Source of the DNA: a virus
Lineage: Duplodnaviria > Caudoviricetes
Length of the DNA: 64,000 nucleotides
Reading direction: 5' to 3' (one strand)
Virus record (IMG/VR): IMGVR_UViG_2900588628_000001
Location: 29,161-93,160 of that record
The notes under the pieces were generated by a model. That model was not told where the DNA came from. It did no database searches and worked only from the letters and a program-made list of their open reading frames with translations. Position 1 is the first letter of the stretch. Each line of letters opens with the position of its first letter. Positions 1 through 64,000 of this stretch are shown here, one piece after another. The position numbers were made by a program, and so were the translations under genes.

Positions 1-234
1 CTGCGCCGGGCGCTACGGGTTTTAAGGAGACGGTGTGGTAGATCGAAACAAGTCGCCGCTGTCCATTGTGAGGCGGCACAAAACAGTGCTGGCGGCAGCA
101 AAAGCCGCGAGCACCGCAACGGTGATGCCGCGCGCCAAAGCGCCGGAACCGAAATTTCGTACCGTGCTCGCACCGGGCGCGAACTGGCCGGGCATGGCCC
201 CGCGTATCGACATGCTGCTGACGGGAGGTAAAAA

Positions 235-558
235 GTGAGCGACACAGAAAACGGCTTGGTCCTGCTCGATGACAGCGAGTATTTCGTGCAGCACAACGTC
301 AACTATCCGCCGACGGCGGGCAACGGCTTTTTGATGCGCCGCTGCGCGGTGTCGATGACGTCGCCGGAAGGTGCGGAGTGCGTTGGCGGCTATGACCTGA
401 CAGTCGATGGCAAGTGGCACGCGCAGATTCAGAAGCCGCTTGATCGCGAAACCGATACGGATTGCCGCGAGTTGGGCGCGTTCGAGAGCCGCAACGAAGC
501 GCTTCACGCGCTCTGGACACACAGACACGAAGCGCTTACGCGCCATCCGCGTCACTAA
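235..558 (+). CDS. hypothetical phage protein
   Basis: 107-aa ORF, GGAGG RBS, coupled to upstream 35..238 ORF; followed by a hairpin plus T-run (~566-588). Confidence 0.6.
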   Translation: MSDTENGLVLLDDSEYFVQHNVNYPPTAGNGFLMRRCAVSMTSPEGAECVGGYDLTVDGKWHAQIQKPLDRETDTDCRELGAFESRNEALHALWTHRHEALTRHPRH

Positions 559-603
559 GATCACGTCCCGCCATCGCGCGGGATTTTTCGCATCGGAGCG
601 AGC

Positions 604-852
604 ATGGCAAAGATGACAAAAGCACAGATTGCCGACCGGCTCGAAAAGATCGCGCTCATGGTCACCCGGCTCGATGCCGACTTGAAAGCGCAGTTCGGCG
701 AGGAAGCATCTGTATTTTTCGAGGCCGACGGCGGCATTCACGCGATGGACGTCGACGATACGGCGGACAAGCGCGCGAACGTGAGTAGCCGACAGAAGCA
801 CATCATTGCATCGTGCAAAACATACAGCCGCCACGGCGTAGGAGCTTGGTGA
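604..852 (+). CDS. hypothetical phage protein
   Basis: 82-aa ORF, GGAG RBS, TGATG overlap with next gene. Confidence 0.65.
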   Translation: MAKMTKAQIADRLEKIALMVTRLDADLKAQFGEEASVFFEADGGIHAMDVDDTADKRANVSSRQKHIIASCKTYSRHGVGAW

Positions 853-1217
853 TGGATAAGCACTTTCAAAACATCGAGCGCGAGCTTAACCTCGCGATGG
901 ACGCGGTAGAGGCAGGCGAGGCCGACCGCGAGACGTTGCTCGAACGGCTCGAAATGCTGCTCAACAACGTGAAGGGCAAGCGCTTTGCAACCGGACATGC
1001 GCTGTTCGGCAAACAGTTCAAGCCGGGCGGCGAGCCCGCGAAAGAACCGGAGGGCGGCGAGCAGCCGCCGCGCGCGTTTGATCGCGGTGACCTCGTGCGC
1101 ACGAAAGACGGGTATCTCGCTTACGTCGGCTACTACGATCAGCACGGCAAGGTAGTCGCGAACGTCGTGTATCAGGCGTGCGATTTCAAGGAAAGCGAAC
1201 TGACGGCGGCCGAATAA
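852..1217 (+). CDS. hypothetical phage protein
   Basis: Start re-assigned to ATG 852 (TGATG coupling). Confidence 0.6.
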   Translation: MDKHFQNIERELNLAMDAVEAGEADRETLLERLEMLLNNVKGKRFATGHALFGKQFKPGGEPAKEPEGGEQPPRAFDRGDLVRTKDGYLAYVGYYDQHGKVVANVVYQACDFKESELTAAE

Positions 1218-1450
1218 TGATTGAGGTATGGCTACAGGCGACGTGCAACGGGTGCGGCTCGACGCACAATGCCGGTACGCCGAACACGTCGAAACCCGAC
1301 TATCGGGAACTACTGAAAAGCGTGTACGGCTGGAAGCGCATGCCGGGTGATTTAGACTACTGCCGCAACTGTGTGACGTCGGGACGGGCCGCAAAGCGGA
1401 TCAATATTTTTGGAACGGATGCAGAGAACGATGATTCGCAAACTGATTAA
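1217..1450 (+). CDS. small zinc-binding protein
   Basis: TAATG coupling; CNGC...CRNC motifs. Confidence 0.6.
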   Translation: MIEVWLQATCNGCGSTHNAGTPNTSKPDYRELLKSVYGWKRMPGDLDYCRNCVTSGRAAKRINIFGTDAENDDSQTD

Positions 1451-1655
1451 CGACAAGCCGATGACGCCGAAAGAGCGGCGCGCGAAGTCCAACGCGGACA
1501 AGGTCGCGCGCGGCGAGCGTCACCTGAATATGTGGCTCAGTCCTGAGGCGGCGCAATCGCTCGACCTCGCGACCGGGCCTGAGGCATCGCGCGGCGCGAT
1601 TGCGCAGGCTGTCAATGAAGCCCTGATTGCGTATGCGCGGAGGAAGCGTGTTTGA
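1431..1655 (+). CDS. small RHH-like DNA-binding protein
   Basis: PMTPKERRAKS...RHLNMWLSPEA...AVNEAL fits a ribbon-helix-helix pattern. Confidence 0.55.
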   Translation: MIRKLINDKPMTPKERRAKSNADKVARGERHLNMWLSPEAAQSLDLATGPEASRGAIAQAVNEALIAYARRKRV

Positions 1656-2088
1656 CCCGTTCTTTAGCCCGTTCAAGCTGCCGCCGCACGTCGCGGCCAG
1701 TCTCGATCAGATAGCGATGAATGCGGCGTTCGGTACAGCCGCAACAACGGCCGCCGTCAATCCGTTGGCTGACAAGTCGCGTGAGGAAGTTCTGGCGGAT
1801 ATCAAGGGTATCAAAGCCATCATCGACAAGGCAGAAGAAGCCGAGCGCGACTATGAAGCGGCTTTCAATACGCTCATCATGGGCGCGTATAACATCGACC
1901 TCGCAAAGCGGTACGTGATGATCGTGCCGCCGACGTTCAAAATGGAACTGGTGCCGCCGCGCTACGTGCGCGAGGGCAAGGTGAAGCAATCGAGCATGGC
2001 TGATCGGGTCGTGTTCATCGCGGACCCGAATCACGCCATGCGGGAAATCTTTTCAGACAACGGTTTCACTCGCTTTCCCAAGGCGTAG
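1648..2088 (+). CDS. hypothetical phage protein
   Basis: GTG start overlapping previous gene; last gene before convergence with the late operon. Confidence 0.55.
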   Translation: MFDPFFSPFKLPPHVAASLDQIAMNAAFGTAATTAAVNPLADKSREEVLADIKGIKAIIDKAEEAERDYEAAFNTLIMGAYNIDLAKRYVMIVPPTFKMELVPPRYVREGKVKQSSMADRVVFIADPNHAMREIFSDNGFTRFPKA

Positions 2089-2566
2089 TGTCCGACAGTT
2101 CATCGCGCGGCGCGAGAATCCATTTTTTCGAGTAGGGCGAGATTCCGACCGCGCTCACCATTCCCACCACCTCATACGCGATGACCACGCCGCCGCCAGG
2201 CATCGCCGCGATCAGGTCGTACTTTTTCACCTGAAAACCCGGTACGTCGATGGGCTCAACCAGTGCCTCAAGCAACTGGGTATCGGGCGCGAGCGCGTCG
2301 CCACGGTCGGTAAGATCGAGCGTGCCCTGAAACTGGCTCGTAATGAGCAGGCGGCCCTCGCCAAGCGGTTTGTATTCGAACGTCGGTTCGTCCTCAGGCG
2401 TGAGCACGCCAAGCCCGCCAATGGTCGGCAAACCGCCCTCAGTCGAGCCGTCATCGGCCACGCGATCAATGACCTTGCGATAAAGCGAGCAGTCCAGCGC
2501 ATTCGGGTGTTTCAGCGCGACCGCGCGCGCCGCGTTCGTGATCGCAACGGGTACGGAATTAATCAT
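2066..2566 (-). CDS. virion neck/head-closure-type protein (P1 gp7-like by position)
   Basis: Last gene of a structural operon; beta-rich 166 aa; synteny with P1 genes 26-25-7 recalled from memory. Confidence 0.5.
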   Translation of the reverse strand: MINSVPVAITNAARAVALKHPNALDCSLYRKVIDRVADDGSTEGGLPTIGGLGVLTPEDEPTFEYKPLGEGRLLITSQFQGTLDLTDRGDALAPDTQLLEALVEPIDVPGFQVKKYDLIAAMPGGGVVIAYEVVGMVSAVGISPYSKKWILAPRDELSDTTPWESE

Positions 2567-3603
2567 TTCGCGTTCTTCATAATGTCGTTGAACTGTTCCT
2601 GCGTGATCGCGCCGAGCGCGAGCAGGGTGCGCGCGTTACGCTCGATCTTGCGGGCATTCGCCGACGGCTTTTTCGCTTCTTCTTTCGCCTTCTCGACGGC
2701 CGCCTTTTTCATCGACTCGCGCGCGCGGCGCGCCGCGTTGGCCGCCTGTTTTTGCGCCGTCGTCTTGAGGTTGGTGCTCGACTTGCGCTTGGCCTGCTGC
2801 TCTGCCGCGTGCGCGCGCACGTCAGCGGCCTTGGTGCGATCCGCCTTTAGCTTCGTGCCATCGAGCGCGGCGCGGGCCTTGATGACCTGCTGCGCGATTT
2901 TGGCCTGCGTGTTCGCATCTTTCAGAATGACGTGCATCGTGCGCAGTACGTGCTTGCACGCGACGCCATGCAGTTTCGGGTTGCGGATCTTCGGATAGCC
3001 GGTTTCCGCGCGCCCATAGTTGTACTTGCCGATGGTCGCGATGTAGCGGAACCAGAAGCGGTGACGGCCGCAATCGCAGTCGAACCTGAGCCGCCCCTGC
3101 GCAACCGCCTTGCCGATCTTTTTCGGGTCGTTCGCCGACGCGCCGACGGTCGCTTCGAAATCCATAAACTCGACGTGCACATGGTGCCGCGTGACGTTCG
3201 AATCCGGCCCGGCGTTCGTGATGAAATGCACGAGCGGGCCGCGCAGCGAGACGGGCACGGCAACGCGGATTTCAGTGTTCGCGCGTTGCTTGTCGGCATC
3301 TAGCGCGAGGTCGATCACACCTTGCGCGGTGATGCCGCCGATGAACTTCTTTTTGAGGTTCGTGACGTTCGACTGGAACGCGCGCAGGTCTTTCTGTGTG
3401 ATCGGGCGCAGCGCGCCGCGCAGCGACGTCTGCAGCAACCGGCCGCCGTCATACTCGCCCGATACCTCATTCGGGTTGAGGATGGTTGAGGCGGCTTGCC
3501 GCTGTTCGAGGTCAGCCTGCGCATTGCGTTGGGCTTCACCGCGCGCGGAGGGCAGGCGCGCGGTTGCCCGGTTAATCAAGCGCTGAATATGCTCGTTCTT
3601 CAT
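2563..3603 (-). CDS. SWIM-type Zn-finger tail-associated protein (P1 gp25-like)
   Basis: CDC...CKH SWIM motif (FDCDCGRH...VACKHV); within the tail operon. Confidence 0.6.
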   Translation of the reverse strand: MKNEHIQRLINRATARLPSARGEAQRNAQADLEQRQAASTILNPNEVSGEYDGGRLLQTSLRGALRPITQKDLRAFQSNVTNLKKKFIGGITAQGVIDLALDADKQRANTEIRVAVPVSLRGPLVHFITNAGPDSNVTRHHVHVEFMDFEATVGASANDPKKIGKAVAQGRLRFDCDCGRHRFWFRYIATIGKYNYGRAETGYPKIRNPKLHGVACKHVLRTMHVILKDANTQAKIAQQVIKARAALDGTKLKADRTKAADVRAHAAEQQAKRKSSTNLKTTAQKQAANAARRARESMKKAAVEKAKEEAKKPSANARKIERNARTLLALGAITQEQFNDIMKNAK

Positions 3604-3892
3604 CGTCAGTCAGATAGCCGGTTTGCCGCTTGATGGTCTGCAACTGCGTGAAGTTCGGCAGCACTAGCGCCTGTTCCGGCAGTTCCTGTTCGAGGGTATC
3701 GAGCCCGGCCGCCGCGAAAATGACCATGTATTGCGCACGGTCACCATAGACGCGGCGGGCGGTGAGCGTGATATCGAAACGCTCATCGGGCAGCGTCTGA
3801 TACCGGATCGCGGTAGACCAGTCCGGCGTCTGTTCCGCGAACTTGCGCACCGCCCGCACGAATGCAGCCGTCGAGACGGGCGTGATAGCCAT
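3572..3892 (-). CDS. small baseplate protein, LysM-like/gpX-like (P1 gp26-like)
   Basis: YQTLPDERFDITLTARRVYGD...AAAGL...LVLP resembles LysM-fold baseplate proteins. Confidence 0.6.
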   Translation of the reverse strand: MAITPVSTAAFVRAVRKFAEQTPDWSTAIRYQTLPDERFDITLTARRVYGDRAQYMVIFAAAGLDTLEQELPEQALVLPNFTQLQTIKRQTGYLTDDEERAYSALD

Positions 3893-4686
3893 TACGAGGC
3901 GGCCTTGCCGTCGGATGCTGCCGCGTTCTGTGCGGCCAACTCAGCCGCCGCTTGCGCCTGCGGATCTTCGTCAGCCGAGAAAATGAGCCCGCGCTCTTTC
4001 GCCATCGCTGCCGCCGCCACGTCCATCGCAGCCTGAGTTTCGTCGCGCGTCTTTTGAGCGGCGTCCTGCCGGGCCTTTTCTTCTGCCGCGTCGTCGGCGA
4101 CACCCTTGGCATAGACGGCCGCCTCATCGGGCTCATCCGGCCAGTCGCAGACATTCGGGAACTCAGGCGCGTGGATGATGGCCGTGCACTTCATCTGATA
4201 GTTCGCCCATGCCTGGAACACGGCGCGGTCACCGGGGCTCAGGACACCCGAAATGAGCGCATCGCCCTTGCCAAAGTTGGCGGCGCGAGCACGCTCCATG
4301 CGCACGTCAAATTCAGCCATCTTTGCCGCGCGCAGGCGGGCCGCCACAACGGTCGCATCAATGCCCCAGTCGTCGCCGTCGAACTTGTATTCATCCGACG
4401 GGCGCGGCTTGTCGGTAAGCCCGGCCTGTGCGGGCGTGATGCCCGCCATAAGGATTTCAGCCGGGTCGCCGTTACTCTGCTGATAGAGCGGGATGGTTCG
4501 ATAGTCCGGTTGCAGCACCCATGCGCCATCAACCCAAAACGGCCACGTCAGGCGCGGGCGGTCGGGAATCGGAATCTCAGTGCAGAAAGCGGGCACGAGC
4601 CAGCGATTCGCGTTGAGCGGGTCCGGGTCGGCCAGGCGCGCCGTGACGAACTGGCCGGAATGCGGGTCGAACTGATAGAGCATCAT
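3892..4686 (-). CDS. tail fibre assembly chaperone
   Basis: Directly after tail fibre; WVLQPDYR, WANY and WPDEP motifs typical of Tfa/gpU. Confidence 0.8.
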   Translation of the reverse strand: MMLYQFDPHSGQFVTARLADPDPLNANRWLVPAFCTEIPIPDRPRLTWPFWVDGAWVLQPDYRTIPLYQQSNGDPAEILMAGITPAQAGLTDKPRPSDEYKFDGDDWGIDATVVAARLRAAKMAEFDVRMERARAANFGKGDALISGVLSPGDRAVFQAWANYQMKCTAIIHAPEFPNVCDWPDEPDEAAVYAKGVADDAAEEKARQDAAQKTRDETQAAMDVAAAAMAKERGLIFSADEDPQAQAAAELAAQNAAASDGKAAS

Positions 4687-4702
4687 GGTTATAGGTTCTC
4701 CG

Positions 4703-6262
4703 TTAGAAAGCGCGGATCATCGCCGTGAGGGCGACATTGCGCGGACGTGCTTCTGTGCCGCCGTCGTTGTTGACGGTAAGGACGTGGGTATGGCCGCCGC
4801 CAGCAGCGACAGCGATGTTGTGGGCGTGGTTGCCGTCGCCGTAGATGCCGATGTTGGCGTTCGATGCGCCGATCCAGATTCCAGTACCGGAACCGTAGAC
4901 GTTCGCCTGCGTGCGGCTCGAACCGGAACCCGTCGAGACAGCCACACCGACACCGCCGTTATCGCCACCGGCCTGCGCCGAACCGTAGTTAGGCTGGCCG
5001 TGCGAGTGCCCCGGATCACCCACGCCGTGCGCGTGCCCGCCATCGGCGACGCCGTGACCGTGATAGCCCTGTACGTCAGTGGTTGCCGTGTGCGTGTGCG
5101 CCGCGACGGTGTCGGACGTCGCAACGTGCTTGTGTGCGATGTTCTGCGAGGCCTGATACGTGCCAATCGCGCGCGACGTGTCGATACCGCGCGAGTCGTC
5201 ATAGCAGCGGATGAACTCGCCGCGCAGTTCGGGAATGCGGAACGTTGCCGCGCCGTCGCCCGACGAGAAACAGCCCCACGAGCCCGCTGTCCAGTCCGAC
5301 TCAGACACGAGTGCGCCGCTCGTTTGCGCATACGCCCACAGGGCGGGGTAGTCGGCGCGATTGAGCAGGGCACCGTTTGCCTTTAGATAGCCAGTGCGTG
5401 CCGTCGTGCGCGGCTCGAACGTGACCGTGCCAACGAGCGTATTCGAGACGGTGCTTGCGACAAACTGGGTCGATGCTGCCTGAGCGGTTGCTGTCCCGAC
5501 GGCGGCCGTCGGCACAGTCGGGATGCCGGTGAATGCCGGGCTTCCGAGGAAGGCAATGCCGCCCTTGTCCACGCCGTCCACCGTGACTTTCACGTTGCCG
5601 CTGCCGTCGGGTGCCGCGCCCATGTAAATCTTGTTTGCGCCCTGGCCGATACCGCCGCCTTGCTGGACCGTTTTGTAGCCGATGGCCGGTTCCTTGGTGC
5701 CAACGACTACCGCGAGCGCGGCAACGTCCGTATCGGTCGCATATTGCGGGTGCGGGTCGGCTTTCGCCTCGTGCTGATTGATGAGCGCAGCCATGCCCTG
5801 CGGGTCCGTCGCGACGGTGACCGTCACACTGTCCTCAGGACAGGCCGACGTATCGAGCGTGTACGCAAACGGGATATCGAAACTGGCCGACTTCACGAAC
5901 AGCGCGGAGTCGCCGCGACTCCATACCGCCCCAAGCGTAATGCCTGCGAAAAAGCCGATTTCGCCGATAGCCTTGCCGTTCGGGCTCTTGCCGTTCGGGG
6001 CGGTGTCGGTGATGGTCGTACCAATCTGGATCGACGTCGGCGAGACGTTCGAACCGCTCGAAATCGGATAGCGGGCGATTTCGCTTTTGAGCGCGACCAT
6101 TGCGCGCGCGGCCTGATCGGCGGCGTCGCCCGTACCGCCAAGCGAGTAAAGGCCGGTGCCGATGGCGATGTGCGTCAGTTGGACCGCAAAGCCCGTCGCA
6201 TCGTCGGTCGGCATGAGAGCCAAACCGGCAGAAGTGATTTTGGGGTTGAGAGATAGCGTCAC
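4703..6262 (-). CDS. tail fibre protein with tail-collar domain
   Basis: HEAKADPHPQYA; collar motif GYLKANGALLNRADYPALW...FRIPELRGEFIR; HxH repeats; C-terminal EARPRNVALTAMIRA. Confidence 0.9.
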   Translation of the reverse strand: MTLSLNPKITSAGLALMPTDDATGFAVQLTHIAIGTGLYSLGGTGDAADQAARAMVALKSEIARYPISSGSNVSPTSIQIGTTITDTAPNGKSPNGKAIGEIGFFAGITLGAVWSRGDSALFVKSASFDIPFAYTLDTSACPEDSVTVTVATDPQGMAALINQHEAKADPHPQYATDTDVAALAVVVGTKEPAIGYKTVQQGGGIGQGANKIYMGAAPDGSGNVKVTVDGVDKGGIAFLGSPAFTGIPTVPTAAVGTATAQAASTQFVASTVSNTLVGTVTFEPRTTARTGYLKANGALLNRADYPALWAYAQTSGALVSESDWTAGSWGCFSSGDGAATFRIPELRGEFIRCYDDSRGIDTSRAIGTYQASQNIAHKHVATSDTVAAHTHTATTDVQGYHGHGVADGGHAHGVGDPGHSHGQPNYGSAQAGGDNGGVGVAVSTGSGSSRTQANVYGSGTGIWIGASNANIGIYGDGNHAHNIAVAAGGGHTHVLTVNNDGGTEARPRNVALTAMIRAF

Positions 6263-6288
6263 AGGTGAGCCTCAGAATGGATGCTCTG

Positions 6289-6332
6289 ATTCTCAGGTCA
6301 CCTATGCAGTGGACCGGCGCGGGTTTTCCTAC
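6289..6332 (-). promoter_or_regulatory. putative late promoter (tail fibre operon)
   Basis: GTAGGAAAAC-N28-GAGAAT on - strand; same spacing at four other sites. Confidence 0.7.
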
Positions 6333-6333
6333 G

Positions 6334-6816
6334 CTAGATCGTGAAATACATCTCTGCCATTTCGTCGGCAAACTCCGACGTATCGGCAACCGACATGCTG
6401 CGGTTGGCCGCGTACATGAGCGCGAGCACGGCAATCTGCCCGTTGGTGATTTCCGGGTTTAGTTCATACCGTGTGCCCGTTGCCGCGACGCCGCGCACCT
6501 GCACCGCGCCACCCGGATTGAACCGTTGCACCGGCGAGAGCAGTTCGATCATGCCGGTAGAGTCGGCACGAAAGTACAGGTCGATGGCCGCCGCGATCAT
6601 GCTTTCGTCAAAGAGCAGGTCACGCGCGGGCGCGCGCGGGTCGTTTGACGTCATCATTGCGCCAGGCTCGCGATGGCCTAGCGGCAGTTCCTGCGAGACG
6701 ATCACGAGGCCGGTGCCGTCCGCCGCACCGGGATCACCGGCATCAACGGCCGCGAGCAGGTTGACGGCCTGCCCCTTGTAGCCGTTGATTTCCGCCTGGA
6801 GTGTAACGACGCTCAC
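6334..6816 (-). CDS. hypothetical protein in structural operon
   Basis: 160-aa ORF coupled (GTGA) to upstream gene. Confidence 0.65.
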   Translation of the reverse strand: MSVVTLQAEINGYKGQAVNLLAAVDAGDPGAADGTGLVIVSQELPLGHREPGAMMTSNDPRAPARDLLFDESMIAAAIDLYFRADSTGMIELLSPVQRFNPGGAVQVRGVAATGTRYELNPEITNGQIAVLALMYAANRSMSVADTSEFADEMAEMYFTI

Positions 6817-7652
6817 GAGGTCACCTCATCGTCATCATCGCCGACAACCGGGACGCGCCACGTCGGCGGCGTGTCGGTGCGCACCTCGCTGTAATTGCCG
6901 TCCACGTCCACGGCGTTATCAATCATCTTGCCTGCGCGCATGTTGACCGCGGTGACTTCCGTGACCACCTTGTAGCCTGCCGGTGCCGCCTTGCCGTCGT
7001 TCGGCTCGCCCGCGCCCGGTGCCTGAAACACTGGGATGCTCGCGTGCAGCACGAAGTCCGCGACGTTCACGCGCAGGTTCTTTTGCACTTCCTGCGAGAT
7101 TGCGCCAACGTTAATGTCTTCGAGCACGACGGGGAAAGGAAGGCTTTGCCCGGCGAACTGGTGCGCCATCTGGAAGCGCCGCCCCTGCGGGCCTTGCGTA
7201 AAGAGGTCGAACTGCAGCGCGAGACTGTGCGCCGAGTGCCGCTCAGACGCGATAAACGCGATCTGCGCGCGGTAGTCATTCGCGCTCAGGCGCATCTTGT
7301 AGGCGCGGTTCAGTTCGTCACCGGGCAGCATCACGTCCACCGGCGACGCGACAGAGACGCCGTAGTCCACCATCGACGGCGTAAAGTCTTCGTCAATGCA
7401 GACGATGCACACCGGCAGCAATGAGGACAGGCCCGGCCCGCTCACGTTCTGATTCTTTCGCCACTCGTTGAGCACCTCATCAATCTTGTCGATCATCCGG
7501 CCGGGCGCATAGACGATGCTTTTCGAGAGCCCGCGCGCGACGTACTCTTGCATTTGCGGCGTGTCGGCCACAAGGCCGCTGTAAAAGCGGCCGAGGTATT
7601 GGCCGAACGCCTGTTCGAGAGCAGAGAACAGGCTCAACGTTACGCCCCCCAC
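6813..7652 (-). CDS. putative tail completion/terminator-type virion protein
   Basis: 279-aa ORF in the late operon; function inferred from size and position only; start may be TTG 7637. Confidence 0.5.
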   Translation of the reverse strand: MGGVTLSLFSALEQAFGQYLGRFYSGLVADTPQMQEYVARGLSKSIVYAPGRMIDKIDEVLNEWRKNQNVSGPGLSSLLPVCIVCIDEDFTPSMVDYGVSVASPVDVMLPGDELNRAYKMRLSANDYRAQIAFIASERHSAHSLALQFDLFTQGPQGRRFQMAHQFAGQSLPFPVVLEDINVGAISQEVQKNLRVNVADFVLHASIPVFQAPGAGEPNDGKAAPAGYKVVTEVTAVNMRAGKMIDNAVDVDGNYSEVRTDTPPTWRVPVVGDDDDEVTS

Positions 7653-8503
7653 GCGCGGCGCGCGAGCGAGCGGGCCGGGCTTTCCGTTGCAGCGGCTTCC
7701 TGCTCATCGGGCAGCGCTTCCAGTTCAACGAGCGTGCCGGTACTGAACGAGCGGGCGCGGGCGCGAAATTCTGCCGTCGCGCTCGAACTGACAGACAACG
7801 GCGCGACGAAGCCGCCCGTACTATCGAGCAGCGTCGTACCGTTGCCGGGCACGCGCGAGGCGATGGACATGAGTTCCGCGTTTTCTTCCTGCAGGCGTTC
7901 AATCGTCTGCATCATGAGCGCGCTATCCGCCTGCATCGAGTCGAACAGCGTGCGCATCATGGCGTTGGACAGTTGCCATTCCTGCACGACGGAATCGAGG
8001 AAAGTCTGGTCATCGAATGCCGCGCTATCGAACATGTAGCCGCGATTGGTCGTGTAGTTCGGCTCGAACACGTAATCGAAGCCCGCGAAAATGTCCGGCA
8101 CCGACGGGCTCAGGCGCGGCAGCGTGTGAATCGCCGACGAGAACCCGCCTTGCTTGCTCGAAAAGAGCCGTTCGGCAATCGAGCCCGAATCGGTGTCGAG
8201 AAATTCCGCCTCGTGCGTGATGTTGCCCTTGTCGTCGCATTCGAGGTGCGTGGTGACGAAAGCAGGCTCGATGTTGACCATGCGGCCGTCAAACACAACG
8301 GATTCAGGCGGCGTGAGGCCAAAGCGCGCGCGAATCCAGTGCCCGTAAAAGCCGGTGAGGTCGCGGTTGCGTACCTTTTCCTGCACCTCGCGGCCATTCA
8401 CGAGCGCGGAGAGCGCGGGCAGGTTGAACTCCCGATCTTTGCCGGTGAAGTTGCGGCCCCGGTCGTGCACGTTGTAAGTGATCTTTCCCGTTTTGGTTCC
8501 CAT
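7640..8503 (-). CDS. prohead (head-processing) protease, P1 Pro-like
   Basis: GFYGHW (His) and GGFSSAI (Ser) motifs of herpes/HK97-type maturation proteases; start moved to ATG 8503 after a GGGGA RBS. Confidence 0.7.
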   Translation of the reverse strand: MGTKTGKITYNVHDRGRNFTGKDREFNLPALSALVNGREVQEKVRNRDLTGFYGHWIRARFGLTPPESVVFDGRMVNIEPAFVTTHLECDDKGNITHEAEFLDTDSGSIAERLFSSKQGGFSSAIHTLPRLSPSVPDIFAGFDYVFEPNYTTNRGYMFDSAAFDDQTFLDSVVQEWQLSNAMMRTLFDSMQADSALMMQTIERLQEENAELMSIASRVPGNGTTLLDSTGGFVAPLSVSSSATAEFRARARSFSTGTLVELEALPDEQEAAATESPARSLARRAWGA

Positions 8504-8514
8504 GCTTTCCCCCA

Positions 8515-9825
8515 TTAACTCAATGTGCCGATGCACAGCACCGGCATGACACCCATTGCACCGTTTGCCACGGCAAGCCCGCCCGTTACCCCGATACCCT
8601 CGAACACAGTGGACAATTGCAGTTCGAGCATGAGGCGCGCCGCCAGCACGGAACGGAACGCCTTGGCGACTTCGAGCAGCCCCAAGCCGTTGTCACTCGT
8701 GACGGGCCGCGTGACGCGCACGCGGCTCGTGCGAAAGTGCGTGATAGGCGTCGCTGGCGTTTCACCGTCGGCGAACGTTGCAACGCCGTTCGCATCAACG
8801 GTGTAGTCCGTGACGGTTGCGGTTGCCCCTACGGGCGTCTCGATCAGCGGCGTCAGTTCGCCCGCTTCAAGCTGCGCGCCCCACAAATAGAACGAATCCC
8901 CCGCCGCGCCGGTGTCGGAGGTCGGATCAACGGTGAATTTCGCGCCGCCGATGGCCGTCGCGGGAAAGGTCGTGCTGATCGCAATACGATGCCAGCCGAC
9001 AGAGTCATCAAGCGTGATGGTCTGAAAGGCAAACTCGACGTCTGTACTGTCGCGCAGCCGCAAGGTGTAGTTGCCCGGCATCGCAGCGGCATACACGTAG
9101 GCCGAACCAGTGAATAGCCTGCCCGCCGCTGCAACGTCAGATTCAATCTGCGCCGCCCAGTCGTTTCCGACGGCGGTACGCGACACCTTCGCGGCCGTCT
9201 GTGTGCCATCCGGCGCGACCGTCGCATTGGAGGTGACGGTTGCGTTAGAAAGCGTCCATCCCGCGCCGTTGTTCGCGAGGTTGGAATTTTTGATGAGGTT
9301 CGTGCGTGCCGTCGGATAAAGCTGGCTTTCGCCGCGCCAGTCCGTCCGGTAGATCGTCGGCAGACCGTCCTCGCTGTTCGGGTCATACACCGCCTGCACG
9401 GACGGGCTCAGGTCGATCACGCTGCGCGGCGTGACGTCGGCCGGGTATTGGTCCGCCGTCGCAATCGGATGCCAAAGCGGCTCGACCTTCCATACATTCG
9501 GCCAGGTCGCCTGCAGATACTGTTTGAGAAAGATCATGCCCCGGCGCGGGTTGCGCGCGAGGGCCGCTTTCATGAGAAACGAGGTCCGCGTGTCATCGCG
9601 GCGGATGATCGGCAGGCCGTTGAGCTTGAGCACGCGCTCCATCAATTCGGTATCGCCGAGGTGCGGCATACCGTAGAGGTTCAACTGGCGTTCGCGCGGC
9701 CGGATGAGCGCGTTGTAGACGGACGTGAAAATCGCTTTCAGGTCCGATTCCAGTTGATCGTATTCCGCGCTGTTCGCAAGCGGTTGCAGCGCGGGCGCGT
9801 CGATGGGGATGAGGTTCGCCGCCAC
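8515..9825 (-). CDS. baseplate wedge protein (P1 gp16/gpI-like) with inserted carbohydrate-binding-like domain
   Basis: Follows J-like gene; NPRRGMIFLKQYL N-domain; central TNLIKNSN...LWGAQLEAG beta-sandwich. Confidence 0.65.
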   Translation of the reverse strand: MAANLIPIDAPALQPLANSAEYDQLESDLKAIFTSVYNALIRPRERQLNLYGMPHLGDTELMERVLKLNGLPIIRRDDTRTSFLMKAALARNPRRGMIFLKQYLQATWPNVWKVEPLWHPIATADQYPADVTPRSVIDLSPSVQAVYDPNSEDGLPTIYRTDWRGESQLYPTARTNLIKNSNLANNGAGWTLSNATVTSNATVAPDGTQTAAKVSRTAVGNDWAAQIESDVAAAGRLFTGSAYVYAAAMPGNYTLRLRDSTDVEFAFQTITLDDSVGWHRIAISTTFPATAIGGAKFTVDPTSDTGAAGDSFYLWGAQLEAGELTPLIETPVGATATVTDYTVDANGVATFADGETPATPITHFRTSRVRVTRPVTSDNGLGLLEVAKAFRSVLAARLMLELQLSTVFEGIGVTGGLAVANGAMGVMPVLCIGTLS

Positions 9826-9826
9826 G

Positions 9827-11269
9827 TCAATGACTCCAGAGGCCGTCGTTGTACGTCGCCTGCGTCACGTTCACCGTGAGCGAGTCGTTGGTGACGTATC
9901 GGTATTGCTCAGGCTTGGGCGCGGCCTGCGCCGGAACAAGGATCTGCACGTCGCTGCCGTCATCCTGCAGCGCGACAATGCCGTCCGTCGTGTTCGTGAG
10001 CGCGGTATTCACTTTCTTGCTGGAAAGCGTCAGCATGCCGCGCTTGGTCGCGGCAGAGCCCTTGCCGTACAGCGCGAGCACCTTGGACCGGATTTGCGCC
10101 TCAACGTCGGCCGTGTCGTGCACGACGGACACCTGCGCATCGATCGTCATCGGCAGAGGCGTATCGACCTCATCAACGAACTTGACCCAGTACGAATCGT
10201 CGGCCGCCGCGATCACCTTTTTAATCTGCGTCTGCATCCACGTTGGATCACTGCCGTCCGACGTCGCGAACGCAACGAACATGCGGTTGATGTTGTTGAC
10301 GCTGCCACCGCGCACGCTTTCCTCGATCTGCTCATTCCAGACGGACAGAAAGTCGAGGTTGTTCAGGTTGCGGCGGATAAGCGCATCAAAGTTGCCGAGA
10401 AAGACAGCCGACGAATCGTATTGCGGCGGCACGCTCGCCCACTCGCGCAGCGTCTCGATATCAATCGGGTCCATACCCGGATTGACGACGGCCGTCATTG
10501 CGAACGTGGCCTGCCGGTCGTGCGAATCGACCGTCGATTCGAACGTGAAAACGGAGTTCACGTCCACCGCGAGCTTGCCGTAGGTTTCCTCAACGACGAA
10601 GTCGATCACGGTGCCGTTCGCCGGTTGCACGCCGAACGTGTTGGCCCACCCGAACTTGACCCATAGCTGGCGCAGTTCATCCGTCTCGATGATGTAGCCG
10701 GGATCACCCGCGAGCAGGTTGGCGAACTCAGGCGTGTATGGGAACAGCACGCCGCCCACGCTCACGCGCAGGCCGCTGATCTGCTGTTCGGTGTCCGTGT
10801 TCGGCGTGATCTGCACCGGGTAGAAGGGCGCGGAGCCCGACACCGTATGCGTGAGAGGTCGCTCAGTCACCTGTTTGACGGTCACTGGTGCCGTGCCGCC
10901 TGCAGGGATGATCGCGGCCGACTCAGCGACGTAGACGCGGCCATAGGAGTCGAGAAAGCGGCGGCCGGTCACCACGTTGAGCGCCACGACGTCCGGGTTC
11001 TTACCCGTCAGCACGGCTCGCGGCGGCACCGCGAACGGAAGGATGCCCTTCAATGCGGCATCCGCGAGCACGGTCGTATCGCGGGTTTTGCTGAACGCCT
11101 CAGTGCTCTCAACATCGATCTGAGACGACACCATAGCAAGCATGGTTGCAATCGAAGACAGTTGCATGAGCAGGCGCGGGTCGTTCGCCTGAAAGTACAG
11201 GGCGGCGGTCGGGTAGTCCTGTGCGGCGGCCTGTACGGCGGTCCAGAAGTCGTCGCGGGTCAAAGCCAT
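9827..11269 (-). CDS. baseplate J-like wedge protein (P1 BplA-like)
   Basis: 480 aa; FSKTRDTTVLADAALKGILP; GMDPIDIETLR; order pmgA-bplA-16 as in P1. Confidence 0.75.
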   Translation of the reverse strand: MALTRDDFWTAVQAAAQDYPTAALYFQANDPRLLMQLSSIATMLAMVSSQIDVESTEAFSKTRDTTVLADAALKGILPFAVPPRAVLTGKNPDVVALNVVTGRRFLDSYGRVYVAESAAIIPAGGTAPVTVKQVTERPLTHTVSGSAPFYPVQITPNTDTEQQISGLRVSVGGVLFPYTPEFANLLAGDPGYIIETDELRQLWVKFGWANTFGVQPANGTVIDFVVEETYGKLAVDVNSVFTFESTVDSHDRQATFAMTAVVNPGMDPIDIETLREWASVPPQYDSSAVFLGNFDALIRRNLNNLDFLSVWNEQIEESVRGGSVNNINRMFVAFATSDGSDPTWMQTQIKKVIAAADDSYWVKFVDEVDTPLPMTIDAQVSVVHDTADVEAQIRSKVLALYGKGSAATKRGMLTLSSKKVNTALTNTTDGIVALQDDGSDVQILVPAQAAPKPEQYRYVTNDSLTVNVTQATYNDGLWSH

Positions 11270-11569
11270 TTAGTTGTCGCTCCCATTCGGTACGGGCACA
11301 AATTCGCCCGCGACCTCGATGTACAGATTGCGCTTGTCCGGCCCGGTGTCTTCGGCGTAGATATTGACGCTGCCACGCGGCAGCGCGGCAATAAGCGGCA
11401 CGTCGTTGCGCAGCTTGGCGATAGTCGCGTCAGCGAGGCCCGCTGCGAGCGGGGTTTGCAACATGTCGGTCACGATCTGGCCGTAATCGCTCCCCAAATA
11501 GCCATTGAGGGGCGTCGAAAGCCAGTGCGTCGTCATATCAACGAGGTCGGATGCGGGGATTTTTGCCAT
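11270..11569 (-). CDS. gp25-like baseplate/sheath initiator (P1 PmgA-like)
   Basis: 99 aa, HWLSTPLNGYLGSDYG motif; first gene of baseplate operon. Confidence 0.7.
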   Translation of the reverse strand: MAKIPASDLVDMTTHWLSTPLNGYLGSDYGQIVTDMLQTPLAAGLADATIAKLRNDVPLIAALPRGSVNIYAEDTGPDKRNLYIEVAGEFVPVPNGSDN

Positions 11570-11575
11570 ACGTGA

Positions 11576-11619
11576 ATGCTACGGCCGCCCCGTCACATAT
11601 AGACGTGTCGTTTTCCTAC
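11576..11619 (-). promoter_or_regulatory. putative late promoter (baseplate operon)
   Basis: GTAGGAAAAC-N28-TAGCAT on - strand. Confidence 0.7.
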
Positions 11620-11639
11620 CGGCGAGAAACTGTAAAAAT

Positions 11640-11681
11640 ATAGATATGTCTATTGCCATAGTTGCGCTTGGTCATTAATAT
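11640..11681 (+). promoter_or_regulatory. sigma70-type early promoter with operator overlapping -35
   Basis: ATAGATATGTCTAT (11640-11653) abutting TTGCCA-N17-TAATAT. Confidence 0.7.
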
Positions 11682-11706
11682 GTCGATATTCCGATACGGG
11701 GAAGCG

Positions 11707-11907
11707 ATGACCACCACGCGATACCTTTGCAGCGTCTGCAGCACGCCACACAAGCGGCAGCATCATGCCGTCGAGTGCTGCTCGACGGGCAAGGAATTGA
11801 CGGCGGATGAGCTGGAGTCGATAGGCCAAACGCGGCTTTTTGACGACGGCCCGCCGCCCGCGCGCCCTGTAGCGGTCGAGCCGGACGGACAGACGCTGCT
11901 TTTCTGA
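11707..11907 (+). CDS. small Zn-binding protein with two clamp-binding-like motifs
   Basis: CSVC...H...CC; QTRLF and terminal QTLLF. Confidence 0.6.
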   Translation: MTTTRYLCSVCSTPHKRQHHAVECCSTGKELTADELESIGQTRLFDDGPPPARPVAVEPDGQTLLF

Positions 11908-11974
11908 TCCGAACGGGTTTCACACGCGGCCCTCAATTTCATTTGATGAGGACTACCAATAAGACGGGGCAACA

Positions 11975-12145
11975 ATGGCAGCGCACAAGACAGACGCGGT
12001 CAAGGTTGCCGTTGCGCTGGTCGTAAAGGGCAGAGTCCCGACGGCTTATGCGGCGGCAAAGCAGACCGGCGTATCGGCGTCCTCGATACACCGTGATCCG
12101 ACATACCAGGCATGGAAGAAAGCAAAGGGGCAGGGCAAGCAATGA
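11975..12145 (+). CDS. small HTH protein (56 aa; not in ORF track)
   Basis: Hand translation MAAHKTDAVKVAVALVVKGRVPTAYAAAKQTGVSASSIHRDPTYQAWKKAKGQGKQ; ATGA coupling to next gene. Confidence 0.7.
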   Translation: MAAHKTDAVKVAVALVVKGRVPTAYAAAKQTGVSASSIHRDPTYQAWKKAKGQGKQ

Positions 12146-12528
12146 ACACGATGACGCTCGAACAGTTTCACGCAGCACTCAAGGCGCAAGGCGTCAAGTC
12201 GCACATTGACTTCGCGTTCGTTTGCCCGATGTGCAAAACGGTCCAGTCCGGGCGCGACCTGATCGCGGCGGGCGCGGGTGCGGATTTCGCCAAGGTCGAT
12301 AAGTATCTGGCTTTCTCGTGCTACGGCCGCTTTACCGGCGCGGGATCGTCGCGCAAAGAGCCGGACGGCAATCCCTGCGATTGGTCACTTGGCGGCCTGT
12401 TCCAGTTTCACGAACTGGAGGTTGTGACGCCCGACGGCGCGAAGAACCCGCGCTTTGCGCTTGCCACGCCTGAGCAGGCGCAGGCACACGCAGCAAAGCA
12501 CGCGGCAGAGGCGCAGGTGACCCAATGA
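12142..12528 (+). CDS. Zn-binding phage protein (VVA0879-like)
   Basis: FVCPMCKTVQS...SCYGRF...CDWSLGGLF. Confidence 0.65.
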   Translation: MNTMTLEQFHAALKAQGVKSHIDFAFVCPMCKTVQSGRDLIAAGAGADFAKVDKYLAFSCYGRFTGAGSSRKEPDGNPCDWSLGGLFQFHELEVVTPDGAKNPRFALATPEQAQAHAAKHAAEAQVTQ

Positions 12529-13103
12529 GCACGCAGGCAACGCCGTATCAGATAGAACTGTTGCAGCACACACTAGGGCTCTCTGGCAAGACGCGCGGCA
12601 ATCACACGCCGCACCGCAATCACTTCGTGGCGGGCAACGGGCACCACGACATGAAGCACCTCGAAGCGCTTGAGGGCTTGGGCCTGATGGAACGCCGCCC
12701 GTCGCCGGGTTTTCTCGTGGACGGTGACATTGTGTTTGCCGCGACCGATATCGGCCGCTCGACAGCGCTTGCGGCTCTGCCGGAACCCAAGCCGCGCACG
12801 AAGTATGAGGATTACCTCGATGCCGACGGTTGCGCCGGACGCAATTTCGGCGAGTTTCTTTGCGGCGGCCGTCTGCCTGAATATGAGTCTCGACAGGCGT
12901 ATGGCAACGCCCCGCGCGACCGCAGGGGTTATGAATACCGCATGTTCCGCCGTACCGCGTGGATTGGTCACTGGTCGAGCGTTCGTGAGGTAGAGGGCGA
13001 CTGGTGCAAGACGATGAAAGAGGCGAAGGCAAGCTACAAGGCCGCGCTCAAACGTCATCACGAAAAGCTGCGCGCCGCACAGAAGCGGAGGCCCGCGCAA
13101 TGA
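12525..13103 (+). CDS. hypothetical phage protein
   Basis: 192 aa, ATGA-coupled on both sides. Confidence 0.7.
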   Translation: MSTQATPYQIELLQHTLGLSGKTRGNHTPHRNHFVAGNGHHDMKHLEALEGLGLMERRPSPGFLVDGDIVFAATDIGRSTALAALPEPKPRTKYEDYLDADGCAGRNFGEFLCGGRLPEYESRQAYGNAPRDRRGYEYRMFRRTAWIGHWSSVREVEGDWCKTMKEAKASYKAALKRHHEKLRAAQKRRPAQ

Positions 13104-13765
13104 TTTTCAATATGTTCGGGCACGAGCAAATCGAACTGCTCTCGTTCACCCATGTGGCTATCCGCGCGCCGCGCGCCGACGTTATCGGCGAGGTCGTGAT
13201 GGCGGAAAAGTGGCAAGAGTACATGCAGCGCTTGGCCCCGTCGATTCACGACGAATGCGACGAATACGGCTTCCGCTCGCTGATGGCCTCATTCCCGTTT
13301 CCGCTTACGCAACGTCTCGCGACCGTCGCGGCGTCGTTCATTCAGTGGCTTGGCACGAACTGCGGCCGGTGCTTCCTTGGCGACGCTGAAAAGGCGGCGA
13401 AGGCACTGGACAACCGGCACGACGCCTACGCGGCCGCCTGGGCACTCGAAAACGTGCGGCACCTTGGGATCAATGGCGGCGTGCGCACCATCGAGGCCGC
13501 GCTCGCACCTAAGGACCATTACCAATACGGCGCGTTGAAACGTCTGCCGGACCTCACCGAACAGGACTATGAGGCCGTCGAGCACGTTGTGCTCTGGCTT
13601 GGCATGAGGGAAGGCAAGGCGTTCATCGCGGAATGCGAGCGCGAGATTACCCAACGTCTCGACGCTCAACGGCATGCGCGCATCGCAGAGTGGCGCAAGC
13701 AAAACACCGTCGCCCACCTGCGCGAAAAGACGAAGCTGGTCAACAAACGGGATGAATGGCGATGA
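13100..13765 (+). CDS. hypothetical phage protein
   Basis: ATGA-coupled start at 13100. Confidence 0.7.
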   Translation: MIFNMFGHEQIELLSFTHVAIRAPRADVIGEVVMAEKWQEYMQRLAPSIHDECDEYGFRSLMASFPFPLTQRLATVAASFIQWLGTNCGRCFLGDAEKAAKALDNRHDAYAAAWALENVRHLGINGGVRTIEAALAPKDHYQYGALKRLPDLTEQDYEAVEHVVLWLGMREGKAFIAECEREITQRLDAQRHARIAEWRKQNTVAHLREKTKLVNKRDEWR

Positions 13766-14118
13766 ATTTCGACCTCAAAAAGCCGTGCGCGCAATGCCCG
13801 TTTCGCACTGACGTCGAGCCGTATCTGCGCACCGAACGCGTCGAAGAACTGTGCGATGCCATCGTGCGCCACGACAAGACGTTTCAGTGTCACAAGACGC
13901 TCACGCACGACGATGAAGGCCGCGCGCTGCCGACGGACAAGGATCAGCACTGTGCGGGCGCACTCATCATGCTCGAACACATGCGGCGGCCCAATCAGAT
14001 GATGCGCATTGCGTACCGCCTTGGGTTTTACGACAAACGCAAGCTGGACATGAGCGCGCCGGTGTACATGCAGGCCCGCGACATGATCGACGCTCACGCG
14101 GCCCACAACGGAGACTGA
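13756..14118 (+). CDS. Cys/His-rich protein (DUF6283-like)
   Basis: PCAQCPFR...FQCHKT...HCAGAL. Confidence 0.6.
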   Translation: MAMNFDLKKPCAQCPFRTDVEPYLRTERVEELCDAIVRHDKTFQCHKTLTHDDEGRALPTDKDQHCAGALIMLEHMRRPNQMMRIAYRLGFYDKRKLDMSAPVYMQARDMIDAHAAHNGD

Positions 14119-14122
14119 CCGC

Positions 14123-14758
14123 ATGACAAACCGCACGCGCGACCTCGTACAGATGGCAAAGGCCGTCGGGCTGGACGTGATTAAGCATTACCAGAAAGAC
14201 TCACGCATCTTTGTTGATACCCGCGCAGCGAACGGCGTCACGCGCGCTTTCAACATCACGAAGTCACCCAACGACATACGCGGCGACGTGAACGAGAGAG
14301 CGCGAATGAAGCGATTCGTAAATGAGAACCCGGCACCGACCGCGCCGACACCTGAAACCCCTAAACGCAAAACGCTCACCGTGAAGAAAGCAGACAGCAC
14401 ACCTATCTCGCCCGATGCAGCACCGGCACCCGCTGCCGCTCCCGTCTCGACGGCCGCGCAGGAACTGACGCAAAAAGAGTTTTACCGGCTCTGCTCTTTC
14501 GTTGAGCAAGGCGAAGGCCCGGCCCAGTATTCGAGCCTTGAAGCCTACGCGATGCGCGTTTCGGGCGTTATGGGGCAGACCGTCAGCGAGGACGCTATTC
14601 GCGAGGCAATGGACGTCACCGGAACCGCGACACCTGATCGCTGGTTGCCCACGCTCGACCCGTCGGCCGTGCTCATCAAGGAAATGCACGCATTGATCGA
14701 ATCCCTTGGACACAAGCCGTCGGCCGACTTCAAACGCCTGTTTGCTAGCGTCGCTTAA
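14123..14758 (+). CDS. hypothetical phage protein
   Basis: 211 aa, GGAG RBS, Pro/Ala linker. Confidence 0.7.
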   Translation: MTNRTRDLVQMAKAVGLDVIKHYQKDSRIFVDTRAANGVTRAFNITKSPNDIRGDVNERARMKRFVNENPAPTAPTPETPKRKTLTVKKADSTPISPDAAPAPAAAPVSTAAQELTQKEFYRLCSFVEQGEGPAQYSSLEAYAMRVSGVMGQTVSEDAIREAMDVTGTATPDRWLPTLDPSAVLIKEMHALIESLGHKPSADFKRLFASVA

Positions 14759-14784
14759 CCCTCTCACTCATCACCACACACACC

Positions 14785-15786
14785 ATGACTCAACTTCGCA
14801 TCAAGCGTCTGCACCCGGACGCACAAATCCCCCAGTTCGCCACGGCGGGCGCGGCCTGTATCGACCTGCACGCCATCGAGGCGGATTCGTTTAAGCCGCA
14901 CCCGACGGACATGCACGCGTGCATTTTCCGCACCGGGCTCGCGGTCGAAATCCCGTCCGGCTATGTGCTCAAAATCTACTCGCGCAGCGGGCAGGGTTTC
15001 AAGGACGCGGTACGCCTCTCGAACTGTGTCGGCGTGATCGACAGCGACTATCGCGGCGAAATTATGGTGAGCCTGCGCGCCGACGGTGACGACAGCAAGG
15101 CTGTCTACAAGGTCCGCGACGGTGACCGCATCGCTCAGGCAATGCTGGAATATGCGCCGCCGTTCGAGATTATCGAAGTCGGCGAACTTTCGGAAACGGC
15201 GCGCGGCGCGGGCGGCTTTGGCTCGACCGGCAAGGGCGCAGTTCCCGAAAACGATGTTCTGGCCGGTGACGACTGCGCGGACATGCTGCGCGGTACGCCT
15301 TACGAGGCGAGCATGGAAGCGCTCGCGCTCGCTCAGAAGTGGGAGAAACGCGGCGTGATCGTGACTATCGGGCGCACGAAAGACCATGTGAACGGCGGTG
15401 ATCGCCCGCATGCGCAGGCGTGCCCGAAGGGCTCGAAGTTTCACGCCGAGCTACCGCTGACGAAAAGCCCGGAGGCGTCTGATGGCGCATGGCCGACGGC
15501 CGCCGCTGTCCCGGCACAGACGGCCGTGCTTGACATGGTGCAGTACACCCGCGACGACGAGAGCATTCAAACCGCGCTGATGCTGGTCGGCGATATCAAA
15601 GAGGTGCCGCTCGACGTGATCGCAACGTGGACGCTTGAGCAGTGCATTCAGGTACACGACTGGGCGCTTGCCGTGCACATGCAGGCATCGGACAACGATG
15701 ATGTTGTTGTGCCGCCGCGCCCGGCCGTGCTCGACGCCTACGAAATGACCGACGAAGAACGTTGCGACTCTTACAGGATCGTCTGA
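14785..15786 (+). CDS. dut: trimeric dUTPase with long C-terminal extension
   Basis: All five motifs: AACIDL, RSGQG, GVIDSDYRGE, GDRIAQ, RGAGGFGSTG; about 185 extra aa. Confidence 0.92.
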   Translation: MTQLRIKRLHPDAQIPQFATAGAACIDLHAIEADSFKPHPTDMHACIFRTGLAVEIPSGYVLKIYSRSGQGFKDAVRLSNCVGVIDSDYRGEIMVSLRADGDDSKAVYKVRDGDRIAQAMLEYAPPFEIIEVGELSETARGAGGFGSTGKGAVPENDVLAGDDCADMLRGTPYEASMEALALAQKWEKRGVIVTIGRTKDHVNGGDRPHAQACPKGSKFHAELPLTKSPEASDGAWPTAAAVPAQTAVLDMVQYTRDDESIQTALMLVGDIKEVPLDVIATWTLEQCIQVHDWALAVHMQASDNDDVVVPPRPAVLDAYEMTDEERCDSYRIV

Positions 15787-15787
15787 C

Positions 15788-16369
15788 ATGAGCGCGCCGG
15801 ATATAAAGAAGCCCCTGCGCGCGTACACCGTCCACGACGGTGACGACGGCTATACCGTGGTGTTCGGGCGCACCAATGGGGCGGCGCGCGCCAGAGGCGC
15901 AAACGAACTCAATTGCGGGTTCGAGGACGTCGAGTATTGCTGGCGCGCGCCAGAGTTCGATGAGTACGCACCCGGCCCGGTGCCGTCGCAAGCGCAAATC
16001 GAGGCGGGCAACTGGCGATTCGAGTGCATGGAGTGCACAGACTGGGTCGATGATGAGACGCCTGAGCCCGTCTACCTTGGACAGTTCGTGTTCTGCTGCA
16101 AAGAGTGTCACGCGTACTACCAACGCGACAAGCGCGATCAGGCCGATTTCGAAGACATGGCCTGCGAGCTTCTGGCGGCCCGCTATCCGGGCGCGGTGTT
16201 GCACCACGTCGCTCGCGTCAAGAGCGATGAGCGCATGCCTATCGAGCTTCACTTCACGTTTCCGGGCGGCCAGTATTCGGTGCACTGGATCAGCGGCGAA
16301 TCGACTGCCTCTGTCCATCCCGACGATGTTGACGCCTTTGTTTCCCTATACCGCAAGAGCAAACAATGA
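15788..16369 (+). CDS. Zn-binding hypothetical phage protein
   Basis: WRFECMEC...FCCKEC. Confidence 0.65.
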   Translation: MSAPDIKKPLRAYTVHDGDDGYTVVFGRTNGAARARGANELNCGFEDVEYCWRAPEFDEYAPGPVPSQAQIEAGNWRFECMECTDWVDDETPEPVYLGQFVFCCKECHAYYQRDKRDQADFEDMACELLAARYPGAVLHHVARVKSDERMPIELHFTFPGGQYSVHWISGESTASVHPDDVDAFVSLYRKSKQ

Positions 16370-17673
16370 AAATCAAATTCTGCGACACCAATGCCAACGT
16401 TGCGAACGCGCTGCACACCATTTTCGCAGGCGTGCCCGATGTGACCGTGATGAACGGCAACATTCTGACGCTCACCGGCGATGCCATCGTGAGCCCGGCC
16501 AACAGTTTCGGCCGGATGGATGGCGGCATCGACGCGGCGTATGTCCGCCAGTTCGGTATCGAGATTCAGCGGCGCGTGCAGGCCGCTATCGGAACCTTCT
16601 ATGACGATGGCCTGCCCGTCGGCGAGGCCATCACGGTAAAGACCGGCCATGCCAAAGTGCCGCTTCTGATCGCCGCACCGACCATGCGCGTACCTGGCAT
16701 CGTTAGCGGCACGGATCACGCCTATCAGGCGATGCGCGCGGCACTCAGGCAGGCGCGGCAGCACAACGTCAAGACGCTGCTCTGTCCGGGCCTGTGCACG
16801 CTCACCGGCCGTATGGACCCGTATGAGGCGGCATCGCAGATGCACCGCGCCTATGTCGAGTTCAAGGCGAACGGGCATATCAACATCGAGGCGAAAGACC
16901 TCGCCGACTGGCTCACGAGCTTTCTGCAGAATCACGCGAATCTCACGCAACTGCCTGCACTCATCACCGCCGAGCGCGCCCTGAGCGTGGTGCCGCGTGA
17001 AAACCTCGAAAACGTCACGGCGATGATGCTCGAACAGATTCACCGCCGTCTGACGACTTTCGAGCGCGAACCGGCCGCGCGTGCGCTCGCGCTGATCGCC
17101 GACGCATTGGGTATGGGCTCGCTCACGCGCACGCCCGACAACGTCGCACAGGGCGTAATGATGGCGCGCGATCACGCCGAGCGCATGCTCACATACCTGC
17201 GTATGAGCATGGATCATTTCGGCATCGAGGCGGGCGACGAATGCGAACTGCCTGAGGCAATCCGCAAGCTGAAGTCGCTCGCGGGCAAAGGCGCACTAAC
17301 GGCAGAGCATGACACGCTGGAAAACGCCGCGCGCTCGATCACCCGGCATTACAGCGAGCAGTGGGCAGCCGAATCGGACCCGGAAGGTAAGGGCGTTCGT
17401 GTCGGCACGCGTCACGAGGACGACTCGCTTAACGAGTTCATTCACGTCTACGTCTCGAATTACTCGATGGATGAGGCCGACGATTACGCGCTGGCGCAAT
17501 ACATCACGCTCGTGCGTCCGGCCAACATCGCCGCCATGTTCGATCTGATCCGCGAGCAGGCGAATACGATCAAGTTGCGCGATAAGGAACTGGAGATTTA
17601 CAGGGCGGCGGCGAGCAGCGCAGCGGAAATGCTCGTGCCGGGCGGCGCGTTGCTCGAATCCGCCGCGATTTAA
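16366..17673 (+). CDS. macrodomain (ADP-ribose-binding/hydrolase) fusion protein
   Basis: GNIL...DAIVSPANSFGRMDGGIDAAY...APTMR...PGLCT; C-terminal Ead/Ea22-like motif. Confidence 0.85.
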   Translation: MKIKFCDTNANVANALHTIFAGVPDVTVMNGNILTLTGDAIVSPANSFGRMDGGIDAAYVRQFGIEIQRRVQAAIGTFYDDGLPVGEAITVKTGHAKVPLLIAAPTMRVPGIVSGTDHAYQAMRAALRQARQHNVKTLLCPGLCTLTGRMDPYEAASQMHRAYVEFKANGHINIEAKDLADWLTSFLQNHANLTQLPALITAERALSVVPRENLENVTAMMLEQIHRRLTTFEREPAARALALIADALGMGSLTRTPDNVAQGVMMARDHAERMLTYLRMSMDHFGIEAGDECELPEAIRKLKSLAGKGALTAEHDTLENAARSITRHYSEQWAAESDPEGKGVRVGTRHEDDSLNEFIHVYVSNYSMDEADDYALAQYITLVRPANIAAMFDLIREQANTIKLRDKELEIYRAAASSAAEMLVPGGALLESAAI

Positions 17674-17686
17674 TTCGCCCACACCC

Positions 17687-17729
17687 ATAGACATGTCTAT
17701 TGACAGCCTCAACCGTGACAACATACGAT
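17687..17729 (+). promoter_or_regulatory. early promoter with perfect operator and CGTGACAACATAC motif
   Basis: ATAGACATGTCTAT (17687-17700) then TTGACA-N18-TACGAT. Confidence 0.8.
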
Positions 17730-17760
17730 TGAGGCTCATTACACACAAACGGGGTTCCGA

Positions 17761-17946
17761 ATGAGCGCAGGCGACGTGAGCGAAGTGCACAAGCTGCACA
17801 ACGCATTCAGCATTGCAACAGGCCTCATCACGCTGATTCTCTGCGCGGCGGCTTGGTTCTATCCGATGTATCAGGACTACCGCCAGTGCCGCAAAGAGGG
17901 CCACACGTCGGCGTTCTGCTACTACCTCTTGCGCACGCCGCAATGA
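17761..17946 (+). CDS. small membrane protein
   Basis: One hydrophobic helix; first gene after promoter. Confidence 0.55.
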   Translation: MSAGDVSEVHKLHNAFSIATGLITLILCAAAWFYPMYQDYRQCRKEGHTSAFCYYLLRTPQ

Positions 17947-18140
17947 GCGAGCGGGTAGGGCACGCGTACATGGCGCGCGTGTTCCTCGCGCAGGCGAGGG
18001 CAAAGCGGCACCTGCCCGGCGCGCACGCGGTTCTGATGCAATGGGCGGCAAACAGGCGGCGACGCTACGCGGAAACACTACGCACGCCGCCCGTCATCAC
18101 CGCGCCCGTACAGGGTGATTTGTTCGAAGGGCTTTTCTGA
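17943..18140 (+). CDS. small protein with QGDLF motif
   Basis: ATGA coupling; ends VQGDLFEGLF. Confidence 0.65.
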   Translation: MSERVGHAYMARVFLAQARAKRHLPGAHAVLMQWAANRRRRYAETLRTPPVITAPVQGDLFEGLF

Positions 18141-18322
18141 TGGTCAGCGACAAAAGCATAGACCTGCGCATCAAGGCAGAGCGGATCATCCGCGCTGATC
18201 GGCTCGCGAACGGCCGCGACGTTTCGCACCTGCAGTTTGAGAGGCGATACACAGAAGCACTCATTGCGTATCGCGACGCGGTTATCCGCATCAACGAAGT
18301 GCTCACCAAACTCTTTCCATGA
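18140..18322 (+). CDS. hypothetical protein
   Basis: TGATG coupling. Confidence 0.55.
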   Translation: MVSDKSIDLRIKAERIIRADRLANGRDVSHLQFERRYTEALIAYRDAVIRINEVLTKLFP

Positions 18323-18669
18323 AAACTCAGCGACCACCACAAACCGATGAGGCAATCGCGGGGCTTGCAATCGCCGCGCTTCGTGAGCACGGCTCGATGC
18401 GGCTCAAGCCGCTTTGCGCCATCGTGCACGTACACCATAAGCGCTTAGGTCCGGTCCTCACTGCGCTCGCAATGAGCGGCCGTTTGCACCGCGTCGCCGA
18501 CGGCCAACGCGAGGGCTCGACGGTCTACCTGTACGAGGCAATCTGCGAAGACGTCGCGCCGCCCGCCGCGCCCGCACGCGCACCGATTTCGTTTAACGCG
18601 GCGGCCACGCTGGCGGCATTTCAGGCCACAGCGCAGCGCTTCGCAATGGGTTTCGCACCGGCCGCCTGA
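18319..18669 (+). CDS. winged-HTH-like protein
   Basis: ALREHGSMRLKPLCAIVHVHHKRLGPVLTALAMSGRLHR. Confidence 0.55.
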   Translation: MKTQRPPQTDEAIAGLAIAALREHGSMRLKPLCAIVHVHHKRLGPVLTALAMSGRLHRVADGQREGSTVYLYEAICEDVAPPAAPARAPISFNAAATLAAFQATAQRFAMGFAPAA

Positions 18670-18686
18670 GGCCAAAGGAGAATCAA

Positions 18687-19226
18687 ATGGGCTGGAAACT
18701 GCTGAAAGAGACGTTCGCGATCACGCATCATATGAAGGTCGTAGGCGACAACGTATTGATCGGATCAAGCTATGTCGGCAATCTCGCAACGATCAATTCG
18801 AAAACGGGCGCGCTCACGGAAAACGAGACGTTCCCGCGCTTTCTGCGCGAGAACTATCCAGCACTGCTCAAAGCCGAGCCCGCTACGCTCGCGCACCTGA
18901 TCGCGACGGCGGACACGTTTGAGGCCTCGATTCCCGTCTACACCTATGACGGCGGCGAAATCATTGAGCGCAAGTGTGAAGTGCCGGGATGGCCGAACGC
19001 CACGCACGACGGCGAAATGATGTACGAGAACACGCATTCGACCAAAAAGACAGAGGTTGTCGCGTGGGCGAAGCGCAACGCTCATCTGGCCGTCAGATTC
19101 ACCAATGAGCACATTGAGCGGCTTGAGAAGGAACTTGCCGACGCGCGCGCGAGCCTTGCGCGCCATACAGCCGACGTCGAAAAGCTGGCGGCCGACTATC
19201 CCGACGTCGCAGCGGACACTGACTGA
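18687..19226 (+). CDS. hypothetical phage protein
   Basis: Strong AAGGAG RBS; C-terminal coiled coil. Confidence 0.75.
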   Translation: MGWKLLKETFAITHHMKVVGDNVLIGSSYVGNLATINSKTGALTENETFPRFLRENYPALLKAEPATLAHLIATADTFEASIPVYTYDGGEIIERKCEVPGWPNATHDGEMMYENTHSTKKTEVVAWAKRNAHLAVRFTNEHIERLEKELADARASLARHTADVEKLAADYPDVAADTD

Positions 19227-19507
19227 TGAACATCATTCACGAGCACGACACCGGCAAGGGCTTCAAGATCCGGCGCGGCGGCGCGTATCGCGGCAGCACC
19301 GGCGAGGTGCGCTATGTCCATAGCATCCACAAGCCCGGCAGCGGGTACGGCGTGACGTGGGATAGCGTCTCGTATGAGGACTATTACAAACAGGGCAAGG
19401 GAGCCGTGTTCTACAGCGAGCGCGATGACCGGCCGCACGGCTACATGACAATGAAGGCGTTTAAGGACTGGGCTGTCCGCGACGTCACACCGGAGCATTT
19501 GAAGTGA
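19226..19507 (+). CDS. hypothetical phage protein
   Basis: Coupled ORF. Confidence 0.65.
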   Translation: MNIIHEHDTGKGFKIRRGGAYRGSTGEVRYVHSIHKPGSGYGVTWDSVSYEDYYKQGKGAVFYSERDDRPHGYMTMKAFKDWAVRDVTPEHLK

Positions 19508-19869
19508 TCGTCTATCTCGCGAAACTGAAAACCCGCAAGGAAATGGAGCAGACCATACCGCGCGATGAGTGGGGTTGGTGGCACGACGTATGCCCCGGCG
19601 AAACGCTCATTCTGCGCGACGCAACGGAGGGCGATTTCAAGCGCGTCACCATGAATGAGAACACTTCGACCGACCCGACCGACTACCTGTGCGAGACGTG
19701 CGAGCGGCCCGCGCTCGTGAGTCGCAAGGCCGTCGAATGGCTCTCGATTATGGTGCCCGTCACGCACACCGGCGCAACGGTCACGCGCGACAACACGATG
19801 CTCACGAAGGCATACGCGCGCGAGGTTTCGGAACACGAGGCCCGCGAGCGCGCGAAAGCGGAGCTATAA
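19504..19869 (+). CDS. hypothetical phage protein
   Basis: GTGA-coupled ORF. Confidence 0.6.
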   Translation: MIVYLAKLKTRKEMEQTIPRDEWGWWHDVCPGETLILRDATEGDFKRVTMNENTSTDPTDYLCETCERPALVSRKAVEWLSIMVPVTHTGATVTRDNTMLTKAYAREVSEHEARERAKAEL

Positions 19870-19896
19870 AGCTATCTCCCACAACAGGAGATAATC

Positions 19897-20148
19897 ATGT
19901 CCGCTGAATTTGACACCCGTCGTCAGCCCACGCCCGTATGTCCGACATGCGGCCACGCGCTCACAACCAATGAACTGTCCGGCATCTTGTCGGACCTCGA
20001 AGGCTCGCCGGTTGACCTCGTTCGCCTGGCACCCGATGAGAAGTTCGCACAGATTGCGTGCCCGGTTGCCGAGTGCTGTACGCCGTACTGGATCAGCGGC
20101 GGCTATGTGCCGCTGTATGCGACCGGGCTGACGCGCGACGACGTCTAA
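19897..20148 (+). CDS. zinc-ribbon protein
   Basis: AGGAG RBS; CPTC...CPVAECC. Confidence 0.65.
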   Translation: MSAEFDTRRQPTPVCPTCGHALTTNELSGILSDLEGSPVDLVRLAPDEKFAQIACPVAECCTPYWISGGYVPLYATGLTRDDV

Positions 20149-20169
20149 CCTGCATTCCCTTTTCGCCCC

Positions 20170-20979
20170 ATGACTCACTACCCGATGAACAACACGGCCG
20201 CGAACGCACTGCGCGCGGCATTCGAGCGCGCGTACGAGCACGGTGACATACCCTTGCTCATGCCGCACGAGCCCGCGCAGCCGTCGCTCGCGCGTGTCTC
20301 GCCGACCACGAACGAGAGGGCGGCGCGCGTTATCGAGCGCTGCCGGTTCCACATTACCGGGTACGTGCTCAGTGACACATGGGAATTGCGCAAGGCCATC
20401 GTTGAGGAAGGCGCGGTGCGCTGGCTTCCCAATCGCGAGGATTTCACGCGCGTAATGCAATGGCAGGACACGAAAGGCCCGAACACGCCGCCCGATGAGG
20501 CAATCGGCGATGAGCTTATCGGCACGGCCGCGCAGGCCGTCAGCGCGCCGCCGATGGTTATCGCCGCGCCCGCTGCGCCGTCGCGCCCGGTTCTCACCGC
20601 GCCGCCGTCCGCGCGCCTGCTCGAATCGACAGAGGAAGCGCTTGGCGTGCTCGCGGGCGAGCTTGGATGCGTTCGCAACGAGGATATCCCGCACAACGCG
20701 GGCTGGTTCGTGCCCGGCAAGGCCAAAGCCTACGCCAGCGCGCTCGATGCCATCAAAGGGCTGGTTTCGAGCCTGAAAGCGGGCGGAACGGTGTATGAGA
20801 AAAAGGCCGCCGCGCCAAAGGCTGATGTGCCGGGCGACGTCGCCCACACAGACGCGATGCTTGGACGCGTCGCGAGTGAAATCAGCCAGGTACGTTTCGA
20901 CAATGAAAAGGCCGGGCTGACTGCGCCGGTCAAGAAAAAGAGCGCGCCCGTCGATGACAGACAGGACGCGCTTTTCTAG
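20170..20979 (+). CDS. hypothetical protein ending in QDALF
   Basis: 269 aa; last gene before the convergent collagen cassette. Confidence 0.7.
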   Translation: MTHYPMNNTAANALRAAFERAYEHGDIPLLMPHEPAQPSLARVSPTTNERAARVIERCRFHITGYVLSDTWELRKAIVEEGAVRWLPNREDFTRVMQWQDTKGPNTPPDEAIGDELIGTAAQAVSAPPMVIAAPAAPSRPVLTAPPSARLLESTEEALGVLAGELGCVRNEDIPHNAGWFVPGKAKAYASALDAIKGLVSSLKAGGTVYEKKAAAPKADVPGDVAHTDAMLGRVASEISQVRFDNEKAGLTAPVKKKSAPVDDRQDALF

Positions 20980-21682
20980 GCGGGATTGAGCGCGACGTTG
21001 ATCGCGCCATACGCATACGACACGTTGAACGTGCCGGGCGCGGGAGTCTGCGCACCGGCCGCGACAGCCGCGTTAGAGAGCGCGCCGAACGACGATTCAG
21101 CATCGTAGTTCGAACCTTGGTTGTACTGTGACGTCGATGAGACGCCCATCGTATAACCGGCTGGCGGCGTGAACACATTCGACACGCTGCCCGAAAAACT
21201 CCCCCCTTGCCCCGCGATCAGCAGCAGATACAGCGCTTTCGGCAGCGTGATCGCAGGGAACACGCACGACGTCGCAGCCGTCGCCTTCTTCGTCACCGGA
21301 ACGACGGAATTGATCGGGTCGGACTGGTTGACGCCGGACAGATTCAGAATGCCGATGTTGACGGATTTGACCGTCGCGCCGCTGAATGTGTACGACGCGG
21401 GCTCGCTCGCGGTCGCGATCTTGTAGAAGCCGCCGATAAAGCCGTTGTCGTTGTGCGTGGTGAAAATGAGCGACGTGTGCAGCGTCCACCCCGCGCACGC
21501 GAGCGAGAGCGGGCTTTTCGTGTCATCGCAGGTGAACAGCGCATAGAGCAGGTTGCCCGCGACGATGCCGGACGGTGCCGGAATCGTCGCGCTGCTTGTC
21601 TGCGAGCCGCCGTTAGACGAAGACACTACCTGAATGCCCGAGCCTGCGGGCGGCGCGCGATAGCGCGTTACTGCGGGAATCA

Positions 21683-21686
<4 letters not shown>
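20976..21686 (-). CDS. beta-rich Ser/Thr/Gly protein, probable fibre-tip/adhesin module
   Basis: [26 protein letters not shown]; coupled to the collagen gene. Confidence 0.6.
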
Positions 21687-23943
<2,257 letters not shown>

Positions 23944-24141
23944 GGTGTGCAAAGCCTTGGAAGGTGGGCGATGGCCTGCCTGTACGCCTCTGCACGGTTG
24001 CCCTCACATGGATCAACTACGGAGCATCGTTGCGAAGTGCCGTAGCCGAGCTTGGTGCGTGAGCGCAGGGAGACAGGCCATCGCGGAAACGTGCGGCGGG
24101 GCGGCGCGCTTGCGTGATAACCCGTTAGGACTACTTAAGGC

Positions 24142-24169
24142 ATTTGACATAAACTAAATTATCAAACTC
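24142..24169 (-). other. dif: dif-like XerC/XerD recombination site
   Basis: - strand GAGTTTGATAA-TTTAGT-TTATGTCAAAT: 11-6-11 architecture; XerD arm one base from E. coli TTATGTTAAAT; intergenic. Confidence 0.8.
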
Positions 24170-24318
24170 TCAAATGCGAGTCGGTGAGAGTGCGCGAATC
24201 CGAATCAATTCCCATTGATCCGCTCGACCGTCCCCACGTTCGAGCGGCTATGCCGCGCATGTCCTGCGTTTGTTCTGCGGCACTTCGCGCTGCGGTTGGT
24301 CCCCATAACTCGACGTCA

Positions 24319-24362
24319 ATTGTCCGGCTCGATACGGCCTGATACGGCTTGGGTTTTCCTAC
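24319..24362 (-). promoter_or_regulatory. putative late promoter (collagen cassette)
   Basis: GTAGGAAAAC-N28-GACAAT on - strand. Confidence 0.65.
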
Positions 24363-24377
24363 GGCCCTAAAAACCGC

Positions 24378-24407
24378 TTGACACAACCAAACGTGACAAC
24401 ATACATT
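24378..24407 (+). promoter_or_regulatory. sigma70-type promoter with CGTGACAACATAC motif
   Basis: TTGACA-N18-TACATT. Confidence 0.75.
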
Positions 24408-24631
24408 TGAGCCCTAGCAGCAATCTCGCTGCTTTGAACTAGATGAGGATTCCCATGCTTCTGCGCTCATTCAACTATCGCGACCACTCAATAATAATGA
24501 CCGCGCTGCGTGTGCAGTTTGTGCGCAGCGCTTCCGCCCAGGCGTGCCGAGCGGCACTGTCTGAGATAAGACCTCTGTATCAGAGGCACCGCACACGTAA
24601 GTCTCCAGACATATAGATTGCGGGAAAGAAA

Positions 24632-24853
24632 ATGAGGCCATCGGCCAGAGAATTAAACGAAGCGATTAACGCGTACTCGCGCGCAATCAGAGTCACCCCG
24701 CCGCTGATCCAACGCCTCACTGTCGCAGTTGCGCAGGATCTGGCTAACGAAATGGGCGGCGCGGTGCGCATCATCCTGCCGGGCGGCATCGTCATCGAGC
24801 GCGGCCCGCAGGACACCAACGTAAAAGACGCTCGCACGTTGTTGCGGGCATGA
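24632..24853 (+). CDS. hypothetical protein
   Basis: 73-aa ORF at start of operon. Confidence 0.5.
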   Translation: MRPSARELNEAINAYSRAIRVTPPLIQRLTVAVAQDLANEMGGAVRIILPGGIVIERGPQDTNVKDARTLLRA

Positions 24854-24860
24854 GGGAGCT

Positions 24861-25517
24861 ATGACGGACACAACCAAACGCGAGCCGATAATATCGGCCG
24901 ACCTGATCGCGCGCACGAAAGACGCGGCGCGCGAGGTATTCAAGGGCTCATGCTCGACGGCCGACGACGTCATCGAATACATGGGCGGGGTGTTTCAGGT
25001 TGCACTCGACCGCAACGCCGCCAATGCTGCGCCTGATCTATGGCAACCGATTGCGACTGCGCCGCGCGACGGCTCGAACATCCTGATTAAGTTCGGCAGC
25101 GATGGTGTCTCTCAGGCGAAGTACACGCCGGGATGGGCGTGGCCTTGGATTTTCATCGACACGAACGACGGCATTACGTGGATGATTAATCGCGCCGTCG
25201 ATGGGCCGGGCGGCCCCTCGCACTGGATGCCGATGCCCGATAGCAAGCCGTGCCGATGCCGCCGCCTTGGCGACTGGAATGGCTTGCACCACCCGCTTTG
25301 CAGTGAAGCGCCTGCATATGCAAGCGCAGGCCCGCGCGCCGTCTCCGATACCGACATTCGCATGCTTCACTCGCTCGCGGGGTACATGGCGAATCGCGAC
25401 GATTCGCCGATGGCGGCGAGCGACCTCGCAAACCTCGCCGAACGGCTGCGTGCATTCCTGCCTAAGGGCGCGCTGCTGACTCCCATGACTGCCGCACAGG
25501 AGAGCCGCAATGTCTGA
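24861..25517 (+). CDS. DUF551-like phage protein
   Basis: WQPIATAPRDG...PSHWMPMP. Confidence 0.75.
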   Translation: MTDTTKREPIISADLIARTKDAAREVFKGSCSTADDVIEYMGGVFQVALDRNAANAAPDLWQPIATAPRDGSNILIKFGSDGVSQAKYTPGWAWPWIFIDTNDGITWMINRAVDGPGGPSHWMPMPDSKPCRCRRLGDWNGLHHPLCSEAPAYASAGPRAVSDTDIRMLHSLAGYMANRDDSPMAASDLANLAERLRAFLPKGALLTPMTAAQESRNV

Positions 25518-26292
25518 AAGAAACGATGCCGCGTTTTATCTGCGCGCTGCGCTCGACTGGATCGACCACATTCCGCGCGAGGTTGCGGATGCTCTGCCCG
25601 CTATGCCCGGCTTTGACCGTGATGAGGCAGAGACAGCCATCAAGCGAGCGGAATCCCCGGCCGTCATCGGCGACCATGCTCGACTCGAATCTAGCGTAAC
25701 CGCTGAATGGCTTGAGGGCTACATTGAAAAGTGGCGCGACGCAAAGCCCGAGGAAATGAAGGCCTTGCCAGAAAGTGAACTGTACCAACTGTTGCAAATC
25801 ACCCGGTACAACATCATTGATATTGCGGAAGTTGCAAGAACCGCACTATCCACGCCCGCCGCGCCGCCCCGCTTCCCCACCATGCTGCGCAAAATGTGGA
25901 GCGGTCGCGAGGTGCAGGAATGGCTCGATGCGAATGTGCCGCAGTTGAGCGGTGCGAGCGCGCATGAAGCAGCCACGACCGCAGGCGGCCATATGGTCTA
26001 CGGCTCACTCGAAGCTATTCAAGCCGTCGTTAGCCTGCGAATCAAGGCAAGCCAGCAAGCCGCACCGACGAGCGCGCCCGCCGCCATCGTGCGCGAAAAC
26101 CCCGACGATATCGGCACGATCATCGAAGCATCGCGCCCGCTCAACGTCGGAACCAAGCTGTACACGCACGGCAGCACGCTCGATGCGAACGCGGAAATGC
26201 TGCGCTCGCGCGGTCTGAATTACTACGCACCGGACGGCACGTTTATGAACGCCGACGGCACCCGCTCGATCTTTGATGACGTAGACCAATGA
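25510..26292 (+). CDS. mosaic early phage protein
   Basis: 260 aa, coupled; FPTMLRKMWSGREVQEWL module. Confidence 0.7.
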   Translation: MSERNDAAFYLRAALDWIDHIPREVADALPAMPGFDRDEAETAIKRAESPAVIGDHARLESSVTAEWLEGYIEKWRDAKPEEMKALPESELYQLLQITRYNIIDIAEVARTALSTPAAPPRFPTMLRKMWSGREVQEWLDANVPQLSGASAHEAATTAGGHMVYGSLEAIQAVVSLRIKASQQAAPTSAPAAIVRENPDDIGTIIEASRPLNVGTKLYTHGSTLDANAEMLRSRGLNYYAPDGTFMNADGTRSIFDDVDQ

Positions 26293-26738
26293 CCAAAATT
26301 TGCAACGACTGCCGCAGTGAGCACCCGCTGCATGACGTGGATTGCCCGGTTGCCGTCGCGGCCGTGGCGGCGCGTGAGAACAAGCTGCGCACTGCCCTGC
26401 TCACGCTCGAAGGGCTTGGCTACACGTACACCGATGGCGCGGAACGCTGGAGGCCGCCCATTGGTCCGCGCCCGGAATGGCTCGATGAGCCCGGCCCGCC
26501 GCTCAGTGAAGCGGAGGAAACGCGCATCGCGAATCTCGCTATCGAAGCGGTCACGAAAAGCGGTGTCGCCACGATGACGCGCGAGCAGAAAACGGCGTAT
26601 CTGACGATGATCGGCCAGGCGGCGCACCAGTTGCTGCGCTCCGTTGAGGGCGATGCGTATGTGCGCGGATGGCTCGACGCCTCGATTGTTGACCTCAAGC
26701 GAGCCCCTTTCCTCACATTCAGGAAACTCGACGCATGA
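26289..26738 (+). CDS. hypothetical phage protein
   Basis: ATGA-coupled. Confidence 0.7.
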   Translation: MTKICNDCRSEHPLHDVDCPVAVAAVAARENKLRTALLTLEGLGYTYTDGAERWRPPIGPRPEWLDEPGPPLSEAEETRIANLAIEAVTKSGVATMTREQKTAYLTMIGQAAHQLLRSVEGDAYVRGWLDASIVDLKRAPFLTFRKLDA

Positions 26739-27112
26739 GCACCTTCGCCGACCCCTTGCGCCGCCTGAGTGCCGCGCTTCTGGAGCAAGGCTACAAAACG
26801 CGTGTGAGCATCCCGACGGATGATCTTTCCGACCTGCTCACCGAATTTCAACGCAGCGACCGTATCGCGCGCGCCGGTATGATGCACACGGCAGAGGGCA
26901 TGCAGCGTCATCCGTTGCGCGAGCGCTTCGAGGCGTTTTTCCGCACGCACCCAAGCGCCGAGGGCATTGAACCTGATTCGTCGGCGCACGCTATCGGCAG
27001 CGATGGCAAATACACATGGGCGCACAAGCAAGACATGTGGGACGCGTATCAGGCGGCAATCACGCCGGTAACGTTGCCCGACGACAAGGGAAATCATGAG
27101 CAAACGATTTGA
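26735..27112 (+). CDS. hypothetical phage protein
   Basis: ATGA-coupled. Confidence 0.65.
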   Translation: MSTFADPLRRLSAALLEQGYKTRVSIPTDDLSDLLTEFQRSDRIARAGMMHTAEGMQRHPLRERFEAFFRTHPSAEGIEPDSSAHAIGSDGKYTWAHKQDMWDAYQAAITPVTLPDDKGNHEQTI

Positions 27113-27464
27113 GTTCGAGCGGTTCGACCTGCGCGGGTGCGCCTGCGACGAATGCGATACGGGCGTGACGCCTCGCGCCGAGTTCGATGGTGAATGGGTC
27201 AAGGCGCAGGACGCGCTCGACCGTGAGGCCGTATTGCAGGCGCGGATTAGCACGCTGGAAGTGCAGTTGAAAGACCGCTGGAAATACTTCAACGAAGCGC
27301 TCGCGCGCATCGAAGTGCTGACGAACAAGCCGCGCGCGGACCCGCAGTTAGACCATATCGACGCTGACGAACTGACGTTCGATGACTGGCTCGCGGAGTT
27401 GACGGATAGTGACAAAGACGCGTTGCTGCGCGAATTGTGGGAAAGCAAACGGGGCAACGCATGA
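27096..27464 (+). CDS. hypothetical phage protein
   Basis: AAGGG RBS; overlaps neighbours. Confidence 0.65.
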   Translation: MSKRFEFERFDLRGCACDECDTGVTPRAEFDGEWVKAQDALDREAVLQARISTLEVQLKDRWKYFNEALARIEVLTNKPRADPQLDHIDADELTFDDWLAELTDSDKDALLRELWESKRGNA

Positions 27465-27670
27465 GCGTCGTCTATACCGCTGACGTGTTCTGCGACGGCG
27501 ACGGTTGCAGCATGTGGACACATGGCGCGACCGCTGCCGATCCGCCGACCATGCGCGAGGCGCGCGCGAATGCCGCAAAAGATCGTTTCGTGCGCCACAA
27601 GGGCAAGGACTATTGCCCCTCGTGCGCGAAATCCCTTGGCCTGCTACCCGCGAAGACTAAGCATGATTGA
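27461..27670 (+). CDS. small Zn-binding protein
   Basis: CDGDGC...DYCPSC. Confidence 0.6.
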   Translation: MSVVYTADVFCDGDGCSMWTHGATAADPPTMREARANAAKDRFVRHKGKDYCPSCAKSLGLLPAKTKHD

Positions 27671-27896
27671 CCTATTCGGCGAAGTGCCGGAAAAGCCGCG
27701 TGCGCCGCGCGTGCTTCGAATGCACGTAGTAGATGCAGGCGATAGCGACGATGACGGCGCGCCAGTGATCGCGAAATTCGCGTGCGCGCGTTGCGGCACT
27801 AAGACAGACTGGGTAACGTGCACTTACAGCGACGCGAAGCGCGGCATCCCCTGCGACACCTGCAATAACCCGCCCACTCAAAAGGAGGCACCGTGA
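27663..27896 (+). CDS. small Zn-ribbon protein
   Basis: MIDLFG...CARC...CDTC. Confidence 0.6.
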   Translation: MIDLFGEVPEKPRAPRVLRMHVVDAGDSDDDGAPVIAKFACARCGTKTDWVTCTYSDAKRGIPCDTCNNPPTQKEAP

Positions 27897-28087
27897 GCGA
27901 AGATCGATGCACGAAATGCAAAGGCCTCATTCGGCCGTACCATGAAGCAATCCTAGACGACAACGACAAGATGGCACACAAAACCTGCCCGACGGACCTG
28001 TTTGGCAAGCCCGTCGATGATGAGTTTGTCGGCGGCGCGCCCCGCGATCTTTTCTCGACCCTTGGCCTTGAACCCGACGTGAGGTAA
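27893..28087 (+). CDS. small Zn-binding protein
   Basis: AAGGAGG RBS; CTKC...HKTC. Confidence 0.6.
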   Translation: MSEDRCTKCKGLIRPYHEAILDDNDKMAHKTCPTDLFGKPVDDEFVGGAPRDLFSTLGLEPDVR

Positions 28088-28089
28088 GC

Positions 28090-28263
28090 GTGAGCACGAA
28101 AAAGGAATCTCCCGTCGTGCGCGATTTGCTTGAGGAAGCCTTTCGCATCCTGCAGCACGACACAGGCGAACACAATGAGGAATACGTGTATCTGCGCGGC
28201 CAGCTTGCCAAGTCGTTCGAGCAAATCCTGAATCGCCATCGCACGAACGGACGCCAGAAGTGA
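28090..28263 (+). CDS. 57-aa hypothetical protein (not in ORF track)
   Basis: GAGG RBS, GTG start, MSTKKESPVVRDLLEEAF...; GTGA coupling to next gene. Confidence 0.55.
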   Translation: MSTKKESPVVRDLLEEAFRILQHDTGEHNEEYVYLRGQLAKSFEQILNRHRTNGRQK

Positions 28264-28430
28264 AGCGCGAGCCGGTCTATGTGGGCGAGCGGCTAACCGG
28301 GCACAACGTCCACTACCCGCCCGTCTATATCACCGTGCGCGACATGCGCGGCTACGATTCGATCATTCAGGCCCGCCCGGCGCGCGTGGTGTTCGAGCCG
28401 ATCAAGGGCCAGCCGGGATTATTTGAATAA
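28260..28430 (+). CDS. 56-aa protein ending QPGLFE (not in ORF track)
   Basis: Hand translation; fills the operon gap exactly. Confidence 0.55.
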   Translation: MKREPVYVGERLTGHNVHYPPVYITVRDMRGYDSIIQARPARVVFEPIKGQPGLFE

Positions 28431-28454
28431 CCCACTCAGAAAAAGGAGTCCGTT

Positions 28455-28688
28455 GTGCCGAGATTTAAATATGCAGTTGAGCAACGCCTACGCTTCATCG
28501 ACTGCCTCGTAGCGCATTACGGTTCGGTCAGTCGCGCTGTACTCATTGACTATTTCGGTATCTCGATGCCTCAGGCCACTAACGATATCCGTACCTACAT
28601 TGATGAGTGCGCGCCCGACAACATCGTCTATGACCTGAGGGCAAAAAAATACGTGCGCACGGCCAATTTCAAGCGAGTATGGGACTGA
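28455..28688 (+). CDS. stand-alone winged-HTH resembling the N-terminal domain of CapW/WYL regulators
   Basis: AAGGAG RBS; EQRLRFID...VSRAVLIDYFGISMPQATNDIRTY...APDNIVYDLRAKKYV. Confidence 0.75.
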   Translation: MPRFKYAVEQRLRFIDCLVAHYGSVSRAVLIDYFGISMPQATNDIRTYIDECAPDNIVYDLRAKKYVRTANFKRVWD

Positions 28689-28693
28689 GTGAA

Positions 28694-28722
28694 TTGCACA
28701 ATCATTCGTGACAACATACAAT
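28694..28722 (+). promoter_or_regulatory. sigma70-type promoter with CGTGACAACATAC motif
   Basis: TTGCAC-N17-TACAAT. Confidence 0.7.
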
Positions 28723-28731
28723 TAAGGCTCA

Positions 28732-29145
28732 ATGACCGCCACGAGTGATAACCGCATGAAAATCCTAGTCGATAAAGCCGCGCTCGATGCGCTGCTGAAA
28801 TCCGCGACGCCGCACCACGAGGGCAGCACGGCGGCCATCGCCGACGAACTGCGGCTAGATGACCTCGCGAGCGAGGCCGTTGCCGTGGCGGTGCGCAAAC
28901 AGGGCCGCACGCGCAAACCTAGATCGGAACCGATTGATCCGCTCGACCAACTGGCAACCATCGTTCTAGGCGTGGCCGAAGCCACGAATCGCCGCCTGAA
29001 AGCAGAGGTCGCGGCATCCGATACGGTGATGCAGGTCTACCTACGCGCGGTGCTTCACACGGCCATGCGCGCGGGTATTTTCGACCGTGTCACGGCCGCG
29101 TTTCAGGCAAAGCACGAAGCCGCCAAAGCGGAGAAAACCGAATGA
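28732..29145 (+). CDS. hypothetical protein
   Basis: 137-aa ORF right after promoter. Confidence 0.6.
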   Translation: MTATSDNRMKILVDKAALDALLKSATPHHEGSTAAIADELRLDDLASEAVAVAVRKQGRTRKPRSEPIDPLDQLATIVLGVAEATNRRLKAEVAASDTVMQVYLRAVLHTAMRAGIFDRVTAAFQAKHEAAKAEKTE

Positions 29146-29573
29146 AACGGCTGATGAGCTTTCCACAATGTGAGCCTGAGCAAATTGAAGCCGGGCACCG
29201 TGATCCTATCCCTGAATCCATCATCGTCAATGGCCGCTCCGTGCGTAACAGGTTCCGCCGTGGCGAGCGCAAGGCAGGCTATAACGTGATCGCGATTGAC
29301 GTGAAGATCACGCGGCGTTACGCGTTCGTGAAACTCACCCGCGAGGCGTATGAGCCCATCGAGCCCGATGCAGGTTCCGACGAGTGGCACATGTCATTCA
29401 CCGAAAACACCACGTACTACGCTCTATCGCCGGAAGAACTGGCGAGCGTAGAGGTTGAGATTGAGACGGCCGAAAGTCACGGCGCGCAGGTGTCGCGGCG
29501 GGCCGATCTTGCAGAAACAGTCACGCTGTCCGCTACGTTCGACTATGCCGGATATGCTGCGAGGACGTTATGA
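29142..29573 (+). CDS. hypothetical protein
   Basis: ATGA-coupled. Confidence 0.6.
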   Translation: MKRLMSFPQCEPEQIEAGHRDPIPESIIVNGRSVRNRFRRGERKAGYNVIAIDVKITRRYAFVKLTREAYEPIEPDAGSDEWHMSFTENTTYYALSPEELASVEVEIETAESHGAQVSRRADLAETVTLSATFDYAGYAARTL

Positions 29574-29728
29574 CGCAAACGGACGCCGAGCAAGCGAGGC
29601 TCAACGAATACGACGCGAACGAATGGTTCGACGTGGTTCGCTCTTTCAGGCCCGACATGACGCGCGAGCAGTTCGACGTTATGTGGGCGGATTTTCAGGA
29701 ACAGAAGCGCCTGCGCGCATTGCATTGA
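29570..29728 (+). CDS. 52-aa hypothetical protein (not in ORF track)
   Basis: GAGG RBS; MTQTDAEQARLNEYDANEWFDVVRSFRPDMTREQFDVMWADF... Confidence 0.6.
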   Translation: MTQTDAEQARLNEYDANEWFDVVRSFRPDMTREQFDVMWADFQEQKRLRALH

Positions 29729-29735
29729 GGATCAA

Positions 29736-30065
29736 ATGGGAATGCACCTTTGGGCGAAAGATGATCTGAGTACGGATCTGCGCTGGCGCGATGCAGGCGG
29801 ATTGGTTATCGCGCTCGCCCGGCCTTTCGACAACCACGCTCAACGCGATCCGTTCAGAGACGATATGGACAACATTTCGCCCGAGGCTACGGCACGCCTC
29901 GAAGCGGACGCGCCGACCGACCTAGAAGCGTTTCGCACGTATTGCCTCGAACGCCACGGCCGCCGCGAGTTTGTAGCCGCACTCGATACCGATGGCCTTA
30001 GACAGATTCGCACGTTCATTTCCGCCTGCGCGCAGCTTGGCGGCGGCATTACCGTTTCGTTTTAG
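29736..30065 (+). CDS. hypothetical protein
   Basis: GAGG RBS. Confidence 0.6.
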   Translation: MGMHLWAKDDLSTDLRWRDAGGLVIALARPFDNHAQRDPFRDDMDNISPEATARLEADAPTDLEAFRTYCLERHGRREFVAALDTDGLRQIRTFISACAQLGGGITVSF

Positions 30066-30075
30066 CGAGGATTGA

Positions 30076-30453
30076 ATGAAGGTGTCTGAACTCACCGGCG
30101 CGACGCTCGATGTATGGGTTGCTATCGCCCTGGGCGAAAAGCGCAGCGAGCGGCATATTCACAATCAGACCGCACCGCATATGTACTGGCTCGCCTATGG
30201 CGAGCGCGGCGCGGCGCGCGTGTGCCCGCAGTATTCGAGCAATCCACGCGATGCTATGACTGTCATCGAGCGATTCAAGCCAACGCTTGAATACCGCCCG
30301 GCAATCAATGAGTGGGCGTCAAACGTCCCGCACCGTGACGGCCTTTGGAGAACCGGATTCGGCGAGACGGCAGCGATTGCCGTGTGTCGTGCGGTTGTGC
30401 TGGCGCACTTTGGCTACGACGTTCAATTTGATACAAAGGATGAACCGGCATGA
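30076..30453 (+). CDS. NinX/DUF2591-family protein
   Basis: MKVSELTGATLDVWVA...YSSN...AIAVCRAVVLAHFG. Confidence 0.75.
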   Translation: MKVSELTGATLDVWVAIALGEKRSERHIHNQTAPHMYWLAYGERGAARVCPQYSSNPRDAMTVIERFKPTLEYRPAINEWASNVPHRDGLWRTGFGETAAIAVCRAVVLAHFGYDVQFDTKDEPA

Positions 30454-30725
30454 AAGTACAGTTTCACTATTCATTTGCATCGAGCGACGACCATATCGAT
30501 TTTACAATCGATCTAGATCATATTCCGCGCGAGGGAGAGTATCTCGATATCAGCCGTGATTTATTTCCATCCGATTATCCCGAGCAAAAATTGAAGGAAA
30601 AGTTCGGCGAAGAACTGGGTATTTACGGAAGTGTTTCGATGATGGTTGATTTTGTGACGCACAAAATTGGTCGATCAGGCCACGAAATCGCTATTTCGTT
30701 CGCTCTCCCCAGTGACCTCGAATGA
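30450..30725 (+). CDS. hypothetical protein (lower GC)
   Basis: ATGA-coupled. Confidence 0.6.
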   Translation: MKVQFHYSFASSDDHIDFTIDLDHIPREGEYLDISRDLFPSDYPEQKLKEKFGEELGIYGSVSMMVDFVTHKIGRSGHEIAISFALPSDLE

Positions 30726-30739
30726 TTCGATGACCCGAT

Positions 30740-31123
30740 ATGAATCAAAGTGAAATTAGCAAGGCGGTTGTTGAGGCCCTTGCACGAGCAAACGGTGCAG
30801 GATGTAATGTACGAGCAAGATACACAGAATGTGCGCTTACGGTGGGCGTGCCGGGAATGGGCGGTTTTGAATGGATTGACGCCACCCCTGAGCAGGTTCT
30901 AAGGCTGGCCGATGACCCTACGGCTATTTATGCCGAACTCGTCGGTCTCACGAAAGCTGAATACCTCGAATGGTTTGAATCGCAAGGGCTTGTCTACTGC
31001 TCAGGAACGACAGTGAAGGGGCAGCGCTGCAAAAATCCTATCGTGAGGCCTCAAGCCCTGTCGGCACAAGACTGGAAAAAGCTTCGCGAAGACGGCGGCT
31101 ACTGCCACGCACACGGCGGCTAA
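30740..31123 (+). CDS. protein with C-terminal Cys/His Zn-finger
   Basis: YCSGTTVKGQRCKNP...YCHAH. Confidence 0.65.
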   Translation: MNQSEISKAVVEALARANGAGCNVRARYTECALTVGVPGMGGFEWIDATPEQVLRLADDPTAIYAELVGLTKAEYLEWFESQGLVYCSGTTVKGQRCKNPIVRPQALSAQDWKKLREDGGYCHAHGG

Positions 31124-31150
31124 AGCCACAAACATTTTTCTAGCAGCACA

Positions 31151-31203
31151 AAGCGCTCCCTCGCCTACTCCAACGGCGCGAACAGAGGGAGCGCTTTCTT
31201 TTT
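31151..31203 (+). terminator. Rho-independent terminator
   Basis: AAGCGCTCCCTC...GAGGGAGCGCTT stem followed by T-run. Confidence 0.6.
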
Positions 31204-31243
31204 CCTAGCCTATAATTCGTGATTTTGGACCGAGCATCACGAA

Positions 31244-31678
31244 ATGAAGCGATTGAAAGTCTCCGACCTTTCCGGTCCTCAACTTGATTACTGGGTTGCG
31301 CGTGCGGACGGCATCGAGCGAGCGGTGATATTGTCCCGGCCGAACGACGACCCGTTTTCTGGCTGTTTCGCACCCAGTTTCGCATTCGAGCACGAGGTTT
31401 TGCCTGATTTAGACCCTTCGGTAGATTTTGAGGACCGCAAGCCGGATGATTACATGAATTACAACCCCTCTATCGATTGGCGCGTAGGTGGACCGATTCT
31501 TGAACGCGAAGGCCTTTCTATCGAGTGCAAAAAGAAACGTGACGGCACGATGAAGTATCGCTGCCCGCAGTGGACCGATAAATGGAGCGAGACATATCTG
31601 CTTGCTGGCATGCGCGCCTTTGTCGGCCTGAAATTCGGCAACTGGGTTTCGCCACAGAAGATGGCGGACGGAATCTAG
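31244..31678 (+). CDS. NinX/DUF2591-family protein (second copy)
   Basis: KVSDLSGPQLDYWVARA...YNPSIDWRVGGPILERE...LLAGMRAFV. Confidence 0.8.
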   Translation: MKRLKVSDLSGPQLDYWVARADGIERAVILSRPNDDPFSGCFAPSFAFEHEVLPDLDPSVDFEDRKPDDYMNYNPSIDWRVGGPILEREGLSIECKKKRDGTMKYRCPQWTDKWSETYLLAGMRAFVGLKFGNWVSPQKMADGI

Positions 31679-31711
31679 TCAACGCCCAACGAGGATTCCC
31701 GATTCAACACC

Positions 31712-31933
31712 ATGAAGCCGGACCCGACATACGAGCAGCACTTAGAAACGGTGCGCGCCGCGATCATGCGGCGCATCGTACAGGCCCGCGAGCACCCGCC
31801 CGGCAGCAAACAGCACGGCGCATACCTTGGCACCGCAGAGACGATTCTCACCGGGTTCCTGCGCCATTGGGACGTCAGCGACACCGACGAAACGCGCCTG
31901 CGCCGTCTCATCGACAATGAACGCGCCGCCTAG
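31712..31933 (+). CDS. hypothetical protein
   Basis: 73-aa ORF. Confidence 0.5.
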   Translation: MKPDPTYEQHLETVRAAIMRRIVQAREHPPGSKQHGAYLGTAETILTGFLRHWDVSDTDETRLRRLIDNERAA

Positions 31934-32109
31934 TCGAGCAGCGTTTTCACGCGCACCGCGAGCGATAGATACTCGCTCACCCATTTCGGAAACTTGCCCG
32001 CACTCACCCAACGCGACACCGTCGTTGGATCGACGTCGAACCGTTGCGCGAATGCTCGCTGGCTCCATCCGAGCACCGCAAGGCTATGTTGGAAGTCTGC
32101 ATTTTTCAT
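31930..32109 (-). CDS. 59-aa Xre-type HTH protein (not in ORF track)
   Basis: Hand translation MKNADFQHSLAVLGWSQRAFAQRFDVDPTTVSRWVSAGKFPKWVSEYLSLAVRVKTLLD. Confidence 0.75.
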   Translation of the reverse strand: MKNADFQHSLAVLGWSQRAFAQRFDVDPTTVSRWVSAGKFPKWVSEYLSLAVRVKTLLD

Positions 32110-32182
32110 AGCATAGATATTAGCAAAAGGCCGATCTTTGCGCCGGTCTGTATCTGCATTTTGCAGTATGGAGGGTTTTGCG

Positions 32183-32419
32183 ATGGAACTGCCTCAATCA
32201 GACGGTGCCGACACGGCCACGGTATTCACGGCCGCGCTTGGCGTGCTGTTCAAGACGCACCCGAACCCGGCCGCACTGCTCGCCGAGTGGGAGCAGATAG
32301 CCGCGCACATGCCGCTCATGATGCTGAAAAACGGTGCGGCCGACGTCGCGCACAATGCGAACGTGGTGATCGCGCAGGGGCTGTTGCATATCGCCCGCGA
32401 GGCGGCGAAAAACAGTTGA
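32183..32419 (+). CDS. hypothetical protein
   Basis: GGAGG RBS before ATG 32183. Confidence 0.55.
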   Translation: MELPQSDGADTATVFTAALGVLFKTHPNPAALLAEWEQIAAHMPLMMLKNGAADVAHNANVVIAQGLLHIAREAAKNS

Positions 32420-32443
32420 CGCATGAGAGTGCACTGATAGACT
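32416..32443 (+). promoter_or_regulatory. sigma70-type promoter for the RNA array
   Basis: TTGACG-N16-TAGACT; predicted +1 (~32450) coincides with the first base of a 10-bp closing stem. Confidence 0.7.
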
Positions 32444-32449
32444 GGCCTC

Positions 32450-33210
32450 GCTTTCACGTCGAGGGTTCGGCGGCAGTCGGTGGGCGCGGCTGCTCGTAGG
32501 GTCACTTCTCAATTCCTTAACGCTGCCATATGCGAGCGTCGAGCGCGAAACGTGAAAGCACTCTCAGAACGGTCGTAGCTCAGTCAGGTAGAGCACCCCT
32601 CGTATGGGGAGCGGAGCGCTGTGCAGGGTTTAGCGGCCCTGTGTATCTCTGGGTATCGGCCGGTATCGTCGCGGGTTCGAATCCCGTCGGCCGTTCTGAG
32701 GGTCAGCGTGGAAAGCAGACACGCCATAGAGCAGGGCTGGAGCGGCAGGCGCGAAGTGAGACGAGCAGTGACACCAGTAGAGGGCGAAAGCCCGTCGAAG
32801 CCCACTGCACACGAGGCACGTAGCCGACGCGGAATACCAGAGCCGGATTAGCGCCCGGCACTCTCAACAGATGCGAAACCGAGGGCGGCGGTGAGTCAGT
32901 AAGGAAAGCGTCGATTGAACGATGTAGCGTTCGGCGCGGAGCCTGAAAGCAATAGACCGTGCGAGTGGTGGGGCATGGCGTTAAAGTCCAAGCTACCGGG
33001 ACACGAGCGGAGGAAGGGTCCGCACACTCACTCATGGCGATTGAACGCGCGGCAGCGTCCGGTAATGGGCCTAAATGCCAGCACACCAAATCCGGCCAGT
33101 CGCCAGCAGTGAGAGGGGAATAGCGCGGGCTGACGCGCGGCCGTACCGTTCGCGGTGTACTCTGGACCGCAAAGCCGGAAGGATTGCAGCACCGGCCACT
33201 CTCAACGCAT
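32450..33210 (+). ncRNA. array of structured, partly tRNA-like RNA modules
   Basis: No credible ORF; successive closed stems; recurring TGAG(A/G)G / ACTCTCA junctions; D-arm and T-arm-like hairpins. Confidence 0.7.
32569..32695 (+). ncRNA. tRNA-like RNA (127 nt; no canonical anticodon arm, no CCA)
   Basis: Acceptor ACGGTCG/CGGCCGT; TA; D-arm GCTC-AGTCAGGTA-GAGC; T-arm GCGGG-TTCGAAT-CCCGT; about 50 extra nt between the arms. Confidence 0.75.
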
Positions 33211-33264
33211 GGCGACTAGTCAGGCGCGGCATAATGGCGTTCTAATCCACCACACGAGGCCGCA

Positions 33265-33555
33265 ATGAATCGCCCCCACCTCTTGCATGTCAAGTTCGAT
33301 ACAACCGTGATGCGCGGCATCATGGAAATTTCGCGCAGTGTCATCGAAGGAAAAGTAGCACTGGAAGCAGGCGCGCCGCCGCTCGACCGCGCAAAGGCTC
33401 TGTCGAGCGCCTTCACCGAGGCCAACGTGTTCATGACCGTGCTCGAAACAATGAGCGCGGACGATCCTGCGCAAGCCGCTGAGTTGAAAACTCTGATGCA
33501 GGAAGCCAAACAACACGCCGCATGGGCCGCGTCTGAAATCGCCAAGGCTCGCTGA
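33265..33555 (+). CDS. hypothetical protein
   Basis: GAGG RBS; followed by a convergent hairpin (~33579-33599). Confidence 0.6.
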   Translation: MNRPHLLHVKFDTTVMRGIMEISRSVIEGKVALEAGAPPLDRAKALSSAFTEANVFMTVLETMSADDPAQAAELKTLMQEAKQHAAWAASEIAKAR

Positions 33556-33601
33556 AAATCTCAACGAGCACGACACACACGCGGGCCTTGCGCCCGCGTT
33601 A

Positions 33602-33898
33602 TCATTGGCGCATCGCAAGCCACAAATCCCCCTCGCTTCTGGCCTCATCGAGCGCCAGCATTTGCAGGTACGCGCCCCAGGCATCGACCGGCCGCGCACT
33701 GTTCGCCTCTTTCAGCCACTTCGCACGCTCAACCTCAGGCCGCGCAGTGAACCACGCGATGCCCTTGCGGGGTTCCTCGTGTCGATTGGCCGGAAACATT
33801 TCGCTGCGCACCCGCATATCGCCAACATACAGGTGCAGGTGATAGCCGCCGCCGTAGGCTTCAGCGCGCGGCTCGACGGTGTAGCGGTATCGCGACAT
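33602..33898 (-). CDS. hypothetical protein, paralog of 34376..34696
   Basis: Shared Y.V.PR....GGG(Y/W).L.L, GIAW(F/W) and VDA(W/Y)GAYL motifs. Confidence 0.7.
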   Translation of the reverse strand: MSRYRYTVEPRAEAYGGGYHLHLYVGDMRVRSEMFPANRHEEPRKGIAWFTARPEVERAKWLKEANSARPVDAWGAYLQMLALDEARSEGDLWLAMRQ

Positions 33899-33904
33899 GG
33901 CAAG

Positions 33905-34303
33905 TCACCCCGGATAGTTTTTGTGCATCCACGCGCTCGCTTCTTCGATGGAGCCAAATTCCTCAAGCACCTGTTCCGGCACGCCGGGACGCAGCGATAC
34001 GATCACCGCAAAGAAACGATCAGCGCTACCCCTGAGCACCGGGCGCGAGCGGTATTCGTTCCATCGCGTCATTTGCTGTTCCGCGAGCGCGCAGGCGGCC
34101 TCGTAGTCATCGGCTACGCCCCAGTACGTCGGCCGGTCCCATGCGCCGCCATTCAGACAGCGGACGTCGATCTTGCCGTCATCCATCGTCACGCCGAATG
34201 GCTTATCCCACCAGGCATCGAGTTCCGCTGCGCTGCGGTCCTCATTGGGCGTGTTGTCGAAGTTATCCGGCAATATCGGGTCAAGCGGAATACGGGCGGG
34301 CAT
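33905..34303 (-). CDS. hypothetical protein (plasmid-type)
   Basis: GAGGAG RBS; WWDKPF...VRCLNGGAWDRPT. Confidence 0.7.
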   Translation of the reverse strand: MPARIPLDPILPDNFDNTPNEDRSAAELDAWWDKPFGVTMDDGKIDVRCLNGGAWDRPTYWGVADDYEAACALAEQQMTRWNEYRSRPVLRGSADRFFAVIVSLRPGVPEQVLEEFGSIEEASAWMHKNYPG

Positions 34304-34375
34304 GGCTATGGCTCCTCTGTGGTGAACCCACATTTTGACGCATTCTCGCGGGCTCGCGCGGCGCGCTATGTCGCC

Positions 34376-34696
34376 TCAGAGAGACAGAATCCACGCGTCG
34401 CCTGCGTCCATCGCCTCGCAATGCGCCTCGTTCCGAAGGTACGCACCGTAGGCATCCACGACGCGCCCGGTATCTCCTGCCGCCCGCATCCATTCCCTGC
34501 GCGTCTCCCCGTCAAGGCAGTTCCACCAAGCAATGCCTGTACATGCCGCAGCCATCGGATCAGCCGGGTACACGCCGCCGCCCACTTCCACACCGTCTTG
34601 CAGCAAGCGCAATCGCCATCCCCCCCCAACTTCCGGCGCGCGCGGCAAAACCTCGTAGTCGCACCGCGTGCCGCCACTCCCGCCATCGCTCGCCAT
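34376..34696 (-). CDS. hypothetical protein, paralog of 33602..33898
   Basis: GGAGG RBS before ATG 34696; shared motifs. Confidence 0.7.
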   Translation of the reverse strand: MASDGGSGGTRCDYEVLPRAPEVGGGWRLRLLQDGVEVGGGVYPADPMAAACTGIAWWNCLDGETRREWMRAAGDTGRVVDAYGAYLRNEAHCEAMDAGDAWILSL

Positions 34697-34862
34697 AATT
34701 CCTCCAGGGTATCGTGAACCGCCATTGCGCCGCAACCGCAACAAAACATGCAAAGTTGTCGACCATGGCCAAAGCCCCGCCAGCCTTGGCTTTCAGCGAT
34801 TTATCGCCCCCGAAAACGACACAGTTGTCGATCAGGCTTTTTGCACGCCTGCTGCACAAAAG

Positions 34863-34889
34863 AAAAATCCGCCACGCGGGCGGATTTTT
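34863..34889. terminator. bidirectional terminator
   Basis: AAAAATCCGCC-ACGCG-GGCGGATTTTT. Confidence 0.7.
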
Positions 34890-34995
34890 CGACTGCTTAG
34901 GTTGAAACTCACGAAGTTGTAAACAACCGTCGCTTTGGCCGGTCCAGTCCGGTAGTTCCATCGCCCGATAGACGCGATGCTATCACAGCCCGCCG

Positions 34996-35403
34996 CTATC
35001 GGCGACCGATGCCGCGCATCTGCTTGCGCTTGCGCCGTTCCTGATTCACGCGGGCATTGAACAGCGCGCGCGCCTGCTTCTCGCGCCATATGTTCTCGCG
35101 CCGCAGTTGTCCGGCCTCGCTGCGCCGCTCATAGGGCGGCTCGCATTCGGCCTTGAACTCGACGGGCTGGCGCAGGTAGTCAAGCCGTCCTAGCAAGCCG
35201 TCTAGCGTTTTCTGCGGCATTTGCGGCGGTTCCATTCGGACTATTGCGTCGATGAAGCGGTCGAACTGCTCAGGGTCCACCGGGGTTAGCTCGATGGTGC
35301 CGCTCATTGGTACGCACTCGAATGCTTTCTCGACGGCCGCTATCTCGCGCACGATATCCCCGCTATACGAGAGCGAGCCACAGACAATGACAATTCCTCG
35401 CAT
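34996..35403 (-). CDS. hypothetical protein
   Basis: GGAG RBS; basic C-terminus. Confidence 0.55.
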   Translation of the reverse strand: MRGIVIVCGSLSYSGDIVREIAAVEKAFECVPMSGTIELTPVDPEQFDRFIDAIVRMEPPQMPQKTLDGLLGRLDYLRQPVEFKAECEPPYERRSEAGQLRRENIWREKQARALFNARVNQERRKRKQMRGIGRR

Positions 35404-35404
35404 A

Positions 35405-35611
35405 TCAGAATCTCCACTTTGCGCCGAGCTTGACCTTAGCGCCCTTCTCATCGGAATAGGTGACCGTCGCGCTTACCCGCGGCGATGGCGGGATTTCCGC
35501 GTATGCCACGCAACACGAGACGTCTAGCGTGTCGGGATTAATGACCGGCACCACCTGCACATGGGCGCAGCCCGACAGCACTGCGCCGACCAACAGCCAC
35601 ATGCGGATCAT
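35405..35611 (-). CDS. small lipoprotein
   Basis: MIRMWLLVGAVLSG|C lipobox. Confidence 0.6.
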   Translation of the reverse strand: MIRMWLLVGAVLSGCAHVQVVPVINPDTLDVSCCVAYAEIPPSPRVSATVTYSDEKGAKVKLGAKWRF

Positions 35612-35823
35612 CCGTGCGGGCCTCGCAGGCCGCCCGCCCTGTAGATCTGCCAACACAGGATGAGCGCCAGCACGGCAATCAGGAACGTGCCAGTTTTGGG
35701 ATGCGAGTCGAGAAACACGACAGCGGCCGTCAAGCCTTTGAGCCACCACGTCAGCACGATGAGCGCGAGCGTCAGAGGCGAGAGCAAGGCATTTACCGCG
35801 AGTTCGATGAGGCGTTCTTTCAT
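35608..35823 (-). CDS. small membrane protein
   Basis: Two hydrophobic segments, coupled. Confidence 0.55.
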   Translation of the reverse strand: MKERLIELAVNALLSPLTLALIVLTWWLKGLTAAVVFLDSHPKTGTFLIAVLALILCWQIYRAGGLRGPHG

Positions 35824-36128
35824 TGCTCACCTCGCGCGCTTTCGCGGCCTGCGCCAATGCCGATCAGCAACAGGAACACGACGAGCGCGTGCGTGCGCAA
35901 CGCGCTATCGGCCGTGAAGGCGTGACCCGGCTCGCCGATGGTTTCGATCACCACTACCACGGAGAACACGAGCACCGCGACGACAAGCGCGCTCACGCCG
36001 CGACGGAAGATGAAGCCGCCGACAAAGCGCGCCGCCGCGAACAGCAATTCAGCCAGGACGATCAACGCCTTGCCGAGATACGAGCCGATGACGATGACGA
36101 CGAAAAACAGCACTTCCCTGAAATTCAT
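35820..36128 (-). CDS. membrane protein
   Basis: Three hydrophobic segments; ATG 36128. Confidence 0.55.
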   Translation of the reverse strand: MNFREVLFFVVIVIGSYLGKALIVLAELLFAAARFVGGFIFRRGVSALVVAVLVFSVVVVIETIGEPGHAFTADSALRTHALVVFLLLIGIGAGRESARGEQ

Positions 36129-36325
36129 TGCGTTTCCTTCTGTTGAGCCCGCACGCGGGCGAGTTGTTCGGACACGAGCGCATGACGCGTTTCGAGCCAG
36201 TTGTATTGGTGCTGGAAGTCTTCTGCGCGCTTGCGGTGCGAGTGGCACGCGACCGCGCACCACGCCCACCCGGCGATAGCCAGCACCGCCAGCACTGAGA
36301 GAGTGATGACGGCACCGACCATCAC
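36125..36325 (-). CDS. small membrane-anchored protein
   Basis: N-terminal TM helix plus coiled coil. Confidence 0.55.
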   Translation of the reverse strand: MMVGAVITLSVLAVLAIAGWAWCAVACHSHRKRAEDFQHQYNWLETRHALVSEQLARVRAQQKETQ

Positions 36326-37089
36326 GCGCCGCCTACTACGCGACCCAAATCACCCTTGTGGCCTCTCGCGCCGGTGCCGCCAATCGAGCGGTGCGTTTTC
36401 GCGTCGCAAACCTCACCGTCGCGCTCAAACGTCTGAGCGGCAACAGTGGGCGCAGGATCAGCCACGAGACGGCCGACAAGTGCGGTCGATTCGAAGCCGT
36501 CAACCGTGAGCCGCACCTCGTTGCCCTCGCGCCCGAGCGGGCCGATCACGTATGCCGCGCACAGGTCACCGACCATCACCGCATACCTGATGTTCGGTGC
36601 GGCGGCGCGCGACGCGTTGCGGGCCGTTTTACGGGCCTGCATGGCCTGCCTGATGGTGGCGCCGCCGTAACGCTGCTTAAAGGCCGCCGCGCCCGCATAC
36701 GTGGCCGCCGTATATCCGTCCTCGCCATCGACAATGACGCGCGCCGCGAGCCCTTGCTCGAACAGCGCTTCACGGCCTGCCTTGCTAGGCACGTCGCCAT
36801 CCCACAGCGGGCCGCGCTCGATCAGGCCGATGAGCGTATCGAGCGCGCCGCCATTGGCGTCGAGCAGCGCCTGCGCGCGTTCGGCCGGGCTCACGCTGAT
36901 ACCGTGCGAGTGGCCCGGATCAGTGATCGTGTGCGCGTGTGCGTGCGAGTGACCGACAACCAACGGTGCGATGCCATGCGAGTGGCCCGGCACAGCGGTG
37001 ACGAAACCGTGATCGTGCGTGCCGCCATTGCGGACCATGTCAAAGGCGTGCGGGTTTGCCGCCAGCAATTCGTCGCGAATGTCGCTCAT
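36322..37089 (-). CDS. hypothetical protein with N-terminal HxH repeats
   Basis: HDH/HSH/HSH/HAH/DPGHSH; GPLWDGDVPSKAGR domain. Confidence 0.7.
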   Translation of the reverse strand: MSDIRDELLAANPHAFDMVRNGGTHDHGFVTAVPGHSHGIAPLVVGHSHAHAHTITDPGHSHGISVSPAERAQALLDANGGALDTLIGLIERGPLWDGDVPSKAGREALFEQGLAARVIVDGEDGYTAATYAGAAAFKQRYGGATIRQAMQARKTARNASRAAAPNIRYAVMVGDLCAAYVIGPLGREGNEVRLTVDGFESTALVGRLVADPAPTVAAQTFERDGEVCDAKTHRSIGGTGARGHKGDLGRVVGGA

Positions 37090-37192
37090 TTATTCACCTG
37101 TTGCGTTGACTGTTGCGGATTGAAGGGGTTGCAGCCGTGCGCGACGGCCTGCCAGAAAATGGCCCATACGAGCCACGGATTGAGGCCCATGC

Positions 37193-37408
37193 TTACGCGA
37201 CCTGTTGCGGCATCGAGAGGCGGCGCGAGTAACGCCGGATCAGGACGGCCGTGAGGATGAAGCCGCCAGCAAGGGCGAACGCCACGAGCAGCGCCACGAG
37301 CACGAACGCGCCGCCCAATGCGCGCGACTCGCGCCAGATGCCGCCGACGGACCAACAATTGATCCAGCTAACGACAAAATTCAGTGCGAGCATCAATGCG
37401 ATGGCCAT
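37193..37408 (-). CDS. small membrane protein
   Basis: TAATG-coupled; two TM segments. Confidence 0.5.
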   Translation of the reverse strand: MAIALMLALNFVVSWINCWSVGGIWRESRALGGAFVLVALLVAFALAGGFILTAVLIRRYSRRLSMPQQVA

Positions 37409-37710
37409 TACTTTTCCCCTTTGTTGCTCACCATTGCGAGCGGATTGACGATGGATTGCGCAATGAGCAGGCGTACAAATTCGTCGCGCCGCTCGTAATA
37501 GCCGTTGTTGTCCGGAATGAGGTCCATTGCGCGCATGAGCTGGGCGCGCTCGCGCTCTTTGTCCACGCGCGCCATTTCGAGTGTGGCGAGGTCGGCCTGC
37601 GCCTTTTTGATGGCGGCACGCAAGGCGCTTTCCTCTGACTCGCTCTTGTCGATTTCCTCGTACAGCACGCGCACGCGCGCGACCGTGTGTGCGTCGGGAA
37701 AGCCGCTCAT
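37408..37710 (-). CDS. coiled-coil hypothetical protein
   Basis: Coupled ORF. Confidence 0.6.
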   Translation of the reverse strand: MSGFPDAHTVARVRVLYEEIDKSESEESALRAAIKKAQADLATLEMARVDKERERAQLMRAMDLIPDNNGYYERRDEFVRLLIAQSIVNPLAMVSNKGEK

Positions 37711-38267
37711 GCCAGTTCCCCGATGCGGTGCAGGCGTTGCATGGTTGCCTCGATAACGCGCCGCCCGAATGCTTCGAGAATCGCGTCTCCGTGGTCACCC
37801 GGCTCGACGTTCGCGAGAATCGTGCGGGCGTCCTCTTTCATGCCGTTGTAAAGGCCGATCATTTCGGCGCGCGTGAGCAGTTGCGCCGCCTCGCTTGCCA
37901 GCGTCACGTCCGAGCCGCGCAGCAGAATGCAGCGGAAACGCCTGCCTTCGTTGTGCGCCTTGTCCGTCTCTGCGCGGATCATGTCAGCGAGTTCGGTCCA
38001 GAAGTGGTGCGGCGCGTCCATCGGGACGGTCACGAAAACCGTATCGGCATCGCTCGCCGCCTTGACCTGCGCGAACGTCTCTTGCACAACCGGATCAGAG
38101 ACGGGCACCGTATGGGTCAGCGCGCCATCGAGGGTGACCGTGCCATCAAAGTGCGCCTCGCGGTCGAAACTCACCACGCCGCCGAGCACGAGGTGCCCGC
38201 CCTTGATCGTGATTTCGACCGGGCCGGTGCTGTCCGGCGAAATGCGGATATTCATATCGCCGCTCAT
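37707..38267 (-). CDS. hypothetical protein
   Basis: ATGA-coupled start 38267. Confidence 0.6.
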   Translation of the reverse strand: MSGDMNIRISPDSTGPVEITIKGGHLVLGGVVSFDREAHFDGTVTLDGALTHTVPVSDPVVQETFAQVKAASDADTVFVTVPMDAPHHFWTELADMIRAETDKAHNEGRRFRCILLRGSDVTLASEAAQLLTRAEMIGLYNGMKEDARTILANVEPGDHGDAILEAFGRRVIEATMQRLHRIGELA

Positions 38268-38821
38268 GCCTTCACCTGCGCCGGTTGTTGCAGGGCAATC
38301 GTGCGCTCGCATGCCAGGCGGATTCCTTCGAGCACGAGGCGACGCTCTTTGGTCTTTTCCTGCGTGAGCGCATCGGCGGCGATGGCCTGAATCACTTCGA
38401 GCGGGTCCGCATCGTGCGCCAGCACAATCGACGTCTCGACACCGCGCACGAGCCCGGCATTCTTAAAGAGCTTGTCGAGCGCGTTGGTCGGCATCTTGCG
38501 AGTGATCGGGAATGCCTGCGCGACGGCGGGCGCGGCCGGTACAGCGGGCGGCGTAGGCTCAGGCGGCGGCGCGTCGATCACTTCCATTTCGCCATTCGCC
38601 CACGAGTCTTCCATGTTGTTTTCGTCGGCTCCCTGCACCTGCAGGGCGTGCGCCTTGACGTCCGACCAGTTCATATTGTTCTGCGCCCAGTCGGCGAGGT
38701 CATCATCATCCGCAACGCGCCTGCCCTTGTAGTAGCCGTTGTACGAGTCCTCTACGACCTTGGCGGGGATATGCCACTTGCTGCCGTCGAGAGCCGTCAG
38801 CGCGATTACCTTGTTCGTCAT
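38264..38821 (-). CDS. hypothetical phage protein
   Basis: DGSKWHIPAK...LADWAQNNMNWSDVK; start moved to ATG 38821. Confidence 0.65.
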   Translation of the reverse strand: MTNKVIALTALDGSKWHIPAKVVEDSYNGYYKGRRVADDDDLADWAQNNMNWSDVKAHALQVQGADENNMEDSWANGEMEVIDAPPPEPTPPAVPAAPAVAQAFPITRKMPTNALDKLFKNAGLVRGVETSIVLAHDADPLEVIQAIAADALTQEKTKERRLVLEGIRLACERTIALQQPAQVKA

Positions 38822-38841
38822 AGTTATGGGTTGGTTGAGGG

Positions 38842-39117
38842 TTATTCCGTCGCCTGCGTGGCGGCCTGTTGCTGCTGTTTCTTGTTCGCGTAGTACGTGC
38901 GTTTGCTGTCCAGAATCCGGGCCTTGTGCCGCCCGTAGTGCGCCTTTACCGTCACACGCGAGCGCGCGCGGTTGCACTCCACGCACAGGCCCGACTTCAC
39001 ATAGCGCTCGACCGTATGGCCGTGGCGGCACGCCTTGCCGGTATAGAAGCGCACGAGCCCGGCCGCTTCTGCATCGGTGCGACTGATTATCGAGAGGGGT
39101 TTTTCCTTACCGTCCAT
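38842..39117 (-). CDS. Zn-binding protein resembling the N-terminal module of HNH endonucleases
   Basis: FYTGKACRHGH...RYVKSGLCVEC. Confidence 0.65.
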   Translation of the reverse strand: MDGKEKPLSIISRTDAEAAGLVRFYTGKACRHGHTVERYVKSGLCVECNRARSRVTVKAHYGRHKARILDSKRTYYANKKQQQQAATQATE

Positions 39118-39128
39118 CGGTTTTCCTA
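39086..39128 (-). promoter_or_regulatory. putative late promoter downstream of terminase
   Basis: TAGGAAAAC-N28-GATAAT on - strand. Confidence 0.55.
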
Positions 39129-40679
39129 GTTCGCCGGCGCGGCGTTTTGTGCGGCCTGTTGCTGCAATCTCTCCATCACGCGAGCGCGCGCGGCGGCCTT
39201 GTTGTCGGCACCCGCGCCGGTGTCAAAGTCCTCTGCGAGCGAGACGGTCGCGTTCTCCAGAAAAACGAATGAGCATGTGTCCCAAATGTCCGGCGAGGGG
39301 ATGCCCTCTTTGCGCATGTCGTCTTTCTTCGCGATCACGCGGCGGGCCTTTTCGTCATAGCTGTAGGGAATGCGTGAGCCCTGTTCCACGAGCTTTTTGA
39401 CGAACGACTTAGGCACGTCCGCAGAGATACCGAACCGACCTTCCTGCACCGCGCGCGAGAGGCCGCAGATAGCCTGCGCACGCTGGTTGAAATACCGTTC
39501 CTTGTATTCCGTGGCGAAGTTCGGCGCGCCCCAATTGACCTTTGTGTAGTTGGCGAAGCCGTCAAGGTCCAGTTGCTTGCACACGATCAGGCCCATACCG
39601 CCCGCGTCGATCAGTGCGTTCGAGTTCGGTCGCTCGCGCGATTCCGTGATTACATGGCCGTGCAGTTCGGCCGGATTGATGGTGTTCGAGTGCAGCGGCA
39701 CGGTCGTAAGCTGCGCACGGCGCGCGTCCGGGCCGTATTCGCCCTGGCCGTTGACCTTGAACGCAGGCATAACCGACCAGTCGCGATAGCCGCCACCTGC
39801 GACGTCGAGCGGCAGCAGCCAGCCGTAAGGCTCGCCCGGCTTGATGACTTCGAGCCCGTATGCCGCCTCGATAGCTTTCGGACCAAGTAGAAAGCGGCTG
39901 CTGTTCTCAGGGAACTCGCCGAGCACCTTGATCGAATATTCTTCTTCGGTGTACTGCTGCCGCTTTTCCAGAATGAACGCGGCCGACACAATCGGCGATT
40001 CCTCGCTGTTGAACACGAGGGCATTCCACACGCCGCCATGATCGCGGCTCAGTTTGTGGTGCGTGTCGTAGAAAAAGCCCGTCGGCCGGGTCGGCTGCGA
40101 CGCAATGGCAATGCGGTTGTTCGCGTCCGTGAGGGAGCCGGTGATAACGCCGAAATTCGAGTCGGGAATACCCGACGCCTCATCGCCTAGCCACAGCAGC
40201 CAGTCACGGTGCGCACCTGCGAGGTTTTCAGGGGAGCCACGCGGCGCGGTCTTTGCGATGACAAACCAGTTGAGCTTGAAGCCCTTCACATAGACGCGCT
40301 CAGACTCAATCTCGAAATACTCCCTGATCCACGACTGCGGGCCGTTCTGGATTTTGGTCGAGAGGTCGGCGAACTCTTTCCAGACACCATCCGATACGGT
40401 CGTGATCTTCGGCGCGGTGAGGATTGTGTTCGAGCAGAAGTAACAGAGCAGGTGCCACAGGGCGATGATGGCAAAGCCCGACGTCTTGCCCGTACCGTGG
40501 CCCGACGATACCGAGGTGCGCGAGCCCGGATCACTGACGCTCTGGAATAGCTCGATCTGCTGCCACGTCGGCACAAGCCCGCATACCTCGATAGCGAAGC
40601 GCACGCAATCGAACGCGTACCGCTCGACAAACGAGCGATAGCGGGCGTCCAGCGGCAGCGAGATACGGGTTTGCGCCAC
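39126..40679 (-). CDS. terminase large subunit (P1 PacB-like)
   Basis: Walker A SGHGTGKT, Walker B DEASG, nuclease LDVAGGG and SPDIWD. Confidence 0.92.
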   Translation of the reverse strand: MAQTRISLPLDARYRSFVERYAFDCVRFAIEVCGLVPTWQQIELFQSVSDPGSRTSVSSGHGTGKTSGFAIIALWHLLCYFCSNTILTAPKITTVSDGVWKEFADLSTKIQNGPQSWIREYFEIESERVYVKGFKLNWFVIAKTAPRGSPENLAGAHRDWLLWLGDEASGIPDSNFGVITGSLTDANNRIAIASQPTRPTGFFYDTHHKLSRDHGGVWNALVFNSEESPIVSAAFILEKRQQYTEEEYSIKVLGEFPENSSRFLLGPKAIEAAYGLEVIKPGEPYGWLLPLDVAGGGYRDWSVMPAFKVNGQGEYGPDARRAQLTTVPLHSNTINPAELHGHVITESRERPNSNALIDAGGMGLIVCKQLDLDGFANYTKVNWGAPNFATEYKERYFNQRAQAICGLSRAVQEGRFGISADVPKSFVKKLVEQGSRIPYSYDEKARRVIAKKDDMRKEGIPSPDIWDTCSFVFLENATVSLAEDFDTGAGADNKAAARARVMERLQQQAAQNAAPAN

Positions 40680-41519
40680 TTACTCGCCCTGCCCGTTCTG
40701 TTCGCCTAGCTGCAATTCCGCCTGCTTGCGGGCCTCTGCCTCTGCACGAGCACGCGCCGCCCGCTCGATACCCTGCCGGTACACCTCGTTCAATTCGTCG
40801 GTTGTGGCGGTCGTGACGGCCGTCGTGACCTGCGCATCAACCTGCTCGCGCCATCCGGCGATGTTCTTCAGTGCAAGGGTTGCGAGGCGCGACTCATATT
40901 GGCCGCCCAAACCGCCCTCTTGAAGCAATGCCGACTGCAAATCCCGGCTACGCGCGTAGGCGTAAGAAAATTCCGGGTGCTTGAGGGTCTTACCGTCCTT
41001 TTCGGTCGCTACAGACCAGTCGTGAAGGGTCTGCCGCGTGCCCCCGATTGAGTCGGCGAAACGTTCGAGCGTCGGGAAGCGATTGAGCACGGTTTCAGTG
41101 ACCGTCATCGGCTTGCCTTCCTTATCGGCCTTGGTCACCTCTACTGAGCGCTCGACGTCAATGCGAAAGAACGCAAGGATCATGTCTACGAACTCATCGC
41201 GGTAGACAGTCGGCCGCCCTACCAGTCGCTTGAGCACGCTGGCCGTTTCTTTCTTCTCTACGGGCGGCATGGGTGCGGGCGTGCCGGCTTTCAGCGGATT
41301 CGCTCCCTTACGCTGCGCCGGTGCCTTGGCGGCCTTCCTAGCCGGTGCCTGCTTCGCCGGTGCGGCCTTCTTTGCGGGCACCTTGCGCGCCGCCTGAGGC
41401 TTTGCCTTCCCCTTAGGCGCGGGCGCATCTTTGCCCGGCTGCTTGGCGGGTTGATTCTCAGGTTGATCGTTTGCGCTCTTACCTGCGCGCCGCCCACCCG
41501 GTGTCTTGCGAGTTGCCAT
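40680..41519 (-). CDS. terminase small subunit with Lys/Ala/Pro-rich N-terminus
   Basis: GRPTVY...PTLERFA...RQTLHDW...HPEFSYAY...LKNIAGWRE; immediately upstream of TerL. Confidence 0.8.
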   Translation of the reverse strand: MATRKTPGGRRAGKSANDQPENQPAKQPGKDAPAPKGKAKPQAARKVPAKKAAPAKQAPARKAAKAPAQRKGANPLKAGTPAPMPPVEKKETASVLKRLVGRPTVYRDEFVDMILAFFRIDVERSVEVTKADKEGKPMTVTETVLNRFPTLERFADSIGGTRQTLHDWSVATEKDGKTLKHPEFSYAYARSRDLQSALLQEGGLGGQYESRLATLALKNIAGWREQVDAQVTTAVTTATTDELNEVYRQGIERAARARAEAEARKQAELQLGEQNGQGE

Positions 41520-41546
41520 GTGTTTCCTTACGTGTGTGAGCGTGCG

Positions 41547-42254
41547 TTAGCCGTCGAGCCCTAGCTCTTGCTGGCTGTAGCGTTCGGTGAGGTATTCGAT
41601 CGGTTTGAGGCGGCCCGCGCGCAGTTCATCGAAATAGCTGTCGATGGCGCGATAGCGCATTACCTTCTGGCGAAGCGGAGCGACGGCCTGCGAGAGCTTT
41701 TCGGCGGCGATGACAAGTGCGGAACTGCCGCGTACTTCTTCGATGCCGTGCTTACGGGCGATGGCGAGTGCCTGCTCGACCTCATGCGCGGCTGTACTCA
41801 CGCGCTCGAAGTCCTCAGGCACCGGCTGCGTCTGACTGGTGTACTGGATCATCACCGTGGCGAACTGAGCAGCGAGCCCGCCCAATATCGACTCAGCACC
41901 GCGCATGAGTGCGTGCTGATGTGCGACGCGGCCGTCAAACTCCATGTGCGGCGAGAGCCCCAACAGGAAATCGCACGAGACGGCGTACACGTCGGATGCC
42001 TGCCGCAGGAACTGGTGATCGCGCGGCGTGGGCCGGTCACCCGACTCAATGAGGCTGATCTGCGTCGAGTTCTTGTAGCCAAAGCGTTCGGCCGCCTCTA
42101 CGGCGGTCATACCCGACATGACGCGCGCTACGATCAGATTGAAACGCAACGTCTCCAAGTCCTCAGGCTTGTTCTTGTTGCGCACGAAGCGCTTGAGAGC
42201 TTGCCGGACCTGCGCGTCGCGCTGCGCGTCCGTGACGGCTGTTTTGTTTTTCAT
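41547..42254 (-). CDS. Xre-HTH transcription factor; candidate late-gene activator
   Basis: GMTAVEAAERFGYKNSTQISLIESG...YAVSCDFLLG; occupies the position of P1 lpa upstream of the pac genes. Confidence 0.7.
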   Translation of the reverse strand: MKNKTAVTDAQRDAQVRQALKRFVRNKNKPEDLETLRFNLIVARVMSGMTAVEAAERFGYKNSTQISLIESGDRPTPRDHQFLRQASDVYAVSCDFLLGLSPHMEFDGRVAHQHALMRGAESILGGLAAQFATVMIQYTSQTQPVPEDFERVSTAAHEVEQALAIARKHGIEEVRGSSALVIAAEKLSQAVAPLRQKVMRYRAIDSYFDELRAGRLKPIEYLTERYSQQELGLDG

Positions 42255-42724
42255 CCGACGAACCCCAATATGCGGTCTACCCGCTCGTTGATAACCGCGT
42301 CCAACTGGGCGCGGGTGTAGGTCACGAGCACGTTTTGCAGCAGTACGTCGATTGCCTTGCTGTAAAGCTGCTCGAAGTCTTCTTCTGGCATCGAACCAAA
42401 CGCGATGCTTTTCGGTGTCACGCGCACGCTGCCGTTAAGCCGCGTGCTCACGTCGAAATAGCCAGCGAGAATCGTCACGTCGGCGCGGAACTGCTCGAAC
42501 GTCGATTGCACCTCGTACCCCTTGTGGAAGCGCGGCGGCGGCTCCCATGCCTCATAGCCGATCTGCAACAGGGCGAAGAACTTCCGATGGAAGCGCGGAT
42601 TGCGCACGCGCTTTAGATCGGAGCGGATGAGCTTGCCGACGGGCAGCTTGGCGGCGAGTTCGGCCTGTTCGGCATCGGCGGGCACGAAAGAGCCGTCCGG
42701 GCGCTTGATGAGCAGCACTTCCAC
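42251..42724 (-). CDS. DUF1367-family protein
   Basis: RNPRFHRKFFALL...PKSIAFGSM.EEDFEQLY. Confidence 0.85.
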   Translation of the reverse strand: MEVLLIKRPDGSFVPADAEQAELAAKLPVGKLIRSDLKRVRNPRFHRKFFALLQIGYEAWEPPPRFHKGYEVQSTFEQFRADVTILAGYFDVSTRLNGSVRVTPKSIAFGSMPEEDFEQLYSKAIDVLLQNVLVTYTRAQLDAVINERVDRILGFVG

Positions 42725-42727
42725 CCG

Positions 42728-43216
42728 TCACACCTCGCGAATGTCGATGCCGTGCACCGTTTTCATGAGGTGCTTGCGGTCGCGGTATGCGCGCGTCTGA
42801 AAACCCTTCGAGTCTTCGACAATGGTTTGGCCTGCCTCGCCATACACGCCCGTCTTCACGACGACATAGACGAAGTCAGCGAAGTAGCGCAGCGCGGGCT
42901 TTTTGCGCTTCTCGCCGATATCGACGGCGGGCGCGAGGACAAAGCGCACCTGGCATTGCAGTTCGGTGATTTCGCCCGCGTCCTGCGCGGCACTGAGCAG
43001 CACAAAGCGATCTGCCTCGCGCATGCTCGCGAAAGTGCGCTCACCGATGGTCACGCGCTTGTTGCGCATCTTTGACGGCTTGGCTTCCGGCGCGCCGCCC
43101 GGCTCGCGACCCTGTTTGCGTGCGAGATTCGCCTCTAATGCGCGGAACTCAGCTTCCGTGAGGCGCGCCCGGCGCGGGTTCTTCGCGCGCAGGCGGCGTT
43201 TATGGGAGGGATTCAT
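42728..43216 (-). CDS. DUF1064 PD-(D/E)xK nuclease-like protein
   Basis: SKMRNKRV...YFADFVY...VEDSKG; start ATG 43216. Confidence 0.85.
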   Translation of the reverse strand: MNPSHKRRLRAKNPRRARLTEAEFRALEANLARKQGREPGGAPEAKPSKMRNKRVTIGERTFASMREADRFVLLSAAQDAGEITELQCQVRFVLAPAVDIGEKRKKPALRYFADFVYVVVKTGVYGEAGQTIVEDSKGFQTRAYRDRKHLMKTVHGIDIREV

Positions 43217-43446
43217 GCGCGACGGCCTCTCTTGAACCAGTAAGTGCGGATGCCGACAAGCCATGCGCCGGTGTAGAACATCGACAGTGCGAACATGCCC
43301 CACTGCCCTGCCGTGAACGTGGCGTATAGCCAGCACGGCTGACCAATCAGGCCGATGACGCAAGCGGCGCGGCTCGCGCGCAGACTCCCCAGTTGCGTGA
43401 GCCATATCGCGAGCGCGCCGGACACGAGAATTACCGTTTGAATCAT
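43213..43446 (-). CDS. small 3-TM membrane protein (PnuC-like fragment)
   Basis: GLIGQPCWLY...QWGMF. Confidence 0.55.
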   Translation of the reverse strand: MIQTVILVSGALAIWLTQLGSLRASRAACVIGLIGQPCWLYATFTAGQWGMFALSMFYTGAWLVGIRTYWFKRGRRA

Positions 43447-43452
43447 GCGCAC

Positions 43453-43739
43453 ATAGACCCGTCTATTTCATGCGCGACATTATATAGACGCGTCTATATT
43501 CCGGGCCAAATTTTTTTAGCTAGGAGATCCGCCACAAAGGTGAGCTTTTCCGGGGCGTGCGCGTCGATCAGCGGCAAGAGGTCTACCAACGCGTCTTCCA
43601 GTTCCTGTATGCGTTTGCGGTCGGCGGCCACGGCCTGCGTGTTCATCCTGCGGTCATACGCGTACATCGTCTTTTCGAGCATGTCGATCCGGTGGCGCAG
43701 GATCGTTTCACGGCTCATCAAACCCATAGACATGTCTAT
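43453..43739. promoter_or_regulatory. three copies of the 14-bp operator palindrome
   Basis: ATAGACCCGTCTAT 43453, ATAGACGCGTCTAT 43484, ATAGACATGTCTAT 43726. Confidence 0.7.
43494..43733 (-). CDS. hypothetical protein
   Basis: 79 aa, bracketed by operator copies. Confidence 0.55.
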   Translation of the reverse strand: MSMGLMSRETILRHRIDMLEKTMYAYDRRMNTQAVAADRKRIQELEDALVDLLPLIDAHAPEKLTFVADLLAKKIWPGI

Positions 43740-44008
43740 TTTTTCCCTGTTTTTGCTTGGTGCTCGACACCGCGCTGATATTCGGCCTTGACCAGTTCGA
43801 TCACGAGCGCGAGCGATTCCTCGCCGCCCTCGCGCTTGCGGATGCGCTCATACTCGCGCCGCCGCTTTTCCTTAGGCAGATTCGCCAGCAAACGGATCTG
43901 ACAGCACCGGCAGAAGTTGCTATAGAAGCCCGAAAACGTCTCATCGAGCGGGCAGCGTGTCAGTGCATCCACCGGCGCGCCCCCAATGCGAGCAAGTCGT
44001 GCTCCCAC
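43736..44008 (-). CDS. hypothetical protein
   Basis: Cys-rich ORF in operon; start uncertain. Confidence 0.45.
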   Translation of the reverse strand: MGARLARIGGAPVDALTRCPLDETFSGFYSNFCRCCQIRLLANLPKEKRRREYERIRKREGGEESLALVIELVKAEYQRGVEHQAKTGKK

Positions 44009-44205
44009 GCATGAAACACCTCGCCCGACTCAAACGCGATTTCGTACACGCCGCCCAGTGACGGCACGCGCTCACCCGAGGGCAGGTACATGAAATCGGC
44101 GAGCGCGATCACTGTGCAGAGCTGGCCGATGAGCGACCACCCCTGCGGCGCGCGGCGCGGCCGGAAAATGAGCACGTCATCGACGGCATGGGTCCAGTAC
44201 GTCAC
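43960..44205 (-). CDS. small SH3-like-fold hypothetical protein
   Basis: Coupled ORF; resembles the neighbouring 44202..44477. Confidence 0.45.
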   Translation of the reverse strand: MTYWTHAVDDVLIFRPRRAPQGWSLIGQLCTVIALADFMYLPSGERVPSLGGVYEIAFESGEVFHAWEHDLLALGARRWMH

Positions 44206-44477
44206 GCGGTCACCTCATTGGGCCGGTGCACGTCGCGCATGCTGGCGTCCGTCGGCGGCGTCTCATCGCGGCGACGCAACTGGCTTTCGAGCGCGGAGCG
44301 GCGCGCGCAGTCTTCGAACTCAATGGCGTAGAACGTGCCTTGCTCAGGCTCCATCGTGTCCGGGTTGATGGATTGCGTGCGGTGCTCCATCACGAGGCAT
44401 TCCATGCCGTTGCGCTCAGGCTCGAAGCGGCCATGCTGAAAGATGAGGATTTCGCCGATGGCGTATTTATGGGACAT
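44202..44477 (-). CDS. small SH3-like-fold hypothetical protein
   Basis: KYAIGEILI...NGMECLV...ESQLRR. Confidence 0.55.
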   Translation of the reverse strand: MSHKYAIGEILIFQHGRFEPERNGMECLVMEHRTQSINPDTMEPEQGTFYAIEFEDCARRSALESQLRRRDETPPTDASMRDVHRPNEVTA

Positions 44478-44485
44478 GGTGAGAG

Positions 44486-45595
44486 TTATTGTGCGTGGAG
44501 GTGCGCGGCGCAGGCGTTCGCGTCGCTGTAATACGGGAATTTCGAGTCGATGCGCACGGCGGGCGTGTCACAGTGCGCGCACGTCTCGACATGCTTGCCT
44601 TGTGCGCGGGCATCCGCGAGCAGCATCGGGTCGCAGAATGTCCAGTCCGCGTTAGGGACGTAGCACTCATCGGCCTGCATCGCGCGAAAGCCTTGCTGCA
44701 CGCGCGGCGCGCCGTAGTAATCGCCGCGCGCGAGCGTGTTGACGGCGTTCTGCAACAGGCGAACAGCCGCGGCGTCGCACGGTGCCGCATACGAGCCGAG
44801 AAAGGCGCACGCGCGCGGCTTTTCGTCCTCAGTCCAGTGCCCCTCGTAATCGTCCAGGCGAACGACGGTGCCGACCGGCAGACGCTGACAATAAATCTCA
44901 CCTTTGCGCGTGCGCACGTTGAGCGTGCTGAAACCGTCGGTGAGCGCAACGAGGTACACGAAGCCCGTCGTATCGACGTGCTCGCCAACGTGACGACCCC
45001 ACCCGTATAGCTCGACCTGCTGCGTGTTGAGCGTGCCAACGACAACGTCGCCCTCGATGCGATCCTCGCTCGTGTCCGCCACGTAAGCCGCCGCCAGCGC
45101 CTCGATGACGACCCGATGGCCCGCGACGCTTTGCGCGACGTCGATGCGGCCGACGACCTGCAGGGGCTTCGCCTCAGGTATCGCTATGCCCGCGCGCGTG
45201 ACGTACTCGACACAGTCGGCGCGCGACATGCCGCGATCAGCGAGGTTCGCATACACCGCGAAACCGTTGTACGCGTTCATGTACGCGTCATAGCGGCCTT
45301 GTTCCTCTACGGGCACCCCAATGACATGCGCGTCCGTTTCGAGCCGGTACAGGCCCGTCTGATCGACGGCCGCCAGCGGTTCGGTGATCGCGGCGGCCGG
45401 GTCATCGAGCAGCACGACGGGCACAGTGAGCCATTCCATTGCGGCGCGCAGCCAGTCGGTGTCGATATCGGCGCGCAGCGCGACGACAACGAGCGGCAGA
45501 GTGTTCGCGTCGTGCTCGTTTTCGCGGATGGCGAGCTTCGTGGCGGCAAGCGATGCCGGGTCATTGGTGAGCCAGCAAACGATACGTCGAGTCAT
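44486..45595 (-). CDS. fusion: degenerate PAPS-reductase-like N-terminus plus 2OG-Fe(II)-dioxygenase-like domain and Zn ribbon
   Basis: RRIVCWL...ASLAATKLAI; HVD...GHW...KPR; C-terminal CAHC...CAAH. Confidence 0.55.
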   Translation of the reverse strand: MTRRIVCWLTNDPASLAATKLAIRENEHDANTLPLVVVALRADIDTDWLRAAMEWLTVPVVLLDDPAAAITEPLAAVDQTGLYRLETDAHVIGVPVEEQGRYDAYMNAYNGFAVYANLADRGMSRADCVEYVTRAGIAIPEAKPLQVVGRIDVAQSVAGHRVVIEALAAAYVADTSEDRIEGDVVVGTLNTQQVELYGWGRHVGEHVDTTGFVYLVALTDGFSTLNVRTRKGEIYCQRLPVGTVVRLDDYEGHWTEDEKPRACAFLGSYAAPCDAAAVRLLQNAVNTLARGDYYGAPRVQQGFRAMQADECYVPNADWTFCDPMLLADARAQGKHVETCAHCDTPAVRIDSKFPYYSDANACAAHLHAQ

Positions 45596-46611
45596 TGCGG
45601 GGAGTCTCCGTTAAGGTGCTTGGGAACGCTGTTGCGCTTGGCTAGATCGCGCAGCGCGGCGCGGGCTTCTTCTGGCATGGCCTTGCGCATCGCCGCCGCT
45701 TCCGGCGCGGGCACAGGGTCCATAGGGGTTACGGGTTTGGCGCGAGGCGTCGGCGGCTTGCCGCCGTTGTCTATCGCGGCTTGAATGCGCGCCTGATACG
45801 AGGCATCGCTTTCACCCGGAATCGGATCGCCAACGCCGACTTCGTGCGCCTTGGCTTTGCGCGACTCAGGCGACAACCACCACCCGCCGCCGCCCTTCTT
45901 GCCGGTTGCCGCGCGCATCGGCCCGGCGTTGCGAATCCAGTTGCGCCACGTCGCGGGCCAGTCGTGTTTCGTCGCGTCCTTGCCCGACTTGGCGGCCCAG
46001 TAATCGCGGAACTTCTCTGCCTCGAAAAGCGTGTGCTGGATCGACCACGCGCCGCCAGCCCATTCGGTGAGCTTTTCGGCATACGTGACGGTCACGGCTA
46101 CCGTGCGTTCGAGGGCTTCTTTGGACAGTTCCCAGTCGTTCGGCAGGCGCGTAGCGCGTGCTCTATCTGGTTTTCCATCTGGTTTACCATCTGCCCTATA
46201 TAGGGAGTCGGCGGTATCGCCCTTTGCATTTGGCAATTTCGCCGAATGGACATTCCCGGTATCGCCATTTCCATTTGGCGAATCTGCGAAATGCTTGCCG
46301 TCGGGCACGAACGCGGTTTCGTCGGCGAACGCGTACCACAGCGTGCGGTCGGTTTTCTGCTCGTTGTAGTTGCCCTTGATGAGCACGCCTTGCTTGATGA
46401 GGCTATCGAGCGTGCGGCGGATGCGATCTTTCGAGAGGTACGGAAACAGTTCGGCGAACGCGGCGACCGAGTTATACGACCACACGCGATCATCCCGAAC
46501 GTTCTCACCGTTCGCGCGGTTGCGCGCGATCCAGAAAGTGAAGTTGTGAATCATCACCGCTTCCTCAAGCCCATAGAGGCGCGCGTGATCCGTGTCGAAC
46601 ATGTGATGCAC
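45592..46611 (-). CDS. lambda O-like phage replication initiator (wHTH plus DnaT-like C-domain)
   Basis: WSYNS...FPYLSKDRIRRTLDSLIKQGVL...DRTLWY; RLPNDW...FRDYW...DWPATWRNW. Confidence 0.8.
   Translation of the reverse strand: MHHMFDTDHARLYGLEEAVMIHNFTFWIARNRANGENVRDDRVWSYNSVAAFAELFPYLSKDRIRRTLDSLIKQGVLIKGNYNEQKTDRTLWYAFADETAFVPDGKHFADSPNGNGDTGNVHSAKLPNAKGDTADSLYRADGKPDGKPDRARATRLPNDWELSKEALERTVAVTVTYAEKLTEWAGGAWSIQHTLFEAEKFRDYWAAKSGKDATKHDWPATWRNWIRNAGPMRAATGKKGGGGWWLSPESRKAKAHEVGVGDPIPGESDASYQARIQAAIDNGGKPPTPRAKPVTPMDPVPAPEAAAMRKAMPEEARAALRDLAKRNSVPKHLNGDSPQ
46165..46293. repeat. intragenic direct repeats, candidate lytic origin
   Basis: Two degenerate 36-mers starting GGTATCGCC at 46213 and 46258 (45-bp period), plus 12-bp ATCTGGTTT(T/A)CC repeats. 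Confidence 0.55.
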
Positions 46612-47213
46612 TACCTACTCCCAAACGGACGTGACTGCAGCTTGCTTGCCGACACGAGCTTGCGGCCTTTCGGCCAGCGGTTTGCGCTCTGCGTGGTCGG
46701 CTTTTCCTTACTGGGCTTTGCCGCTACAATCGCGTTGTTGAACACAGCATTCCTTACCTTCGGAAAGCCGCGACCTGCGCCAACAGGCTCGCGGCTTCGT
46801 TCTTCATGCGGCGTGACTTTCTTCGTGCTCACGCGTGCCGCCAGCGGCGTGACCTTCTTCTGGATCGGCTTGTGTGCCGTCACCGGCTTTGCCGCCAGAA
46901 ACTCATCCGACGGCCACAATCCCTTACGCCTGAGCATCACCTCGCACGCGGCCATCGCGGTCGCAAAGCGCGTCATCACGAAATCGCGCGACAGGTGCGC
47001 GGGCAAGCGGTCCTGCCCGTCGAGCACCTTGTGACACGCGTAGCAGGCGTAGCAGCCCAGGTGATCGACGCGCGCGAGTTTCTTGCCCTTTGCCTTGCCG
47101 CCGTCGTGCCAGTTCGAGTGCGCCCAAACGGTTGTCTCCCAGTCCCAATTGCAGACGAGAGGGAAATTCAGGGTGCACGCTTCCCCGCGTGCCGATTCTG
47201 TGATTCGGCTCAC
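46611..47213 (-). CDS. DUF1364/YbcO-like His-Me nuclease
   Basis: SARGEACTL...C...ETTVWAH...CYACYACHKVLDG. Confidence 0.8.
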   Translation of the reverse strand: MSRITESARGEACTLNFPLVCNWDWETTVWAHSNWHDGGKAKGKKLARVDHLGCYACYACHKVLDGQDRLPAHLSRDFVMTRFATAMAACEVMLRRKGLWPSDEFLAAKPVTAHKPIQKKVTPLAARVSTKKVTPHEERSREPVGAGRGFPKVRNAVFNNAIVAAKPSKEKPTTQSANRWPKGRKLVSASKLQSRPFGSR

Positions 47214-47243
47214 GTCAGTGTTCTCAGGTGATGGGATTGGGTA

Positions 47244-47435
47244 CTACTGGGCGGCTTGCTGCTGCTTTTGCTTCTGCTTGCGGCAGCGTTCGCACATTCC
47301 GTAGCGCTGCAACTGGATAGAGGTCACGACCTTGTTACAGGGCGCAGGACACCGCTTGCGAACATGAGACAACTGCAAAGCCTTTGCAGTCGTCTCGCGG
47401 AACTTCGCAATCGCGTTCGGATCGGCGACGTTCAT
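47244..47435 (-). CDS. small Zn-binding protein
   Basis: CPAPC...CERC. Confidence 0.55.
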   Translation of the reverse strand: MNVADPNAIAKFRETTAKALQLSHVRKRCPAPCNKVVTSIQLQRYGMCERCRKQKQKQQQAAQ

Positions 47436-47444
47436 TCGGGCGTG

Positions 47445-47714
47445 TTACTGGATTGCAAGGGCGGTTTGATGCGTGATGCGCTCATCGCCTGCGATGCCGT
47501 AGTGATGCAGCAGTGCGACAGCGCCGTCCGGCGTCACGAGCACCTCAGGCAGGCCGTCGTCAGTCTCGACAACGGCGAACGTGTTTGCGTGCTGCGCGGT
47601 CGGCATGCCATCGGCGTCGATGATGCCGTCGGCCGCCATGCGCTCGCGCAGGTCGGCGCGGCCGAGGAAGTTGCTCACGTAGTCGATGGTGAAATGCCCG
47701 TCTACGTTGGTCAT
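47445..47714 (-). CDS. small protein resembling the antirepressor KilA-C/ANT domain
   Basis: GII...GMPTAQH...F.V......LVTPDG; weak similarity; start ATG 47714 assumed. Confidence 0.4.
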   Translation of the reverse strand: MTNVDGHFTIDYVSNFLGRADLRERMAADGIIDADGMPTAQHANTFAVVETDDGLPEVLVTPDGAVALLHHYGIAGDERITHQTALAIQ

Positions 47715-47859
47715 TTGCTCGCGGCGGCGAGCGAAGCGGTTGTTACAGGAAACTGCGGTTGTTATGTCGTTGTTCACAATGGTCCCGGCCAAAAGAAAAT
47801 GAATCTGTTGCATGCTCTCTTTACAACGCAAATCGAACCCCGGCGAAGCGGTCACGGCT

Positions 47860-48363
47860 CTAGGCCGCTTCGCGATAGTGGTTACCTTCTTTTATGCGAC
47901 GGCTGACCTCGTTACCGGCCGCCATCAATTCACCCTGCCCGGCGATTTCCACCTGGGCGGTGTGTACGTCATACGCGCGGCGCAGCGCTTGCAGCCCCGG
48001 CGCGTCAAAACCCAGTTTTCCGGTGCGCTTGAACCGCAACTGCAGGCGGAACAGCGCATCGAGCGCGGCAATAATGTCGGCCTCGTATTCCGGGCCAAAC
48101 CCGCGCTCTGTCAACACGAGTGACGTGTTGCACATGCACGCCAGCGTTTCGGCGTGCGAAATCTCGCCCTTCCCTTTGGAAATGGCATCAATGCTCGAAC
48201 CGAACGCAATCGCGACGTCGCGCTGATCGGCGGCTTCGAGCGGCTTGTAAAAGTTGGTGAGCACTTCGCCAATGACGTGCGACCTGTTCAACGTCTGGAG
48301 CGCGGAAAGCGGGTCCAGCGGTTTAGGCCTGTACTTGCGGCGAGGCTTTTTGGATGCGGGCAT
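47860..48363 (-). CDS. hypothetical early protein
   Basis: GAGG RBS; KKPRRKYRPKP N-terminus. Confidence 0.7.
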   Translation of the reverse strand: MPASKKPRRKYRPKPLDPLSALQTLNRSHVIGEVLTNFYKPLEAADQRDVAIAFGSSIDAISKGKGEISHAETLACMCNTSLVLTERGFGPEYEADIIAALDALFRLQLRFKRTGKLGFDAPGLQALRRAYDVHTAQVEIAGQGELMAAGNEVSRRIKEGNHYREAA

Positions 48364-48375
48364 CGGGCGGACCTC

Positions 48376-48591
48376 TTACGATGCCTGCGGAGCAGCGGCG
48401 AGTTTCTTCGCGTACTTGCGCTTGAGCTTGGTGATGCCCGCGACGACCGCCGCGCTCGTGCGCGGCTTCTTTGCGGGATTGTTCTGCAGGTGCGATACGT
48501 GCCCCTGCGAGCAGCCAATGGCGTCGGCTATCTGCTGCTGCGTGAGCCCCGCCAGCGAGCGCAGGGCGGCGATATCTTGTGCTATCTGCAT
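48376..48591 (-). CDS. cro: Cro-like Xre-HTH protein
   Basis: GLTQQQIADAIGCSQGHVSHL; divergent from the repressor. Confidence 0.85.
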   Translation of the reverse strand: MQIAQDIAALRSLAGLTQQQIADAIGCSQGHVSHLQNNPAKKPRTSAAVVAGITKLKRKYAKKLAAAPQAS

Positions 48592-48641
48592 TTTTTACCT
48601 GTTGTTGTCCGAACGAGACGACCTTACATACAGCGGTGCAG

Positions 48642-48795
48642 AGTATAGACATGCCTATGGTTTGTGACAAGCCGCACATAGATGCGTTTGTATCTGAGGG
48701 TATTGATTAATAAATGTCAGGAAATGTCTACCGGCCTTCCATAGACGCAACTTTCCGTGCTATAAGTGCGCCTGTAGGAACATAGATAAGCCTAT
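48642..48795. promoter_or_regulatory. PR/PRM-like control region with operators
   Basis: - strand TTGTCA-N17-TATACT (48670-48642) overlapped by ATAGACATGCCTAT (48645); ATAGATAAGCCTAT at 48782. Confidence 0.75.
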
Positions 48796-48831
48796 AAAAA
48801 GAATATTTCCGAGCCTATATTTGAGAGCCAC

Positions 48832-49578
48832 ATGACAAAGAAGAACGAGCGTCAGCCGTCGCCAAAGCTACAGCCGCCTAAACAACAGCGGTTAGGCGAC
48901 CGTATTCGGGAATGCAGAATTGAAAAGGAGTTGTCTCAGGGACAACTAGCCAAACTGGTAGGCGTCACACAGCCAACGCTATCGGCTTTGGAACAGAACA
49001 AATCACAAACCACCCACAGCATTGGCAAATACGCTCACGTCCTTGGTGTCTCTGCCTTATGGCTCGAAACAGGCATCGGAGAGAAACACCCTACCAATCA
49101 CCCCAAAGGATTGAGGCGCACCTTTGCACTCGATACCGAGCCCGAATTTAGAATCGAGTTCCTGGCTTCGTCGCGGGGCAGTTGCGGAGGGAACGCGGGC
49201 GGCAAGCCCGACGTAGAGGACATTCAAAAAGCTGTCGGCGCAGTTTTCAAAGACCAAACGTTTTTCGACCGGCTTGGAGTCAAGCCGGATGACGTTAGAG
49301 CCATCATCGCGGATGGCGACAGCGGGGCAAACTTCATCGTGCATGGGGACACCGTACTCATTCACACTACACAGACAGACCGATTAGAAAACGGCCTGAT
49401 CTATGTCCTCGATACACCGGACGGTCCTCGCTTAAAGAGAGTCTTTCGCCGCAGTGATGGTCACGTCATTCTCTCGTGCGATAACCCCGACAAAGTTCGC
49501 TATCCCGATGAAGACTACACAGCAGAAGCCGCTGCAGGCCTCATGCTCATCGGACGTTACATTTATCGTCAGGGCTAA
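48832..49578 (+). CDS. cI: CI-like repressor (Xre-HTH plus S24 peptidase)
   Basis: LSQGQLAKLVGVTQPTLSALE; GDS (Ser) and LKR (Lys) catalytic dyad. Confidence 0.9.
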   Translation: MTKKNERQPSPKLQPPKQQRLGDRIRECRIEKELSQGQLAKLVGVTQPTLSALEQNKSQTTHSIGKYAHVLGVSALWLETGIGEKHPTNHPKGLRRTFALDTEPEFRIEFLASSRGSCGGNAGGKPDVEDIQKAVGAVFKDQTFFDRLGVKPDDVRAIIADGDSGANFIVHGDTVLIHTTQTDRLENGLIYVLDTPDGPRLKRVFRRSDGHVILSCDNPDKVRYPDEDYTAEAAAGLMLIGRYIYRQG

Positions 49579-49636
49579 CATACATTCAGGTATTATTTAC
49601 TTACCAATGTGTTACGAGATGTGAATTTAACCACAT

Positions 49637-49663
49637 AAAAACGCCCGTTTGCGCGGGCGTTTT
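49637..49663. terminator. terminator after repressor
   Basis: AAAAACGCCCG-TTTGCG-CGGGCGTTTT. Confidence 0.75.
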
Positions 49664-49944
49664 GTATGAGGAATCCCCTATTTTTCAAGGGCATAAGTAA
49701 ACATCGGTAGTCCTTACCTGAGCCGTAATCTCGCAAACGGTTGCACCTTACTAGTGCCTTCCACTATGTGAGAATCGTTGTCGTATTCGTGACAGTAAGC
49801 TGGCTCACGTCCCCAATTGTTTGCTAACAGGTAACAAACAATTTCCTCATACGGCTGAAATAAATCAGCCCGTCATCCCCCTCTGTCTGTTCTTAGCAAC
49901 ACCCCCTTCCCTTCGCAAAAAAACCGGGTTTTTTTCTACACCTC

Positions 49945-50013
49945 ATCGACGTATCTATTGACGTCGATATAGACATGTCTATAAGATTCGCCCATAGACA
50001 TAACTATGTCTAT
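49945..50013 (+). promoter_or_regulatory. PL-like promoter with three operators
   Basis: TTGACG-N18-TAAGAT; operators at 49945, 49969 (perfect) and 49994. Confidence 0.8.
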
Positions 50014-50227
50014 ACCCGGAAACCTTACTTGGGGAGCGAACACATGTTGACGTTTGCAGTGACCGTAACGAACTGGGCAGGCATTGCGCGCCACTACACC
50101 ACGCGCGCCGCACATAGCTTTGACGCATGGGATGAGGCCGTAACGAAATTCGGCCTCTGCAAGATCCGCGTTACGCCCCAGTAAGGTCGCCCGGCCCTTT
50201 CCATCGCAACCACCACGCGAGACACAT

Positions 50228-51538
50228 ATGACGAACATGAGCGACGTTTCGGAAGTCATCGACGCGGCATCGCACGCCGACACCAACGAACTCGTAACGA
50301 CCGCGCTCGCGCGTGTCACCGAGCCCGCCGAACTCAAGATCACGCAACACCTCGACGTCCCGGCCACGGCCGCAGGCGGCGAAATCATCGAGGCTATCAA
50401 GCCGCTGCAATTCCCGGTTCGCGATGTTCATATCGCCGCGCTGCACTCGTTTCTTGACGGCATTCAGTTCGCCGTTGCAACGCCTGATGGCATGAAAGAG
50501 GCTAAAGGCGCGTATAGCAACCTCACCAAGCTGAAAAAGCTGGTGGAGGAAACCTACACGACGTGGAACACGCCGATTCGTGACCTGCAGGAGGATGCAC
50601 GCAACAAGCGCGATTACGTCATCGCGGAAGTGGACGCGATGCGCGCACCGATCAAAGAGCAGATTGACGCTCAGACGGCTATCGAAACGGCAGAACGCAA
50701 CAAAAAGGCGAAGGAAGAAAGCCAGCGCATCGAGGCGCACGTTGCGGCCGTCAAGGTGCTCACCGATATGCCAACGCAATATCTGTCCGCATCGTCGGAA
50801 ACCATCGAGCAGGTGATCGCCGAGATTTCCTCGATCGACTCTCTCTCGCGCCGCGACTGGCAGGAATACCTGCCCGCTGCAACGGATGCGATTCGCACCA
50901 ACATCGCGACGCTCAATCAACACCTCGAAAACGCCAAGGCGCGCGAGGAAGTGGCACGCATGCGCGCCGCACAGGATGAAGCCGACCGCGAAAACGAGCG
51001 CAAGGCAGCGCTGCGCGAGCGCATCCACAACATCGAGCTTGCGCCGACGACGGTTGCGGACGCAACGAGCGAAGCGATTCAGAAAAAGTTGAACCGGCTC
51101 GAACAGACCGACCCGTCCACGTTCGAGGAAATGGCAGCAGAAGCAACGGCCGCCATCGAGAACACGCGCAACGTCCTGCAAACGATGCTCGATGCCGCGT
51201 TGAAAAATGAATCGGCAGCACGCCAGGCAGCAGAGGACGCGGCCGAACTCGCCGCACTGCGCGCGGAAAAGGCGCAACGCGAGCAGGCGGCAGCGACGGC
51301 CGCAGAGAACGCCGCACGCGAGCAGCGCGAGGCAACAGAGCGTAAAGAGCGCGAGGATCGCGAGGAAGCGGAGCGCATCGAGCGGGAAAAGCAGGAAGCC
51401 GCACGCGTCGCGCGCGAACGCGCCGAGGCCGTGGCGGAAACGCTGCTCGCGCTGCTGATCGAAGCACGCGCGCATGTTCCGGCCGGTGACCTCGCCGACC
51501 GCATCGACACCGCCGTTGCATCCGCACAAGGGGAGTAA
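50228..51538 (+). CDS. long coiled-coil protein of the recombination operon
   Basis: 436 aa, Ala/Glu/Arg-rich helical sequence; precedes the annealase. Confidence 0.75.
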   Translation: MTNMSDVSEVIDAASHADTNELVTTALARVTEPAELKITQHLDVPATAAGGEIIEAIKPLQFPVRDVHIAALHSFLDGIQFAVATPDGMKEAKGAYSNLTKLKKLVEETYTTWNTPIRDLQEDARNKRDYVIAEVDAMRAPIKEQIDAQTAIETAERNKKAKEESQRIEAHVAAVKVLTDMPTQYLSASSETIEQVIAEISSIDSLSRRDWQEYLPAATDAIRTNIATLNQHLENAKAREEVARMRAAQDEADRENERKAALRERIHNIELAPTTVADATSEAIQKKLNRLEQTDPSTFEEMAAEATAAIENTRNVLQTMLDAALKNESAARQAAEDAAELAALRAEKAQREQAAATAAENAAREQREATERKEREDREEAERIEREKQEAARVARERAEAVAETLLALLIEARAHVPAGDLADRIDTAVASAQGE

Positions 51539-51543
51539 GCACC

Positions 51544-52347
51544 ATGAATGCACCACTCGAACTGACGCAAGAGCGCGCTTTCCCGGCTCTCGATTTCAAC
51601 CTTATCCCCGCGACGCCGGGCGGCCACATGGGCGATTTTTTCGCAGCCCTCGCGGCGGCGCAGGGCGCGTTCGAACAGATCCAGAAAAACAAGGATGCGC
51701 GCATCAAGCCGAAAGACGCGACGAAGCAGGCCTACACATTCAAGTACGCCGACCTCGCCGAAATTCTCGACAAGACCAAGGCCGGGCGCACGTCCAACAA
51801 TCTCGCGCTCACGCAACTGGTGACCAACAAGTCGAGCGATCAGGGCGGTGTGATGATCCGCACGATTCTCGGACACAGCAGCGGCGCGCGCATGGAGTCG
51901 GTGCTCGACGTCCCACGCGGGCGCGAGGGCGAGGTGAAGGATTTTGGCGCGTACATCACTTATCTGCGCCGCTACATCGTCGGGCCGATGTTGGGCGTGT
52001 CCGCTGATGATGACCTTGATGACAACGGCGACGGCATGCCGGGCGACGAAGAACCGACCATGCGCGGCTACATTCCACCGTCGGTCGGCAACCCCGCGCC
52101 CTCGAACCCGGCCGAGTCTCCCATTCTGCGCGACGCCAAAAGCGTGAAGGAACTCACGACGGCGTTCAACAAGTTCTCGTCGGAAAACAAGGACCGTTAC
52201 CGCGCGCACTATGAACGCCTGCTTGAAGCACTGGACACGCCGATGAACAACAATCCCACCGCGACCGGCAAGAGCGCTACGAACGGCAAGCCCGCAGCAA
52301 CGGCAGCGGCACCGGCGCAGCAAGTCCCGAAAAAGGATGACCTGTGA
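51544..52347 (+). CDS. erf: ERF-family single-strand annealing protein
   Basis: ALAAAQG...FKYADL...GAYITYLRRY...GVSADDDLD. Confidence 0.88.
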   Translation: MNAPLELTQERAFPALDFNLIPATPGGHMGDFFAALAAAQGAFEQIQKNKDARIKPKDATKQAYTFKYADLAEILDKTKAGRTSNNLALTQLVTNKSSDQGGVMIRTILGHSSGARMESVLDVPRGREGEVKDFGAYITYLRRYIVGPMLGVSADDDLDDNGDGMPGDEEPTMRGYIPPSVGNPAPSNPAESPILRDAKSVKELTTAFNKFSSENKDRYRAHYERLLEALDTPMNNNPTATGKSATNGKPAATAAAPAQQVPKKDDL

Positions 52348-53051
52348 TCGAACTCGCCTGCGATCAGGGCACGCCCGAATGGCACGCGTCGCGTGCTGGC
52401 GTCATCACCGCCAGCATGTTTTCGACCGCCCGCAAATTCAAGGCGAGTGGCGAAAGCAGCGAGACGGCTAAGAACTACGCTTTCCGTCTCGCCATCGAGC
52501 GTATCAGCGGTGTGCCGCTCGATGAGGGTCACGAGACATGGCAAATGAAGCGCGGCCAACGTCTCGAACCTGAGGCGCGCGACCATCACATGCAGGACAT
52601 TGGCCGCCGCGTGCGGCAGGTGGGCCTCGTGCTCACCGATGACCGCAAGTTTGGCGCGAGCGCGGACGGAGCCATCGACAACGACCCTGAGGGCGACGGC
52701 GGCAGCGAATACAAGTGCCTCGTGAGCCCGCTTGAACTGCGCAGGATCTATCTGGACTACGACTACGGCAAGTTCGAGGATCAGGTGATGGGCGGCTTGT
52801 GGATCACGAACAAACGCTGGTGGGATTTTTGTGTCTACTGCCCCGCCATGCGCGCGGTCAACGGCCATTTCGTGCGCTGGCGCGTGCGCCGCGATGAGAA
52901 CTACATCGACACGATGGTGCGCGACCTGCTCGCGTTCGACAACCTCGTTGAGGAATACCGCCTCAAGCTGGTTCAACGCTTCCAGGGTGATCCGGCCGCA
53001 CTCGCCGAGGCCGCCGCCCTGCTCGACCCGCTCGCGTCCGGCGCATACTGA
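52344..53051 (+). CDS. YqaJ/lambda-exonuclease family protein
   Basis: QGTPEWHASRAGVITAS...GASADG...EYKC. Confidence 0.9.
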   Translation: MIELACDQGTPEWHASRAGVITASMFSTARKFKASGESSETAKNYAFRLAIERISGVPLDEGHETWQMKRGQRLEPEARDHHMQDIGRRVRQVGLVLTDDRKFGASADGAIDNDPEGDGGSEYKCLVSPLELRRIYLDYDYGKFEDQVMGGLWITNKRWWDFCVYCPAMRAVNGHFVRWRVRRDENYIDTMVRDLLAFDNLVEEYRLKLVQRFQGDPAALAEAAALLDPLASGAY

Positions 53052-53157
53052 TTTTCTCTGATGTTGCAGTTATAGCCTAATCACTCATACCAGTTGGTAT
53101 CAGTGACATGTGACCCGGTAACGGGTCACGCAACCTTAAATAAACTGGACACACGTT

Positions 53158-54336
53158 ATGTGGTTTCGCAATCTCACCCTGTACTCGTTTTCGGACATGC
53201 CCGGCATAGACGGCCTCAACGAAGCGCTCGCGCGCCAGCGCTACGCGCCGTGCACGGACGTGCAGCACGAATCGTCGGGCTTCGTCGCCCCGCGTGGCGA
53301 GGATGCCTCGCTTGTGTTCGCCGTCGATAAGCACCTGATGATCGCGCTGTGCGTCGAGAAAAAGGTGCTGCCCGCGCCCGTCGTGCGCGATGAGCTTGCC
53401 AAGCGCCTCGCCGAGGTCGAGAAAAATCAGGGCTTCAAACCCGGCCGCAAACAGAAAGCCGAGATCCGCGAGGACGTCACGGACGCCCTGCTCTCGCAGG
53501 CGTTCTCAGTGCGCCGCACGGTGCGCGCGTGGATCGACATGGATGCCAGGCTGATCGCTCTCGATACGGCCTCGCAAACGGCCGCTGATCGCTTTGTGAC
53601 GCACCTGATCCGCGCGTTCGAAAGCGACATTGGCCTGCGCAAGCTGCAAACCGTGAAATCGGCCGTGGTGGCGATGACGGCATGGGTCGCCGACGAACCG
53701 CCGTTCGCCTTCACCATTGACGATGACACGACGTTTGCGGGCAACAACGGCGGCGCAGTGACCTACTCGAAAGTCAGCATCGAGCAAGAGGACGTCACGC
53801 GGCAAATCGAATCGGGCAAGTACGTCACGCGCCTCGCGCTCACGCACGCCGAACGCCTCTCGTTCGTGTTTTCGTCGGGTTTCGTGCTGCGCCGCATCGC
53901 GCCGCTCGACGTGCTCAAAGAGCCGGGCGGCAAGGATGAGCCGTCGGCCGCCGCCGATTTCCTGCTGCTGGCCGCTACCCTCGCATCCCTCGTGCGTGCG
54001 CTCATCGACTCGCTCGACGGCATCGCCACGGCCGCCGACCTGGCCGACGAACCGGACACCGGCGAGGCCGACACCGCTGACGTCGATGCAACGGGCGAGC
54101 CCGCGCAGGACGGCGTCGAGCCGCCGCCCGCCTACGTCTATGACGACTCGCTGTGCGAACAGGCGAAAACCATCGTGATCGGCCATCGTCGCGCGTCAAT
54201 CTCGCTCGTGCAGCGGCACCTGCGCATCGGCTATAACCGGGCCGCCGCGATTCTGGAGGAACTGGAAAAGGCAGGCATCGTCAGCCCGATGACGACGGGC
54301 AGCGAGCGCCGCGTGCTCGTGAGCGGGGTGAAGTGA
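53158..54336 (+). CDS. rdgC: RdgC fused to a C-terminal FtsK-gamma domain
   Basis: MWFRNLTLY...EKKVLPAPVV RdgC signature; C-terminal ASISLVQRHLRIGYNRAAAILEELEKAGIVS. Confidence 0.9.
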   Translation: MWFRNLTLYSFSDMPGIDGLNEALARQRYAPCTDVQHESSGFVAPRGEDASLVFAVDKHLMIALCVEKKVLPAPVVRDELAKRLAEVEKNQGFKPGRKQKAEIREDVTDALLSQAFSVRRTVRAWIDMDARLIALDTASQTAADRFVTHLIRAFESDIGLRKLQTVKSAVVAMTAWVADEPPFAFTIDDDTTFAGNNGGAVTYSKVSIEQEDVTRQIESGKYVTRLALTHAERLSFVFSSGFVLRRIAPLDVLKEPGGKDEPSAAADFLLLAATLASLVRALIDSLDGIATAADLADEPDTGEADTADVDATGEPAQDGVEPPPAYVYDDSLCEQAKTIVIGHRRASISLVQRHLRIGYNRAAAILEELEKAGIVSPMTTGSERRVLVSGVK

Positions 54337-55223
54337 TGACGAACCTTGTCAGCCTGAAAAAGATCGCCGAGAGCAAGGATCAGACGGCCATCGGCATCAA
54401 GAAAGTGACGGATTACATGCTGGACCCGCGCGCGATCAGCATCAAGCCGGGTTTCAACGCACGCGACATGGGCAACATGAGCCCGCGCACGCGCCAGCAC
54501 GTCGATAACATCAAGGCGGCCATCCGCGCCAATGAGGTTATGCCGCCGCTTGACGTGCGCGTTGAGGGCGACAAGATCTACGTGGTGGAGGGTCACTGCC
54601 GCCTCGTGGCGAATCACGAACTGATCGCGGAAGGCATGGAAATCATGCTCGTGCATGTGCGCCAGTTCAACGGCAACGACGAAGACGCGGATTTTCACGT
54701 CCTCAACAGCGCGAATCAGTTGCACCTCACGCGGCTCGAACAGGGCAGAAAGTACAAGGGGCGCGTCAGCCTTGGATGGACGGTCGCACAGATTGCCGAG
54801 CGAGCGCGTGTTTCGCCCAGTTACGTCGAGCAAAATCTCATGCTGGCGAACGCCGATTCCGACGTGCAGCGCATGCTCGAACACGACGTTGTATCGGCGA
54901 AAGTAGCGATTGCCGCCATCCGCAAACACGGCGCAAAAGCCGGTGCTTACCTGCAAAGCATTGTCGATGGCACCAACGGCAAGGTCACGCCGAGCAAGGC
55001 GGCGGCCCCTACATTCACGCCGAAACTGGGCGCACGCGCGGCCGATTCGATTGCCGGTTTGTTCAGCAATTTTAAGCCTAGCAGCCTGCCCCTTCTGCGC
55101 ACAGCACACCCTGATGAGGTGATTGCTGTTCGCGCGGCAGACCTGCAAGCGCTGCTCGCGATCCATGATGCGCACCTCGAAAAGGCCTCGCGCAAGAGCG
55201 AAAAGCAAAAGGAGGCAGCGTAA
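54333..55223 (+). CDS. ParB/Srx-N-domain plus HTH protein
   Basis: PGFNAR...PPLDV...VVEGHCR; GWTVAQIAER. Confidence 0.8.
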   Translation: MMTNLVSLKKIAESKDQTAIGIKKVTDYMLDPRAISIKPGFNARDMGNMSPRTRQHVDNIKAAIRANEVMPPLDVRVEGDKIYVVEGHCRLVANHELIAEGMEIMLVHVRQFNGNDEDADFHVLNSANQLHLTRLEQGRKYKGRVSLGWTVAQIAERARVSPSYVEQNLMLANADSDVQRMLEHDVVSAKVAIAAIRKHGAKAGAYLQSIVDGTNGKVTPSKAAAPTFTPKLGARAADSIAGLFSNFKPSSLPLLRTAHPDEVIAVRAADLQALLAIHDAHLEKASRKSEKQKEAA

Positions 55224-55652
55224 ATGCCCGTCGTGACTACCGACGGAATCGAAGTGTCCGTCGAGCAGCGCGACGCATGGCAATGCCCGTCACATGGCGC
55301 GGGCACGCCTTTGCGGCTGTTCGGTACGACACTGCATTGCGTGTTATGCGGCGAGCAATGCGAAGTCCGGCCGTCGGTTATCGCCGCCAAACGCCACAAC
55401 ATGCGAGCCCATATCGTGCCGAAAAATGGATGCCACAACCGCCTGGAAGGGCGGCCTTTCTATCTCGCGCAGGATGGATATAGCACCTTCCTGCAGCCCG
55501 ACGGCAGCTATATCCGCTCGCCGAATTGGGTAAAGGTTCAGGACAATGTCATGTCGAAAGACTGCCGCCACAGCCTACTTTCTGACGATCCGGGTTGCGC
55601 CGGATGCCACCACAACCAATGGGGCAAAACCCCAACTGGGGACACAAAATGA
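55224..55652 (+). CDS. Cys-rich hypothetical protein
   Basis: AAGGAGG RBS; multiple Cys pairs. Confidence 0.65.
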   Translation: MPVVTTDGIEVSVEQRDAWQCPSHGAGTPLRLFGTTLHCVLCGEQCEVRPSVIAAKRHNMRAHIVPKNGCHNRLEGRPFYLAQDGYSTFLQPDGSYIRSPNWVKVQDNVMSKDCRHSLLSDDPGCAGCHHNQWGKTPTGDTK

Positions 55653-55852
55653 AGCGCATTATTCAAGCACTTCCCACATGCCTGATCGCGGTCGCTGGCG
55701 CGTTCGCGCTGCTCGTGTTGCAGGCCCGGCTCGACCCGCCGCCGCCCGCTGATCCGTGCAAAACGTCCGCCCTACCCCACCAATCCAACGGGCTTCTGAC
55801 GGCCTCACATCACTTCTCATGCGGGCCTGCCCGGCCTGAAATGAAGGCCTGA
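55649..55852 (+). CDS. small membrane-anchored protein
   Basis: ATGA-coupled; N-terminal hydrophobic helix. Confidence 0.5.
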   Translation: MKRIIQALPTCLIAVAGAFALLVLQARLDPPPPADPCKTSALPHQSNGLLTASHHFSCGPARPEMKA

Positions 55853-55895
55853 TGCCCCTTCCTGTATTGCCTCACCTGTACGCATAACGTGGGAC

Positions 55896-56366
55896 TGATA
55901 CCAGTTGGTATCAAACACACGTTATGCCCTGCCTCAACACCTCGCCTGATCGAACGCGGCGCGCGTCACTGATACCAGTTGGTATTAGACACACCAGACC
56001 TTTTTCTATTTGTCCCCGTCTAGGGTGCTCTTACCTGTTTATTTTTTATTGCCTCGCATTTGGTCCAAGCCGCTTCAATGTGTTTTTGTTTGTTTTGAAC
56101 AAACTCAAGCACTATTGAACGGGCCAAACCATGTCTAAACCTATCAAATAGGTTCTTTTTGCTCATTGTTTGTTGAGTTGCGCTTGTATTGGACCCGATC
56201 CAGACCGTAAAGAGCAGGCAACACCCGAAAAGAACAGAAAAAAGGAAATCCGTTGCTTTTGGCCGTAATCCTGTGTCGTGTTGCGGGTTCGCGTAGGGTT
56301 TAGACAGAGAAAGTCAGAAAACGTCTGAAACCCCTTGCGGTGCGGGCGTGATACCAGTTGGTATCA
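55896..56366. repeat. 18-bp palindromes TGATACCAGTTGGTATCA (candidate centromere/parS)
   Basis: Copies at 55896, 55970 (1 mismatch) and 56349; a fourth at ~53085 upstream of rdgC. Confidence 0.7.
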
Positions 56367-56438
56367 ATCACACTCGCATCAACCATATGTGTCATGTTCC
56401 CGTCGCCTCACAAACCATATAGGGCGGGGCTATCCGGC

Positions 56439-56467
56439 TTGTAGTGACATAGATAAATCAATACACT
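56439..56467 (+). promoter_or_regulatory. parA promoter
   Basis: TTGTAG-N17-TACACT. Confidence 0.55.
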
Positions 56468-56499
56468 GCGCGACATACCAAACCAATAGAGGTCGCGTC

Positions 56500-57159
56500 A
56501 TGTCGATTACCGTCGTAGCTCACCCGAAAGGAGGCGTGAGCAAAACAACCACCGCCGTCAACCTCGCTGTCATGGCCATGTCGGCCGGGCGCGACGTCCT
56601 GCTGGTGGATAGCGACACCGGGCAATCGGCACGCCGGTTTGCCAGCAAGCGCGCGAAAGCGCCCGGTTTGCCCTTTGTCGAGTGCGTGCCGCTGTTCGAC
56701 AACGATGGCGACTACCACCGCCAGCTATCCGCGCTGGCCGCACGCCATGATGAGGTCATTGTGGACGTGGGCGGCGAAGGGCAGGGCGCGCGGGAAATCC
56801 GCCTCGCGCTGACCGTCGCGCATCGCGTGCTGACGCCGTGCCGCCCGTCGCCCGCCGACATTGAGCGACTCGACATGATGCACGGCATGGTCGAACTGGC
56901 CCGCGACCTGAATCCCGGCCTCGATGCAATGCTGTTCCCGGTTCAGGCATCGACCAACGCCAAAGCGACCGACGTGGACACGTTCTACGAAAAAGCCGTC
57001 AAGTTCCCGCAATTCCGCCTGCTCGATTCCGTCGTGTGCATGCGCGACGCCTACAAGCCGTGGGCCGACACCGGCGAGGCGGTATTCGAACAGGCCAAGC
57101 TGGACAAAAAAGCGATGGCCGAAATGACCAAACTGTACAAAGAGGTTTTCAATGGCTGA
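56500..57159 (+). CDS. parA: type Ib ParA partition ATPase
   Basis: Deviant Walker A KGGVSKTT; LLVDSD; VIVDVG; no N-terminal HTH; GAGG RBS before ATG 56500. Confidence 0.92.
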   Translation: MSITVVAHPKGGVSKTTTAVNLAVMAMSAGRDVLLVDSDTGQSARRFASKRAKAPGLPFVECVPLFDNDGDYHRQLSALAARHDEVIVDVGGEGQGAREIRLALTVAHRVLTPCRPSPADIERLDMMHGMVELARDLNPGLDAMLFPVQASTNAKATDVDTFYEKAVKFPQFRLLDSVVCMRDAYKPWADTGEAVFEQAKLDKKAMAEMTKLYKEVFNG

Positions 57160-57697
57160 ACTGTCCGAAAAGGAAAAGCGGCAGGCCGCCGCCCGCGAGG
57201 CCGCCCGCGAAAAGCGGATTCTGGAGTTTGCCGACGGGGCGAACGCCCGTCCGGCATCGGTCGCGCCCGTTATCGCGCCCGTACCGGCCGCCGCGCCCAT
57301 TCCTGAGCCCGCAGCCCCGGCGGACGCGGAAAAGGCCGCTGAGAGCCCCGCAGAGGCCGCCGCAGCGCCCGCCGAGCCTCAGGCCGTCGCCGACACCCCG
57401 CAGGCCGCTGGAGAGGCCGCCAGCGCGCCCGCCGCGCCCGCCGCCGATGCCGAGGCACCGGCCGCCGCGCCCAAGCCCGCCAGCAAGGGCAAAAAGGGCA
57501 AGGACGCCGGTTTGCCGTGGGCGGACGCTCATCCGCGCGTCAAGGTCAACTTTTCGACCCAGTTTAGTGAAGAACAGCACATGAAACTGACCTGGCTGAC
57601 TGAGAATATGACCGGCCGCCAGTCGATCCAGAAACTCGTGCATGAGGCCGTGGACGCGTTGCTCGACAAGCGGATCAAGGAGATTCTGAAATCATGA
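57152..57697 (+). CDS. ParG/StbC-like RHH centromere-binding protein 1
   Basis: Disordered Ala/Pro N-part; PWADAHPRVKVNFSTQFSEEQHMKLTWL...SIQK. Confidence 0.7.
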   Translation: MAELSEKEKRQAAAREAAREKRILEFADGANARPASVAPVIAPVPAAAPIPEPAAPADAEKAAESPAEAAAAPAEPQAVADTPQAAGEAASAPAAPAADAEAPAAAPKPASKGKKGKDAGLPWADAHPRVKVNFSTQFSEEQHMKLTWLTENMTGRQSIQKLVHEAVDALLDKRIKEILKS

Positions 57698-58092
57698 GAT
57701 ACGCCCTGAAACCCGGCTTTCAGTTCCGGCCTGAGGATCTAGTGCAGGTGCCCGATGGCGAGCCGATGCCCGCCGACCTCGCGCCGCTGCCTGAGCGCGT
57801 GCTGCCGTTCGAGGTCGCACCGGCCGCGCCGCGCGCGCGCCGCGCCGGTCCTGAGGCGTCTGCAGGGCAGGGCAGGCTCGATCTGCGCGCGAAGCCTCGC
57901 AGGCCGTGGGAGGACGCACATCCCAAGGTCACGAAGCCGTTCAACCTGCGCCCGACAGAAGAACTGCACGCAAAGCTGAAATGGCTCGCGGAGCACATGC
58001 CGAACACGTCGATGCAAAAAATCGCCATGCAGGGTATTGAGGAAATCGTTGATCGCCTGATCGCGGTCTATGACACGCCGGAACGCGACTAA
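57694..58092 (+). CDS. ParG/StbC-like RHH protein 2 (paralog)
   Basis: PWEDAHPKVTKPFNLRPTEELHAKLKWL...SMQK. Confidence 0.7.
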   Translation: MRYALKPGFQFRPEDLVQVPDGEPMPADLAPLPERVLPFEVAPAAPRARRAGPEASAGQGRLDLRAKPRRPWEDAHPKVTKPFNLRPTEELHAKLKWLAEHMPNTSMQKIAMQGIEEIVDRLIAVYDTPERD

Positions 58093-58111
58093 GATAGATA
58101 CGTCTATCGTC

Positions 58112-58149
58112 AAGCCCGACACTCGCAAGAGGTCGGGCTTTTTGTTTTT
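58112..58149 (+). terminator. terminator of par operon
   Basis: AAGCCCGAC...GTCGGGCTT followed by T-run. Confidence 0.8.
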
Positions 58150-58250
58150 TGGGGTTCGGTTTTAGGGAAGTCTCTGAAAGAGACAACAACAGGGGTTGTT
58201 GTTGTTTTTAAGTAAACAACATCTTTAAAACCTTTAGGCGGCTCAAAGCC

Positions 58251-58596
58251 TTATCCAGAAAGGGTTTGCGGGGAGATAGAGCATAGTTTGCGGGACGTCA
58301 GAGCATACTCTGCGGGACGTCCTTTGAGGGATAGAGCATAGTCTGCGGGATAGAGCATAGTTTGCGGGATGCTCGCGAAAACAGCCCCGTAAACGCGCGC
58401 AACACTATGATTTATAACGATATTTACGCACTTATGGGGTATAGGTGTATCTATATTGAGCATAGTTTGCGGGATAAAGAGCATAGTTTGCGGGATGCCC
58501 GGTGCACCGCGAGCCCATAGAGCATAGTTTGCGGGATGAGCGCGGGAGATAGAGCATAGTCTGCGGGATGAGTCGCATAGAGCATAGTTTGCGGGA
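58251..58596 (+). repeat. plasmid replication origin: nine ~20-bp iterons, AT-rich gap, DnaA-like box
   Basis: ATAGAGCATAGT(T/C)TGCGGGA-type repeats at 58276, 58298, 58331, 58350, 58455, 58476, 58517, 58549, 58577; TTATCCAGA at 58251. Confidence 0.9.
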
Positions 58597-58604
58597 TAGC
58601 ACAA

Positions 58605-58648
58605 AGCATAGATACCACCTTGCCACTATGCTGTTAACCTACTACACT
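58605..58648 (+). promoter_or_regulatory. rep promoter with inverted half-iterons (autorepression site)
   Basis: TTGCCA-N17-TACACT; AGCATAG (58605) and CTATGCT (58626) flank the -35. Confidence 0.7.
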
Positions 58649-58675
58649 TCGCCCCATTGAATCGGGGAGAGGGGT

Positions 58676-59923
58676 ATGGGGAGAGTCAAACAGGCCGAAA
58701 AGATCAAGATCGACGTGATGCCCGCCGAGGTGCGTTCGGCCGAACTCGCCAAGCTGGATGAACGCGAGTTGCGCAAGCACGTCGCGGCCATTCACGTCAG
58801 CGGCAATCTTTCGCTCGTTGAACGCAAGATCGTGAATGTGCTGCTGCTGCACGCTTACGATGATCTGCTCACGAAGCGCGAGCACACAATCTCGGTCAGG
58901 TTCCTGTGTGAAGCCATCGGATGGGAAGCGAGCAACGATCACAAGAAACTCGCGCAGGCCGCCGAGAACATCATGCACAACATCGTCACGCTGAACATGT
59001 TCGCGGACGGCAAAGAGGATTGGAAGAAAACGCCGCTCGTCTCGTCTATCGGCGTGAAAGATGGCCGCGTGACCTACGCATATATCGAATGGCTCGCAGA
59101 GCGCTATGCGCACCCTGAGGTGTTCGCCGCCATCGACATTAAGATGCAGCGCCGGTTCAAAAGCCAGTATGCCCTTGCGCTTTACGAGAACTGCCTGCGC
59201 TATCGCAAGATCGGACAGACCCGGTATGCGCCCGTCGATACGTGGCGCGAACTGCTAGGCGCGACGGGCAAAATGTACGAGCAGTATCGGCACTTCTCGA
59301 ACTTCGTGCTGCAAAAGGCAATCAAGGAAGTCAACGCCGTATCGGATATCGACGTCGAATTGCGGTTCAAGAAAGAGGGCCGCACAGTCACCGAACTGCA
59401 ATTCGGCGTGACTGAAAAAGCCCAGGCGGAACTCCCGTTCGAGGTGGACCCGAAAGAGGCGATGCTGCGCGAGCAGTTGACGGCCATCGGCTTCGGTGAG
59501 TCGAGCATCAAGAGCATTCTCTCGAAAAACCTGCCGCGTGCCGCGCTCGCGATCAAGGTCACGCTGGAACGCGAGGCGGCCGGAAAAATCACCGGGTCGG
59601 CGTCGGGCTACTTCATGAGCGTGTTCGAAAGCGATTCGCCGCTTGACCTGCCTGAACGCACGCAAAAGAAAGCCCGCAAAGCGCCCGCGCTGCCGTCGGC
59701 CGATGAGGTCAAGGCGGATAAGCAGGCGGCCGTTACGCGGGGCGCGTGGGGCAAGCTGACGGACGCGGAGAAGGAGGCTTTGACGGTCGAGTTTGTCGAG
59801 AAGACGGGCGCAGAGACGCGCATCGCGGGCAAACACGAGTTCGCCAACATCGCGGAAAAGGCCTACTGGACCGGCTATCGCGGCAAGCGCGCCGCTGAAA
59901 TTATCGCGAGCCGCAAGGCGTAG
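58676..59923 (+). CDS. repA: Rep_3-family plasmid replication initiator
   Basis: LSLVERKIVNVLL...FKSQYALALYE...VLQKAIKEVN...KEGRTV; adjacent to iterons. Confidence 0.92.
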   Translation: MGRVKQAEKIKIDVMPAEVRSAELAKLDERELRKHVAAIHVSGNLSLVERKIVNVLLLHAYDDLLTKREHTISVRFLCEAIGWEASNDHKKLAQAAENIMHNIVTLNMFADGKEDWKKTPLVSSIGVKDGRVTYAYIEWLAERYAHPEVFAAIDIKMQRRFKSQYALALYENCLRYRKIGQTRYAPVDTWRELLGATGKMYEQYRHFSNFVLQKAIKEVNAVSDIDVELRFKKEGRTVTELQFGVTEKAQAELPFEVDPKEAMLREQLTAIGFGESSIKSILSKNLPRAALAIKVTLEREAAGKITGSASGYFMSVFESDSPLDLPERTQKKARKAPALPSADEVKADKQAAVTRGAWGKLTDAEKEALTVEFVEKTGAETRIAGKHEFANIAEKAYWTGYRGKRAAEIIASRKA

Positions 59924-59963
59924 TGAGAAGGGCCGCCGCGTCGCGCGCGCGGCGGCCGTGCCC

Positions 59964-60443
59964 TTAGTGGTGGGCGTAGGTGATGGACGCCATCAAGGCC
60001 GCGCATGCTGCGCTGCCGTCCGGCAGCGGCACCGGCTGCGCTGCCGCCTTGTCGGCCGACGAGCTTTCATCCGTTGCCGCCGTGCCCCAGTGCGACCAGC
60101 CGAACGCCCGCACGCCCGCCCACATGAGTTGACGTCTCCACCACGGCACCGCCGTATCGGCCGATGCCTCGCGCAATACCGCGTCAGCGACGTCTCGCGT
60201 GACGATATGCGTCGAATAGAGATAGTCGTGCACCGTCGCCGCCGCGCTCGACGTGTCGCCCGCGAGTTCGTAGACAACAGGCAGGCGCGGCACGCTCGCG
60301 AAGTTGGTCACGAAACCAGCGGGCACCGTGAACGTGCGACCAGCAACGTCAGACTCGAACACCAGCGACGCGATAAGCCGCCAGTTGCCGTCATCTTTAT
60401 CCGTCGCCGGTTCAACGCGCAGCGGGGTTTTAAACCCGCTCAT
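59964..60443 (-). CDS. DUF1353-family protein
   Basis: VPAGFVTNFASVPR...AATVHDYLY...ADAVL...WAGVR. Confidence 0.85.
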   Translation of the reverse strand: MSGFKTPLRVEPATDKDDGNWRLIASLVFESDVAGRTFTVPAGFVTNFASVPRLPVVYELAGDTSSAAATVHDYLYSTHIVTRDVADAVLREASADTAVPWWRRQLMWAGVRAFGWSHWGTAATDESSSADKAAAQPVPLPDGSAACAALMASITYAHH

Positions 60444-60976
60444 TGCGCATTCACCACGGCGAGCAGTAAGCCCGCCTGCAATCCGGTGATCGCGAGATTC
60501 GCGGCCGTCTTTGCATCGTCACTCAGGCGCGAGCCCTTCACGTATCTGAGCAGGTCGGGAATCTGCGAATCGGCGAAGCCTTTCACGGTCGCGAGGTCGA
60601 GTGTCGGCACAGGCGAACCATTCACCGGATGCGCTATCGCGGCGGCCACAGGGCATATCTTGCCGACCTGCGTCTGTACGCCGGTGAGAAACTTGAGCGC
60701 GTTCGGGTCCGTCTCCAATATCAGCATCGAATTGATGAACGGTTGCCCGACGGTGCAGTCCTTATCGACCGTGACCGCGAGCGCGGCGAGTTTTTGCGCG
60801 GGCGTGAGCGCGGCCGGTTTCGAATCGGCGGGCGCGGTGGCGTTCGCCTGCGCGCCGCTGCCGGTCGCGACGGCCGTTGTCGGCCCGCCCGTCGTGGCGG
60901 TCGCGCAGGCCGCCATCATGGCCGCGCCGCCCGCCCGCGCGCCGATCATCAAAATACGTCTGTACGATTTTTGCAT
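60440..60976 (-). CDS. putative lipoprotein in lysis cassette
   Basis: MQKSYRRILMIG...MMAA|C; weak signal peptide. Confidence 0.5.
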   Translation of the reverse strand: MQKSYRRILMIGARAGGAAMMAACATATTGGPTTAVATGSGAQANATAPADSKPAALTPAQKLAALAVTVDKDCTVGQPFINSMLILETDPNALKFLTGVQTQVGKICPVAAAIAHPVNGSPVPTLDLATVKGFADSQIPDLLRYVKGSRLSDDAKTAANLAITGLQAGLLLAVVNAQ

Positions 60977-61046
60977 TTGTGTACCTGTTGAGACGGTTAG
61001 AAAAGTAGGTGTAGGTGCAGCGGTTGAAAAAGCGGTCGCGCCGGGC

Positions 61047-61619
61047 TCAGTCGTGCCCTTCGCCTTCGAAGTGGTGAAGCGTTGTCGTGCTGGAGAACTG
61101 GTAACCCTCGCGGGCGTACCTGAGCGCGACCCAAACCGGGAAGGGCACGTCATGAATGCCCGTACCCTTGCCGGTGTGGAATGTCTTCGAGAGCAACAGG
61201 CCGTTGACCGTCATGTCATCCACGAACAGATAAGGGTCGCGTGGCGTGCGAAAGCGCACCTCATCGGCGAGCGGATGCGGCGCGGGGATCACGGTGACCT
61301 CTGCGCCCTCGAAAAACGTGTCCCAGTCGAATGCCTGGGCGTGCGGACCCCACGCGCCGCGCTTGCAGTCGGCCGCGAATCGCTCCCAGTCGATCATGTT
61401 CGCCATCGAGCGCTCGATGGGGTAGTGATGCGCTTCGAGCGGATGCCCGCTTTCTTCGGCCGTCGCGCCCGACACCCAACACCGGCCGCCCTCGCGCTCA
61501 ATGAGCAGCTTGCGCGAGTGCGCAAAGAGCGGCGTGGTAACGCGCGGCTCGTGACCGGGAATGTTGACCTCAAATTCCAGCGTTTCGCGCTGGACATGCA
61601 CCTCAGTTACCGCGCTCAT
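61047..61619 (-). CDS. HNH-like protein
   Basis: RCWVSG...LEAHH...NGLLLSKTFH...GIH. Confidence 0.55.
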   Translation of the reverse strand: MSAVTEVHVQRETLEFEVNIPGHEPRVTTPLFAHSRKLLIEREGGRCWVSGATAEESGHPLEAHHYPIERSMANMIDWERFAADCKRGAWGPHAQAFDWDTFFEGAEVTVIPAPHPLADEVRFRTPRDPYLFVDDMTVNGLLLSKTFHTGKGTGIHDVPFPVWVALRYAREGYQFSSTTTLHHFEGEGHD

Positions 61620-62251
61620 GCGATGACTTCCTTAGCCAGTTGCCACAGTCCGATGCGTGCCGCACCGCCGATATCGCCGCCGTTGATGACGGCCGTTGTC
61701 GCCTTGAAATTGCCGGTGTCGGCGATTTCGTTAAGGCCGTGCGCTTTCCAGAACCACGCTGCGCCGCGCGCGCCGTGCACCGGCTGCTCGAACAGTTCCG
61801 GGTGCGCGACGACGTCGATATTCAGGGCGGTTTTCGCGGCGATGTAGTTGGCTTTTCCAGTCAGTTGCAGCGGGCACCGGCCGCGATACAGAAAGCCCTC
61901 GCCGCTCGACTCGCTGCCGTTGCCGAGCCGGTTTGCATAGACGTAGTTGCCGATGGCCACAGGACGGCGCGCCAGCGTCTGAGCGAGCGCATTGGGCGCA
62001 CCGCCCCGCTTGCCGGTCACGCTGTAGCGGTCCCATGTGTTCGCCAGTCCCTGCGCGGAGTAATTCAGGTTCTCCGACATGCGCGAGAGGCTTGCTGACT
62101 CGTGCATGCACTGCGCAATGAACATTTCGATGCGCTGTTCCGTCGTGATGGCAAATTCAGCCATCGCGGCATTGAGCGCATCAACCCATACCGGCAGGTC
62201 GGCCGTCGAGCCCGGCGCGAGCCGTTTCAGTTCCGCGAGCGTGACCTGCAT
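61616..62251 (-). CDS. glycoside hydrolase family 19 endolysin
   Basis: FIAQCMHES...ENLNYS...YRGR.PLQLTG..NY...INGG; TAATG-coupled start at 62251. Confidence 0.92.
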   Translation of the reverse strand: MQVTLAELKRLAPGSTADLPVWVDALNAAMAEFAITTEQRIEMFIAQCMHESASLSRMSENLNYSAQGLANTWDRYSVTGKRGGAPNALAQTLARRPVAIGNYVYANRLGNGSESSGEGFLYRGRCPLQLTGKANYIAAKTALNIDVVAHPELFEQPVHGARGAAWFWKAHGLNEIADTGNFKATTAVINGGDIGGAARIGLWQLAKEVIA

Positions 62252-62676
62252 TACGCGCCCTCGCCGGGCGTGGTGCCGCTCATACGGCTCACCCATGCAA
62301 CGAAGCCGCTAACGGCCGGTTCGAGGATGCGCGAGCCGCTATAGCCGCCAAGCGTGATGAGCCCGGCCTGCACGACGGATTGCCAGTTGAAATACGAGCC
62401 AAGAAAGAAAATGCACAGCCCGACGACAATCGAGGTCAACAGGTCTTTCACAATTTCGAGCGCGACGCTCTTTACGACAGTCGCAGGGTCCGCGATCTTC
62501 TGCGCGGTGTACGCCGAGCCGCCGATGATCGCGAGCAGCACAGAGATACCGATTGCAGCGGCCGGAATGTCGCGCAGGTCGTGCGCGAACGTCACCTGAG
62601 CAGCGAGCGCGGCGGCCGACCAAAAGAGCAGCAGAAGCGCGTAAAAGAGTTGTTTCAGTTGCAGGCTTTGAGGCAT
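62251..62676 (-). CDS. holin-like membrane protein
   Basis: About 4 TM segments directly upstream of the endolysin. Confidence 0.65.
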   Translation of the reverse strand: MPQSLQLKQLFYALLLLFWSAAALAAQVTFAHDLRDIPAAAIGISVLLAIIGGSAYTAQKIADPATVVKSVALEIVKDLLTSIVVGLCIFFLGSYFNWQSVVQAGLITLGGYSGSRILEPAVSGFVAWVSRMSGTTPGEGA

Positions 62677-63086
62677 GTCGCGTCCTTCGAGCGTTGGTGT
62701 GCGTCAATCAGAGAAAAGGTCACGACGAGCAGGGCATGCCAGAGACACGCGACCGCGAGGCCCAACGATGCGAGCTTGAGCACTGCGATAAACAGCACGG
62801 CGACGTAACAGAACGCGAGGGAGGAAAAGCCGAAATGCCGGTGCGTTCGAAGCCACTCGAACTGCACCGGCAAGAGAGGTGTTTCGTTGATGATGACGTC
62901 GATAGTGCCCGCGACGCCGCAAATGAGCATGAGCCAGAGCAGGGTATAGCCCTCATCGCTGCCAGCGATTTGGGCGTACAGCGAGCGAGGCTCAAACATG
63001 CCGATGTACCACGTCAGAATCGCGATGCCACAGACGTACAGCCGGAACAGGGCACTTGCTACACACACTTGCGGGCGCGATTTCAT
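62655..63086 (-). CDS. second 4-TM membrane protein (holin/antiholin candidate)
   Basis: Four hydrophobic segments; in lysis cassette. Confidence 0.55.
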   Translation of the reverse strand: MKSRPQVCVASALFRLYVCGIAILTWYIGMFEPRSLYAQIAGSDEGYTLLWLMLICGVAGTIDVIINETPLLPVQFEWLRTHRHFGFSSLAFCYVAVLFIAVLKLASLGLAVACLWHALLVVTFSLIDAHQRSKDATCLKACN

Positions 63087-63109
63087 CGTGCGTCGCCTTA
63101 TCGGGTTGG

Positions 63110-63286
63110 TTAGAAAAGGCGAGAACGTCTCGCCGCTAACGCCTTTCCGAGGTTGCCAATTGCGCGCACGATGTTGTCTAGCCGCTCACATATCGCAAGG
63201 AACATGGTCCCTTGCGATTCGCGGGCCTTTTTCCAGTCTTTAAACGCGTCCGACTCAAAAATTACCTTGTGATCTGAGCGGCGCAT
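63110..63286 (-). CDS. small hypothetical protein
   Basis: GAGGAAG RBS before ATG 63286; the reading frame extends further upstream. Confidence 0.5.
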   Translation of the reverse strand: MRRSDHKVIFESDAFKDWKKARESQGTMFLAICERLDNIVRAIGNLGKALAARRSRLF

Positions 63287-63315
63287 TGCGCAGGCTTCCT
63301 CATAGGACCGCCCAA

Positions 63316-63357
63316 AGTTTAAGAACAGATTTGCGATGTGCTCGTTAAGATTTTCCA
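63316..63357 (-). promoter_or_regulatory. putative late promoter (lysis cassette)
   Basis: TGGAAAAT-N28-TAAACT on - strand (more divergent copy). Confidence 0.5.
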
Positions 63358-64000
63358 GCGACCGCAAGCGCAAGCTGACCGATGCAGGAACGAACGAGAA
63401 ATCGCGCCGCAGGCGTCACCGCCTGCGCTCCGTTCGGTTGTTCAAGCGGCATCACAATGACGCCCTCGCTATCGAACCAGAGCCGGAAAAACTGCCGGTC
63501 TTTGTCCATCGCGACGCGGTATTGCGCATAGAGCAGGTCGAACGTCGAGCCGGGCATACCGGCCATGATCGGCATGCGCTTGGCGAGCCATTTGATATAG
63601 CCGTCCTGATCGGCGGCGGCATCCGGCATCTTCTCGATATCGATTGCGCGCAACAGTTGTGCGGACATAGCGCCGACAAGCCAGTGCATGAGGCCGGAGA
63701 GCGTCAGCGAATTGCCGTTCTTTACATACGTGATCGAGCCCTGCAGCGCTTCGATCGCTTCGGCCATCGCGCCGGTGAGCGGGTAGAGCGTCCATTCGTC
63801 ACTCGCCTCAACGAACGTCGTGCGCGCGGTCGGCTCGCGGCCCAGTTCGAGATAGTCGGAAATGGTCGATTGGTCCGTGACCGCGTAATTGGGCCGGTCC
63901 TCGCGCGAATGCACGTTGTAATGCACGAGCGCGAGCAGGCGCTCAGACACGGTCCACGCGCGTGGGTCCGCGACGTGATTGGCCGTCGGCACGCCCGCCG
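63345..64000 (-). CDS. 5'-truncated morphogenetic protein (possible tail/baseplate assembly factor)
   Basis: Open frame runs off the window end; late-strand context; function not assignable. Confidence 0.5.
   Translation of the reverse strand, partial: AGVPTANHVADPRAWTVSERLLALVHYNVHSREDRPNYAVTDQSTISDYLELGREPTARTTFVEASDEWTLYPLTGAMAEAIEALQGSITYVKNGNSLTLSGLMHWLVGAMSAQLLRAIDIEKMPDAAADQDGYIKWLAKRMPIMAGMPGSTFDLLYAQYRVAMDKDRQFFRLWFDSEGVIVMPLEQPNGAQAVTPAARFLVRSCIGQLALAVAGKS

Follow-up and report, generated by a model that had tools for sequence, protein, structure and literature searches.

A dif-type site on a P1-like phage-plasmid of Paraburkholderia, a probable target of host XerCD in place of Cre-loxP

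The stretch of DNA analysed here (the window) comprises the last 64 kb of contig C141 in a genome of 9.7 Mb with 61.5% G+C. In a gap between divergently oriented genes it contains a 28-bp sequence with the layout of a dif site, in which two 11-bp arms flank a 6-bp central region and the inner ends show TAA/TTA dyad symmetry (Table 1); on the plus strand it reads ATTTGACATAA ACTAAA TTATCAAACTC. The original prediction had described an AT-rich 11-6-11 site on the minus strand of an intergenic gap, and both the sequence and the gap agree with it exactly. On the left, the gap is bounded by a minus-strand fibre module of three genes (20976-23952), whose first gene starts at 23943 or 23952, so that the site lies upstream of this gene at a distance of 190-200 bp; on the right, the plus-strand genes start at 24443 or 24632, and the first plus-strand ORFs are at least 270 bp from the site. 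The fibre module includes a 617-aa fibre-like protein with collagen repeats, encoded by the minus-strand ORF 21683-23536 (Pfam Collagen 1e-73; tail-fibre PHROGs to 1e-102), whose gene is preceded by that of a 136/139-aa protein (phrog_1084). A 655-aa plus-strand ORF (22190-24157), whose stop falls inside the site, has no Pfam match and was rejected as a gene because the ORF opposite it matches Collagen and the tail-fibre PHROGs; it is an antisense shadow of the collagen-like fibre gene. The site is also bracketed by a perfect 8-nt inverted repeat, GCATTTGA / TCAAATGC (24140-24147 and 24170-24177), which is not present in the related plasmid pBVIE05 and is possibly due to chance.

Table 1. Coordinates of the site and of other features of the element (positions in the window)
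Feature	Position	Strand	Sequence, evidence or remark
GTTAGGACT box	24124..24132	+	AGTCCTAAC on the site's strand; 8-9 nt outside the XerD arm
dif-type Xer site, 28 bp	24142..24169	-	GAGTTTGATAA TTTAGT TTATGTCAAAT, 11-6-11
XerD arm	24152-24142	-	TTATGTCAAAT; part of the 28-bp site
Central region	24158-24153	-	TTTAGT; part of the 28-bp site
XerC arm	24169-24159	-	GAGTTTGATAA; part of the 28-bp site
RdgC fused to a C-terminal FtsK gamma domain	53158..54336	+	Pfam RdgC 8e-78 (residues 1-288), FtsK_gamma 2e-22 (residues 329-388)
Palindrome TGATACCAGTTGGTATCA, three copies	55891, 55965, 56344		around the parA start (55891-56373)
ParA-type partition ATPase	56335..57159	+	three palindromes around the start of its gene
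Iteron origin	58276..58604	+	nine copies of AGAGCATAGTYTGCGGGA; directly upstream of the rep gene; GC-skew minimum here
Rep3-family replication initiator	58676..59923	+	Pfam Rep3_N 2e-20, Rep3_C 2e-15

The contig as a whole is a complete closed circle of 93,083 bp (77-bp terminal overlap), and the element is a P1-like phage-plasmid, distantly related to P1. No DNA similarity between C141 and P1 was found; its terminase (genes 39126-41519) is 36% identical to P1 PacB, and baseplate, tail and tail-fibre PHROGs accompany the large terminase. In addition, it has Dar-like genes, namely one for a DarA_N protein and one for a DarB-like SNF2 helicase beside a methylase, as in P1 Dar. The original prediction of a P1-like phage-plasmid is therefore borne out on both counts, by the PacB-type terminase and the Dar-like genes for its P1-like nature and by the circular contig, the Rep3 initiator, the nine iterons and ParA for its plasmid state. 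The three palindromes around the parA start are likely parS or a par operator, and C141 also encodes an ERF / YqaJ / RdgC recombination block.

The host of the element is Paraburkholderia, and the exact 11-mer TTATGTCAAAT occurs six times in its 9.7-Mb genome, five times with the TAA-N6-TTA geometry of dif. Two of these five sites, AACGTCGCTAA TTTATC TTATGTCAAAT at C202:36176 and AACGTCGCTAA TTTATG TTATGTCAAAT at C213:85020, coincide exactly with the maxima of cumulative GC skew on their own contigs, and at both of them the polarity of the GGGNAGGG motif switches strand; these are the chromosomal dif sites. When the phage-plasmid site is aligned with them, its XerD arm is identical at all 11 positions. 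The dif sites of B. mallei likewise end in TTATGTCAAAT (Carnoy and Roten 2009, PMC2731167), so the Burkholderia XerD arm quoted in the original prediction was right. The XerC arm matches the host chromosomal arm at 6 of 11 positions and that of B. mallei at 7 of 11, and its inner TGATAA is the form common on Burkholderiaceae secondary replicons. The earlier label "chromosome-type" fits the XerD arm and the 6-bp spacer but not the XerC arm, which ends in ..TTGATAA, as on plasmids and chromids, rather than in the ..GTCGCTAA of the host chromosome.

Across the genus, exact TAA-N6-arm sites are present in 33 of 41 genomes, at one to five per genome, and a control search with the reversed pattern gave none. 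In one of these Paraburkholderia genomes, the dif-like sites have exactly the coordinates of those in the P. largidicola PGU16 records. On contig C5 of the host, the site has the central region TTAAGA, which is found again at sites in other genomes of the genus; the C5 site probably marks a conserved secondary replicon. The fifth site with dif geometry, CCCGGTGATAA AAAGCG TTATGTCAAAT (C165:21830-21857, minus strand), adjoins two tyrosine recombinase genes (C165:22551 and 23860) near a GC-skew switch, and sites of its class (CCGGTGATAA AAAACC ...) are also present in the circular IMG/VR contigs L056, L126, L098 and L152. The five sites of the genome have five different central regions, and of 66 listed sites in the genus, none has TTTAGT. 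Replicons that share a cell avoid fusion by keeping their central regions divergent (Val et al. 2008, PMC2533119), and five differing central regions are as expected under this rule.

The enzymes for such a site are encoded by the host, which has XerC (TIGR02224, 345 bits; cut-off 335), XerD (TIGR02225, 368 bits; cut-off 330) and two FtsK proteins with gamma domains. A further ORF of 442 aa with an FtsK gamma domain (C202:36581-37909, plus strand; = L042:1135-2463) is located about 380 bp from the C202 chromosomal dif; it has no NCBIfam match and may be the gene of a dif-associated mobile element. Another local feature is a CGACATT(T/A) box about 20 nt outside the XerC arm of chromosomal and chromid dif sites of Burkholderiaceae (C202, C213, C5; L036, L037, L073, L143, L161), with the full form CGACATTTC at C202, C213 and C5; it is absent at the phage-plasmid sites.

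The phage-plasmid sequence might alternatively be an attP-like sequence of the IMEX type, serving integration at host dif or the formation of co-integrates rather than dimer resolution. The first four bases of its central region, on the XerC side, are TTTA, as in the chromosomal TTTATC and TTTATG, and in VGJ-type IMEX such four-base sharing is enough for XerC-mediated exchange. Several IMG/VR prophage-like contigs end at Burkholderia chromosomal dif, so mobile elements do use dif in this group. However, the last two bases of TTTAGT differ from those of every host site, and each chromosomal contig has a single dif, with neither a hybrid site nor a second copy. The full maintenance set of C141 (Rep3, iterons, ParA) and its closed-circle assembly also argue against an attP, as does the closest relative, pBVIE05, an 88-kb plasmid of Burkholderia vietnamiensis G4 that is free and circular in a finished genome. 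Integration or co-integrate formation by way of this site is therefore very unlikely to be its purpose.

No recombinase of the element's own was detected. A six-frame Pfam search with Phage_integrase (PF00589) and Resolvase (PF00239) returned 21 and 5 matches, respectively, in the whole genome and none to a tyrosine or serine recombinase on C141; P1 Cre was recovered at 115 bits as a control for Phage_integrase, and the negative result applies to Pfam-detectable enzymes, as a more diverged recombinase would be missed. The absence of a recombinase claimed for the window thus holds for the whole 93-kb replicon, the remainder of which has neither Cre nor a resolvase by this search. Moreover, no loxP-like 13-8-13 site with up to three mismatches was found in the 64 kb of C141 that make up the window.

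Conservation of the site in related elements was assessed with pBVIE05, whose terminase is 75.6% identical to that of C141. This plasmid has exactly one such site, CTGTTCGATAA TTGTAT TTATGTCAAAT, kept at the syntenic place, where it closely follows the methyltransferase gene that C141 also has; its distance from the shared iterons is about 32 kb, compared with 34.1 kb in C141. When the intergenic DNA of the two plasmids is aligned, the site and the AGTCCTAAC box stand out as a conserved island within surroundings that are barely alignable. The box, at the same offset, is common to C141, pBVIE05 and PPGU16_p3, a non-phage Paraburkholderia plasmid, with the remaining flank unalignable; it was not found as a repeated motif elsewhere in the window and is possibly a site for an accessory protein. 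The fibre module of C141, by comparison, is absent from pBVIE05 and represents an insertion between the methyltransferase gene and the dif site, and since pBVIE05 retains the site, the site is no part of that module. Insertion of the module by Xer recombination was considered and rejected, as there is a single site and the homology breaks 40-190 bp from it. The two plasmids share the iteron core AGAGCATAGTTTGCGG (in pBVIE05 upstream of repB; L163 ~21900-22950) and are probably incompatible. In addition, pBVIE05 encodes a small serine recombinase, which could act as its resolvase and not as a Cin-like invertase.

A more distant relative, pPRS08-11306 of Pseudomonas psychrotolerans (terminase 48% identical), carries ACTTCGCATAA TACCGA TTATGTTAAAG, and a profile search found neither a tyrosine nor a serine recombinase on it. 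Compared with the P. aeruginosa dif, GATTCGCATAA TGTATA TTATGTTAAAT, its arms match at 9 of 11 and 10 of 11 positions, which indicates that the arms of the site follow the host. Among 14 P1-like elements, a site is present in three of the five without a tyrosine recombinase and in none of the nine with one (three Pseudomonas plasmids, P1, and plasmids of Aeromonas, Pantoea, Photobacterium, Vibrio and Serratia), a contrast that overstates the evidence because the elements are related rather than independent, and which we take as an indication rather than a test. Xanthomonas phage Rb1 and an Acinetobacter defluvii plasmid are the two elements that lack both a tyrosine recombinase and a site, and each of them encodes a serine recombinase. 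A weak dif-like match on the plasmid of P. fluorescens DR133 was dismissed as chance, its "XerC arm" being the end of a gene. Besides C141, the carriers among P1-like relatives are one close and one distant element. A search of 400 family genomes for the 139-aa neighbour protein gave one weak match and no further close relatives, and a terminase scan of genome contigs gave distant relatives only (up to 61% identity). Two other leads were set aside: a generic dif pattern was too noisy in the AT-rich hosts among eight distant-relative genomes, and a Logan contig found by exact-protein look-up, 100% identical across the gap, comes from the same isolate and provides no independent support.

Sites of this type are not confined to phage-plasmids. 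A short blastn search against PLSDB identified 17 plasmids and chromids of Burkholderia, Paraburkholderia and Caballeronia with the same XerD arm, a 6-bp spacer and an XerC arm ending in ..TTGATAA or ..TTGCTAA, and every one of these sites lies in a stretch without an annotated gene. Such replicons, for example pBVIE01, pKJ006, PPGU16_p3, pMSMB0852 and a 2-Mb replicon of P. caribensis, resemble C141 in XerD arm, type of XerC arm and spacer, but they are conjugative plasmids or chromids and not phages. A scan of IMG/VR for GATAA-N6-TTATGTCAAAT found at least 116 contigs, with pBVIE05 the only P1-like one among the matches listed, and many further sites of this type are in viral contigs of high G+C.

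These distributions also bear on whether the sequence could be an AT-rich regulatory element, such as a promoter, an operator or part of the long 5' leader of a late fibre transcript, whose likeness to dif is accidental. Its location is a divergent regulatory gap, it contains TTGACA and it is surrounded by the 8-nt inverted repeat, all of which would suit regulation. On the other hand, a promoter scan of the gap found no promoter-like hexamer pair overlapping the 28 bp, and the only good pair belongs to a sigma-70-like promoter at 24378-24407, 210 bp from the site. The invariant part of the sequence corresponds exactly to the XerD arm of the host in dif geometry; the same site is present on unrelated plasmids and chromids; and pBVIE05, which has no fibre module, still keeps it. 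Coincidence is also at odds with the count, since 100 shuffles predict 0.05 occurrences of TAA-N6-TTATGTCAAAT per window when up to two mismatches are tolerated, and one is observed. A regulatory origin of the sequence is thus highly improbable.

With respect to its place on the replicon, the site had been predicted to lie about 34 kb from the iteron origin, and the measured distance is 34.1 kb one way round the circle and 59.0 kb the other. The accompanying description as a terminus-like position is only loosely true: the maximum of cumulative GC skew is about 10 kb away, and the antipode of the origin is at 46.5 kb. In both C141 and pBVIE05 the cumulative GC-skew minimum coincides with the iterons, and a distance of 7-10 kb separates the site from the maximum, which lies to one side of it in C141 and to the other in pBVIE05. 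With the origin placed at the iterons, GGGNAGGG (KOPS) points toward the site in 12 of 14 cases in C141 and 11 of 13 in pBVIE05, or 23 of 27 pooled, against a background of 68% for other G-rich words of the same composition (pooled P ~0.04). A count of 14 of 14 on C141 was obtained only when the origin was placed post hoc and was discarded. The KOPS polarity is thus a weak sign of guidance by FtsK.

Taken together, the 28-bp sequence is probably a multimer-resolution site at which a P1-like phage-plasmid uses the XerCD of its host, in replacement of Cre-loxP. Homologous recombination between sister copies of a low-copy 93-kb plasmid would produce a dimer, and on each copy XerD would bind the perfect TTATGTCAAAT arm and XerC the GAGTTTGATAA arm. 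After synapsis of the two sites, strand exchange in two pairs at the borders of the central region would restore monomers. Resolution would probably depend on FtsK, as in the chromosomal pathway, with septal FtsK translocating toward the site and activating XerD for the first strand exchange; what points to this pathway is that the spacer measures 6 bp, that the XerD arm is perfect and that no accessory DNA is clearly conserved on the XerC side. The unique central region TTTAGT would prevent the plasmid from fusing with host replicons, which have other central regions at their dif sites. Binding and catalysis by XerCD, dependence on FtsK and a role in plasmid stability are what we infer for the site.

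Among known systems, the closest parallel is the dif of chromosomes and chromids (E. coli dif, V. cholerae dif1 and dif2, Burkholderia dif), which shares with the present site the 11-6-11 layout, a single copy per replicon, an XerD arm identical to that of the host, a replicon-specific central region, a KOPS-like polarity that tends toward the site and no conserved accessory DNA on the XerC side. Unlike chromosomal dif, the site described here belongs to a 93-kb temperate phage genome with an iteron origin, lies off the antipode, has a diverged XerC arm (6-7 of 11) and is accompanied by the conserved AGTCCTAAC box beside its XerD arm. The ColE1 cer and pSC101 psi sites are likewise plasmid-borne and use host XerCD for multimer resolution, but they require some 180 bp of accessory DNA next to the XerC arm together with PepA and ArgR or ArcA, they are independent of FtsK, and cer has a spacer of 8 bp instead of 6 bp. 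A search for a conserved XerC-side flank of the cer/psi kind, comparing C141 with pBVIE05, found one short, weakly similar stretch, with the rest unalignable. IMEX (CTX-phi, VGJ-phi, and TLC-phi with XafT) are also phages with a dif-like site that use host XerCD, but these are small elements that integrate at dif and lack functions for plasmid maintenance, whereas C141 is a 93-kb autonomous replicon of which no integrated copy was found. In the pdif modules of Acinetobacter, a gene module is enclosed by paired sites of alternating orientation, in contrast to the entire C141 replicon, which has one dif-type site even when up to seven mismatches are allowed.

P1 is the textbook plasmid prophage with its own resolution system. 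It resembles C141 in being a myovirus-type plasmid prophage with one recombination site per genome and presumably the same task, the conversion of dimers to monomers; unlike P1, C141 has neither Cre nor, in the window, loxP, and its enzyme would be supplied by the host and probably coupled to division via FtsK. P1 packages its DNA by headful, and Cre-lox can cyclise genomes whose terminal redundancy includes lox. With its PacB-type terminase, C141 might use the site mainly in this way, to cyclise infecting, terminally redundant phage DNA instead of resolving dimers. In P1, however, lox is close to pac, while the present site is about 16 kb from the terminase genes, which would place it inside the terminal redundancy of only a minority of headfuls. 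In addition, the element's own annealing/exonuclease pair, ERF and YqaJ, can cyclise redundant ends, and FtsK-dependent Xer recombination is tied to the septum. As the main function of the site, cyclisation is the least probable of all the explanations considered here; as a side role, it is possible.

The alternative to which we give the most weight, though still an unlikely one, concerns the activator of XerD. C141 itself encodes an RdgC protein with a C-terminal FtsK gamma domain, and the XerCD target might be activated by this fusion, instead of or besides septal FtsK, in analogy to XafT of TLC-phi, a phage that comes with an XerD activator of its own; this would uncouple resolution, or some other Xer reaction on phage DNA, from cell division. 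The gamma part of the fusion matches the solved FtsK gamma structures 2J5O, 2VE8 and 5DCF and shares 62% identity with a host FtsK gamma. Its ..RRA loop is retained and aligns with the XerD-contact loop of E. coli FtsK, whose role was reportedly described by Yates in 2006 and Keller in 2016. At the position aligned with the KOPS-contact arginine of E. coli FtsK, the fusion has alanine. In the survey of P1-like elements (n=14), a gamma domain is encoded by all three with a dif site and by 2 of the 11 without one. Moreover, the isolated gamma domain suffices for activation of XerCD-dif in E. coli (Grainge 2011, PMC3130261), which favours RdgC-gamma as an activator, but without the translocase the E. 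coli domain gives topologically complex products (PMC3130261), which speaks against it. The two P1-like elements with a gamma domain and no site also weaken the association, and the three elements that have both are related, so that their co-occurrence may be phylogenetic. Furthermore, the same architecture is widespread, in pBVIE05 and also in many large plasmids and in Pseudomonas, Achromobacter and Vibrio phages, thus including plasmids and phages beyond the dif-site survey, and for this reason a role of RdgC-gamma at the site is put forward as a hypothesis only. In its broader form, the hypothesis would have a clade of P1-like phage-plasmids of Burkholderiaceae and Pseudomonas exchange Cre-lox for XerCD-dif together with an XerD activator of their own, the FtsK gamma domain fused to RdgC, and here too we see little more than an outside chance. 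If true, Xer recombination could take place at a phage dif away from the septum, for dimer resolution or during lytic replication, and the fusion would be a tailed-phage counterpart of XafT.

The reading of the site as a target of host XerCD for multimer resolution has several implications for P1-like elements. No paper describing the use of Xer/dif by P1-like phage-plasmids was found in the literature. In the P1 community, Cre counts among the persistent genes (PMC7969092). The present findings suggest that distant P1-like elements of Burkholderiaceae and Pseudomonas can give up their recombinase and depend on host XerCD, with a site that follows the host. The practical novelty is modest, because Xer sites on plasmids have long been known and are common in Burkholderiaceae, and relying on host XerCD varies a known strategy in a tidy way that causes little surprise; if anything new comes of this case, it could be from the RdgC-gamma fusion that occurs alongside the site. 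Nevertheless, the use of host XerCD would explain how an element without a recombinase is stably inherited, and a host-type dif site may serve as a simple marker of host range for P1-like elements. With this site, tailed phage-plasmids would join the list of mobile elements that exploit Xer recombination.

Follow-up and report, generated by a model that had tools for sequence, protein, structure and literature searches.

A promoter-headed array of RNA modules in a Burkholderia-type phage or phage-plasmid, with one module from a family of tRNA-shaped phage RNAs

Analysis of a 64,000-nt stretch of a caudoviral genome (IMG/VR record IMGVR_UViG_2900588628_000001, positions 29,161 to 93,160; hereafter the window) revealed that positions 32416-33264 form a promoter-headed, ORF-free array of RNA modules, referred to as M1 to M7 (Table 1). 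The last of them, M7, belongs, as a divergent representative, to a large family of phage RNAs of the sRNA-17 type that are shaped like tRNA. The carrier is a Burkholderia-type phage or phage-plasmid with a terminase, Rep, NinX and a homolog of P1 Lxr. Comparison with related loci supports four modules or groups of modules (M1; M2; M4-M5 together with the M6 hairpin; M7), and the compensatory changes found in M1, M2, M6 and M4-M5 point to RNA rather than to protein or DNA as the functional level. Since the whole 816 nt fold no better than shuffled sequences (z +0.21), the evidence for the array is comparative and not thermodynamic. We give slightly better than even chances to the explanation that a temperate phage or phage-plasmid here carries an operon for stable RNAs, the transcript of which would be processed into small RNAs acting in trans. 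"Empty" stretches near promoters and tRNA genes are common in phage and prophage genomes, and the one described here strings together RNA folds that are real and selectable.

Table 1 Features of the RNA array and its flanks in the window
Feature	Positions	Strand	Description	Basis
HTH gene	31930..32109	-	59 aa, Cro/XRE-like, divergent from the RNA operon	Weak HTH_3 match
Promoter	32416..32443	+	Sigma-70 type: -35, 16-nt spacer, extended -10	Promoter scan, partly conserved
M1	32450..32559	+	B motif inside a 10-bp stem starting at the predicted +1	Fold z -2.5, covariation
M2	32561..32702	+	tRNA-derived domain in a 15-bp extended acceptor helix	Rfam, covariation, fold z -3.66
M3	32697..32866	+	Junction domain: 7-bp closing stem, first and last hairpin	Single-sequence fold only
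M4	32871..32976	+	Variable domain, 4-bp closing stem 32871-32874 / 32973-32976	Comparison
M5	32977..33025	+	Most conserved core of the array, hairpins 32986-33002 and 33007-33023	Comparison
M6	33027..33113	+	Long H hairpin: conserved 9-bp upper stem, internal loop, variable tip	Fold z -3.43, homologs
M7	33109..33205	+	Divergent member of the sRNA-17-type tRNA-shaped phage RNA family	Model R2
ORF	33265..33555	+	96 aa	ORF list
Hairpin	33579..33599	.	GC-rich, 8 bp, between convergent genes; candidate terminator	Read from sequence

Promoter, flanking genes and related arrays

The first-pass annotation, made from the letters of the window, had described promoter-driven, separately folding RNA modules, and this reading is supported; every motif quoted there was found where it had been placed. 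The near-consensus promoter that it proposed matches the hexamers at 9 of 12 positions, with a TG preceding the -10 element, and is the sole sigma-70-like site in positions 31800-33800, where 0.5 sites are expected by chance. Two related loci, L045 and L212, have retained both the -10 element and the 6 nt between the promoter and the first stem. The claim that no credible ORF follows the promoter was also borne out: the ORFs inside the array stretch gave no Pfam match at E 0.1, and indels between homologous modules are not multiples of three.

The divergent HTH gene upstream is 66-72% identical to equally placed divergent genes beside the arrays of plasmid pBVIE05, a B. lata plasmid and L212. 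On the other side, the 96-aa ORF, for which neither Pfam nor PHROG nor the plasmid search yielded a match, is probably co-transcribed with the array; the terminator scan called nothing between the two. The hairpin beyond this ORF is possibly a terminator, judging from its sequence; it has a weak T tail, was not called by the scan, and the genes downstream of it lie on the minus strand. A 370-aa plus-strand ORF downstream was considered as an antirepressor-like gene and rejected, since it shadows genes on the minus strand, among them the P1 Lxr homolog.

About ten related mosaic arrays were identified in other Burkholderiaceae plasmids, prophages and viral contigs, with the same modules occurring in differing order and number. 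On this comparison of sequences, the modules are exchanged like cassettes among phages of this group. True tRNA genes are present in equivalent arrays (tRNA-Met and tRNA-Gly in L069, four tRNAs in L004). BLAST of the 871-nt stretch gave no match among 50,697 phage records and only pBVIE05 among plasmids, while in species-representative genomes (400 Burkholderiaceae and 95 Burkholderia) a clear array was found only on the B. lata plasmid. A metagenome scan with the M5 core returned six matches, one of which (L234) is a true relative; short-pattern scans of viral contigs gave mostly chance matches, which were filtered by BLAST.

Structure of modules M1 to M6

The stem that had been proposed for M1 was confirmed as 10 bp (32450-32459 / 32550-32559). 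Its interior belongs to a covarying motif, the B motif, which is also present in Burkholderia chromosomes and is uncatalogued; a literature search revealed no named Burkholderia sRNA that matches it. The motif comprises a long closing helix, a hairpin of 7 bp whose 7-nt loop is conserved, and a 3' box that is likewise conserved, and M1 aligns throughout, scoring 71.5 bits in its own genome with nhmmer. In the alignment of 19 sequences, 95.9% of cells pair and 14 pairs have changed on both sides, a level reached in none of 500 shuffles, with many G-U pairs on the array strand.

The tRNA-like character of M2, likewise suggested before, is well founded. The Rfam tRNA model (RF00005) matches positions 32569-32695 with 40.2 bits, above the gathering cut-off of 29, with an insert of ~55 nt and with the anticodon arm of the model left unaligned. 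Across five homologs, all 155 cells are paired and nine pairs have changed on both sides. Like a tRNA, M2 has an acceptor of 7 bp, U8-A9, GG in its D arm and the canonical loop on its T arm, but it differs in that a 4-bp stem with a 6-nt loop takes the place of the anticodon arm, the ~55-nt insert forms an extra structured arm, no CCA is encoded and the acceptor runs on as a 15-bp helix. No 7-nt anticodon loop is present; the loop measures 6 nt, or 5 nt in L002, and its sequence varies among the homologs. As read from this fold, M2 is a tRNA derivative in which the elbow (D and T arms) is kept and the anticodon loop is lost. The covariance model R1, constructed for this module, scores it at 166.7 bits; over 150 family genomes it recovered mostly ordinary tRNAs below 47 bits, and two new relatives were recognised only by reading the sequence.

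ARAGORN called no tRNA in the window, rejecting M2, and no tmRNA in either the window or the assembly. In the Rfam search (E 10, positions 32300-33400), nothing except the tRNA model matched; GOLLD, ROOL, C4 antisense RNA, tmRNA and the Y-RNA models gave no match. A bacterial Y RNA (YrlA type, bound by Ro/Rsr) was also rejected for M2, as the 99.99%-complete genome has no TROVE match and the control genomes were positive.

Among the remaining modules, the stems described for M3 exist, but its interior has a homolog in none of the loci searched and is not matched by R2, the model for the M7 family. The support for M3, which is private to the window, is therefore that of single-sequence folding; its 5' strand overlaps the 3' strand of the M2 helix. 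The order of acceptor, D-like arm, cargo, T-like arm and acceptor had been claimed for at least four modules and is seen in three (M2, M3 and M7).

The closing stem of M4 is kept in four loci, with one compensatory change. M5 is 83-90% identical in L234, L002 and L069, and its second hairpin contains two covarying pairs. This is the hairpin that had been read as T-like, and it is kept; the proposed D-like stem is absent in the relatives, which conserve the 4-bp hairpin 32986-33002, and a tRNA-like reading of M5 is unsupported. The long M6 hairpin was found as predicted, and eight homologous H hairpins share 17 consensus pairs, six of which show compensatory changes. A search for complements of the invariant loops among host tRNAs gave one match of 8 nt; it involves the first loop of M5 and is not significant once five tests are allowed for.

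M7 and its phage RNA family

An alignment of four Burkholderiaceae M7-type modules was too poor to model and was replaced by R2, a covariance model built from unrelated IMG/VR members only, with the window and its relatives excluded. R2 recognises M7 at 33109-33205 with 28.2 bits (E 3.4e-5 in 160 kb), the next-best match in the window reaching 15.4 bits (E 0.1); close relatives of M7 score 52-65 bits. M7 by itself folds no better than shuffled sequences (z -0.33). The module is confirmed and placed in a large family.

In this family, a closing stem of 7 bp encloses a first hairpin of 5 bp, a variable cargo of 30-160 nt and a last hairpin, also of 5 bp, which stacks on the closing stem. Pairs 1-6 of the closing stem are paired in 93-99% of members, with three to five pair types each, and an invariant G-C is present in addition; the stems comprise 38 different 7-mers and are 90% paired, compared with 56% when partners are shuffled. 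The first hairpin, located 3-4 nt after the closing stem, has a covarying 5-bp stem and an invariant 6-nt loop, and the last has an invariant 5-bp GC stem and a 9-nt loop. G-U combinations outnumber A-C combinations by 17 to 7. The cargo is the least conserved part, whereas the invariant loops and the covarying stem are kept from enterobacterial to Burkholderiaceae phages. A 7-bp closing stem with a 5-bp last hairpin has the dimensions of a tRNA minihelix, and in 10 of 85 modules NCCA follows the stem. The first-pass annotation had envisaged scaffolds in which a variable insert replaces the anticodon arm; some modules of the array are tRNA-shaped in this way, and the M7 family is exactly that design.

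M7 conforms to this plan in its closing stem and its first hairpin. Its closing stem has 6 bp (33110-33115 / 33199-33204) with a 2-nt/1-nt mismatch before the junction, its first hairpin (33124-33139) has a 5-bp stem and the identical 6-nt loop, but its last hairpin (33174-33196), although it carries the 5-bp stem of the family, has a loop of 13 nt in which one conserved position of the loop core is different. Covariation or compensatory change among homologous loci, proposed earlier as a check, is thus present in M1, M2, M4-M5, M6 and the M7 family.

Family members are present in phage P1, in mEp460 and in at least 120 contigs of IMG/VR, and one BLAST query located an element in 181 of 5426 complete E. 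coli genomes; among the matches listed, the public records mostly have no annotated feature at that place. Beside the 85 members analysed, we detected no conserved neighbouring protein or downstream gene and no consistent defence or anti-defence neighbour. A terminator-like hairpin lies downstream of 21 of these members, and none was seen behind the other 64.

That the array belongs to no named family holds for Rfam, where neither the M7 family nor any other module is listed; however, one family member has been published as sRNA-17. In E. coli K1 RS218, where an mEp460-type prophage carries it, Northern blots and RACE revealed this RNA as a species of 193 nt (Song et al. 2020, PMC7719688). The primers and alignment of that study match the mEp460 family element, which R2 scores at 85.9 bits, and the full-length primer begins 2 nt before the closing stem. 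The authors treated sRNA-17 as a trans-acting sRNA modulated by ArcA and described no conserved fold or family; it is the sole member studied, and it affects both the expression of host genes and behaviour in a mouse model (PMC7719688). Like M7, it is phage-borne (here in a prophage) and absent from Rfam, and it runs from a closing stem through a first hairpin whose loop has 6 nt and a variable cargo to a last hairpin, the loop of which has 9 nt in sRNA-17. It stands alone as a gene of a lambdoid early-left region and ends in a terminator of its own, whereas M7 is one module of an array, has no terminator and shows the longer last loop and the mismatch beside the closing stem. The family and its fold provide a structural context for sRNA-17.

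A close parallel to the array is the ban operon of P1 (AF234172), in which a phage-plasmid promoter, P1ban, under the control of the C1 repressor, drives hundreds of nucleotides of non-coding RNA interspersed with tRNA genes. In this stretch, beside the tRNA genes, R2 detects two modules of the family (62.6 and 31.7 bits), and the window also has its homolog of P1 Lxr. The two are not similar at the BLAST level, the B, H and M5 modules were not found in P1, and P1 has real tRNAs and a dicF-like region, whereas the window is without a functional tRNA.

Small stable structured RNAs are known from phage tRNA clusters, namely species 1 and 2 (RNA C/D) of T4, and C4 of P1 and CI of P4 are immunity RNAs processed by RNase P that pair in antisense fashion with sites in their own operon. 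All of these lie with or beside phage tRNAs and are released by tRNA-processing enzymes, and P1 and P4 are elements of the phage-plasmid type. The array differs from C4 and CI in having no sequence or Rfam match to them (the C4 model is in Rfam and gave none) and no antisense target sites identified here. In the TMERs of murine gammaherpesvirus 68 (PMC4337559), tRNA-like units are strung to hairpins and host tRNA processing frees small RNAs; these differ from the array in belonging to a eukaryotic virus, in pol III transcription and in their miRNA products, and they have no homology to it. Other prophage-borne enterobacterial sRNAs include STnc100 (RF02076) and PasD (bioRxiv 10.64898/2026.05.13.724894). 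The STnc100 model matches nothing in the contig of the window at E 10, nor did it match any of 15 loci containing M7-family members when the cut-off was E 0.01.

Proposed processing into small RNAs and alternative explanations

These data raise the question of how such a chain of modules might act. In the explanation that we favour, the sigma-70 promoter would start the transcript directly at the first stem, the 0.8-kb chain would follow, and host RNA-processing enzymes would cut it where modules meet, with RNase P or RNase Z acting on the 7+5-bp minihelices of acceptor and T-like arm and with the long hairpins left to RNase III or RNase E. The small stable RNAs so released would act in trans. 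The conserved -10 element and spacing, together with related arrays that close in a terminator with no ORF behind it (L234, L237 and L380), are consistent with a transcription unit. The tRNA genes in equivalent arrays and in the P1 ban operon, the minihelix dimensions and the occasional NCCA point to tRNA processing; the detection of sRNA-17 argues for a discrete RNA and the lack of a conserved neighbour gene for action in trans. The invariant loops would more probably bind a conserved host factor than base-pair with mRNAs.

Several observations run against this explanation. The acceptor of M2 is a fully paired, covarying 15-bp helix, a poor substrate for RNase P, which suggests that M2 may stay embedded. 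Neighbouring closing stems have 7-mers in common and could therefore pair in either of two registers that exclude each other, an arrangement as compatible with a switch as with processing. The low score of M7 against its family model, its weak folding alone and the small share of members followed by a terminator-like hairpin also count on this side.

The leading alternative, to which we assign a low probability, is that the array stays uncut and works in cis as a leader or switch that controls read-through or translation of the 96-aa ORF, its complementary border 7-mers permitting alternative pairings. The position of this ORF behind the array, with no terminator called in between, is compatible with a leader function, and most family members likewise have no terminator after them. 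The M2 helix and the M3 closing stem compete for 32697-32703 and M6 and M7 for 33108-33115, while the consensus fold of the H hairpin reaches into the common 7-mers, where one relative has a compensatory change. However, the stretch with the ribosome-binding site of the ORF has no stable fold (z +1.07), on which ground a hairpin enclosing the start codon was rejected; other related arrays precede unrelated ORFs or end in a terminator; and the modules recur in unrelated genomic contexts.

A bolder reading, a shade less probable still in our estimation, would make the M7 family a new functional class of phage RNA, extending from Enterobacteria to Burkholderiaceae, that docks onto a universal host machine reading tRNA shape. 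The arrays would then combine several copies of the scaffold with a tRNA elbow domain and titrate or re-program this machine in infection or lysogeny. The proposal is based on the 7+5-bp minihelix, on two invariant complementary loops that would imitate the tRNA elbow and on the free cargo slot; RNase P, the CCA-adding enzyme, EF-Tu and the ribosome are candidate machines. Mimicry of tRNA shape with a variable cargo is a testable idea, and tractable systems for it exist in phage P1 and in B. vietnamiensis G4 carrying pBVIE05.

Phages carry tRNAs that counter tRNA-targeting nucleases, and the first-pass annotation had proposed that the modules are tRNA-shaped decoys for such defence nucleases (PrrC/RloC, PARIS, retron effectors). 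The canonical elbow and acceptor of M2, and the tRNA dimensions of the M7 family with its occasional NCCA tail, agree with this idea. These nucleases cut anticodon loops, however, and it is precisely this loop that is absent from the modules or varies among them: none has an anticodon loop of 7 nt, and conservation is lowest at the cargo position. The 3' end of M2 would become free only through processing, and no defence or anti-defence gene is consistently adjacent. For these reasons we regard decoys as improbable.

Slightly more doubtful even than this is a decaying phage tRNA gene cluster with no present function. M2 is clearly tRNA-derived, intact tRNAs occur in equivalent arrays, and M3, private to the window, would suit decay; yet the compensatory changes that hold the helices of M1, M2, M6 and M4-M5 argue against it for most modules, as do the wide conservation of the M7 family and the conserved promoter geometry.

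An element acting as DNA (protein-binding repeats, an origin or a packaging site) is very improbable: the 7-mer junction repeats and inverted repeats are DNA palindromes too and the promoter spacer contains one copy of the 7-mer (at 32424), but the G-U pairs make the helices strand-specific, the closing stems of the M7 family vary and still pair, the promoters of relatives have no 7-mer, and the terminase and Rep genes lie 6-13 kb from the array.

A conserved predicted transcription unit built of RNA cassettes

The ORF-free array at 32416-33264 represents a conserved type of unit, running from promoter to terminator, in which covarying RNA folds are assembled from shuffled cassettes and are associated with tRNA genes. 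The window comes from a Burkholderiaceae genome of 9.7 Mb (contig C141), and predicted genes of a phage or phage-plasmid surround the array (see table). The closest public relative of the region is pBVIE05, an 88-kb plasmid of Burkholderia vietnamiensis G4, in which the stretch equivalent to the array carries no annotation. A divergent 59-aa HTH gene adjoins the array in the window, pBVIE05, a B. lata plasmid and the viral contig L212. A 370-aa plus-strand ORF downstream (33605-34717) was rejected as the shadow of minus-strand coding (33602-34753) that includes the P1 Lxr homolog.

Features of the array, its surroundings and related elements (window coordinates unless a locus is named)
Feature	Position	Strand	Remark
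P22 NinX-like gene	31244-31678		
Module M1	32450-32559		contains 'B' motif
Module M2	32561-32702		
Module M3	32697-32866		
Module M4	32871-32976		
Module M5	32977-33025		
Module M6	33027-33113		long hairpin
Module M7	33109-33205		
Small gene, paralog 1	33602-33898	minus	homolog on pBVIE05
Homolog of phage P1 Lxr	33905-34333	minus	52% identical
Small gene, paralog 2	34376-34753	minus	homolog on pBVIE05
Large and small terminase	39126-41519		
Replication initiator	45592-46611		
Holliday-junction resolvase			in gene set around array
'B' motif, chromosomal examples	L026:1425-1541, L010:1487-1603 (minus strand)		
M7-family model sites, phage P1	AF234172 (L228): 19818-19919 and 20079-20202	plus	ban-operon strand

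The promoter proposed in the first-pass annotation proved to be the only sigma-70-like site within 31800-33800, with 9 of 12 matches and TG ahead of the -10. The first stem starts 6 nt past the -10, and the identical -10 and spacing recur in pBVIE05 and L212. The absence of a credible ORF was likewise upheld: a Pfam search of ORFs within 32450-33264 returned nothing even at E 0.1, and the indels that separate homologous modules are 1, 8 or more bases long.

Related arrays were found in pBVIE05 (L045/L210), the B. lata plasmid (L002/L211), where an IS fragment interrupts the array, the viral contigs L069, L212 and L380, the metagenome contig L234 and three further genera of Burkholderiaceae (L004, L237, L241). 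These arrays are mosaics in which common module types occur in different numbers and orders. Intact tRNA genes lie within the transcription unit in L069 and L004, and in L234, L237 and L380 the array ends in a clear terminator with no ORF. Among species-representative genomes such arrays are rare, being detected by BLAST in 1 of 95 Burkholderia species. The IS fragment that truncates the B. lata array is the 3' part of an IS3-family transposase gene (L002:2000-2190). Two arrays, L212 (minus strand, ~3290-3040) and L380 (minus strand), share at their end a conserved 3' module of ~60 nt with a strong terminator behind it; the window lacks this module, for which Rfam gives no match.

Folds of modules M1 to M6

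The whole 816 nt fold no better than shuffled sequence (z +0.21), and the same holds for M7 (-0.33) and M4-M5 (-0.64), so the case for structure must be comparative; M2 (-3.66), M6 (-3.43) and M1 (-2.5) fold better than their shuffles.

Of the RNA searches suggested in the first-pass annotation, the Rfam scan of the array returned one family, tRNA (40.2 bits, 32569-32695, with an insert of ~55 nt), and ARAGORN reported neither tRNA nor tmRNA. The tRNA-like character ascribed to M2 is confirmed by five homologs, in which all 155 alignment cells over the acceptor, D, anticodon-like, extra-arm and T helices are paired and nine pairs have changes on both sides. The acceptor extends outward to a 15-bp helix, and this extension also covaries; three of its pairs are exchanged in L004 and L234. 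The hairpin at the tip of the extra arm has a different sequence in every relative in which it occurs, and the loop at the anticodon position is 6 nt long (5 nt in one relative). M2 is therefore a structural domain derived from tRNA rather than a decoding tRNA. A role of M2 as a Y-RNA partner was excluded, since the genome contains no Ro/TROVE gene.

The interior of M1 is a motif, termed 'B', which is also found in the chromosomes of many Burkholderia species at one or two copies per genome (L005-L030); M1 is the sole copy in the genome that holds the window. Over 19 sequences the consensus fold has 95.9% of its cells paired (29-47% when the partners are slid), and 14 of 26 pairs show changes on both sides, a value matched by none of 500 shuffles. 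Because many pairs are G-U, the fold is specific to the array strand. The motif has no match in Rfam. One chromosomal copy precedes the lectin gene bclA (PA-IIL) by ~300 nt, and another lies directly upstream of a DUF6402 gene; the motif could be a cis-regulatory leader or an sRNA.

M6 is a member of a class of long hairpins whose 9-bp upper stem is conserved and whose tip varies, with a small internal loop; across eight copies, 6 of 17 consensus pairs show compensatory changes. Three relatives share 83-90% identity with M4-M5 and retain both hairpins and the 4-bp stem closing M4, with a few compensatory changes; the D-like stem previously assigned to M5 is not retained. M3 consists of a closing stem, a first hairpin and a last hairpin; no relative of it was found, and the covariance model of the M7 family does not match it. 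The conserved 9-nt first loop of M5 (32990-32998) is perfectly complementary over 8 nt to two host tRNAs, a match that loses significance once multiple testing is considered; the segment concerned, which is conserved in tRNAs, spans the last part of the acceptor 5' strand and the first part of the D arm. The loop also has a 6-nt complement in M2.

M7 and a family of tRNA-shaped phage RNAs

Searching IMG/VR contigs with the 3' core of Burkholderiaceae M7-type modules gave matches in at least 120 contigs, against ~5 by chance. From the matched contigs listed, 85 distinct modules of 66-202 nt were taken, all of which are built alike. The closing stem and a 4-nt junction are followed by a 5-bp hairpin whose 6-nt loop is invariant, then by a cargo that varies both in length and in sequence, and finally by a 5-bp GC hairpin, its loop 9 nt long, that abuts the closing stem on its 3' strand. 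The invariant loops of the first and last hairpins are complementary over 5 nt. On comparative grounds the predicted closing stem is beyond doubt in the wider family: its 38 different 7-mers are 90% paired, versus 56% (maximum 60%) after swapping partners between modules. An alignment of 34 members has 95.4% of its cells paired and ten pairs changed on both sides, a result equaled in 0 of 500 shuffles. The closing stem, including an invariant G-C, is mostly 7 bp long and the stacked last hairpin 5 bp, the same dimensions as in the acceptor/T-arm minihelix of tRNA. Ten of the 85 modules are followed by NCCA (~1 by chance) and a quarter by a terminator-like hairpin, and a tRNA lies within 1 kb of 9 of 84. 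Rfam holds no matching entry, and no conserved protein neighbor was found. A relation to the sRNA STnc100 was not confirmed: its Rfam model (RF02076) matched nothing at E 10 on the window's contig and nothing at E 0.01 across 15 loci with M7-family members. With one query, the element was detected in 181 of 5426 E. coli genomes, and it occurs in 20 phage records; most of the matches listed in these genomes and records have no annotated feature underneath.

A covariance model built solely from members unrelated to the Burkholderiaceae arrays scored 85.9 bits in mEp460, 62.6 and 31.7 bits at two sites in the phage P1 ban operon, 30-65 bits in the array relatives and 28.2 bits (E 3.4e-5) at window 33109-33205. 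M7, being significant with an independent model, is therefore a divergent member; its last loop is longer, and a small mismatch lies next to its closing stem. Judged by sequence correspondence, the mEp460 element is the published sRNA-17, whose full-length, RACE and Northern oligonucleotides and alignment fall on it on the same strand (PMC7719688). One cassette type is known to accumulate as a discrete RNA in E. coli (PMC7719688).

The first P1 site overlaps plp and upl, both annotated as minus-strand CDSs, and the second falls directly past upl; these small CDS calls may merit re-examination. In some viral contigs, L276 (357-640), L267 and L273, a tRNA-shaped module is nested in a larger tRNA-like frame, in the order short outer stem, module, canonical T arm and second T-arm-like hairpin.

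Junction pairing and possible fate of the transcript

In the Burkholderiaceae arrays, one pair of complementary 7-mers serves all closing stems, so that every 3' strand has two possible partners, its own 5' strand and the 5' strand of the following module; pairing with the latter lengthens the intervening hairpin or tRNA-like helix. Both predicted registers have some support: the extended helix of M2 covaries, and one H hairpin (the long M6-type hairpin) of L234 shows a compensatory change in the 7-mers. The overlap may be a switch, may result from cassette duplication or may serve to order the processing.

We infer that the transcript would be processed at the tRNA-like and hairpin borders and that the resulting RNAs would act in trans. 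The earlier proposal of decoys for anticodon nucleases fits poorly, because anticodon loops are precisely what the modules are missing.

Since the relatives' promoters lack the 7-mer, its copy inside the promoter spacer (32424-32430), upstream of the predicted start, is probably due to chance.
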